This document shows positions 1 through 2,218 of a stretch of DNA of 2,218 nt, piece after piece. The notes under the pieces were generated by a model. It saw nothing but the letters and a program-made list of their open reading frames with translations. It searched no databases and was not told where the DNA came from. The stretch lies in the IMG/VR virus record IMGVR_UViG_2698536508_000032; one strand, written 5' to 3'. How positions within the stretch are numbered: the first letter of the stretch is position 1; the number at the start of each line of letters is the position of its first letter. This DNA comes from a virus (Duplodnaviria; Heunggongvirae; Uroviricota; Caudoviricetes). The position numbers and the translations under genes were made by a program.

Positions 1-64
1 TGTGCCCCCATCGCTCTGATAGTCTGGTGTCGTCGGGTCCTTCCTGGAATTATGGCCCGTTACG

Positions 65-76
65 GGGCGGCGACCT
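65..76 (+). other. cosN core, 12-nt cohesive-end sequence GGGCGGCGACCT (copy 1)
   Basis: Exact match to the 12-nt lambda cohesive end, flanked by gttacg on the 5' side and cgcgg on the 3' side as in lambda. Confidence 0.8.
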
Positions 77-115
77 CGCGGTTTTTATCTGTTTATGAGA
101 ATTTTCCGGCAAAAG

Positions 116-132
116 TCAGATCCGATCTTCTT
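116..132 (+). repeat. cosB R3-like terminase small subunit binding element (tcagatccgatcttctt)
   Basis: Occupies the position of lambda R3 (CGTTTCCGTTCTTCTTCG) in the colinear alignment. Its core is AGATCC instead of GTTTCC. Contains two GATC sites (119-122 and 124-127). Confidence 0.6.
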
Positions 133-169
133 CTCTGTAACAGACTGTTTAACAATGAAAATATTAAAA

Positions 170-186
170 AAAGAAAGGATCTGACA
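170..186 (-). repeat. cosB R2-like element, inverted relative to R3 and R1 (minus strand gtcagatcctttctttt)
   Basis: Plus strand reads aaagaaaggatctgac, in the position and orientation of lambda R2 (AAAGAAAGGAAACGACAG). Its reverse complement shares the 12-mer cagatcctttct with R1. Contains GATC at 178-181. Confidence 0.6.
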
Positions 187-214
187 CGAGGCATTTTAGC
201 CAGAAAATGCCATT

Positions 215-231
215 ATCAGATCCTTTCTCAT
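215..231 (+). repeat. cosB R1-like element (atcagatcctttctcat)
   Basis: In the position of lambda R1 (CTGTCGTTTCCTTTCTC). Shares cagatcctttct with inverted R2. Contains GATC at 219-222. Followed by a T-rich tract as in lambda. Confidence 0.6.
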
Positions 232-255
232 TTTTGTTCAATAATTGCGCGTCTG

Positions 256-798
256 TTACTCGCCTTTCTTCTGTAGCAACTTTTCCGGTACGTTTCCGGT
301 TGTTTCTTTCAAGTAATCAGCCAGTATCTGTGGGAGGTTGTCGGCAACTCTGGCACTGGCATTACAGGCTTTAACCACTTCCCTTTTAAGCCTGTCCAGC
401 ATGGCGGGGGTAATCTGTGGGAAGCTCCTTTGCATAGTAAGCGGGAGGATGTCCATGATTGATGAAATCTGACTCGCCAGCTTTGAAAGCGCGTACAGGC
501 AAAACTCAGTATCAATCACGTCACCGCGATCGCGATCGTTTTTAAGTTCCTGCGCCTCTGCCTGTGCTGTCAGTAATCTGATCCTGACTCGTAAAAGTTC
601 ATCATCGTCAATCTCGCCTTTGTCGTTTATAAGCTGGCTAATTGCATTGTTAACCCTATTTTCTATCACGCTGGCAACATCATAAAACGCCTCACGGCCT
701 TTACGCTCAACGGGAGTTACTCCCCACTTGTCGAACGCTGTCGCACTTACACGGCAGCTTTTCGCCATGTTTTTTTTGTTCATCAGATGAGATTTCAT
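256..798 (-). CDS. nu1: Terminase small subunit, lambda Nu1 family (full length, 180 aa from the first ATG)
   Basis: The translation aligns along its whole length with lambda gpNu1 recalled from memory. Examples: N-terminal NKKNMAKSCRVSATAFDKW vs lambda NKKQLADIFGASIRTIQNW (winged-HTH region); RLLTAQAEAQELKNDRDRGDVIDTEFCLYALSKLASQISSIMDILPLTMQRSFPQ vs lambda RLTRAQADAQELKNARDSAEVVETAFCTFVLSRIAGEIASILDGLPLSVQRRFPE; and a conserved C-terminal region. Length (180 aa) matches lambda (181 aa). The start is ambiguous: in-frame ATGs at 796-798, 781-783 and a third further in, none with a strong Shine-Dalgarno sequence. Confidence 0.9.
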   Translation of the reverse strand: MKSHLMNKKNMAKSCRVSATAFDKWGVTPVERKGREAFYDVASVIENRVNNAISQLINDKGEIDDDELLRVRIRLLTAQAEAQELKNDRDRGDVIDTEFCLYALSKLASQISSIMDILPLTMQRSFPQITPAMLDRLKREVVKACNASARVADNLPQILADYLKETTGNVPEKLLQKKGE

Positions 799-799
799 T

Positions 800-837
800 A
801 ATACACCAACTTAATTACTGCTTCAGGTTGGTGTATT
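800..837. repeat. Perfect 11-bp inverted repeat (aatacaccaac, 16-nt spacer, gttggtgtatt) abutting the terS start codon
   Basis: The arms at 800-810 and 827-837 are exact reverse complements. On the minus-strand transcript one arm ends 1 nt before the ATG at 796-798. Confidence 0.5.
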
Positions 838-905
838 GCTTGCATCTTTCCCTTTTCATTCATAAAGATAGATCAAACAACAAAACCACCACCACCCCCC
901 TGAAA

Positions 906-975
906 AGGCTCATAAATAGCGAAAATCCGCGAGGTCTCCGCCCCGTAACAGGTCCATATGCCGGAAAGGACCCGC
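906..975 (-). other. cos: Lambda-type cohesive-end region, copy 2 (cosQ-side flank, cosN, I2-like), inverted relative to copy 1, upstream of terS
   Basis: The reverse complement of 911-975 reads gcgggtcctttccggcatatggacctgttacg|gggcggagacct|cgcggattttcgctatttatga. The 23-mer spanning cosN (gttacg through cgcgg) matches copy 1 (59-81) at 22/23 positions. The following 17 nt of I2-like flank differ from copy 1 at 4 positions but match the lambda sequence more closely, and the cosQ-side flank is about 80% identical to copy 1. Beyond that point (799-905) the sequence diverges from both lambda and copy 1 cosB. Confidence 0.7.
932..943 (-). other. cosN core copy 2, GGGCGGAGACCT on the minus strand (one substitution relative to copy 1)
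   Basis: Plus strand 932-943 is aggtctccgccc. Its reverse complement differs from GGGCGGCGACCT only at position 7 (C to A). Confidence 0.7.
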
Positions 976-998
976 AAAAAAGCCGGATTTCTCCGGCC
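976..998 (-). terminator. Candidate Rho-independent terminator downstream of the 137-aa ORF
   Basis: Minus strand reads ggccggagaaatccggctttttt: a perfect 6-bp GC-rich stem (982-987 pairs with 992-997), a 4-nt loop, then six T. It begins 6 nt after the stop of the 1004..1417 CDS. Confidence 0.6.
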
Positions 999-1003
999 TT
1001 GTC

Positions 1004-1417
1004 TCAGATGGTTTTCAGTATGCGATCGATGTCGCCGTCATCGCCCGGGTTTCTGCCATCGTATGCCATGCCAGCTGATACGGCTTGTGGGCTGTGCATG
1101 TCCATAAAGTTTTCAAAGGCTGCGGTAAGCTCTGGTGCAACCTTCGGGCGTTCCTGCTCTATGGTCATGTTCAGGATGTTTTTAGCCGTATCAACATCAA
1201 TACAAGGCACGTTTGCCATTGCACGTAACAGCGGCTGATAGTCGTCAGATTCATGAAGCGCCATAATCGCATCAGCGCGCGGCTTGTCCTTCTCTTCCAG
1301 GCTGTTAAGTTGATATACGGCCTCGTAGGTTGATAAACCTCTGTCAGCCATTGCCCGCGCTTCGGCTTTAAATTTACTCGCCAGCGGTAGCGTCATGATA
1401 CTTTCATTCGTTGCCAT
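1004..1417 (-). CDS. Hypothetical acidic protein (137 aa), translationally coupled downstream of the D-like gene; function unknown
   Basis: The start ATG at 1415-1417 is preceded by agggggaacg (Shine-Dalgarno GGGGGA) and lies 12 nt after the D-like stop. There is no frame conflict with its neighbours. Composition is acidic (about 23 D/E vs 14 K/R). No similarity to lambda FI, FII, W or Nu3 could be recognised by eye. Confidence 0.6.
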   Translation of the reverse strand: MATNESIMTLPLASKFKAEARAMADRGLSTYEAVYQLNSLEEKDKPRADAIMALHESDDYQPLLRAMANVPCIDVDTAKNILNMTIEQERPKVAPELTAAFENFMDMHSPQAVSAGMAYDGRNPGDDGDIDRILKTI

Positions 1418-1429
1418 CGTTCCCCCTGC

Positions 1430-1765
1430 TTATCGCGCCAGCGGCTGAACGGATACGCCAGAACCCGCAAAGGCGGCGCATTTTTTCGCGTCGGTGTCGG
1501 CGCTCTCAGGCCAGTTAACGGCGGCAATATTGAATATCCCCGTCTTGTAGCACTGTGCTGATTTCTGCGTCGACGTGTCCACGGGGTACGAGGTCAGATA
1601 AACAGCCTTGCCAGATTCCTGACCATCCCACGGCTTAAACTCGCCATTTTCCGCCAGCATCAGCGGGGTAAATTCCTGAATAACGCCAGCATCAGCAGCA
1701 AAATGTACCAGCGTCGTGGATACCTGCTGACTACCTGCAAATAACTCAATGTATGGAGTGTCCAT
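1430..1765 (-). CDS. D: Head decoration protein, lambda gpD family (111 aa)
   Basis: FTPLMLAENGEFKPWDGQESGKAVYLTSYPVDTSTQKSAQCYKTGIFNIAAVNWPESADTDAKKCAAFAGSGVSVQ aligns with lambda gpD [76 protein letters not shown] (from memory). Length matches gpD (110 aa). Shine-Dalgarno cggggggattct precedes the ATG at 1763-1765. Confidence 0.85.
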   Translation of the reverse strand: MDTPYIELFAGSQQVSTTLVHFAADAGVIQEFTPLMLAENGEFKPWDGQESGKAVYLTSYPVDTSTQKSAQCYKTGIFNIAAVNWPESADTDAKKCAAFAGSGVSVQPLAR

Positions 1766-1777
1766 AGAATCCCCCCG

Positions 1778-2218
1778 TTAACCAATTTTGACGATAACAA
1801 ATTTGCGAATATCTGCCGGTACCGGCTGCGGTGCGCTGTGCGTCTGCACGTACTCAATCGCCGGATCGCCGTCCTCAATCCAGTTTTTCGGGTAAAACAT
1901 GTTTTGCGTTGCGCCCGTTCTGACCGCTTCCTGATCCATAATCGCACCATAGGCCACCAGCCCTTTATTGTTGGTGTTACCCAGGACCAGCAAATCAGGC
2001 TCAAGGAAATATTTTTCGGTGCCGTCGCTGTCAGTGTATTTGCCGGAATAGACGACAAGGGCAATATCGCCCAGATAGCCTTTAAAGCTCACCACTTCAC
2101 CCAGGTTTTTACAGGCCAGTTCTGCGGCGTGAGGTAGCCTGAGTTTAACGGAAACTCCTTCCTGAAATAGAATGGCCTCAGAAGGAGCTAATAATGAGCA
2201 GAAAAACCCAACGTTACT
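1778..2218 (-). CDS. E: Major capsid protein, lambda gpE family, C-terminal portion (5' end lies beyond the window)
   Basis: The frame is open from the window edge to the stop at 1778-1780. LGEVVSFKGYLGDIALVVYSGKYTDSDGTEKYFLEPDLLVLGNTNNKGLVAYGAIMDQEAVRTGATQNMFYPKNWIEDGDPAIEYVQTHSAP aligns with the lambda gpE C-terminus LGKAVSYKGMYGDVAIVVYSGQYVENGVKKNFLPDNTMVLGNTQARGLRTYGCIQDADAQREGINASARYPKNWVTTGDPAREFTMIQSAP (from memory). The ORF-track start at 2095 is a GTG inside this longer open frame. Confidence 0.85.
   Translation of the reverse strand, partial: SNVGFFCSLLAPSEAILFQEGVSVKLRLPHAAELACKNLGEVVSFKGYLGDIALVVYSGKYTDSDGTEKYFLEPDLLVLGNTNNKGLVAYGAIMDQEAVRTGATQNMFYPKNWIEDGDPAIEYVQTHSAPQPVPADIRKFVIVKIG

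Follow-up and report, generated by a model that had tools for sequence, protein, structure and literature searches.

The DNA analyzed here (2,218 nt of the IMG/VR virus record IMGVR_UViG_2698536508_000032; hereafter, the window) constitutes the packaging end of an E. coli phage satellite, a ~10.9-kb phage-inducible chromosomal island (PICI) of the EcCICFT073 family, located next to phoQ and syntenic with EcCICFT073. Its small terminase gene (terS) is enclosed by two convergent cos sites. We consider it probable that the window is a cos-type PICI packaging module in which the two sites serve as packaging keys of different specificity. Two cos sites per island are already known for this family, but keying of each site to a different small terminase and occasional flipping of the inter-cos segment look new.

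The island was delimited by a 21-bp direct att repeat at positions 14204 and 25069 of L001, which bounds ~10.9 kb and places the island between phoQ and roxA, where EcCICFT073 is also integrated. The integrase matches Pfam Phage_integrase and Arm-DNA-bind_3, and the island encodes a 62-aa AlpA protein (Pfam Phage_AlpA, 5.4e-17) and a replication module consisting of a RepA-family AAA_25 helicase, DUF4222, and SSB. All genes lie on one strand except a 180-bp YlcI/YnfO-family ORF. No terL, portal, protease, tail, or lysis genes were annotated in the 10.9-kb island. A lambda-type cosQ-cosN with a non-helper cosB is located upstream of a packaging-redirection gene, and a second cos is present, as in PICIs of the EcCICFT073 family. 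The context is therefore a PICI and not, as the earlier note had presumed, a lambdoid genome in which a single cos is expected. Within the window, the major capsid gene is cut off by an IS, and the match to the O26 genome stops at 2129. A capsid-forming PICI of the EcCIEDL933 type, which would encode terS, terL, HNH, portal, protease, capsid, and connectors and would depend on its helper for tails only, was considered and rejected because only the genes for the capsid, the decoration protein, the 137-aa protein, and TerS are present in the island. Identity with EcCIEDL933 itself, considered because O157 genomes carry the window module, was also rejected, as EcCIEDL933 is a different, HNH-type capsid-forming PICI.

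A repeat search detected an inverted repeat with two 76-nt arms (34-109 and 899-974) that are 79% complementary and have 789 nt between them. On recount, the arms matched at 60 of 76 positions, and the best 76-nt inverted matches in 200 Markov shuffles of the window reached a mean of 40.5 (sd, 1.7) and a maximum of 46. Both copies align with lambdoid phage cos, including the annotated cos of 434 and DE3. The arms are true lambda-type cosQ-cosN-I2 modules. The earlier note had described an inverted pair of lambda-type cos sites around a Nu1-like gene, with cosN at 65-76 and 932-943 and a canonical three-R cosB in the plus-strand copy (copy 1), and had asked for alignment to known cos sequences; these descriptions are confirmed (Table 1). 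By contrast, the cosB of the minus-strand copy (copy 2) is not merely short and divergent, as it had been called, but belongs to a different, N15-like class. Copy 1 occupies the position of cos2 in EcCICFT073, and copy 2 that of cos1.

Table 1. Features of the packaging module and adjoining genes in the window
Feature	Position	Strand	Sequence	Basis or description
cosQ-side flank, copy 1	30..64	+		Comparison with L007 and L032-L034; similar to phage cos right ends
cosN, copy 1	65..76	+	GGGCGGCGACCT	Exact lambda cohesive-end sequence; phage 434 cosN annotation
I2-like spacer, copy 1	77..112	+	TTTATCTGTTTATGAGAATTTTCC	Alignment to 434, PhiR5_1, and L030 cos
Phage-type cosB, copy 1	113..236	+		R3-I1-R2-R1; box CAGATCCnWTCT
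R3 box, copy 1	117-128	+	CAGATCCGATCT	
I1, IHF-like site, copy 1	138-150	-		
R2 box, copy 1	172-183	-	CAGATCCTTTCT	
R1 box, copy 1	217-228	+	CAGATCCTTTCT	
Island small terminase, 180 aa	256..798	-		Pfam Phage_Nu1 (PF07471), E 7.9e-23; PHROG 57, 2.4e-51
Island-specific N15-like cosB, copy 2	799..897	-		
R1-position box, copy 2	800-810	read on -	GTTGGTGTATT	
R2-position box, copy 2	827-837	read on -	AATACACCAAC	
R3-position box, copy 2	883-896	-	GGTGGTGGTGGTT	
I2-like spacer, copy 2	898..931	-	CGCGGATTTTCGCTATTTATGAGCC	Alignment to lambda/434 and CFT073 cos1
cosN, copy 2	932..943	-	GGGCGGAGACCT	One change from lambda, position 7
cosQ-side flank, copy 2	944..975	-	GCGGGTCCTTTCCGGCATATGGACCTGTTACG	Near-identical to CFT073 cos1
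Terminator-like hairpin	976..1000	-		9-bp stem, GAAA loop, U6; fold -14.5 kcal/mol; conserved in CFT073
137-aa island protein adjoining cos	1004..1417	-		Named "head-tail connector" at NCBI; weakly similar to the C-terminal end of head maturation protease
Head decoration protein homolog (c1500 equivalent)	1430..1765	-		Pfam HDPD, 1e-17; CFT073 synteny
Lambda gpE-type major capsid gene, 3' part (c1499 equivalent)	1778..2128	-		Pfam Phage_cap_E

Copy 1 has all the parts of a lambda-like phage cos, namely cosQ, a 12-nt cosN, I2, and R3-I1-R2-R1 with R2 inverted, at the lambda spacing. Counted from cosN, its R3, I1, R2, and R1 lie at 53-64, 74-86, 108-119 (inverted), and 153-164, respectively, in agreement to ≤3 nt with the annotated subsites of phage 434 (50-65, 74-86, 108-123, and 151-166). 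The R boxes have 32 of 36 invariant columns, compared with 42/88 for the remainder of cosB (p = 1.5e-5). The I2-like spacer at 77-112 has no match to the IHF consensus with ≤2 mismatches. The CFT073 island has a nearly identical cosQ-side flank, and flipping of the cassette leaves this flank with the backbone. Prophage L030 (E. coli RM13752), in which lysis genes, cos, terS, terL, and portal are arranged in order, has identical boxes, which also occur in the lambdoid prophage L031 and in SerU-LTIIb. The latter, whose 10-kb size had suggested a satellite, was rejected as such; it is a partial prophage record, useful for its cosB boxes only. Copy 1 is thus a complete phage cos with prophage-matched boxes. 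In its position, a 21-like cosB is present in other islands that have the same TerS; both features are apparently new. Where a second cos is present, it is complete, has the exact lambda spacing, and is always located 194-198 nt from the terS stop.

The surroundings of copy 1 differ from those of a phage cos. The cos of L030 and SerU-LTIIb share with it the order and spacing of cosQ, cosN, I2, R3, I1, R2, and R1 as well as near-identical boxes, but in phages of this type R1 is followed by terS-terL reading away, whereas in the window R1 faces the converging 3' end of terS, and terL is absent. The remark of the earlier note that no terS reads away from copy 1 is thus correct for the window, although the flipped islands described below show the opposite pairing. 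In O26 and O157 hosts, no co-resident prophage with an AGATCC cosB was detected, and this cosB occurs once per genome; therefore, the hosts that now carry copy 1 offer it no obvious partner.

In copy 2, a GGTGGTGGT box is located 48-61 nt from cosN, and an inverted pair, AATACACCAAC and GTTGGTGTATT, at 107-117 and 134-144. This cosB contains a perfect 11-nt inverted repeat (z = -4.2 when folded), and no IHF consensus at ≤2 mismatches was found between its boxes. The GGTGGTGG box at the R3 position is kept in 79 of the 80 IMG/VR loci, though cosN has 8 versions; most loci carry GGGCGGCGACCT, and the variant of the window, GGGCGGAGACCT, is found in 4/80. The cosQ-side flank of copy 2 is close to PhiR5_1 (94% over 70 nt). 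The hairpin directly after the 137-aa gene and ahead of copy 2 would, judging from its folding, act as a terminator. It was not flagged in a promoter and terminator consensus scan, which gave no convincing terS promoter either, and an Rfam scan of the window returned no match.

The best phage match of the island TerS in tblastn was N15 gp1 (44%), and its homologs form 189 clusters. The DNA-binding domain is closest to that of N15 gp1 (29/52 positions identical; tail, 16/46), while the middle and tail are closest to L030/PhiR5_1 (32/49 and 24/45, respectively). An N15-type winged-helix DNA-binding domain is thus fused to an oligomerization region and TerL-binding tail of the L030/PhiR5_1 type. 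Rpp proteins, which are present in other islands at the same site (L007 and L022), have 139-154 aa, are devoid of a TerL-binding tail, and heterodimerize with the helper TerS. The slot in the window instead holds a 180-aa Nu1-family TerS with a phage-like C-terminal tail and 17/125 identity to RppA. From E. coli to Enterobacter, Citrobacter, and Kosakonia, the TerS DNA-binding domain hardly varies, and in these relatives it is kept together with the R3-position box. The N15-style cosB of the upstream cos travels with the N15-type DNA-binding domain of the island TerS across genera, which is apparently new.

EcCICFT073 and the window share the phoQ-roxA site, near-identical cosQ flanks, and two convergent lambda-type cosN. 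The gene order is also the same: int, alpA, replication, ssb, perC, the capsid homolog, the decoration homolog, and the 137-aa gene, followed by cos, a small DNA-binding packaging gene, inverted cos, and a 93-aa gene. However, the inter-cos gene encodes a 144-aa Rpp in EcCICFT073 and a full-length 180-aa Nu1/N15-type TerS with a TerL-binding tail in the window. The upstream cosB has GGTGGTGG boxes in the window and, at the same position, ACACCACCACC in CFT073, which is the reverse complement of the GGTGGTGG motif. In the downstream cosB, the window shows AGATCC boxes arranged as in lambda, and CFT073 shows three ATGTCCGGTT boxes. N15 has a single R3 box, GAGGTTGTTGTTTAATC (about bp 48-62), in the same place and of the same class as the copy 2 box, and islands L022 and L023 carry almost exactly this N15 box. 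Unlike the island, N15 is a complete phage with terL, a single cos, and the cosN GGGCGGCGTCCG; copy 2 has a lambda-like cosN and extra boxes at R2- and R1-like positions, and the TerS tail is not N15-like.

The two sites of EcCICFT073, cos1 and cos2, were published by Fillol-Salom et al. (2018 ISME J; 2019 Mol Cell; PMC6092414, PMC6739421). Induction, excision, replication, and high-frequency transfer by helper phage have experimental support for EcCICFT073 only among these islands, and both of its cos support packaging, with cos1 as the main site (PMC6092414, PMC6739421). A cloned cos2 supports plasmid transfer, and the residual transfer after deletion of cos1 vanishes only when cos2 is deleted too; deletion of cos2, on the other hand, raises transfer by lambda and phi80 (PMC6092414, PMC6739421). 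In these papers, a phage cosB was unrecognizable in either site, and the orientation of the sites is unmentioned (PMC6092414, PMC6739421). The suggestion of the earlier note that a satellite initiates packaging in both directions was thus essentially right, in that both cos of an EcCICFT073-family PICI package experimentally (PMC6092414, PMC6739421).

Under the two-key reading, copy 2 (799-975, minus strand) would be the private site of the island. Its cosQ-cosN-I2 would mimic those of a lambdoid helper and be nicked by the helper large terminase, and its N15-like boxes (GGTGGTGG/GTTGGTGT, not AGATCC) would be read by the island's own TerS, whose tail resembles TerS of the L030/PhiR5_1 type and presumably recruits the TerL of those phages. 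Copy 1 (30-236, plus strand) has the boxes of an actual lineage of lambdoid prophages and may therefore be usable by the unmodified terminase of that AGATCC lineage, with packaging in the opposite direction. Since termination needs cosQ in the packaging orientation, each run would start and end at the same site and nothing between would be lost; a replicon may be able to maintain two cos sites stably only if they are inverted. For the O26/O157 island, we infer which protein pairs with which boxes, which phage is the helper, and why the sites are inverted. Several observations count against the two-key reading: copy 1 is without an AGATCC-type partner prophage in O26/O157 hosts, the second cos is dispensable (see below), the R1-position box of copy 2 is degenerate in several relatives, its cosN carries a substitution, and the increased transfer of EcCICFT073 after cos2 deletion indicates that a second site can be a cost.

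Copy 1 may alternatively be a decoy that titrates the helper TerS or terminase or provokes unproductive cutting, so that the helper yield falls and the island packages from copy 2. We regard this as unlikely. PICIs of the EcCICFT073 family do divert TerS to block helper packaging (PMC6092414, PMC6739421), copy 1 exactly mimics a phage cosB, and the gain in transfer upon cos2 deletion would be expected of a cos2 that plays no part in packaging the island. Yet the plasmid transfer by cloned cos2 and the cos2-dependent residual transfer in the cos1 deletion are at odds with a decoy role. Furthermore, one copy per island genome would be a weak sink, and frequent loss of the site suggests a low selective value as a defence.

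The O26 and CFT073 islands are near-identical outside both cosN and unrelated between them, and the same slot holds cassettes of different genes and cosB classes, including one without any gene (L023). The segment between the cosN sites behaves as a cassette: TerS and Rpp are swapped between islands, in some cases only a scar of the segment is left, and 5 genomes have it in inverted orientation. Copy 1 could accordingly be a functionless leftover of cos-mediated recombination with a helper, which brought or exchanged the terS/rpp cassette, and be undergoing slow loss. The second cos is missing in 39 of the 69 assessable TerS-type loci, 9 of which have scars (remnants of cosQ), and also in Enterobacter, Citrobacter, and Kosakonia relatives. 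These frequent losses indicate that the second cos is dispensable. Nevertheless, a leftover of this kind, like the recombination scar raised in the earlier note, fits poorly with subsites that are all intact at the exact lambda spacing, a constant distance from the terS stop, and boxes far more conserved than spacers. In addition, two phage-type cosB classes are each maintained intact at the second cos, and the EcCICFT073 counterpart is functional. We therefore give this explanation a low probability.

A further possibility, which we hold only tentatively and think improbable, is that terminase cutting at both cosN releases a ~870-bp segment (I2-cosB-terS-cosB-I2) as a terminase-bounded cassette, the packaging enzyme acting as a recombinase that shuffles specificity. 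The ends would share the same 12-nt overhang and could be re-ligated either way round or exchanged with a co-replicating phage or island, so that the TerS or Rpp gene and the two cosB keys would be shuffled among satellites and helpers. This would explain breakpoints inside cosN, the occurrence of all combinations of cosB class and orientation, and the same substitution that both cosN of L023 carry.

Finally, the cos pair might delimit a regulated, phase-variable segment whose inversion toggles the packaging direction or terS expression. In 5 complete genomes the inter-cosN segment is inverted, with breakpoints inside cosN; these flipped segments represent three attachment sites and two cosB classes. 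Moreover, terS seems self-contained, with the terminator-like hairpin upstream of cos, and could work either way round. By contrast, the window orientation was found in 494 genomes, none of about 77 IMG/VR loci was flipped, the cassette neither contains nor adjoins an invertase gene, and the arms in the window are only 79% identical. The flipped cassettes are 7-10% divergent from that of the window, indicating that they are old, fixed variants. The invertible segment proposed in the earlier note is partly supported by the rare inverted forms, but the ratio of 494:5 argues against a fast switch, and a regulated one is very improbable. Another suggestion of the earlier note, an assembly artefact arising where the ends of a linear cos genome were misjoined, is refuted. 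In its favor are only the general risk for cos genomes and the shortness of the window, which terminates in an IS, but 494 independently finished E. coli chromosomes have the same arrangement, including the terS/cos junction, with the island between phoQ and roxA. Moreover, the copies differ at 16/76 positions, and their cosB regions are unrelated.

The second cos of E. coli PICIs has been a loose end since 2018, being functional when cloned and yet improving transfer when deleted, and it is not discussed in a 2022 review of PICI packaging. Our analysis suggests a varying, prophage-matched second cos together with a first site matched to the island's own DNA-binding protein. This leads to the testable idea that two packaging keys allow satellites to widen or switch their helper range. 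TerS-type islands would be the cos-system counterpart of the own-small-terminase strategy of SaPIs, and, unlike the Rpp mechanism, an own TerS should not require the helper TerS. The pac SaPIs likewise redirect the helper large terminase with their own small terminase, and P4 and SaPIbov5 carry a helper-type cos. SaPIbov4 was reported with two putative cos sites (PMC6092414, PMC6739421). The island differs from SaPIs and P4 in joining both strategies in a lambda-type cos system, and the staphylococcal proteins and sites are not homologous to its own. Terminase cutting may conceivably drive the recombination of packaging modules, a possibility raised by the rare flips with cosN breakpoints.

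The junction of terS and the upstream cos in the window orientation was detected in 494 of 5,426 complete E. coli genomes (roughly 9%), and hosts of the island include O157:H7, O26, O145, and Nissle 1917; the island thus bears on gene transfer in pathogens and a probiotic. A search of species-representative genomes with the 137-aa protein returned nothing, and an alignment-based TerS search gave three loci only (Kosakonia and two distant Pseudomonas-like loci), none with a second cos. No IMG/VR contig ended at a cosN; most of the entries are prophage predictions from isolate genomes. Two facing cos sites were also observed in a different satellite, L029, with different cosN and cosB types.

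A repeat search of the window detected a 76-nt inverted repeat with arms at 34-109 and 899-974 that were 79% complementary; on recount, 60 of the 76 positions matched. When the best 76-nt inverted match was taken from each of 200 first-order Markov shuffles of the window, the mean was 40.5 (sd 1.7) and the maximum was 46. By blastn, both cos copies, the plus-strand copy 1 downstream of terS and the minus-strand copy 2 upstream of it, matched the cos regions of dozens of lambdoid phages, and the matched records included phage 434 and DE3, in which cos is annotated. These results confirm the inverted cos-type repeat, with a Nu1-like gene between its copies, that an earlier note had described.

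Features of the two cos copies and the gene between them
Feature	Position	Strand	Sequence or match	Phage 434 annotation (bp)
cosN, copy 1	65-76	+	GGGCGGCGACCT, lambda cohesive-end sequence	
cosN, copy 2	932-943	-	GGGCGGAGACCT	
Nu1-family small terminase ORF	256-798	-	Pfam 7.9e-23	
R3, copy 1	bp 53-64 from cosN		CAGATCCGATCT	50-65
I1 (IHF-like), copy 1	bp 74-86 from cosN	opposite	AAACAGTCTGTTA	74-86
R2 (inverted), copy 1	bp 108-119 from cosN		CAGATCCTTTCT	108-123
R1, copy 1	bp 153-164 from cosN		CAGATCCTTTCT	151-166

Bases 1-2129 of the window were 100% identical to the chromosome of E. coli O26:H11 strain 11368 and to many other Shiga-toxin-producing strains. In O26, this sequence is one end of an ~10.9-kb element that lies between phoQ and roxA and has a 21-bp direct repeat at its borders. 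Its gene products comprise a tyrosine integrase, AlpA (Pfam 5.4e-17), an Icd-like protein, a helicase of the AAA_25/RepA type, SSB, PerC, and capsid and decoration proteins of the lambda gpE and gpD types, respectively; the small terminase and two further proteins, of 137 and 93 aa, are also encoded. No terL, portal, protease, tail, or lysis genes were found in the ~10.9-kb element. This gene set is that of a Gram-negative phage-inducible chromosomal island (PICI) and not of the lambdoid phage presumed earlier. E. coli CFT073 carries an element at the same phoQ-roxA site with the gene order of the O26 island, and this element is EcCICFT073, the prototype of the Penadés laboratory. At the other end of the window, identity to the O26 chromosome stops at 2129, and the last 90 bases (2129-2218) match unannotated Stx2a-phage DNA and begin an ORF (MSRKTQRY...) matching an IS3-family transposase model; thus, an IS3-family element interrupts the island capsid gene in the source of the window.

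According to two reports (PMC6092414, PMC6739421), a plasmid carrying either EcCICFT073 cos site can be transferred by lambda and phi80; deletion of cos1 lowers island transfer, deletion of cos2 raises it, and the double deletion abolishes it. They also state that cos1 is recognized by a heterodimer of helper TerS and island Rpp and that phage-type cosB is recognizable in neither site, and their searchable text does not mention the orientation of the two sites. The review by Murialdo and Feiss (2022) discusses only the rpp-adjacent cos. At the CFT073 locus (L007), the 144-aa rppA lies between two cosN, a plus-strand one at 15558 upstream of the gene and an inverted one at 16297-16308 downstream of it. 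Because the CFT073 sites likewise face each other around rppA, the geometry in the window is that of the published pair. Two inverted lambda-type cos around a terS-like gene are thus already known as the cos1/cos2 of the EcCICFT073 family, of which the window represents another member. Outside both cosN, in both cosQ flanks and beyond, the two islands (O26 and CFT073) are near-identical, but the sequences between the cosN sites are unrelated. Rpp, a criterion of the EcCICFT073 family, was not found in the window island, where the slot holds a full-length 180-aa TerS with 17/125 identity to RppA. The downstream cos also differs, with three ATGTCCGGTT boxes in EcCICFT073 and AGATCC boxes in copy 1. 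EcCICFT073 cos1 (L007 15600-15625) has ACACCACCACCAC at bp ~52-64 from cosN, where Murialdo and Feiss proposed that Rpp binds. TerS-type islands carry its reverse complement, GGTGGTGGTG, at the same position (window 883-896), and the Rpp-type and TerS-type sites may be one box in opposite orientations.

Judged from its sequence, copy 1 is a complete phage-type cos. Its R3-I1-R2-R1 elements lie near the positions annotated in phage 434, in line with the canonical three-R cosB noted before. At bp ~190, where the Nu1 gene would begin in lambda, the island terS, which converges on the site, has its stop codon. These boxes were also present in the SerU-LTIIb prophage and in two lambdoid prophages (L030 and L031) in which the lysis genes are followed by cos, terS, terL, and portal in that order; a recognition-helix motif, VRTITxWQSQG, is common to the TerS proteins of these phages. 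When the island copy was aligned with two copies from phages and one from another satellite, 32/36 columns were invariant in the boxes compared with 42/88 in the rest of cosB (Fisher p = 1.5e-5). A phage-21-like cosB (CATGTCG boxes) takes the downstream place in other islands that share this TerS and upstream cos, such as that of Nissle 1917, and the downstream site of a further island (L022) has N15-like GGTTGTTGTATT boxes. Where present, the downstream site was always 194-198 nt past the terS stop.

Domain-wise identities showed that the island TerS is a mosaic of an N15-like N-terminus and a PhiR5_1/L030-like middle and tail. The first ~60 residues, comprising the winged-helix DNA-binding domain, were closest to phage N15 gp1 (29/52 identical), with a local score of 161 compared with 55 or less against lambda, 21-type, and AGATCC-type phages. 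The middle and C-terminal tail were closest to the TerS of PhiR5_1 and L030 (RM13752 prophage), with 32/49 identities in the middle and 23-24/45 in the tail. In lambda, the C-terminal tail of Nu1 binds TerL. At 90% identity, the TerS family fell into 189 clusters, most of them from E. coli, and relatives at ~58% occurred in Enterobacter and Citrobacter. The DNA-binding domain hardly varied among E. coli, Enterobacter, Citrobacter, and Kosakonia. In all four genera, the upstream cos keeps GGTGGTGGTGTTGTTGTT at bp 48-62 from cosN (the lambda R3 position), and most of these sites keep AATACACCnAC at bp 107-117 (the lambda R2 position). The distance from the upstream cosN start to the terS start was 146 nt in 80/80 IMG/VR loci, and the GGTGGTGG box was found in 79 of the 80 despite eight versions of cosN. 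The single R3 box of N15, experimentally defined at bp 48-60 (Murialdo and Feiss 2022), reads GAGGTTGTTGTTTAATC and occupies the same position as the copy 2 box. Since domain and box stay together while the surrounding sequence changes, they are best explained as a cognate pair. In copy 2, as in Nissle, a perfect 11-nt inverted partner (GTTGGTGTATT) is located at bp 134-144; it is degenerate in several relatives. On these comparisons, copy 2 looks like a private packaging site of the island. The cosN versions accompanying the same TerS and box in the IMG/VR loci (L036-L115) were GGGCGGCGACCT, GGGCGTCAGGCG, GGGCGGAAGGCG, GGGCGGAGACCT, GGGCGTCGACCT, GGGCGACGACCT, GGGCGGCAGACG, and GGGCGGCTGACG. 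The nicking site and the binding site, which would match helper TerL and island TerS, respectively, seem to evolve independently of each other.

The terS/upstream-cos junction in the window orientation was found in 494 of 5,426 complete E. coli genomes, including O26, O157:H7, O55:H7, O145, O45, and Nissle 1917. Among 69 assessable TerS-type IMG/VR loci, a second cos was present in 30 (16 with 21-like boxes and 14 with AGATCC) and absent in 39, nine of which carried a scar. In the scar locus examined in full (L018), cosQ and the first 8 nt of cosN were fused directly to the terS stop codon. By backbone, the second cos was present in 27/35 loci with the 137-aa gene and 2/31 with a 127-aa HTH gene. 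Enterobacter relatives had one lambda-type cosN and no second cos, and Citrobacter and Kosakonia relatives had one cos with a diverged cosN. Its absence from 39/69 loci and from relatives in other genera indicates that the second cos is dispensable and repeatedly lost, in agreement with the published deletion, which caused no drop in lambda or phi80 transfer.

An invertible segment had also been suggested in the earlier note. When the window with 77-931 reverse-complemented was used as a query, five complete genomes gave a single uninterrupted match over its whole length, with 90-93% identity. The annotation of three flipped islands (L032, L033, and L034) confirms the inversion: terS is opposite in strand to the 93-aa, 137-aa, decoration, and capsid genes, and the flanking proteins of L033 carry accession numbers identical to those of the O26 island. 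The cosQ flanks remain with the backbone while I2-cosB-terS-cosB-I2 is reversed, which places the breakpoints within cosN and about six bases on each side. Flips were found at three attachment sites, some with AGATCC and some with 21-like cosB; therefore, all four combinations of cosB class and orientation exist. Thus, both orientations are found, but junction-specific queries gave 494 genomes in the window orientation and 5 flipped, the flipped form was seen in 0/~77 IMG/VR loci, and no invertase gene was found near the segment. This pattern does not fit a fast switch; it fits rare inversion, for which homologous recombination in the ~24-nt identical core or, conceivably, cutting and re-ligation by terminase could be responsible. 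The literature searched contained neither this cosN-bounded cassette behavior with rare natural inversions, nor a phage-type R3-I1-R2-R1 cosB at the second site with class variation between islands, nor the finding that the island TerS and its cos are of N15 type.

The most likely explanation is that the island has two packaging keys. The first, copy 2, would offer a lambda-like cosN nickable by helper TerL, with access set by the island TerS reading N15-like boxes and presumably bringing in TerL via its L030/PhiR5_1-like tail. This strategy would be similar to that of pac-type SaPIs and, unlike the Rpp mechanism, should work without helper TerS. The second key would be copy 1, which faithfully reproduces the cos of an AGATCC-box lambdoid phage and should suit the terminase of such a phage; the direction of packaging from copy 1 would be opposite. 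Because the TerS tail and the copy 1 boxes point to the same phage group, we infer L030-like phages as the helper, which would be a coherent assignment. Copy 1 could instead be a decoy, which seems improbable, or, with similarly low probability, a relic of cassette exchange. Either would agree with the benefit of cos2 deletion to EcCICFT073 with the helpers tested, with the frequent loss of the second cos, and with O26/O157 hosts, in which no co-resident prophage with AGATCC boxes was found. The inverted orientation would follow from the established rules of lambda packaging, in which termination needs cosQ and cosN in the translocation direction. With a direct-oriented pair, a run from the downstream site would stop on reaching the next unit's upstream site, and cyclization would lose the inter-site segment with terS. 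With an inverted pair, every run would start and end at one same site.

An unrelated satellite-like element (L029, E. coli TUM9812, 2953-3477), encoding a DUF927 primase and PerC, has two convergent cos with no gene between them; their cosN types (GGGGGTACGGGTAC-like and GGGCGGTAGACG) and cosB classes (AGATCC and 21-like) differ. That an unrelated satellite also has two facing cos suggests that the design is more general. An island at the yejO site of E. coli strain 135 (L023, 1565-2100) likewise has two facing cos and lacks an annotated gene between them; one site has N15-like GGTTGTTG boxes and the other ATGTCCGGTT boxes. Both of its cosN share the same G-to-T change (GGGCGTCGACCT), which suggests gene conversion between inverted copies or joint adaptation to a helper. 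In two further yejO-site islands (L020/L021, 2229-3726), TerS and its upstream cos (cosN GGGCGGCAGACG) adjoin a ClpP-like protease/major capsid fusion gene and not a gpE-type capsid gene, indicating that the TerS-cos unit moves between islands with different head modules.

The 137-aa protein (1004-1417, minus strand), which adjoins cos and is named "head-tail connector" at NCBI, had no Pfam or NCBIfam matches; it matched PHROG 1999 (function unassigned) and, weakly (6.7e-9), the C-terminal end of the head maturation protease PHROG 53. In lambda-like phages, this end of the protease acts as a scaffold, and the 137-aa protein may be scaffold-like. In other islands, its slot holds a 127-aa AlpA-like HTH protein. 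The 93-aa protein (PHROG 1561, function unassigned) is encoded just left of window base 1 (14719-15000 of the O26 island locus, L001), with its gene start directly outside the cosQ flank of copy 1, and is conserved in nearly all family islands regardless of packaging cassette. Finally, in Enterobacter-type contigs (L008-L010, L014-L016; ~6500-12500), a capsid-decoration-HTH-TerS module is followed by opposite-strand accessory genes and, further on, by a 5'-truncated second gpE-type capsid gene, FI, FII, Z, U, V, G, T, and a tape-measure gene; the island seems to be fused to a lambdoid prophage head-tail region or to lie inside it.

Follow-up and report, generated by a model that had tools for sequence, protein, structure and literature searches.

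The cosB-like stretch at positions 116-231 of the DNA analyzed here (2,218 nt at full length, referred to as the window) carries R elements in which AGATCC stands in place of the GTTTCC of lambda, which raises the question of which terminase would read them. The original prediction assigned them to the adjacent gene for a small terminase subunit (TerS). In the alignment with lambda, 116-231 is a complete cosB of lambda architecture, with R3, an IHF-like site, an inverted R2 and R1, and it belongs to a cos site at 34-231, which is called cos2 here. A cosQ segment (GGGTCCTTCC; 35-44, +), found by alignment with lambda cosQ, and a cosN cohesive end (GGGCGGCGACCT; 65-76, +), which has the same letters as in lambda, place the cosQ heptamer and the 12-nt cohesive-end cosN at lambda spacing. 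They are followed by an AT-rich spacer (bp 18-50; 82-114, +) that contains TTTATGAGAATTTTCC and aligns with lambda I2; an I2-like segment of this kind is kept in every sampled lambda-like cos site.

The R3 core CAGATCCGATCT (117-128, +) contains two GATC and shows two mismatches to CAGATCCTTTCT, the consensus of its class being CAGATCCGTTCT. The R1 core (217-228, +) and the inverted R2 core (172-183, -) are both exact copies of CAGATCCTTTCT, as had been predicted. The three cores start 53, 108 and 153 bp from the cohesive end (R3, R2 and R1), compared with 53, 109 and 155 bp in lambda, so the expected lambda positions and orientations were indeed found, with R2 inverted and a spacing within 0-2 bp. 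Three R repeats with an inverted R2 and an R3 at about bp 50-65 are what is seen in lambda-like complex cos sites. Also the replacement of GTTTCC by AGATCC in each R element was confirmed; it lies at bp 54-56 (AGA vs GTT), and R3 is the same as lambda R3 from bp 57 to 69. Between R3 and R2, the candidate IHF site I1 (TAACAGACTGTTT; 138-150, +) occupies the same alignment column as lambda I1 (TAACTTAATGTTT). It agrees with 11 of the 13 positions of YAANNNNTTGATW (4 unspecified N), which is a consensus match only; lambda I1 scores equally, and one relative (L007) has a perfect match to YAANNNNTTGATW. A small inverted repeat (GGCATTTT...AAAATGCC; 190-211) lies between R2 and R1, where lambda has a comparable small hairpin, and forms the inner part of a hairpin in the terS sense. 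In contrast to lambda with its co-oriented Nu1, a co-oriented terS followed by terL is absent downstream of cos2 (no co-oriented ORF of at least 90 aa within 400 bp). With the neighboring terS encoded on the other strand and terL missing, the site is a phage-type site and not the end of a phage genome.

Lambda-like cos sites were sampled from IMG/VR with an anchor that is free of R sequences (cosQ ... TTTATGA), which gave 147 sites in total when combined with loci fetched from E. coli genomes. This cosQ...I2 anchor replaced an earlier one, the AT-rich I2 14-mer TTTATGAAAATTTT, which was dropped as it mostly matched unrelated IMG/VR viruses. At the fixed R3 position the 147 sites fall into discrete classes with one recognition helix per class. 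The lambda class (CGTTTCC, 59 sites) is accompanied by a co-oriented helix [SV][IV]RTIQNW (SIRTIQNW), the 21-type class (TGTCGG, 22 sites) by a co-oriented DPRTIERW, and the CATGTCCGG class (22 sites) by a TerS of the Nu1 family with another N-terminal domain. The AGATCC class comprises 17 sites, 12 of them distinct, with DVRTIT[AG]W in 9/9 of those that have a co-oriented gene. Smaller classes are the N15-like GGTTGTTG class (9 sites; SVQAFDKW, with terL often next), the GGTGGTGG class (8 sites; a TerS of the window type with VSATAFDKW in 8/8) and the CACCACCAC class (3 sites; RppA). Assignment of the AGATCC class to the N15/Monarch specificity was rejected, as the R3 of N15 reads GAGGTTGTTGTT. 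Two further searches were uninformative on taxonomic range: a gapped R3...R2 pattern had 0 matches in species-representative genomes, and the 16-mer CAGATCCGTTCTTCTT had only chance matches, in unrelated phyla.

R cores of the AGATCC type could be identified in nine sampled prophages (L007-L010, L012, L124, L142, L152 and SerU-LTIIb) and in Gifsy-1, a phage of Salmonella. In all ten, the co-oriented TerS belongs to the Nu1 family and carries the helix DVRT[I/V]T[A/G]W. Downstream of this TerS, terL and portal genes are found in the annotated E. coli prophages L007-L010 (four), and terL is found in Gifsy-1. GATCC is unchanged in all three R elements of the 12 distinct sequences, which have at least 5 cosN types, and also in Gifsy-1, and CAGATCCG (R3), AAAGGATC (R2) and AGATCCTTTCT (R1) are invariant across the 12. 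The TerS of this class shares 82% identity with the 21-type TerS of CFT073 prophage 4, and their helices differ at residues 16, 20 and 21. The lambda/21 discrimination is governed by residues 20 and 24, and lambda, 21 and N15 are the three specificities documented experimentally (PMC4669245). The co-occurrence in 10/10 phages suggests that AGATCC R sites are bound by TerS proteins with the DVRT[I/V]T[A/G]W helix. Neither the window nor the island in which it lies encodes such a TerS.

The R cores of Gifsy-1 (CCAGATCCGTTCTTCTT, AGAAAGGATCTG and GCAGATCCTTTCC) are those of the class found in the window. Gifsy-1 and E. coli lambdoid prophages such as SerU-LTIIb have the same order of R3, I1, inverted R2 and R1, and within the Gifsy-1 class the spacing to cosN is the same and GATC is present in every R. 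There are three differences. The Gifsy-1 TerS (helix DVRTVTAW) is co-oriented with the site and followed by terL, whereas the window has no such gene and a convergent, N15-like terS; R3 of the window reads CCGATCT, compared with CCGTTCT in the Gifsy-1 class; and cosN of the window is lambda-type, while that of Gifsy-1 differs at bp 8, 9 and 11. The change of packaging specificity that had been proposed for the window was thus upheld in so far as the R cores differ at the class-defining bp 54-56 and pair with a distinct helix, but the core is that of Gifsy-1 and, judged by the R cores, is already known from this phage and many E. coli lambdoid prophages. The comparison of the recognition helix with lambda and 21 had a similarly divided outcome: the classes do pair with distinct helices, but the helix of the window TerS is N15-like and AGATCC pairs with DVRT[I/V]T[A/G]W. 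Based on these pairings, the Gifsy-1-type cosB and its TerS helix probably constitute a fourth lambda-like packaging specificity. In the literature searched, no description of the Gifsy-1 class as a coherent cosB/helix group beyond lambda, 21 and N15 was found. In SerU-LTIIb (KU052038.1; L002, 6461-6679), an annotated 'NU1-like protein' overlaps cosQ-cosN-cosB and is probably spurious, and the true start of terS is at 6727.

Over positions 1-2128, the window matches the chromosome of E. coli O26:H11 11368, as well as many other strains, with 100% identity. In O26:H11 11368, an island of ~10 kb lies between roxA and phoQ and encodes a tyrosine integrase, an HTH regulator, a RepA helicase, SSB and PerC, as well as a lambda-E-like capsid protein, a lambda-D-like decoration protein, a 137-aa protein, TerS and a 93-aa protein. 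Genes for TerL, portal and tail are missing from the island. Judging by this gene content and location, the window is part of a phage-inducible chromosomal island (PICI, a phage satellite) of the EcCICFT073 family beside phoQ. The 137-aa protein (1004-1417, -) belongs to no Pfam family; it is conserved with EcCICFT073 and is encoded between the decoration homolog and the second cos site described below. The last part of the window (2129-2218) is the end of an IS element with the start of orfA (MSRKTQRY...), which shares 97.8% identity with the copies carried by Stx2a phages. The IS element interrupts the lambda-E-like capsid gene at 2129, a gene that is intact (351 aa) in O26:H11 11368, and the island of the window may therefore be decaying. 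The junction between the IS element and the capsid gene was absent from the complete E. coli genomes searched.

The island TerS (256-798, -) has a probable start at the MNKKN ATG (783) and belongs to the Nu1 family (Pfam Phage_Nu1, E=8e-23). Its 180 aa align over the full length with lambda Nu1 at 36% identity, including the C-terminal part, which in lambda Nu1 binds TerL. Identity to gp1 of N15 is higher (44%, E=3e-50). It was considered whether this protein could be an Rpp, as Rpp proteins have 135-153 aa and lack the TerL-binding C-terminus, but this was rejected: the protein has 180 aa, aligns up to Nu1 residue 180 and shows no similarity to RppA. A comparison with solved structures, RppC included, gave no match. 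The gene converges on the AGATCC cosB, ends 27 bp beyond R1 and is not followed by terL; in the 8 loci with this type of TerS, terL was likewise not found after the gene. An island variant in which a full-length N15-like TerS replaces Rpp was not found in the literature searched.

Upstream of terS, a second cos site points toward the gene, with cosQ at 973 to 963 (-; part of 932-973) and cosN (GGGCGGAGACCT) at 943 to 932 (-), and is the homolog of cos1 of EcCICFT073. Together the two cos sites create a 76-nt inverted repeat (34-109 and 899-974). At bp 50-68 of the second site, a G/T-rich segment (TGGTGGTGGTTTTGTTGTT; 876-894, -), invariant in 7 relatives, is a candidate R3 for the island TerS and resembles the mapped R3 of N15, GAGGTTGTTGTT (PMC4669245). 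Candidate equivalents of R2 and R1 are the arms of an 11-nt perfect inverted repeat, AATACACCAAC / GTTGGTGTATT (800-810 / 827-837; 800-837, -), located upstream of terS, of which CAATACACCAACCTGAA is invariant in the 7 relatives. The proposed equivalence of TGGTGGTGGTTTTGTTGTT and the 800-837 repeat to R3, R2 and R1 is derived from these sequence comparisons. An own G/T-rich, N15-like cos is located 5' of the window-type TerS in 8/8 loci, and the second site is probably the cognate cos of the island TerS. With the N15/Monarch module, the window shares a similar TerS helix (ATAFDKWGV, compared with VQAFDKWGV) and a G/T-rich R3-like segment at bp ~50-68. It differs in that the R3 position reads TGGTGGTGGTTTTGTTGTT instead of GAGGTTGTTGTT, no terL follows, and an extra inverted repeat is present at the R2/R1 positions. 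At cos1 of the RppA type (L011, 2612-2624), ACACCACCACCAC is located at the R3 position; equally far from cosN, the window-type cos1 (885-894) carries TGGTGGTGGT, which resembles the reverse complement of ACACCACCACCAC, thus the same core on the opposite strand.

EcCICFT073, the prototype PICI of Gram-negatives, has two functional cos sites (Fillol-Salom 2018, 2019; PMC6092414, PMC6739421), of which cos1 operates with RppA (c1503), a protein of the island, together with helper TerS, and helper-dependent induction, packaging and transfer have been demonstrated for this island only (PMC6092414, PMC6739421). Both cos sites were functional when cloned, and deletion of cos2 raised lambda-mediated transfer (PMC6092414). 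No phage-type cosB was identifiable at either cos in the original papers, and a later analysis by the Feiss lab concerned the Rpp-dependent site only. EcCICFT073 is of the same island family as the island of the window and shares its phoQ-side integration site and gene order. Its cos2 occupies the same slot, between rpp/terS and the 93-aa ORF, with the same inversion relative to cos1, and cosQ-cosN is nearly identical (window 1-82 corresponds to the reverse complement of CFT073 L011 ~3290-3372). By slot, inversion and cosQ-cosN, the AGATCC cos is the homolog of EcCICFT073 cos2. The differences are that EcCICFT073 cos2 carries repeats of the CATGTCCGG type where the window has AGATCC, and that a 144-aa RppA occupies the slot in which the window has the 180-aa N15-like TerS. 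In EcCICFT073 cos2 (L011, 3100-3330), CCATGTCCGGTTTCTCT is located at the R3 position, with two copies of CCGGACATG/C downstream. Many phage contigs of IMG/VR have the same R3 CCATGTCCGGTTTCTCT as well, there followed by a TerS of the Nu1 family that starts with MATQTEVARHLSLTDRQLRRL.

The cos1/cos2 pairs that could be observed are GGTGGTGG/AGATCC, GGTGGTGG/21, 21/AGATCC, RppA/CATGTCCGG and GGTTGTTG/CATGTCCGG. Without exception, the 8 AGATCC sites that have no co-oriented gene occupy cos2 in dual-cos islands. The convergent TerS next to them is of the window type in the window and L001 and of the 21 type in L006, L179, L202 and L210, while L005 and L087 have no terS between the two cos sites. 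Conversely, the window-type TerS also occurs with a 21-type cos2 (L053 and L137) or without cos2. This indicates that the island TerS and the AGATCC cosB are independent modules. A complete phage-type cosB is present at the second cos both here and in CFT073, and its class varies independently of the island TerS or Rpp; a cos2 that carries a complete phage-type cosB of a swappable class was not found in the literature searched. The claim that the adjacent terS reads this cosB was not supported, and its product is very unlikely to be the cognate reader, as the gene is convergent and N15-like, has its own cos in 8/8 loci and belongs to an independent module.

It is therefore asked what the site serves for on the island. 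The cos2 site (34-231), with its cosB of the Gifsy-1 class on a PICI of the EcCICFT073 family, would probably, although with considerable room for doubt, serve as entry site for the terminase of a Gifsy-1-class helper. For the binding protein, the initiation at cos2 and the packaging direction, the following scheme is proposed from the comparison of sites and genes. The helper terminase would use cos2 as entry site, helper TerL would be anchored on cosN (65-76), and replicated island DNA would then be packaged in the plus direction of the window. From the other cos (943 to ~800, -), packaging would run in the reverse direction, with the N15-like TerS of the island acting jointly with a helper TerL. 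The consistent location of phage-type modular cassettes at cos2 fits such a helper entry. So do two published results, the function of both cloned EcCICFT073 cos sites and the disadvantage that cos2 brings with lambda as helper. Constraint on the R elements is visible in the island copies, where only 1/36 R columns varies compared with 23/76 spacer columns (p=5e-4); the sole variable R column is a T-to-A change of the window itself. If functional, cos2 would offer the satellite a second route into helper capsids that is independent of Rpp or its own TerS, and could also explain the better transfer by lambda after deletion of cos2.

Several results speak against this helper entry. This cosB is present in 652 E. 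coli genomes; in 23 evenly sampled island-bearing genomes, only one AGATCC-type cosB was found per genome, which indicates that the host of the island does not as a rule harbor a cognate helper. Co-resident Stx1a phages were rejected in this role, as their cosB is lambda-type. Moreover, some relatives with the same TerS have no cos2, and the effect of the deletion in EcCICFT073 implies that, with a helper that is not cognate, an island can do without cos2 or even be better off without it. Among the R elements of lambda, R3 is the most critical (PMC9026076), and the T-to-A change affects a near-invariant position of R3, so that the copy in the window may be impaired.

The four GATC of the cosB start at 119, 124, 178 and 219, and each R element contains at least one Dam site, in agreement with the original prediction. 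By base composition alone the cluster is only mildly unusual: 4 GATC within 116 bp were reached in 72/3000 Markov-1 simulations of the window, and three of the four belong to one motif that is repeated and are hence not independent events. The fourth (124-127) arises from the T-to-A change (A at 125), which is seen in this lineage only, while T is present at this R3 position in 95/98 sampled lambda-, 21- and AGATCC-type sites; this extra Dam site may be a defect rather than design. It is the comparison between classes that points to a non-chance status of the GATC repeats. GATC is present in 39/39 R elements of the AGATCC class (12 distinct sequences and Gifsy-1), with 3-4 GATC per cosB, compared with ~0 in lambda- and 21-type sites. 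Among the classes sampled, the AGATCC class is by these counts alone in having a Dam site in its putative recognition core, and with a GATC in every R the R sites of the class are Dam substrates.

Given the proximity of gene and site, the assignment of the AGATCC R elements to the island TerS (256-798, -) was weighed against a helper terminase. The protein is full-length and its winged helix-turn-helix is unlike that of lambda. Furthermore, the N15-specific terminase packages lambda DNA at about 50% efficiency (PMC4669245), and the identity of the AGATCC R3 with lambda R3 from bp 57 on leaves room for a similar cross-recognition. However, terS is convergent on the site and not downstream of it, a conserved G/T-rich cos of its own lies upstream in 8/8 TerS of this type, and the combinations described above, in both directions, separate gene and site; in phages, AGATCC sites are always paired with a quite different helix. 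Recognition by the island TerS is therefore held to be improbable, possible only via the known promiscuity of N15 terminase toward a lambda-like R3. Another alternative is that cos2 is a relic of recombination with a Gifsy-1-type phage that is non-functional or decaying here and kept by linkage only. The substitution in R3, the IS element in the capsid homolog at 2129, the lack of a co-resident cognate prophage in the sampled genomes, the optional occurrence of cos2 among relatives and the improved lambda-mediated transfer of EcCICFT073 without cos2 (PMC6092414) would all be consistent with decay. On the other hand, R elements are far better kept than spacers in the diverged island copies, and cosQ, cosN, I2, I1 and all three R elements are intact and placed at the spacing of lambda. 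In several island lineages, cassettes of phage type, belonging to three classes, are independently present in intact form at this position, and the EcCICFT073 sites were functional when cloned (PMC6092414). A relic is thus judged unlikely.

Two further explanations concern the R elements as such. As terS converges on the site, R1 and R2 could mainly act as its intrinsic terminator, a hairpin followed by a U-run. The minus-strand RNA from 260 to 110 indeed folds at -51.2 kcal/mol (z = -6.4; 0/200 shuffles as good), R1 and R2 build the stem with UUUUUUUAAUAUUUU directly after it (165-230, -), and the hairpin begins about 27 nt past the terS stop codon. A simple terminator scan of 110-260 found nothing, as the loop is too long for the rule of the scan. 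The same inverted repeat and A-run are, however, present in true phages without a converging gene, and although stems tolerate compensatory changes, the R elements are invariant and the same as in phage sites. Conservation extends to R3, I1, cosN and cosQ, which are not part of the hairpin, and EcCICFT073 cos2 has no such inverted repeat. Termination is thus very improbable as the main role and would more likely be incidental or secondary; the phage-type cosB may at the same time serve as terS terminator. Methylation is the other explanation: if binding of TerS to GATC-bearing R elements depended on Dam, packaging would be coupled to the replication state. The pac site of phage P1 is a precedent for methylation-dependent packaging. 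GATC in 39/39 R elements of the class, essentially missing from lambda- and 21-type cosB, is in line with such gating, and the helix residues V16, T20 and A/G21 of the class are small or hydrophobic and would be compatible with contact to a methyl group (I/Q/N in lambda and P/E/R in 21). However, a GATCC recognition core fully accounts for the conservation of GATC, constraint by TerS and constraint by Dam being inseparable here, and the extra GATC in R3 of the window is a change in one lineage. In the literature searched no link between Dam and cosB was found; a paper on Dam-dependent control of Salmonella prophages is unrelated to cos or packaging. Dam gating is therefore considered quite unlikely, but as the core of the Gifsy-1 class is itself a Dam site, an effect of methylation on cos recognition can be tested directly.

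A broader proposal combines helper entry at cos2 with an exchangeable helper-class cosB cassette (Gifsy-1-, 21- or CATGTCCGG-type), bidirectional packaging with two keys and Dam-gated binding in the Gifsy-1 class. That all of these hold jointly seems doubtful at best. If the exchangeable cassette is real, the unmodified terminase of the helper would package the island in the direction opposite to the TerS- or Rpp-dependent cos, and the helper range would be wider.

A second group of dual-cos islands was observed in L005 and L006. In L005 (3436-3900) and also in L087 (2426-2950), the two inverted cos sites (21-type and AGATCC-type) are separated by only 398 bp, as if the L006 arrangement had undergone a deletion. 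Both L005 (2442-2951) and L006 (2443-2952) encode a 169-aa protein of the DUF1441 family (Pfam, E=7e-36), with its gene some 500 bp upstream of the AGATCC-type cos. The possibility that it is the TerS of the CATGTCCGG class was rejected, as that TerS belongs to the Nu1 family and has a different N-terminal domain. The DUF1441 protein is unrelated to the compared terminase proteins and is the product of a separate island gene.

What the first reader, a model, noticed from the sequence alone, without database searches (positions are those of the whole stretch)
256..2218. Non-canonical module order (E, D, unknown, cos, terS) with no large terminase gene after terS
In lambda and its relatives the order is cos, Nu1, A, W, B, C/Nu3, D, E on one strand, with Nu1 and A adjacent or overlapping. 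Here the minus strand reads E, D, a 137-aa unknown gene, terminator, cos, Nu1-like terS, and then runs straight into cosB and cosN of copy 1 with no terL-like ORF; only 64 bp of the window remain beyond that cosN, so terL would have to lie across the cos site or elsewhere. The terS retains the C-terminal region that in lambda Nu1 contacts gpA. One hypothesis is a phage satellite (PICI-like or SaPI-like logic) that supplies its own small terminase subunit and cos specificity and recruits a helper phage's large terminase, possibly also remodelling capsids with its own E and D. A mosaic or rearranged prophage is equally possible. This is inference from gene order alone.
Basis: inference. Interest (0 to 1): 0.8.

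Follow-up and report, generated by a model that had tools for sequence, protein, structure and literature searches.

The report
Packaging end of a known PICI satellite
The window is the DNA-packaging end of a well-catalogued E. coli phage satellite (a phage-inducible chromosomal island) that carries its own small terminase and cos sites and borrows the large terminase from a helper phage, so the "odd" gene order is the normal order for this kind of element.

Summary
The minus strand reads E-like capsid gene, D-like decoration gene, a 137-aa gene, a terminator, a cos site and a full-length Nu1-type terS. A second cos follows, and there is no terL.

Three corrections apply:
- Only the last 117 codons of E are present, because an IS600 end occupies 2130-2218.
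- The two cos copies are inverted relative to each other.
- The 137-aa gene is a homologue of the C-terminal part of lambda Nu3.

Positions 1-2129 are essentially identical to an 11.1-kb island between roxA and phoQ in E. coli O26:H11 11368. That island carries int, alpA, a RepA helicase, SSB and PerC, then E, D, the Nu3-like gene and terS, and is bounded by att repeats. It has no terL, portal, protease or tail genes. It is the EcCIRM12579 type of Gram-negative PICI, catalogued in 2018, and a sibling of EcCICFT073. In EcCICFT073 the same slot between two inverted cos sites holds rppA instead of terS.

The satellite hypothesis is therefore supported, and the element is already known.

New detail from this work: the cos upstream of terS is conserved together with the TerS DNA-binding domain. 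The inverted cos is optional and carries helper-phage-type cosB alleles. TerS-mediated packaging itself remains untested.

The parts
35..109 (+). Second cos (copy 1): cosQ-like GGGTCCT at 35-41, cosN with cohesive-end sequence GGGCGGCGACCT at 65-76, and an I2-like segment at 82-109. It is inverted relative to terS and occupies the same position as 'cos2' of EcCICFT073.
   Evidence: Exact cosN match. Alignment to the lambda ends. Left arm of the 76-nt inverted repeat. Homologous to the CFT073 island from position 109 leftwards.
115..234 (+). Lambda-architecture cosB of copy 1: R3-like 115-132, AT-rich I1-like spacer, R2-like 168-185 (inverted), R1-like 216-234. The shared core is AGATCC. Offsets from the nick site are +50, +103 and +151, as in lambda.
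   Evidence: Repeats I2, I3 and D10. Alignment with lambda and other loci shows coordinated allele changes in all three boxes. The same R boxes precede Nu1-A-B in genuine phages.
256..798 (-). Full-length Nu1-family small terminase gene (180 aa; alternative starts at 783 and 768). It has an N-terminal winged-HTH-like region and a C-terminal region aligned to the gpA-binding end of lambda Nu1, plus a 14-residue PICI-specific tail.
   Evidence: PF07471 at 81 bits. phrog_57 at 2e-51 over residues 1-174. 36% identity to lambda Nu1 over residues 6-166 against 3-180. Best phage relative is N15 gp1 at 44%. Intact in 80/80 loci with dN/dS 0.16. No similarity to RppA or RppC.
799..926 (-). Island-specific cosB region between cosN of copy 2 and terS: I2-like 900-926, GGTGGTGGTGGTTTTGTT at the R3 position (879-896), and the inverted pair TACACCAAC/GTTGGTGTA at 826-835 and 802-810.
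   Evidence: Nearly invariant in 44 distinct sequences from 68 loci, across TerS variants of 79-100% identity. Lies inside the segment that replaces the rppA cassette of EcCICFT073.
927..973 (-). Primary cos (copy 2): cosQ-like GGGTCCT at 967-973 and cosN with cohesive-end sequence GGGCGGAGACCT at 932-943. It sits about 150 bp upstream of terS, in the same position as the essential 'cos1' of EcCICFT073.
   Evidence: Found at the same offset in 68/80 loci. The cos1 sequence of EcCICFT073 printed in the supplement of PMC6739421 runs directly into the rppA start.
976..1000 (-). Intrinsic terminator after the 137-aa gene: AAGGCCGGA-GAAA-UCCGGCUU followed by U6.
   Evidence: Fold of 966-1006 on the minus strand gives a centroid of -14.1 kcal/mol. 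Conserved in CFT073.
1004..1417 (-). 137-aa protein homologous to the C-terminal ~85 residues of the lambda scaffold Nu3 (and protease gpC); equivalent to c1501 of EcCICFT073.
   Evidence: phrog_1999 at 4e-63 and phrog_53 'head maturation protease' at 7e-9, profile positions 494-567. Lambda Nu3 residues 117-200 hit phrog_1999 at 2.7e-26. Weak direct BLASTP to Nu3 residues 111-199. A 195-aa Nu3-like relative, P0041.
1430..1765 (-). Head decoration protein D homologue (111 aa); equivalent to c1500.
   Evidence: PF02924 at 65 bits. 38% identity to lambda D. phrog_49.
1778..2129 (-). 3' third (last ~117 codons) of a lambda-E-like major capsid gene; equivalent to c1499, truncated in this copy.
   Evidence: PF03864 profile positions 228-328 of 329. 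The intact 351-aa gene in O26 11368 is 44% identical to lambda E. Identity to E. coli genomes stops at 2129.
2130..2218 (+). Left end of an IS600-family (IS3-like) insertion sequence, with the orfA start at 2194 (MSRKTQRY...). It interrupts the E-like gene.
   Evidence: 97-98% identity to thousands of IS copies annotated 'IS3-like element IS600 family transposase'. No complete E. coli genome or species-representative genome holds this junction.

Best explanation
The window is the distal, packaging and morphogenesis end of a classical Gram-negative phage-inducible chromosomal island (PICI). It belongs to the EcCICFT073/EcCIRM12579 lineage and sits between roxA (ycfD) and phoQ.

The island keeps a permuted subset of lambda head genes: E-like, D-like, a Nu3-C-terminal-like gene and a Nu1-like terS. 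It has no terL because it depends on a lambdoid helper phage for the large terminase, procapsids, tails and lysis.

Proposed mechanism. Only the gene content, genomic context and conservation patterns are shown here; every step below is inferred.
1. After helper induction, the island excises and replicates as concatemers.
2. Its own Nu1-type TerS binds the island-specific cosB next to the cos just upstream of terS (copy 2). It does so through its near-invariant N-terminal winged-HTH domain.
3. TerS recruits the helper's TerL through its C-terminal domain.
4. TerL nicks the lambda-like cosN and packages island multimers into helper capsids.

The second cos (copy 1) faces the first across terS. 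It is an optional module with a phage-type cosB, of the AGATCC class in this window. It probably lets a helper holo-terminase of matching specificity package the island directly.

In this copy the E-like gene is destroyed by IS600. The equivalent gene was dispensable for transfer in EcCICFT073.
For: Context:
- The window is about 100% identical to an 11.1-kb island with int, AlpA, RepA helicase, SSB, PerC, E, D, the 137-aa gene and terS.
- The island is bounded by GGACATATTT repeats, the att core published for EcCICFT073 and EcCIRM12579.
- The O26 11368 copy (1619447-1630554) is listed as a PICI in Table S2 of PMC6092414.
- EcCIRM12579 has the same genes, including the 180-aa terS.
- The order int, alpA, pri-rep, capsid, terS is the published PICI core order (PMC10085698).

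Cassette swap:
- The island matches EcCICFT073 at 94% up to window 902 and again from window 109.
- The segment 110-901 (terS with both cosB regions) replaces the rppA segment.
- Both islands have inverted cos copies flanking that slot.

TerS looks like a working full-length Nu1:
- It aligns end to end with lambda Nu1.
- It is intact in 80/80 loci, with dN/dS 0.16 overall and 0.10 in the DNA-binding domain.
- It never lies beside a terL.

cos:
- The upstream cos is at a fixed offset in 68/80 loci, with a nearly invariant cosB region.
- Of 69 loci long enough to judge, the inverted cos is absent in 39.
- Where present, it occurs as allele A (AGATCC, 14 loci) or allele B (CATGTCG, 16 loci).
- These alleles assort independently of TerS alleles.
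- The AGATCC cosB precedes Nu1-A-portal in genuine phages.
- The CATGTCG type matches the cosB of the CFT073 icd helper prophage.
Against: - No experiment on this TerS type was found in the papers read. Binding of TerS to the proposed cosB and recruitment of helper TerL are inferred from homology alone.
- The published mechanism for the sibling island needs the helper's own TerS, in complex with Rpp. A similar dependence cannot be excluded here.
- The TerS C-terminal domain is only about 34-39% identical to those of candidate helper TerS proteins, so compatibility with a helper TerL is unproven.
- In EcCICFT073, deleting cos2 raised transfer by lambda and phi80. A second cos is therefore not always beneficial.
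- No promoter-like site for terS was found between cosN and terS.
- The copy in the window carries an IS600 insertion and may be partly decayed.
Confidence: 0.85

Rival explanations
1. The island's Nu1-like protein acts like Rpp. It heterodimerises with the helper's TerS, blocks helper packaging and redirects the mixed complex to the island cos, so the helper TerS is still required.
For: - It occupies exactly the rppA slot between the same two inverted cos sites.
- Rpp proteins are thought to derive from TerS and share its DNA-binding fold (PMC6739421).
- The central coiled-coil region of this TerS is the part most similar to phage Nu1 proteins, at 38-44% identity.
Against: - Unlike Rpp (139-154 aa, no TerL-binding end; PMC9026076), this protein is full length. 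It aligns to lambda Nu1 through residue 180 of 181.
- It has no detectable similarity to RppA, and a phmmer search of the Protein Data Bank returned no Rpp chain.
- Its C-terminal domain is conserved as a PICI-specific module, even when fused to a different DNA-binding domain. This suggests it has a function of its own.
Confidence: 0.25
2. The E-like, D-like and Nu3-like genes redirect helper capsid assembly to small, island-sized capsids, as Ccm of SaPIbov5 does. The module would then be mainly an interference and size-determination device.
For: - Three head-assembly homologues are kept together and conserved across islands.
- A capsid-protein homologue does this job in SaPIbov5, and a similar role is suspected in PmCI172 (PMC6092414).
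Against: - In EcCICFT073 the island is packaged in phage-sized capsids, and deleting c1499 or c1500 gave no phenotype.
- The E-like gene is disrupted by IS600 in this very copy.
Confidence: 0.12
3. The region is a scrambled remnant of a defective lambdoid prophage, not a satellite.
For: All four proteins are lambda head or packaging homologues in non-lambda order. An IS element is inserted.
Against: - The element is a discrete 11.1-kb unit with att repeats, its own integrase, AlpA and replication genes.
- The same order is found in hundreds of genomes, with intact genes under purifying selection.
- No other phage structural or lysis genes are present.
- The sibling island is experimentally mobilised by helpers (PMC6092414).
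Confidence: 0.03

Closest known systems
EcCIRM12579 (E. coli O55:H7 RM12579) and the identical island of O26:H11 11368, catalogued in Fillol-Salom et al. 2018 (PMC6092414, Tables S1 and S2)
   Same: - Same integration site (ycfD/roxA-phoQ) and same att core.
- Same gene order, ending in E, D, the 137-aa gene, the 180-aa terS and the 93-aa ORF.
- Window 1-2129 is about 100% identical to the O26 copy.
   Different: - The window's copy has an IS600 insertion in the E-like gene.
- It also has at least one amino-acid difference in E.
EcCICFT073, the experimentally studied E. coli PICI with RppA and two cos sites (PMC6092414, PMC6739421, PMC9026076)
   Same: - Same attachment site.
- 94% identical E, D and c1501 genes.
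- Same pair of inverted lambda-like cos sites flanking one gene.
- The upstream cos is in the cos-terS-like position.
   Different: - The gene between the cos sites is rppA (144 aa, lacking the C-terminal region that in TerS binds TerL, and needing the helper TerS) rather than a full-length Nu1 homologue.
- Both cosB regions differ.
- The (ACC)n element at the R3 position is present here as its reverse complement.
SaPI TerS-S of headful (pac) staphylococcal pathogenicity islands
   Same: The logic is the same: the satellite encodes its own small terminase, which recognises the satellite DNA and uses the helper's large terminase (as described in PMC6739421 and the cf-PICI preprint).
   Different: - That system is headful (pac), Gram-positive and has an unrelated TerS family.
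- It needs Ppi to block the phage TerS.
- Here the TerS is Nu1-type and acts on a cos site, and no Ppi-like function has been identified.
Satellites that simply carry the helper's cos (P4; SaPIbov5)
   Same: Copy 1 of the window carries a complete phage-type cos, with a cosB class found in real phages.
   Different: - That cos is optional here, being absent from 39 of 69 related loci.
- It is additional to an island-specific cos plus TerS.
Lambda cos-Nu1-A packaging module
   Same: - cosQ, cosN and I2 are nearly identical.
- terS lies about 150-190 bp from cosN.
- The TerS domain layout matches.
   Different: - No terL follows.
- E, D and the Nu3-like gene lie upstream of cos instead of downstream.
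- E precedes D.

Membership tests
Classical Gram-negative PICI (Fillol-Salom 2018; de Sousa 2023 core set) | Integrase at one end and flanking att direct repeats at a specific chromosomal site | tested here: met
   A tyrosine integrase lies next to roxA. GGACATATTT occurs at L001 19116 and 30214, 11.1 kb apart, and this is the published att core. Tested in the identical O26 copy, not in the unknown source genome.
Classical Gram-negative PICI (Fillol-Salom 2018; de Sousa 2023 core set) | AlpA-type regulator followed by a primase/replicase module | tested here: met
   A 62-aa protein matches PF05930 Phage_AlpA. DUF4222 and a 466-aa RepA-family AAA_25 helicase follow, then SSB. The replication origin was not examined.
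Classical Gram-negative PICI (Fillol-Salom 2018; de Sousa 2023 core set) | Capsid-morphogenesis homologue and small terminase at the distal end, in the order int, regulator, pri-rep, capsid, terS | tested here: met
   E-like, D-like and Nu3-like genes are followed by Nu1-like terS. The order is as described in PMC10085698.
Classical Gram-negative PICI (Fillol-Salom 2018; de Sousa 2023 core set) | Small size (about 8-15 kb) and absence of terL, portal, protease, tail and lysis genes | tested here: met
   The island is 11.1 kb and none of these genes is annotated. No lambda A, B or C homologue lies inside the island in 80 related loci. The two loci with B and C hits are islands embedded in a prophage.
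Classical Gram-negative PICI (Fillol-Salom 2018; de Sousa 2023 core set) | Helper-phage-dependent induction, replication, packaging and interference | not testable with these tools
   Shown experimentally only for the sibling EcCICFT073 (PMC6092414, PMC6739421).
Nu1-family small terminase (PF07471) | Profile match above the curated threshold over most of the protein | tested here: met
   81.3 bits against a cutoff of 30, over residues 33-148. phrog_57 covers residues 1-174.
Nu1-family small terminase (PF07471) | N-terminal winged-HTH DNA-binding domain and C-terminal TerL-binding segment | tested here: inconclusive
   Both regions align with lambda Nu1, residues 6-166 against 3-180. No structure was predicted, and neither DNA binding nor TerL binding can be tested here.
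Nu1-family small terminase (PF07471) | Encoded next to, and working with, a cognate large terminase gene | tested here: not met
   There is no terL in the island, nor within 6 kb in 80/80 related loci. This is a feature of phage context, not of the protein family.
Rpp (redirecting phage packaging) proteins | 139-154 aa, sequence related to RppA, RppB or RppC, and lacking the C-terminal ~30-40 residues of TerS | tested here: not met
   The protein is 180 aa. BLASTP against RppA gives E = 3.2. A phmmer search of the Protein Data Bank returned no Rpp chain at E <= 1. The C-terminus aligns with that of lambda Nu1.
Lambda-type cos site | cosQ, cosN with the 12-nt cohesive-end sequence, and I2 at lambda spacing | tested here: met
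   Both copies qualify. Copy 2 has one change, GGGCGGAGACCT.
Lambda-type cos site | cosB with R3, I1, R2 and R1 boxes | tested here: met
   Copy 1 has three AGATCC boxes in lambda orientation and spacing. Copy 2 has only a candidate R3 element and an inverted pair. In vivo cleavage is not testable.
Capsid-forming PICI (cf-PICI, EcCIEDL933 type) | Own terL, HNH, portal, protease, connectors and HK97-type capsid gene | tested here: not met
   None of these genes is present. The capsid gene is lambda-E type.

The most novel reading that the evidence does not exclude
This reading has two parts.

1. The Nu1-type terS cassette would be a functional alternative to Rpp. The island's own full-length TerS binds an island-specific cosB and recruits the helper's TerL directly. 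That would make this PICI type independent of the helper's TerS and give a cos-type counterpart of the SaPI TerS-S strategy. It would be the more common solution in E. coli: 766 complete genomes carry it, against 269 with the CFT073 rppA cassette.

2. The second, inverted cos would be a swappable adaptor. Its cosB alleles copy those of particular helper-phage classes (AGATCC, 21-like CATGTCG). This would answer the published open question of why some PICIs have two cos sites.
Probability: 0.4. Interest if true: 0.55.

Novelty: already known. Interest (0 to 1): 0.3.

Why it matters
As a discovery it matters little. The element, its gene order and the absence of terL are what the PICI literature already describes, and the very island is listed in a 2018 supplement.

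It does have value as a pointer. The packaging mechanism published for E. coli PICIs (Rpp) covers only one allele of the cassette between the two cos sites.

The comparative patterns found here give directly testable predictions about satellite-helper specificity:
- The TerS DNA-binding domain is conserved together with the upstream cosB.
- The TerS C-terminal domain is variable.
- The second cos is optional and carries phage-class cosB alleles.

Tried and rejected
- **Structure and family searches.** phmmer of TerS and of the 137-aa protein against PDB sequences gave only chance hits and no Rpp or Nu1 chain. NCBIfam gave nothing for any island protein.
- **137-aa protein.** tblastn against 50,697 phage records found no match. 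Two large protein searches found only a narrow E. coli family, plus two distant relatives. The NCBI name 'phage head-tail connector protein' was considered and set aside in favour of the Nu3 link.
- **68-aa and 93-aa ORFs.** I tested whether they are lambda W, FI or FII homologues. They fall in different PHROG families, so this was rejected.
- **Which cos TerS uses.** My first guess was that copy 1, with its three R boxes, is the site used by the island TerS. I rejected this because its alleles assort independently of TerS and it is absent from most related loci.
- **Identity with EcCIEDL933.** Rejected: that element is a cf-PICI.
- **Literature.** A search for 'EcCIRM12579' in the text library found nothing.
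- **Genome scans.** Scans of species-representative genomes found no TerS relative and no copy of the IS junction. The source genome was therefore not identified. Shigella or an IS600-rich E. coli is only a guess.
- **Terminator scan.** The consensus scan missed the hairpin at 976-1000. It was confirmed by folding instead.


Full report
**What is in the window**

The minus strand carries four protein-coding genes, in this order:
- The 3' end of a lambda-E-like major capsid gene, 1778-2129 (PF03864).
- A lambda-D-like decoration gene, 1430-1765 (PF02924).
- A 137-aa gene, 1004-1417, with no Pfam match.
- A 180-aa Nu1-family small terminase gene, 256-798 (PF07471, 81 bits against a cutoff of 30).

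A hairpin with a GAAA loop and a U6 tail follows the 137-aa gene at 976-1000.

The lambda cosN core occurs twice, at 65-81 on the plus strand and at 927-943 on the minus strand. None was expected by chance. The two copies are the arms of a 76-nt inverted repeat. Both align with lambda cosQ, cosN and I2.

1. Identity to E. coli genomes stops at 2129. Positions 2130-2218 are the left end of an IS600-family insertion sequence. Only about 117 codons of E are present, and the gene is broken in this copy.
2. The two cos sites face each other across terS.
3. The unknown gene is not an orphan. It belongs to phrog_1999 and also hits the C-terminal part of the 'head maturation protease' profile. Lambda Nu3 residues 117-200 hit phrog_1999 at 2.7e-26. 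A 195-aa relative found in the representative search is a typical Nu3-like repeat protein. The gene therefore encodes a homologue of the C-terminal part of the lambda scaffold and protease.

**Context**

Window 1-2129 is essentially identical to a chromosomal segment in 492 complete E. coli genomes. In O26:H11 11368 it lies in an 11.1-kb island between roxA (ycfD) and phoQ. The island's genes, in order, are:
- integrase, AlpA, an Icd-like gene, DUF4222, a RepA-family helicase, SSB and PerC;
- a 68-aa ORF, E, D, the 137-aa gene, terS and a 93-aa ORF.

The island is bounded by GGACATATTT direct repeats. It has no terL, portal, protease, tail or lysis genes.

**It is a known element**

- GGACATATTT at ycfD-phoQ is the att core published for EcCICFT073 and EcCIRM12579 (PMC6092414, Table S1).
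- The O26 11368 island at 1619447-1630554 is itself listed as a PICI in Table S2 of that paper.
- EcCIRM12579 has the same genes, including the 180-aa terS.
- The same paper states that some Gram-negative PICIs carry a terS homologue, while EcCICFT073 does not.
- De Sousa et al. (PMC10085698) define the PICI core as integrase, regulator, primase-replicase, capsid-morphogenesis gene and small terminase, in that order.
- Capsid E homologues are present in 21 of 29 reference Gram-negative PICIs (PMC10111431).

The 'non-canonical' order is therefore the canonical PICI order.

**Relation to EcCICFT073**

The CFT073 island occupies the same site and has the same order: c1499 (E-like), c1500 (D-like), c1501 (137 aa), then rppA (c1503), then the 93-aa ORF.

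The O26 island matches it at 94% up to window 902, and again from window 109 leftwards. The segment 110-901 has no DNA similarity to the rppA segment. CFT073 also has two inverted cos copies around that slot.

The cos1 sequence printed in the supplement of PMC6739421 runs straight into the rppA start codon. The experimentally essential cos1 therefore corresponds to window copy 2, and cos2 corresponds to window copy 1.

TerS and RppA show no detectable similarity. TerS aligns with lambda Nu1 almost end to end, including the C-terminal part that in lambda binds gpA. Rpp proteins lack that part (PMC9026076). The closest phage TerS is N15 gp1, at 44% identity.

**Comparative evidence on function**

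I fetched 80 IMG/VR loci encoding TerS relatives at 79-100% identity.
- All 80 have E-like and D-like genes upstream of terS, and none has a lambda-A-like terL within 6 kb.
- Two loci are islands embedded in a lambda-like prophage, and are followed by the lambda B and C genes.
- All 80 terS genes are intact at 180 codons. dN/dS is 0.16 overall, 0.10 in residues 1-60 and 0.24 in residues 111-180. Variable positions are concentrated in the C-terminal third.

The cos upstream of terS sits at a fixed offset in 68 of the 80 loci. The 150 bp between cosN and terS is nearly invariant. It includes GGTGGTGGTTTTGTT at the position of lambda R3, and the element ACACCAACCTGAA. This matches the near-invariant TerS N-terminal domain. 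It makes copy 2 the likely site of action of the island TerS.

The inverted cos behaves differently.
- Of 69 loci long enough to judge, 39 lack it, 14 carry the AGATCC allele seen in the window and 16 carry a CATGTCG allele.
- Each allele shows coordinated changes in all three R boxes, at lambda spacing.
- The same TerS allele occurs with either cosB allele, or with none.
- The AGATCC cosB occurs in genuine phages directly upstream of Nu1, terL and portal genes.
- The CATGTCG type matches the cosB of the CFT073 icd prophage, the helper of EcCICFT073.

Copy 1 therefore looks like a phage-type cos acquired as an optional module.

**Most likely mechanism**

After induction by a lambdoid helper, the island excises and replicates. 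Its TerS then binds the island-specific cosB at copy 2 and brings the helper's TerL to the lambda-like cosN. Island concatemers are packaged into helper capsids. Copy 1 additionally allows direct recognition by a helper terminase of the matching cosB class.

Gene content, context and conservation are shown. Binding, TerL recruitment and the use of each cos are inferred.

The main mechanistic rival is an Rpp-like mode, in which the helper TerS is still needed. A capsid-size role for the E, D and Nu3-like genes is possible. It is not supported by the EcCICFT073 data, where deletions gave no phenotype and capsids were phage-sized. It also sits poorly with the IS600 disruption of E in this copy.

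**Novelty and score**

The element and its class are already known, so the finding ranks low as a discovery. The terS cassette is nonetheless more common than the studied rppA cassette in complete E. coli genomes. It occurs in 766 genomes against 269, or 595 against 53 at 80% or greater coverage. None of the papers read describes its function. They list helper cos carriage, SaPI TerS-S with Ppi, Rpp and cf-PICIs as the known packaging strategies. That gap, and the two-cos pattern, are the only parts with some residual interest.

Noticed in passing
window 2130-2218: The left end of an IS600-family element is inserted in the E-like capsid gene at about codon 235. No complete E. coli genome and no species-representative genome has this junction, so the source strain was not identified.
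   Followed up: partly
window 771-778 (A8 run on the minus strand, codons 7-10 of terS); L038 and L039: Two related loci have A7 instead of A8. This puts the first ten codons out of frame, so translation would have to start at the ATG of codon 11 (MAKSC...). The true start codon of terS is therefore uncertain (798, 783 or 768).
   Followed up: partly
window 879-896 versus L004 7600-7620: At the lambda R3 position the terS-type islands have GGTGGTGGTGG. The Rpp-type EcCICFT073 cos1 has CACCACCACCAC, its reverse complement, at nearly the same distance from cosN. The meaning is unknown.
   Followed up: no
L100 and L105 (IMG/VR), terS genes of 194 aa: A second PICI TerS subfamily is chimeric. Its N-terminal ~105 residues resemble the 21-type phage TerS of the CFT073 prophage. 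Its C-terminal ~85 residues are 68-71% identical to the window TerS, including the tail ETTGNVPEKL, which is absent from phage Nu1 proteins. The C-terminal domain thus looks like a PICI-specific module joined to different DNA-binding domains.
   Followed up: partly
L046 and L047 (IMG/VR): Copies of the island are followed directly by portal and protease genes. In L046 these are 99-100% identical to lambda B and C. In L047 they are 65% and 52% identical. These are helper-embedded PICIs of the kind described in PMC10111431.
   Followed up: no
window 1004-1417; proteins P0001-P0035: NCBI names many members of the 137-aa family 'phage head-tail connector protein'. Profile evidence here links the family to the C-terminal part of the lambda Nu3/gpC scaffold instead. 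No connector family was hit.
   Followed up: partly
L004 8090-8320 (EcCICFT073 cos2): The published papers report no recognisable cosB in EcCICFT073. Its cos2 nevertheless has three repeated ATGTCCGG/CCGGACAT boxes at R3-, R2- and R1-like positions, close to the 21-type boxes of its helper prophage.
   Followed up: partly
L001 22833-23039 and 19719-20000: The 68-aa ORF overlapping the start of E (phrog_3255) and the 93-aa ORF beyond copy 1 (phrog_1561) are conserved in both terS-type and rppA-type islands. Neither has a known function or a lambda counterpart.
   Followed up: partly
E. coli complete genomes: The terS cassette is found in 766 of 5426 complete genomes, against 269 for the CFT073 rppA cassette. 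No close TerS relative was found in the one-genome-per-species collection.
   Followed up: yes

What the first reader, a model, noticed from the sequence alone, without database searches (positions are those of the whole stretch)
799..931. Divergent cosB-equivalent of copy 2 with a perfect 11-bp inverted repeat at the terS start
Between cosN copy 2 and the terS ATG the first ~22 nt match the lambda I2 region, then the sequence diverges. It contains a CCA-rich polypyrimidine tract (aaaccaccaccaccccc, 881-898), a single R-like element (minus strand gaaaagggaaag, about 847-858) and the perfect inverted repeat at 800-837, whose arm ends 1 nt before the first ATG. The repeat could be a dimeric protein operator, for example an alternative terS recognition site replacing the R1-R3 array, or an mRNA hairpin that occludes the ribosome-binding region and throttles terS translation. 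The weak Shine-Dalgarno and three alternative in-frame ATGs fit regulated, low-level expression.
Basis: seen in the sequence. Interest (0 to 1): 0.5.

Follow-up and report, generated by a model that had tools for sequence, protein, structure and literature searches.

The report
Satellite cosB: terminase R2/R1 sites
The perfect 11-bp inverted repeat in front of the small-terminase gene is most likely the R2 and R1 terminase-binding sites of an ordinary-architecture packaging site (cosB) on a phage-satellite island, not a purpose-built RNA hairpin; it is a new sequence class of a well-known kind of site.

Summary
In detail: AATACACCAAC (800-810) and GTTGGTGTATT (827-837) are perfectly complementary, and the repeat ends 1 nt before the first ATG (798, minus strand). 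The window is the packaging end of a PICI-type satellite next to phoQ in E. coli, the site of EcCICFT073, with a Nu1-family terS in place of rpp. Numbered from the cohesive end (window 943 = 1), the distal arm lies at bp 107-117, the annotated R2 position of phages 21 and 434. The 'CCA tract' lies at bp 51-62 (R3), an IHF-like box at 74-86 (I1), and the proximal arm at 134-144 (R1, closer in than in phages). Complete lambdoid prophages, whose TerS is 49% identical to the island's, carry the same layout. There all three R positions read TGTTG where the island reads TGGTG, and the two residues aligned with the DNA-reading positions of RppA differ (VQ vs AT). Across ~140 islands R2 is invariant and R1 decays without compensation (0 compensatory changes). 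Distant islands have a normal Shine-Dalgarno and no repeat. So this is a canonical R3-I1-R2-R1 cosB of an apparently undescribed specificity class. Any RNA hairpin effect is clade-specific and probably incidental.

The parts
944..979 (-). cosQ-like region and left flank of cosN of cos copy 2 (contains GGGTCCT at 973-967)
   Evidence: Matches the cos regions of lambdoid prophages in most E. coli genomes. Aligns with the same stretch of prophage and EcCICFT073 cos sites. The identity of the cosQ heptamer is from memory of lambda.
932..943 (-). 12-nt cohesive-end sequence of cos copy 2, GGGCGGAGACCT (cos bp 1-12)
   Evidence: Aligned with the annotated cohesive ends of phages 21 and 434. It carries A at position 7, where copy 1 and most relatives have C.
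909..931 (-). cosN right flank and conserved TATTTATGAG box (cos bp 13-35), the part that still matches lambda
   Evidence: It is nearly invariant across 86 distinct island sequences.
882..893 (-).
   Evidence: Same position as annotated R3 (50-65) of phages 21 and 434, and as GTTGTTGTTTAA (51-62) of prophage L162. Class-specific: GGTGGTGGT in all islands and GTTGTTGTT in all 78 phage-type loci. Its match to the R1 sequence is only 8/12 by my own comparison.
858..870 (-). Candidate IHF site I1, TATCTTTATGAAT (cos bp 74-86)
   Evidence: Same position as annotated I1 of phages 21 and 434. It matches YAANNNNTTGATW at 6 of 9 positions; prophage L162 has TATCTAATTGATA (8/9) at the same place (counted by hand). 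Inferred only.
846..857 (-).
   Evidence: It lies between the I1 and R2 positions, is moderately conserved, and is unrelated to the class's R sequence.
827..837 (-). R2-equivalent AATACACCAAC (cos bp 107-117), the ATG-distal arm of the repeat
   Evidence: Annotated R2 of phage 21 is 107-122 and of 434 is 108-123, 'in opposite orientation to R3 and R1'. R2 lies at 106-108 in all 78 phage-type loci, and at 107 in nearly all island loci (104 in three with a shorter R3 tract). The block ACACCAACCTGAA is invariant in 86 distinct island sequences.
811..826 (-). 16-nt spacer between R2 and R1 (about 58-70 nt in the related prophages)
800..810 (-). R1-equivalent GTTGGTGTATT (cos bp 134-144), the ATG-proximal arm; overlaps the position where a Shine-Dalgarno would be
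   Evidence: Same orientation as R3 and opposite to R2. Phage-type R1 GGTTGTTGTWTY matches the R2 complement at 10-12 of 12 positions in all 78 loci. In islands it is intact only in the window's clade and scores 7-8/12 in the other E. coli clades.
256..798 (-). Island-encoded Nu1-family small terminase (180 aa), the presumed reader of this cosB
   Evidence: Pfam PF07471, 81.3 bits against a cut-off of 30. 49% identity over 167 residues to the TerS of prophage L162, E = 5e-55. Start at the first ATG is supported by N-terminal conservation.
65..228 (+). cos copy 1 in the opposite orientation: cohesive end 65-76, R3 115-131, I1-like 138-150, R2 172-185, R1 216-228 (R = TCAGATCCKWTCT), a different cosB class
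   Evidence: Positions are identical to phages 21 and 434. Its R2/R1 pair is itself a 13-bp perfect inverted repeat. The same cosB class lies upstream of terS and terL in prophages L249 and L250.

Best explanation
Window 799-931 (minus strand) is a complete cosB of the standard lambdoid architecture R3 - I1 - R2 - R1, belonging to a non-lambda, non-21 specificity class. The inverted repeat is perfect because R2 (827-837) and R1 (800-810) are oppositely oriented copies of one 11-12 bp recognition sequence, as in other lambdoid cosB sites. Proposed mechanism (inferred): after induction by a lambdoid helper, the island's own Nu1-family TerS binds R3 and R2 through its N-terminal winged-helix domain, probably across an IHF-induced bend at I1, with R1 as an accessory site. 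Its C-terminal part recruits the helper's TerL, which nicks cosN copy 2 (932-943) and packages island DNA leftwards in window coordinates. Shown here: positional and sequence homology of the three R positions; class-specific base changes at all three R positions together with changes in the putative recognition helix; invariance of R2; decay of R1. Inferred: actual binding, the role of IHF, and the use of helper TerL.
For: (1) Context: the window is 100% identical to an island next to phoQ in E. coli O26:H11 11368, carrying an integrase, a small HTH regulator, a RepA-family helicase, gpE- and gpD-like genes, terS, and two inverted cos copies. EcCICFT073 has the same site and layout with rppA in place of terS. 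(2) In the coordinate frame of the annotated phage 21 and 434 records (R3 50-65, I1 74-86, R2 107-123 inverted, R1 150-166), the window has R3' at 51-62, an I1-like box at 74-86, R2' at 107-117 and R1' at 134-144. (3) Complete prophages (L162, L164-L166, and 78 loci in all) carry GGTTGTTGTTT (R3), AAYACAACAACC (R2) and GGTTGTTGTWTY (R1) upstream of a 168-aa terS and terL. That TerS is 49% identical to the island's over its full length. (4) All three R positions read TGGTG in islands and TGTTG in phages. R3 cannot be part of the hairpin, so this points to protein recognition. The proteins differ at the two residues (VQ vs AT) that align with RppA R21-T22, required for cos1 recognition (PMC6739421), and with lambda I16-R17 at the start of helix alpha2 (PMC9026076). 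(5) The R2 block is invariant in 86 distinct island sequences, while R1 varies with the TerS helix unchanged. This fits the published hierarchy in which a conserved-base mutation is most severe in R3, lambda TerS needs R3 plus R2, and N15 manages with R3 alone (PMC9026076). (6) Copy 1's R2/R1 pair is also a perfect (13-bp) inverted repeat.
Against: No binding or packaging data exist for this island or this cosB class. R1' lies at 134-144, not about 150-198 as in phages, and abuts the start codon. It is degenerate in most sister clades, so its contribution here is uncertain. R3' matches the R1' sequence at only 8 of 12 positions and lies in a low-complexity (GGT)n tract. The I1 candidate is weak (6/9). 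The Pfam match covers only residues 33-148; the N-terminal domain model has low confidence (pLDDT 64-77) and the fold search gave no significant hit. The phage-versus-island co-variation amounts to essentially one evolutionary event.
Confidence: 0.72

Rival explanations
1. The repeat is selected as an mRNA hairpin that occludes the ribosome-binding region and keeps terS translation low.
For: In the window's clade the stem is 11/11 with dG about -15 kcal/mol (61 nt) or -18.2 kcal/mol (91 nt, z = -3.0). It covers the only SD-like bases (GGUG) and ends 1 nt before the AUG. No canonical Shine-Dalgarno is present.
Against: There are no compensatory changes and no conservative one-sided changes in 19 distinct variants. 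76% of cells pair, and 8 of 11 pairs depart only by broken pairs. Sister clades score 6-8 of 11 with MFE -3 to -7.6 and often a different fold. Distant islands have AGAGGTGAAA-ATG and no repeat. The arms descend from phage R2 and R1, which lie about 58-70 nt apart and about 30 nt upstream of a separate Shine-Dalgarno. No promoter-like site was found in 799-931, and a terminator-like hairpin lies upstream of cosQ, so it is not known that this stretch is transcribed at a useful level.
Confidence: 0.1
2. Only R3' and R2' matter. The proximal arm is a relic of the ancestral phage R1 that happens to be undecayed in this clade, so the perfection of the repeat has no function.
For: R1' is degenerate in about two thirds of the island loci, while the TerS recognition helix is unchanged. 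Lambda TerS needs R3 and R2, and N15 needs R3 only (PMC9026076). A perfect 11-mer repeat is not vanishingly rare by chance (1.5%).
Against: R1 is well kept (10-12 of 12) in all 78 phage-type loci. In the window's clade R1' carries the same T-to-G class change as R2' and R3', which suggests it tracked the specificity change rather than drifting.
Confidence: 0.13
3. The repeat is an operator for a transcription factor, or for TerS acting as its own repressor, that controls a terS promoter.
For: It is a palindrome directly upstream of a start codon. A terminator-like hairpin after the 137-aa gene implies terS may need its own promoter.
Against: No sigma-70-like promoter was found on the minus strand in 799-931. 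One half-site is not conserved. The homology to R2 and R1 already explains the sequence.
Confidence: 0.05

Closest known systems
cosB of lambda, 434 and phage 21 (R3-I1-R2-R1)
   Same: It lies between cosN and terS. R3 is at about bp 50-65 and R2 at about 107-122 in inverted orientation, with R1 in the R3 orientation and an IHF-like box at 74-86. R2 and R1 form an inverted repeat (PMC9026076).
   Different: The R sequence is GGTTGGTGTATT, against lambda-type TGTCGTTTCCTTTCT and 21-type TTTCATGTCGG. The R2-R1 spacer is 16 nt, so R1 is at 134-144 and abuts the ATG. There is no separate Shine-Dalgarno. It sits on a satellite, not a phage.
cosB of the E. coli lambdoid prophage lineage represented by O111:H- 11128 (L162), L164-L166
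   Same: Homologous along its whole length, with the same R3, I1 and R2 positions. The TerS is 49% identical and has the same AFDKWG helix.
   Different: The phage R core is TGTTG where the island has TGGTG. R1 is at 176-189 with a separate GGAGAGGAG Shine-Dalgarno. The helix residues are VQ against AT. No isolated phage in the INPHARED collection carries this cosB.
EcCICFT073 cos1/cos2 with RppA (Fillol-Salom 2018, 2019; Murialdo and Feiss 2022)
   Same: Same chromosomal site (next to phoQ), the same capsid, decoration and 137-aa genes, and two oppositely oriented cos sites flanking the packaging-specificity gene. The forward cos is read by the island's own factor and the reverse cos carries phage-like R elements.
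   Different: The window has a full Nu1-family TerS instead of Rpp; neither window protein matches RppC, whereas L005's protein does. The Rpp-type forward cosB has no repeated R sequences (PMC9026076), whereas this one has the full array.
SaPI-encoded TerS (pac-type satellites)
   Same: The satellite brings its own small terminase to redirect the helper's large terminase to satellite DNA (concept as summarised in PMC6739421).
   Different: This is a cos system with a defined R-element cosB rather than headful pac recognition. The comparison was not tested here.
Phage N15 cosB
   Same: A lambda-like cos in which the R sites downstream of R3 are dispensable (PMC9026076). The distant islands, which lack R1, move in that direction.
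   Different: N15 has R3 only, whereas this island keeps R2 invariant.

Membership tests
Lambdoid cosB (R3-I1-R2-R1) | Lies directly to the right of cosN, between cosN and the terS start | tested here: met
   The cohesive end is at 943-932 and the ATG at cos bp 146.
Lambdoid cosB (R3-I1-R2-R1) | Three related R sequences, with R2 inverted relative to R3 and R1 | tested here: met
   R2' and R1' are perfect inverted copies. R3' is in the R1 orientation and shares the TGGTG core, but matches at only 8/12.
Lambdoid cosB (R3-I1-R2-R1) | Fixed distance from cosN: R3 at about bp 50-65 and R2 at about 107-122 | tested here: met
   R3' is at 51-62 and R2' at 107-117, against the annotated 50-65 and 107-123. 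R2 lies at 104-108 in about 215 loci.
Lambdoid cosB (R3-I1-R2-R1) | R1 about 40-45 bp beyond R2 (bp 150-166 in lambda-type and 21) | tested here: not met
   R1' is at 134-144, and the related prophages have it at 176-189. The position of R1 is therefore variable across classes.
Lambdoid cosB (R3-I1-R2-R1) | IHF site I1 between R3 and R2 | tested here: inconclusive
   TATCTTTATGAAT at bp 74-86 matches the consensus at 6 of 9 positions. Prophage L162 scores 8/9 at the same place.
Lambdoid cosB (R3-I1-R2-R1) | R sites bound by the cognate TerS winged-helix domain | not testable with these tools
   Only correlative evidence: the R core and the putative recognition-helix residues change together between the phage and island classes.
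Nu1-family small terminase | Sequence membership (Pfam PF07471) | tested here: met
   81.3 bits against a cut-off of 30, E = 7.9e-23.
Nu1-family small terminase | [quoted passage not shown] | tested here: inconclusive
   The model gives alpha1 8-14, alpha2 21-25, a beta-hairpin at 31-40 and alpha3 41-59, at pLDDT 64-77 only. The best fold hits are MerR-type winged helices but none is significant (E >= 0.13). The alignment with lambda-type, 21-type and Rpp proteins keeps W22 and G26.
Nu1-family small terminase | C-terminal TerL-binding segment | not testable with these tools
   The alignment with the prophage TerS runs to residue 167. Function was not tested.
Rpp-type cos PICI (EcCICFT073 type) | Encodes an Rpp protein | tested here: not met
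   Neither the 180-aa nor the 137-aa protein matches RppC. The control L005 matches at E = 2.4e-31.
Rpp-type cos PICI (EcCICFT073 type) | Island layout: integrase, regulator, replication genes, gpE/gpD homologs, two cos sites | tested here: met
RBS-sequestering regulatory hairpin | Pairing maintained across relatives, with compensatory changes | tested here: not met
   0 compensatory changes, 76% of cells paired, and 8 of 11 pairs departing only by broken pairs. The hairpin is absent in distant islands.
Intrinsic terminator | G+C-rich stem followed by a T run | tested here: not met
   The stem is A/T-rich and is followed by AATGAAATC. It was not reported by the scan.

The most novel reading that the evidence does not exclude
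The island has evolved a private packaging specificity from a helper-phage lineage by a minimal recoding: one base in each R site (TGTTG to TGGTG) and two residues in the TerS recognition helix (VQ to AT). In the window's clade, moving R1 against the start codon has created a dual-use element. As DNA it is a terminase site, and as RNA it forms a hairpin of about -15 kcal/mol that limits terS translation, coupling terminase dosage to the packaging site.
Probability: 0.12. Interest if true: 0.55.

Novelty: new member of a known kind. Interest (0 to 1): 0.3.

Why it matters
It explains an eye-catching palindrome as a standard part of a packaging site, so it should not be pursued as a new regulatory element. 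It also shows that some E. coli cos-type satellites carry a full Nu1-family TerS with a complete, cognate R3-I1-R2-R1 cosB. The characterised Rpp-type islands, by contrast, are reported to have a cosB without repeated R sequences. The phage-versus-island pair differs by one base per R site and two residues in the putative recognition helix. That gives a compact natural experiment for the TerS-cosB recognition code, which has been studied genetically in lambda, 21 and N15.

Tried and rejected
- A single-sequence scan of genome contigs with the TerS found nothing, and the alignment-based scan gave only 3 loci. The metagenome and viral scans supplied the comparative set.
- PDB sequence searches with the 180-aa and 137-aa proteins gave no Nu1 or Rpp hit, so the island is not Rpp-type.
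- The structure model had low confidence and the Foldseek search gave no significant match. I use only its N-terminal secondary-structure order, and only as weak support.
- The promoter and terminator scan found nothing in 799-931. It also missed the terminator-like hairpin at about 977-1000 that is visible by eye.
- The INPHARED phage collection holds no record with this cosB beyond cosQ-cosN.
- I considered that the conserved distal arm is an anti-Shine-Dalgarno mimic selected to pair with the RBS. I rejected this because the same element at the same distance from cosN occurs in phages and in L005, where no start codon is nearby, and because the pairing is not maintained.
- I considered inversion of the segment between the two cos copies. 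I rejected it because terS and rpp keep the same orientation in all islands examined; what differs between islands is which cosB module sits at each cos.

Full report
**Observation.** The repeat is exactly as described. AATACACCAAC (800-810) and GTTGGTGTATT (827-837) are perfectly complementary with a 16-nt spacer. On the minus strand the repeat ends one base before the first ATG (798) of a 180-aa ORF. A perfect 11-bp inverted repeat with a 3-40 nt loop appears in 1.5% of dinucleotide-preserving shuffles. As RNA the stretch folds to -18.2 kcal/mol, z = -3.0. Small corrections: the CCA tract is at 883-899 and is C/A-rich, not polypyrimidine, and gaaaagggaaag is the complement of 846-857.

**Context.** Window 1-2129 is 100% identical to an island of about 10 kb next to phoQ in E. 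coli O26:H11 11368 and many other strains. The island carries an integrase, a small HTH regulator, a RepA-family helicase, SSB and PerC, followed by gpE-like capsid, gpD-like decoration, a 137-aa gene, cos, terS, an inverted second cos and a 93-aa gene. The last 90 bases of the window are an IS3-family end that cuts the capsid gene in the window's source. The ORF is a Nu1-family small terminase (PF07471, 81 bits).

EcCICFT073, the characterised cos-type PICI, sits at the same site with the same genes, but has rppA where the window has terS, and it also has two oppositely oriented cos sites (PMC6092414, PMC6739421). Neither window protein matches RppC. A sister island, L005, has a clear Rpp (E = 2.4e-31).

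**What the repeat is.** A DNA search with the L005 version of this segment led to complete lambdoid prophages (L162, L164-L166). There the same segment lies between cosN and a 168-aa terS followed by terL. That TerS is 49% identical to the window's protein over 167 residues.

The annotated records of phages 21 and 434 give the reference frame, numbered from the first base of the cohesive end: R3 at 50-65, IHF site I1 at 74-86, R2 at 107-123 'in opposite orientation to R3 and R1', R1 at 150-166, and terS at about 189. The table compares the positions.

| Element | phage 21 / 434 | window copy 2 | prophage L162 |
|---|---|---|---|
| R3 | 50-65 | 51-62, GGTGGTGGTTTT (the CCA tract) | 51-62 |
| I1 | 74-86 | 74-86, TATCTTTATGAAT | 74-86, TATCTAATTGATA |
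| R2 | 107-123 | 107-117, AATACACCAAC (distal arm) | 106-117 |
| R1 | 150-166 | 134-144, GTTGGTGTATT (proximal arm) | 187-198 |
| terS ATG | 189-190 | 146 | 228 |

The repeat is therefore the R2/R1 pair of a standard-architecture cosB. Copy 1 of the window (R3 115-131, R2 172-185, R1 216-228) is a second cosB class at the canonical positions. Its R2/R1 pair is itself a 13-bp perfect inverted repeat. Lambda's R2 and R1 share 16 identical bp (PMC9026076).

**Protein site or RNA hairpin.** I compared about 215 loci.
- All 78 phage-type loci have R3 GGTTGTTGTTT, R2 AAYACAACAACC at bp 106-108, and R1 GGTTGTTGTWTY at 176-189. R1 matches the R2 complement at 10-12 of 12 positions.
- All island loci have GGTGGTGGT at R3. 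The E. coli-type islands have AAYACACCAACC at bp 107 (104 in three loci with a shorter R3 tract).
- The class change (TGTTG to TGGTG) thus occurs at all three R positions, including R3, which cannot take part in the hairpin.
- The proteins differ at two residues, VQ in phages against AT (or VT) in islands. These align with RppA R21-T22, which are needed for cos1 recognition (PMC6739421), and with lambda I16-R17 at the start of recognition helix alpha2 (PMC9026076).

Within the islands, the block ACACCAACCTGAA (most of R2 plus its flank) is invariant in 86 distinct sequences. R1 occurs in six forms. It is intact only in the window's clade (about 41-43 of about 140 loci) and scores 7-8 of 12 in the other E. 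coli clades. The pair-count tool finds 76% of cells paired and no compensatory or conservative changes; 8 of 11 pairs depart only by broken pairs. Enterobacter, Citrobacter and Kosakonia islands (56-58% TerS identity) keep an R2-like element at 107 but have AGAGGTGAAA-ATG and no second arm. This pattern fits the published hierarchy (R3 most critical, lambda TerS needing R3 plus R2, N15 using R3 alone; PMC9026076). It does not fit a selected hairpin.

**Start codon.** M1, H4, L5 and M11 are conserved down to 56% identity, while M6 becomes L, so the first ATG is the likely start. In this clade the only SD-like bases (GGTG) lie inside R1, so the hairpin could well depress translation. I regard that as a by-product of R1 having moved against the ATG.

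**Mechanism proposed (inferred).** The island's TerS binds R3 and R2, probably across an IHF bend, with R1 as an accessory site. It recruits the helper's TerL through its C-terminal part, cosN copy 2 is nicked, and the island is packaged. Copy 1 carries a different phage-type cosB that also occurs in prophages upstream of terS and terL. It may allow recognition by a helper's own TerS, much as EcCICFT073's reverse cos carries phage-like R elements resembling those of its resident prophage.

**Limits.**
- There are no binding or packaging data for this island or this cosB class.
- The R3' similarity is weak (8/12) and lies in low-complexity sequence.
- The I1 candidate is weak (6/9).
- The N-terminal domain model has low confidence, and the fold search gave no significant hit.
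- The phage-versus-island co-variation is essentially one evolutionary event.
- I found no paper in the searchable library describing this cosB class or TerS-type cos PICIs at this level. PMC6092414 notes that some Gram-negative PICIs carry terS homologs.

**Verdict.** The feature is real and significant, and it is explained as the R2/R1 sites of a canonical cosB of a new sequence class on a TerS-encoding cos satellite. It is a new member of a known kind and of modest interest.

Noticed in passing
window 2129-2218: This is the end of an IS3-family (IS600-like) element. It interrupts the gpE-like capsid gene, which is intact (1056 bp) in O26:H11 11368, so the island in the window's source may be defective.
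   Followed up: partly
window 932-943 versus 65-76: The two cohesive-end sequences differ at position 7: GGGCGGAGACCT in copy 2 and GGGCGGCGACCT in copy 1. The A variant occurs in only 5 of about 135 island loci. Islands as a group show many cohesive-end variants, for example GGGCGTCAGGCG in 15 loci.
   Followed up: partly
window 65-228; L249, L250: Copy 1 is a complete R3-I1-R2-R1 cosB of a different class (R = TCAGATCCKWTCT) at canonical positions. The same class lies upstream of a 182-aa terS and terL in prophages, and it is about 71% identical to the nu1 region of phage SerU-LTIIb.
   Followed up: partly
L005 2392-2660; L161 1500-1800; L163 1495-1790; L014 2490-3380: cosB modules appear to be shuffled between islands. 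The phage-type GGTTGTTGTAT cosB sits on the reverse cos in L005 and L163 and on the forward cos in L161, where no rpp or terS gene is annotated between the cos sites. EcCICFT073's reverse cos carries R elements (CATGTCCGG) resembling those of the resident prophage (CATGTCGG).
   Followed up: partly
L004 1-404; L006-L013 about 5040-6510: Several TerS-type islands lie next to a 5'-truncated gpE gene followed by FI and FII of a lambdoid prophage. The island may have inserted into, or recombined with, the prophage's capsid gene. Cargo between them includes an abortive-infection family gene and FRG-domain genes.
   Followed up: no
L014 about 2540-2555 (cos bp 53-65) versus window 882-893: The proposed R3 of Rpp-type islands (ACACCACCACCAC) is the reverse complement of the TerS-type island R3 (GGTGGTGGTGG), at the same distance from cosN. 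This could be an inverted R3 or coincidence in a low-complexity tract (PMC9026076).
   Followed up: no
window about 977-1000, minus strand: A terminator-like hairpin, GCCGGA-GAAA-TCCGGC followed by TTTTTT, lies between the 137-aa gene and cosQ. It is conserved in EcCICFT073 and L005 but was not reported by the terminator scan. It raises the question of how terS is transcribed.
   Followed up: no
window 1004-1417, minus strand: The 137-aa protein conserved between TerS-type and Rpp-type islands has no Pfam or PDB match. One RefSeq record annotates a homolog of the same length at the same position as a head-tail connector. In other islands an AlpA-family HTH gene occupies this position.
   Followed up: no

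Follow-up and report, generated by a model that had tools for sequence, protein, structure and literature searches.

The hairpin at 976..998 on the minus strand of the window, the 2,218-nt stretch of DNA that was analysed here, is probably (at about 0.75) a functional Rho-independent terminator that would end the capsid-module transcript of a phage satellite. Rather than a phage genome, the window represents the right-hand end of a phage-inducible chromosomal island (PICI) of the EcCICFT073 type. Taken by itself, the hairpin is an ordinary intrinsic terminator. Comparison of the sequences suggests three new points: the hairpin recurs as a cassette, the model island EcCICFT073 has it too, and its placement against cosQ is specific to satellites. 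We infer termination, and its efficiency, from the anatomy of the hairpin, its conservation and recurrence, its placement at gene ends and the contrast between phages and satellites, each of which is described below.

A terminator-like hairpin ahead of cosQ

The minus strand of the window from 1006 to 961 reads, in order, TGA, GACAAG, GCCGGA, GAAA, TCCGGC, TTTTTT, GC, GGGTCCT and TTCCGG. The TGA (1006-1004) is the stop codon of a 137-aa ORF. It is followed by the 5′ arm of the hairpin (GCCGGA, 997-992), the GAAA loop (991-988), the 3′ arm (TCCGGC, 987-982), a run of six T residues (981-976) and cosQ (973-967). The hairpin starts 6 nt past the stop codon and the T-run ends 2 nt ahead of cosQ. 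The structure lies one base beyond the 76-nt inverted cos repeat of the window (arms 34-109 and 899-974). The original prediction had placed a 6-bp GC stem, a GAAA loop and a T6 tract between the 137-aa ORF and the cosQ flank, and all of these were confirmed in the letters of the sequence. We refer to this putative intrinsic terminator, which is supported by sequence, folding and a discriminant score, as T3.

The core stem of T3 consists of six Watson-Crick pairs (five G-C and one A-T) with a GAAA tetraloop, and has a predicted energy of -10.4 kcal/mol. An optional G.U pair (998/981) and two A-U pairs extend it to nine pairs and -14.1 kcal/mol. The stem was present in both the MFE and the centroid folds of an 81-nt context, and U6 follows it directly on the 3′ side without a gap. 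With so short a core stem, termination may be only partial. T3 has a stable GC-rich stem-loop with a U-run 3′ of the stem, and it is non-coding, co-oriented with a gene and downstream of it. It resembles canonical E. coli Rho-independent terminators in its GC-rich stem, its stable GNRA tetraloop, the U-run directly after the stem, its location a few nucleotides past a stop codon in the orientation of the gene, and its positive discriminant score. It differs from them in that the island hairpin occurs in near-identical copies (6-bp stem, GNAA loop) at several module ends in many islands, and in that its U-run systematically doubles as the T-run flanking cosQ. The proposal that a terminator lies between the capsid genes and cos/terS is therefore supported, both by its position and by a gene-strand sequence in which no hallmark of an intrinsic terminator is missing.

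With a discriminant of the d'Aubenton-Carafa type (energies from ViennaRNA), T3 scored d = +23.4, the sole positive value on both strands of the 2218-nt window. A strict definition of the site (6-bp stem with at least five G-C pairs, loop of 3-8 nt, T6 immediately adjacent) was satisfied in 0/1000 dinucleotide shuffles, and 6% of them contained a site under a looser definition. T3 was not listed by a standard terminator scan of the window, probably because maximal extension of the stem consumes part of the T-run. An Rfam search at E ≤ 1 returned miRNA noise only. A direct repeat overlapping the hairpin (D2, 967-995 versus 1460-1488, 72%) was judged to be due to chance. A nut/boxB site was also considered. 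T3 is followed by U6 and, by eye, there is no GCTCTT-type boxA in the 40 nt upstream; because of the U-run after the hairpin and the lack of boxA, it is not a nut-type antitermination site.

The window is the right end of a PICI

Bases 1-2129 of the window are 100% identical to a chromosomal island found in many STEC genomes. In O26:H11 11368 (NC_013361.1, approximately 1,619,600-1,630,000) this island is approximately 11 kb long, lies between phoQ and roxA, and carries nearly all of its genes on one strand. These encode an integrase, AlpA, an Icd-like protein, a RepA-type helicase, SSB, PerC and small ORFs, together with a major capsid protein (gpE family), a decoration protein (gpD family), the 137-aa ORF, a Nu1-family TerS and a 93-aa ORF. 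The annotation of the island locus L001 and its synteny with EcCICFT073 revealed the integrase, AlpA, primase/helicase replication module and one-directional order of an EcCICFT073-type PICI; the same annotation shows capsid and decoration homologues, a length of about 11 kb, and no tail or lysis genes. The 62-aa island regulator belongs to PF05930 (AlpA) and PerC to PF06069.

Three genes of the capsid module are found on the minus strand of the window. These are the 3′ third of the major capsid gene (1778..2129; lambda gpE family, PF03864), a head decoration protein homologue (1430..1765; lambda gpD family, PF02924) and, as the last gene of the module, the 137-aa ORF (1004..1417), a homologue of EcCICFT073 c1501. 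The major capsid gene is intact in L001 (351 aa) and is cut at 2129/2130 in the window by the end of an IS600-family (IS3-like) element (2130..2218, plus strand), the transposase ORF of which begins MSRKTQRY at approximately 2194. The insertion leaves the last 105 major-capsid codons in frame, and the IS/capsid junction was present in no complete E. coli genome among the matches listed.

The 137-aa ORF was found only in E. coli and is named 'phage head-tail connector protein' by NCBI. It gave no match in Pfam or NCBIfam, and no meaningful match to PDB sequences. Its match to a head-maturation-protease PHROG (E = 6.7e-9) falls at the C-terminal end of the latter, and there is a weak resemblance to lambda Nu3 (22% identity, E = 0.026). 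Its product may be a scaffold-like protein.

Two inverted cos sites

The T-run of T3 faces the second of two cos sites in the window. In this copy (copy 2, minus strand), cosQ (GGGTCCT, 967..973) lies 2 nt 3′ of the T-run. cosQ has been defined as a conserved 7-bp site (PMC4669245). The cohesive-end sequence of cosN, GGGCGGAGACCT (932..943), is identical to that of lambda at 11/12 positions and differs at bp 7. It is followed by an island-type cosB with the terS leader (799..931), which contains GGTGGTGGTGG at 886..876 and a perfect inverted repeat, AATACACCAAC/GTTGGTGTATT, at 837..827 and 810..800, in an R3/R2/R1-like arrangement. Copy 2 has the order of a lambda-type cos, with an identical cosQ, the 11/12 cosN, and a cosB of a different type with R3/R2/R1-like repeats.

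The other site (copy 1, 34..109, plus strand) is inverted relative to copy 2, and its cosQ (35-41) and cosN (65-76) are identical to those of lambda. A lambda-like cosB extends to approximately 234, with the repeat TCAGATCC at 116, at 216 and, inverted, at approximately 177-183. The collinearity of copy 1 with lambda cos extends through an R3/R2/R1-type cosB, which has this repeat of its own. Copy 2 has in common with copy 1 only cosQ, cosN and about 45 nt, after which the island-type cosB begins. The two inverted sites flank terS (34-234 on the plus strand and 799-975 on the minus strand).

In EcCICFT073 the gene order is perC, 68-aa ORF, capsid c1499, decoration c1500, 137-aa c1501, hairpin, cos, rppA, inverted cos and 93-aa ORF. 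The same hairpin, with T7, lies between c1501 and cos/rppA. The island of the window is at the same phoQ-side location and has the same gene order; it differs in having a Nu1-like TerS (180 aa) where EcCICFT073 has RppA (144 aa), and in the interruption of its capsid gene by the IS600-family element. The inverted cos copy of EcCICFT073 has a different repeat, ATGTCCGGTT. Both cos sites of EcCICFT073 have been found to be functional by experiment (Fillol-Salom et al. 2018, PMC6092414). The two copies in the window correspond to these sites. From the order of the map, rather than from the text of the papers, we infer that the hairpin-adjacent cos of EcCICFT073 is cos1, the essential site recognised by RppA. 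The word 'terminator' is absent from the main text of PMC6092414 and PMC6739421 (Fillol-Salom et al. 2018, 2019).

Conservation of the junction

A metagenome scan anchored on the last codons of the 137-aa ORF and on cosQ, with the intervening sequence left free, gave 28 loci. Together with loci examined earlier this made 34 junctions, and the 17-nt stem-loop was identical in all of them, while the length of the T-run (T5-T8) and the neighbouring bases varied. When the 27 unique junction sequences were aligned, 69% of columns were variable and 1.2% of 17-column windows were invariant; variation was seen in 0/17 columns of the hairpin. This invariance is compatible with purifying selection on the hairpin. 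Because the stem never varies, there is no covariation within the main hairpin.

In other islands the hairpin follows the same 137-aa ORF and precedes rppA or rppC; one such packaging protein, the 153-aa protein of locus L015, matches RppC (PDB 6hlk) with E = 1.7e-101. As the same 137-aa ORF, hairpin and cosQ are found before RppC or RppA, the hairpin travels with the capsid module and not with the packaging gene.

A repeated cassette at gene ends

Scoring of the whole island in L001 identified three copies of the hairpin, all on the gene strand. T1 (L001 18641..18626; GAAA loop, T7) lies 7 nt past the perC stop codon, T2 (18270..18255; GCAA, T6) 27 nt past the stop codon of a 74-aa ORF, and T3 (15997..15982; GAAA, T6) 6 nt past that of the 137-aa ORF. 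Including the T-runs, the three copies span 18641..18619, 18270..18249 and 15997..15976, the last of which is 997..976 of the window. Apart from these copies, the 11.4-kb island had a single positive-scoring site, and so did the 20.7 kb of flanking chromosome. In another locus, L167, copies with T-runs were seen at 232-255 and 2505-2527.

T2 is directly followed by a second hairpin and T-run (L001 18236..18202). Behind these tandem terminators, and marking the start of the operon, is a good candidate promoter for the capsid operon, TTGCAT-16-TATAAT (L001 18123..18096, minus strand; also at approximately 375-415 in L167), the -35 of which overlaps a perfect, operator-like palindrome, ATTGCATAAAATGCAAT. 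With the same terminator at both ends (T2 and T3), the capsid operon is bracketed, and likewise in EcCICFT073.

The hairpin motif was found in at least 120 IMG/VR contigs. The matches listed, together with the other loci examined, contain it 214 times, in 89 contexts that differ in their flanks. In 82/89 contexts among the matches listed, the hairpin lies downstream of a co-oriented ORF (60 codons or more), at a median of 7 nt from its end. The loop is always GNAA in the 89 contexts (GCAA 41, GAAA 38, GUAA 5 and GGAA 5, among the matches listed), and each of these is a GNRA tetraloop. As far as sequence can tell, this distribution is the behaviour of a gene-end terminator. A cosN-like sequence begins within 80 nt after 101/214 of the copies among the matches listed. 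The same hairpin also abuts cosQ after the SSB gene in L040, L052, L054, L061 and L063. In islands of this kind an extra cos lies between the SSB-gene terminator and the capsid promoter (L040 5613-5900, L054 10841-11130). This SSB-side cos is missing from L001 (18270..18200) and from EcCICFT073, where the second terminator comes straight after the hairpin. It looks like a cos cassette of about 240 nt that has been gained or lost.

The repeats could alternatively be recombination linkers, or selfish small repeats at module boundaries, with no role in transcription. Identical copies are indeed present where interchangeable modules meet (terS, rppA or rppC after the 137-aa gene; cos present or absent between SSB and the capsid promoter). 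However, 16-22 nt of identity is short for homologous exchange, and a linker leaves unexplained the strict co-orientation, the median distance of 7 nt past the stop codon, the retained T-run and the GNRA loop. We therefore regard this explanation as extremely unlikely.

Termination at these sites is our preferred interpretation. EcCICFT073-type PICIs place a cassette, GCCGGAG-N-AATCCGGC followed by T5-9, just past module-final stop codons, and in particular directly ahead of each cos that one-directional transcription of the island would have to cross. The capsid-module transcript, comprising the 68-aa ORF, major capsid, decoration protein and 137-aa ORF, would then terminate approximately 2-5 nt before cosQ. 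RNA polymerase from the capsid-operon promoter would thereby be kept out of cos and of the packaging-specificity gene (terS, or rppA/rppC in sister islands). The repeated cassette would in this way divide the satellites into transcription units.

cosQ in islands and in lambdoid phages

The late transcript of lambdoid phages must cross cos. The arrangement proposed here for the islands would be the opposite. For comparison, a census of cos sites that took no account of the hairpin was made on IMG/VR with the pattern GGGTCCT-N15-35-ACGGGGCGG (at least 120 rows), and each site was classed as phage or island-type according to the presence or absence of a gpA homologue downstream. Among the matches listed, a terminator preceded cosQ at 0/54 phage sites and at 8/8 co-oriented island-type sites. 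The difference from lambda that had been predicted, namely that capsid transcription stops before cos, thus holds at the level of the sites compared. None of the 54 phage sites among the matches listed had a positive-scoring hairpin ending near cosQ, and their median d was approximately -63. Lambda and the lambdoid prophage of CFT073 likewise have no terminator in the 600 nt upstream of cosN. With these ratios, 8/8 versus 0/54 among the matches listed, a terminator abutting cosQ may serve as a simple sequence marker for a satellite-type cos.

Three upstream gene families and two different stems are represented in the eight island-type sites among the matches listed. The alternative stem, GGCGGC-GATA/ACCA-GCCGCC followed by T6-7, was found in 2/8 of the sites among the matches listed, after a PF25209 capsid gene. 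When the two stem types were aligned on cosQ, pairing was 100%, with 2/6 pairs changed on both sides, compared with 17-54% in slid controls. As this is essentially one evolutionary event, it counts as modest support.

The island has in common with the lambda cos/late operon its cosQ (GGGTCCT), a cosN matching at 11-12/12 positions, the T-run beside cosQ, and a Nu1-family TerS downstream of cosB. In lambda and the lambdoid phages, where pR'/Q antitermination carries transcription through cos into Nu1-A, the T-run is accompanied by an AT-rich palindrome without terminator potential, TGATAATCATTATCA (score -30 to -60 among the matches listed), whereas a GC hairpin occupies this place in the island. 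It appears that the islands have made the cos-flanking T-run into a terminator by setting a GC hairpin in front of it, so that the cassette would exploit a T-run already present beside cosQ in lambdoid cos sites. The phage palindrome with its T-run was seen directly upstream of cosQ in lambda (NC_001416, approximately 48452-48466) and in L172, L192, L212, L226 and L252. It matches the core of the Fur-box consensus, GATAATGATAATCATTATC. We found no description of this palindrome in lambdoid phages.

The presence of a palindrome and T-run at the same spot beside cosQ in lambdoid phages, and the 101/214 hairpin copies that abut a cos site among the matches listed, could also be explained if the palindrome acts as DNA, as an accessory part of cos (for example, in terminase recognition of cosQ at the packaging end). 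We consider this very unlikely. The other half of the copies are far from cos and are still just past stop codons. What the island versions share is GC-rich pairing and a U-run, which is a property of RNA. Three unrelated palindrome sequences at the cosQ-side position argue that there is no common protein site, and the element is absent from islands of the AlpA type, described below.

Expression of terS

The gene downstream of T3 and cos copy 2, terS (256..798, minus strand), encodes a full-length Nu1-family small terminase of 180 aa, with 36% identity to lambda Nu1 along its entire length and a match to Pfam Phage_Nu1 (E = 7.9e-23). Searches of PDB sequences with TerS gave no meaningful match, and none to RppC. 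A scan of contigs with the TerS alignment, using search patterns specific to the N-terminus, gave no match. The length of 180 aa, the Phage_Nu1 match and the lack of a PDB match to RppC rule out an Rpp protein (144-153 aa) as the product of this gene.

It had been predicted that terS is expressed from a signal of its own within 799-931. A standard scan detected no sigma-70-like promoter between cosN and the terS start on the minus strand of this interval. A permissive scan (at least 7/12 matches, with A2 and T6 of the -10 required) found nothing from cosN to the start codon in TerS-type intervals, and only noise overlapping the start codon in the Rpp types. The interval from cosN to the start codon had no sigma-70-like promoter in TerS-, RppA-, RppC- or AlpA-type islands. 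The region upstream of the capsid operon scored 9-10 in the same permissive scan. With no promoter-like site at standard or permissive thresholds, this part of the original prediction is without support in the sequence. Activator-dependent promoters often lack a recognisable -35.

Gram-negative PICIs are transcribed in one direction (rightward) under the control of a helper-induced AlpA activator. Literature searches on these islands turned up nothing about terminators or read-through, or about promoters of rpp or terS. In EcCICFT073, RppA is expressed and is required for transfer (PMC6739421). Since RppA is expressed despite the presence of the same hairpin, and no promoter is visible downstream, either termination is incomplete or bypassed or the promoter is atypical. 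The data allow two routes to terS expression: a promoter that escaped recognition and probably depends on an activator, or read-through, either leaky or regulated.

In the second case the terminator would be real but conditional or leaky. terS and rpp would have no promoter of their own, would be reached by read-through and would not form an independent unit. Read-through could come from the fraction of polymerases that escape termination, which would give a high ratio of capsid to TerS, or from polymerase made terminator-resistant after helper induction, for example via AlpA. We hold this to be a tenable possibility, somewhat short of even. It would account for the lack of a sigma-70-like promoter from cosN to the start codon in four island types, for the expression of RppA in EcCICFT073 despite the hairpin and, by eye, for the lack of an obvious promoter between T1 and the 74-aa ORF. 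It also fits one-directional transcription under AlpA, as the 62-aa regulator of the island is a PF05930 AlpA, and there is a precedent in AlpA of P. aeruginosa, a processive antiterminator (PMC7969949, PMC9371919). On the other hand, the capsid operon has a strong promoter candidate with an operator-like palindrome, so the alpA promoter need not drive everything. Moreover, among PDB sequences the island AlpA matches only the PICI/phage AlpA structure 8c3t, with no P. aeruginosa AlpA entry among the matches, and activator-dependent promoters without a recognisable -35 would escape the promoter scan.

Alternatively, termination could be efficient and terS an independently regulated unit with its own promoter in the cosB region (799-931), as originally proposed. 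We think this unlikely, though it has points in its favour, as terminator-like structures are present on both sides of terS. The structure downstream of terS (166..234, minus strand) consists of a 16-bp stem that encloses an inner hairpin, with U7 behind it (A7 at 166-172 on the plus strand). It folds at -41.7 kcal/mol (z = -7.2) and arises from the R2/R1-like inverted repeat in cos copy 1; the plus strand likewise folds strongly. In addition, EcCICFT073 in which cat replaces c1499, or with tetA inserted in c1501, still transfers; both changes are upstream of the hairpin, and transfer needs RppA. The marker cassettes carry their own promoters, however, so that these genetic data are indecisive. 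No promoter-like site was found in 799-931 at any threshold tried, and, outside the cos elements, the interval shows little conservation from one island type to another.

Whichever way terS is expressed, termination at T3 itself remains the reading that we prefer, and the hairpin poses a testable question, namely how rpp and terS are switched on. Their control bears on the hijacking of helper packaging and on engineered PICI delivery vehicles. By analogy with known antitermination systems, the near-identical GNRA-loop terminators behind perC, ahead of the capsid promoter and right before each co-oriented cos might be conditional gates. Such gates would halt ordinary transcription where modules end and shut it out of cos, and would be read through in a Q-like manner only by polymerase modified by the AlpA-family activator, a proposal that we consider rather unlikely. 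The likeness to lambda Q, N/boxB and P. aeruginosa AlpA antitermination is one of functional analogy only: the island has several intrinsic terminators, a one-directional array and one AlpA-family activator. Unlike a nut site, the island hairpin is followed by a U-run and, by eye, has no boxA-like GCTCTT upstream. If such gates exist, expression of terS and rpp would be coupled to induction of the helper phage, and Gram-negative PICIs would be controlled by antitermination, like their lambdoid helpers.

Islands of the AlpA type

A further group of islands (L003-L013), found by TerS homology, has an AlpA-family gene in place of the 137-aa ORF and no canonical terminator. The IMG/VR census of cos sites described above comprised no island of this kind. 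In these AlpA-type islands the 3′ arm of the hairpin is cosQ itself, and is followed by UUU only. Discriminant scores were approximately -5 in E. coli, and nothing scored above -40 in Enterobacter/Citrobacter. The terminator is thus dispensable for this lifestyle. The second AlpA-family gene of these islands encodes 114-127 aa, and the hairpin is GGGCCCGC...GCGGGTCC or GACCCG...CGGGTC, located at 4176-4200 on the minus strand in L003-L005 and at approximately 3300-3330 in L006, L009 and L012. In the Enterobacter-type loci (L006-L011, approximately 5540-7510) what comes after the island is a 254-aa fragment of a lambdoid major capsid gene, then FI, FII and Z homologues. This order suggests that the island is inserted within the capsid gene of a helper prophage. 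Helper-embedded PICIs have been described (PMC10111431).

Follow-up and report, generated by a model that had tools for sequence, protein, structure and literature searches.

The 137-amino-acid (aa) protein encoded by an open reading frame that we call X is, on sequence comparison, a homolog of the Nu3 segment that forms the C-terminal part of lambda-type gpC prohead proteases. X is a stand-alone gene, the last of a four-gene late operon in a phage satellite, and on balance we favor the reading that it acts as an internal scaffold for the satellite's own capsid protein. The satellite type and the gene itself, named c1501 in Escherichia coli CFT073, were already known; what is new is the identity of X as a Nu3-type homolog.

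By the window we mean the whole stretch of DNA that was analyzed, 2,218 nucleotides long. It carries the following features.

65 to 76, plus strand: second cosN-like site, the exact lambda sequence GGGCGGCGACCT, inverted and downstream of terS
256 to 798, minus strand: Nu1-like small terminase gene terS, 180 aa (Pfam Phage_Nu1, E = 8e-23)
932 to 943, minus strand: cosN-like site GGGCGGAGACCT (pattern search and alignment to the lambda left end)
976 to 999, minus strand: terminator-like hairpin with an 8-bp stem, a GAAA loop and a U6 tract (RNA fold)
1004 to 1417, minus strand: X, an ORF with an ATG start encoding 137 aa (program ORF call)
1418 to 1429, minus strand: intergenic spacer GCAGGGGGAACG, 12 nt, with the Shine-Dalgarno sequence AGGGGGA (direct sequence reading)
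1430 to 1765, minus strand: gpD-like head decoration gene, 111 aa, the c1500 ortholog (Pfam HDPD, E = 1e-17)
1778 to 2129, minus strand: 3' fragment (last 117 codons) of a gpE-like major capsid gene (Pfam Phage_cap_E)
2130 to 2218, plus strand: left end of IS600 (IS3 family), lying within the capsid gene (97.8% identity to multi-copy DNA)

The initial annotation had described an acidic, 137-aa ORF at 1004 to 1417, coupled to the D-like gene and followed by a terminator, and all of these sequence features are present. The D-like gene stops 12 nt before the ATG of X, and the spacer with its Shine-Dalgarno sequence translationally couples X to that gene. Three bases past the X stop codon lies the hairpin AGGCCGGA-GAAA-TCCGGCUU (999 to 980), followed by a U6 run (981 to 976). 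This element was absent from the output of a simple consensus terminator scan; RNA folding supports the hairpin, the centroid fold having a z-score of -2.5 relative to shuffles. It resembles an intrinsic terminator and ends the operon; X is the last gene before cos and terS. An Rfam scan of the window returned zero RNA families. The X protein contains two Nu3-type helical repeats of about 40 aa (about residues 2 to 40 and 45 to 85), a FENFMDMHSPQAVSAG motif, an acidic stretch and an ILKTI tail. With 23 acidic and 14 basic residues, it has a pI of 4.6 and a net charge of -9.

Bases 1 to 2129 match the E. coli O26:H11 strain 11368 chromosome, and many other strains, with 100% identity. Identity to the O26 island and to other intact islands ends at 2129, and the multi-copy DNA matching 2130 to 2218 is annotated as 'IS3-like element IS600 family transposase'. 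The junction between IS600 and the capsid gene at 2129/2130 was found in none of the complete E. coli genomes of the collection. In the source strain the capsid protein is truncated and X is cut off from the operon promoter by IS600; the X gene is intact there, and its expression in that strain is uncertain. The suggestion in the initial annotation that X is expressed with the capsid genes therefore stands for intact islands and is doubtful for the source strain, where IS600 interrupts the operon.

The window is the late end of a phage satellite of about 10 kb, an EcCICFT073-type PICI, rather than part of a phage. The O26 island (locus L001) lies between roxA and phoQ, and the window corresponds to its right end. 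The island begins with genes for an integrase, an AlpA-like HTH protein, an Icd-like protein, a DUF4222 protein, a RepA-type helicase, an SSB and a PerC protein; these are followed by genes for a 68-aa protein, a gpE-like major capsid protein (MCP; 351 aa) and a decoration protein (Dec), then X, cos, terS and the gene for a 93-aa protein. We thus found all of the features that characterize an EcCICFT073-type PICI: a size of about 10 kb, int, an alpA-type regulator, a primase/helicase replicon, cos, Rpp or TerS, and a specific insertion site. The same layout is seen in CFT073 and in loci L006 to L013. At the same site in CFT073 are the 68-aa gene, c1499 (MCP), c1500 (Dec), a 137-aa gene, the gene for RppA (c1503, 144 aa) and the 93-aa gene. 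At 94% identity to the CFT073 c1501 protein, and with flanks matched by the published 'c1501' cloning primers, X is the c1501 ortholog. This gene was left without an assigned function in the papers on EcCICFT073 (Fillol-Salom 2018, 2019).

The neighbors of X are recognizable counterparts of lambda genes. The decoration protein is 38% identical to lambda D (BLASTP, E = 2e-14). The intact capsid protein, the c1499 ortholog, has 351 aa and is 44% identical to lambda E, and the intact O26 copy matches lambda E in BLASTP with E = 3e-93. The cosN-like site GGGCGGAGACCT has one mismatch to the lambda cohesive end, has lambda-like flanks and lies upstream of terS, as in lambda. The two cosN sites flank terS in opposite orientations, each followed by the lambda-like series CGCGGxTTTT..TTTATGA..TTTTC, and two cos sites have been reported for EcCICFT073 (PMC6092414). 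The window TerS is 36% identical to lambda Nu1 and is a full Nu1 homolog; it occupies the slot held by rppA (c1503) in EcCICFT073. We rejected the idea that this terS encodes an Rpp: the protein is not similar to RppA, a PDB search did not match it to RppC, and it is homologous to Nu1 over its full length.

Evidence that X belongs with Nu3 came from profile searches made in both directions. The Nu3/gpC scaffolding segment of lambda is represented by phrog_8399 and by the C-terminus of phrog_53. X is a full-length member of phrog_1999, a family listed as of 'unknown function' (E = 4e-63), with a second match (E = 6.7e-9) to the end of phrog_53, 'head maturation protease', at positions 494 to 567 of 583. 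The reciprocal test was decisive: lambda Nu3 matches phrog_1999 with E = 2.7e-26, with Nu3 residues 117 to 200 (its 84 C-terminal residues) aligned to profile positions 42 to 129.

Intermediate sequences lead to the same family. An exhaustive phmmer search of 1.84 billion representative proteins gave eight matches, only one of which lay outside the X family (P0041, E = 2.7e-6). On its lambda-like contig the P0041 gene comes immediately before D and E genes, in a frame open to the contig start, and P0041 is therefore the C-terminus of a gpC/Nu3 protein; it matches residues 353 to 424 of lambda gpC with E = 2e-15. A profile search then recruits many C-termini of 'S49 family peptidase' proteins. 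BLASTP of X against such gpC-type C-termini gave E = 1e-11 (P0171), 4e-7 (P0193) and 6e-6 (P0175); both X repeats align with two target repeats in P0193, and P0175 includes the S49 domain. Residues 49 to 131 of X match the extreme C-terminus (residues 416 to 493) of the 501-aa gpC of CFT073 prophage 4 (BLASTP, E = 6e-10), and this prophage is the experimentally identified helper of EcCICFT073 (PMC6092414).

Direct pairwise BLASTP of X with lambda gpC gave only E = 0.046, so it is understandable that the initial annotation, made by eye, could not match X to Nu3, a conclusion that proved wrong once profiles and intermediates were used. The one weak result came from an independent profile-profile comparison (hhalign) of two very thin alignments, which was only marginal (E = 0.007). 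In an alignment of 28 sequences, the repeats, the motif, the acidic stretch and a short hydrophobic tail are colinear, with one or more repeats of about 40 aa of the form xxIMxLxEAxGxExLAxxLAxxPGMTxxxAxxxL and an FxxFMxxHSPxAV(S/Q)xG motif as signatures. The N-terminal repeat of X is the weaker one and beats 99.7% of shuffles when compared with a gpC repeat. Compositional artefacts seem an unlikely source of the gpC matches, as the motifs are colinear and E values are as low as 1e-11. The net acidity of X is likewise a trait of the Nu3/gpC family and not a sign of DNA mimicry: the pI is 4.5 for lambda Nu3 (about 130 aa) and 4.45 for the 137 C-terminal residues of the helper gpC. A confident match to a head-assembly protein, which the initial annotation had named as the outcome that would reduce X to an ordinary structural gene, is thus what the searches returned, and it points to X as an ordinary head-assembly gene in an unusual carrier.

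Other searches with X gave little. Pfam, NCBIfam and PADLOC scans returned zero matches at E <= 1. Sequence searches of the PDB (phmmer and profile) found no Nu3 structure, the only match being a chance one to Integrator subunit 1 (E = 0.63); searches by structure produced no specific match. A single-sequence AlphaFold model of X had a pLDDT of 42 and was useless.

X is a real gene and not a chance ORF. Of 5426 complete E. coli genomes, 593 carry it, 591 of these with the ORF at full length. Pairwise dN/dS values among nine islands have a median of 0.26 for X (range, 0.18 to 0.48); the corresponding values are lower for the capsid gene (0.10) and the decoration gene (0.17). X is therefore under purifying selection. 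In a divergent island (contig L004), synteny is kept and X is 40% identical, compared with 83 to 85% for MCP and Dec (83% for MCP). X thus diverges much faster than its presumed partner, the MCP; tracking of helper components would also fit this fast evolution. In the CFT073 transcriptome, the mRNAs of c1498 to c1501 rise together at 37 C (PMC12890032), consistent with a single operon.

Natural variants of X that are only 93 aa long (P0028-P0030) lack residues 25 to 68, which is exactly one repeat unit. The deletion lies between two 'RAMA' motifs whose coding repeats share GCAATGGC, and it is consistent with recombination between these RAMA-coding repeats.

The linkage of X to the shell genes is strict. 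The 2-kb block consisting of the 68-aa gene, MCP, Dec and X is whole in 592 of the 5426 complete genomes, as against the 593 that have X, and the order of 68-aa gene, MCP (351 aa), Dec (111 aa) and X was invariant in all 11 loci examined. The integrases of these 11 loci are not the same, their replication modules have either an AAA_25 helicase or a D5-type primase, and their insertion sites vary and include phoQ, ung-rpoD, a ccm-side site and gene A of a lambda-like prophage. The slot beyond cos, on the other hand, alternates among a Nu1-like TerS (180 aa), an RppA-like protein (144 to 146 aa) and an RppC-sized protein (152 to 153 aa), while the capsid block and the 93-aa gene stay constant. 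Examples of this slot are 256 to 798 (minus strand) in the window, 2660 to 3094 in L003 and 2439 to 2879 in L004, with others in L006 to L013. An identical X allele (P0014) is accompanied by TerS in one genome and by an Rpp-like protein in a second. Invariant linkage to the shell genes, together with an alternating slot on the cos side, therefore places X functionally with the shell genes and not with the packaging-specificity gene.

A scan of one genome per species found no relatives, and a tblastn search with X of 50,697 phage records gave zero matches at 1e-5. The X family hardly extends beyond E. coli and close Enterobacteriaceae.

Several features of the wider islands were noted alongside. 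In L008 (GCA_013424685.1 contig, about 1 to 10900), the island lies within gene A (large terminase) of a lambda-like prophage, with a GpA_nuclease fragment, W, portal, S49 protease, D and E directly after it; it represents the helper-embedded kind of satellite reported in bioRxiv 10.1101/2022.07.18.500453. The module is framed by two small conserved genes located just beyond the window. The 68-aa gene (L001 17833 to 18039, minus strand) overlaps the start of the capsid gene, belongs to phrog_3255 and has a dN/dS of 0.23. The 93-aa gene (L001 14719 to 15000, minus strand), which follows the TerS/Rpp slot, belongs to phrog_1561 and has a dN/dS of 0.24. Neither gene had any Pfam, NCBIfam or PADLOC match. 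Lambda W is also 68 aa long, and we rejected a gpW-like identity for the 68-aa gene after finding no similarity.

In lambda, Nu3 is an internal scaffold that interacts with itself, with the portal B, with the protease C and with the capsid protein E; it is needed for incorporation of B and is degraded before packaging (PMC3224144). From this we infer how X might work. X would bind the satellite's own gpE-like (c1499-type) capsid protein, as Nu3 binds E, and probably also the portal/protease initiator of the helper. It would chaperone polymerization of the shell from inside the procapsid and would be removed before or during DNA packaging. Self-association and binding may be the task of the helical repeats of X, with the flexible acidic tail at its C-terminus contacting partners. 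The satellite has no portal, protease or large terminase genes, so the helper would have to supply these components. With a satellite capsid protein only 44 to 45% identical to lambda E and to the helper's E, a cognate scaffold is plausible.

Deletion of c1499 (MCP) or c1500 (Dec) left transfer and interference unchanged, and the DNA packaged with lambda was all phage-sized (PMC6092414). The capsid module that X would serve is therefore one for which no phenotype is known. For X itself, the widely used 'c1501::tetA' marker might be taken for a knockout showing dispensability. We rejected this interpretation, since the homology arms in the primer sequences put the cassette directly behind the c1501 stop codon and ahead of the terminator. 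Among the papers searched, none reports a c1501 mutant and none connects c1501 or PICIs with Nu3.

Less probable than a cognate scaffold, and in our judgment fairly unlikely, is a Nu3 mimic used for piracy. Such a protein would dock on the helper's portal-protease-Nu3 initiator or on gpE and either perturb helper head assembly or recruit helper components, and it would need no c1499 capsid. The homology of X to the very C-terminus of the helper's own gpC/Nu3 would suit this role, as would the contacts that Nu3 makes with B, C, E and itself (PMC3224144). The divergence of X, greater than that of MCP and Dec, resembles that of an arms-race or partner-tracking protein, and subversion of scaffolding is common in satellites, as with P4 Sid and SaPI CpmB (cited in bioRxiv 10.1101/2022.09.08.507074). 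However, the published plasmid list includes pBAD18-c1501, and among the cloned genes only c1503 (RppA) reduced lambda plaques, so that overexpressed c1501 did not block lambda; deletion of c1503 alone restored lambda plaquing nearly fully (PMC6739421). The strict linkage of X to the satellite's MCP and Dec also argues for a cognate role instead.

It is improbable that X is a functionless or decaying remnant of the 3' end of a gpC gene, captured with E and D from a lambdoid helper. Helper-embedded satellites do capture helper late genes (bioRxiv 10.1101/2022.07.18.500453), the neighboring capsid genes can be deleted without a phenotype (PMC6092414), variants with an internal deletion exist (P0028-P0030), and the operon in the window is already broken by IS600. 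A remnant would not be expected, however, to remain an intact, full-length ORF in 591 genomes, with a dN/dS between 0.18 and 0.48 in every pair. X has its own start codon and Shine-Dalgarno sequence, with a conserved 12-nt coupling to the gene before it, and its ORF has been kept in the same synteny in the divergent island even at 40% identity.

The three functions that the initial annotation had offered, a packaging accessory acting at cos with TerS, a Ppi-like inhibitor of the helper TerS and a DNA-mimic anti-restriction protein, are largely refuted, and we regard all of them as very improbable. In their favor are the position of X next to cos and terS and its net charge of -9. A terminator-like hairpin separates X from cos and terS, however, and X lies in the capsid operon, where the same allele may be followed by TerS or Rpp. 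Acidity is common to Nu3 and the gpC tails, and the homology of X is to a scaffold. At E <= 1, neither Pfam, NCBIfam nor PADLOC placed X in a known anti-restriction family of the Ocr/ArdA type or in any other defence family, and in the plaque assays only c1503 of the cloned genes, c1501 included, had an effect (PMC6739421).

That X is a 'phage head-tail connector protein', a portal-tail adaptor, as the NCBI and UniRef names on many identical or near-identical records would have it, is hardly credible, as X matched no Pfam or NCBIfam connector model at E <= 1, has no similarity to lambda FI and found no connector in structure searches. The UniRef cluster name for the X protein is 'Head-tail preconnector protein from prophage'. 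The term 'Head-tail preconnector protein' was formerly used for lambda gpC, so the label probably reflects the gpC C-terminal homology and looks like a legacy transfer.

Reading c1501/X as a Nu3-type protein turns what looked like stray capsid genes into a coherent set of shell, decoration and scaffold, corrects the misleading 'head-tail connector' name and removes X from the candidate anti-phage and anti-restriction factors. The block concerned is present in about 11% of complete E. coli genomes, including those of O157:H7, O26, CFT073 and Nissle 1917. We raise, tentatively and with rather low confidence, the further possibility that the 68-aa gene, MCP, Dec and X form a minimal shell kit, in which X would nucleate the satellite's gpE-like protein on the helper's portal/protease initiator and so give capsids with the satellite's own shell under some helper conditions. 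Those conditions could include helpers with C, Nu3 or E genes interrupted by embedded satellites, or helpers with incompatible capsids. If this is true, these islands would mark a halfway stage in evolution between the Rpp-type PICIs that steal everything and the cf-PICIs whose theft is limited to tails. Whether classical cos PICIs ever build or modify capsids is now a directly testable question.

One of the closest known systems is EcCICFT073, the prototype Gram-negative cos PICI (Fillol-Salom 2018, 2019), whose mobilisation by lambda and phi80 is proven. Its c1501 has the same island position, island type and phoQ-side insertion site as X. The two islands differ in the slot after cos, which holds RppA in EcCICFT073 and a full Nu1-like TerS in the window island, and in the capsid gene, which is split by IS600 in the source strain.

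Lambda Nu3 is homologous to X over about residues 45 to 137, with the repeat, the FxxFM..SP.AV motif, the acidic stretch and the hydrophobic tail in the same order. The two proteins are also alike in size (about 130 and 137 aa), in pI (4.5 and 4.6) and in being encoded near gpD- and gpE-type genes. Whereas Nu3 is made from an in-frame internal start within the protease gene, X is a separate gene with its own start. In lambda the order is C/Nu3-D-E, with Nu3 before D and E, whereas in the satellite it is E-D-X, with X after both. X has two repeats and lacks the Ala/Thr/Gln-rich N-terminal region of lambda Nu3, and it is without the EAKGRE and PGMT sequences that phage Nu3 segments conserve. Unlike lambda, the satellite that carries X has no protease (S49) or portal gene.

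Among satellites, several genes are known to act on procapsid assembly, including the internal scaffold CpmB of SaPIs, the external scaffold Sid of P4, the MCP homolog Ccm of SaPIbov5 and the modules of cf-PICIs. EcCICFT073 stands apart in that no size redirection has been seen with it, its packaged DNA being phage-sized (PMC6092414), and unlike cf-PICIs, the island described here lacks portal, protease, large terminase and connectors. Ccm and the cf-PICI capsid genes, like X, are derived from phage head genes.
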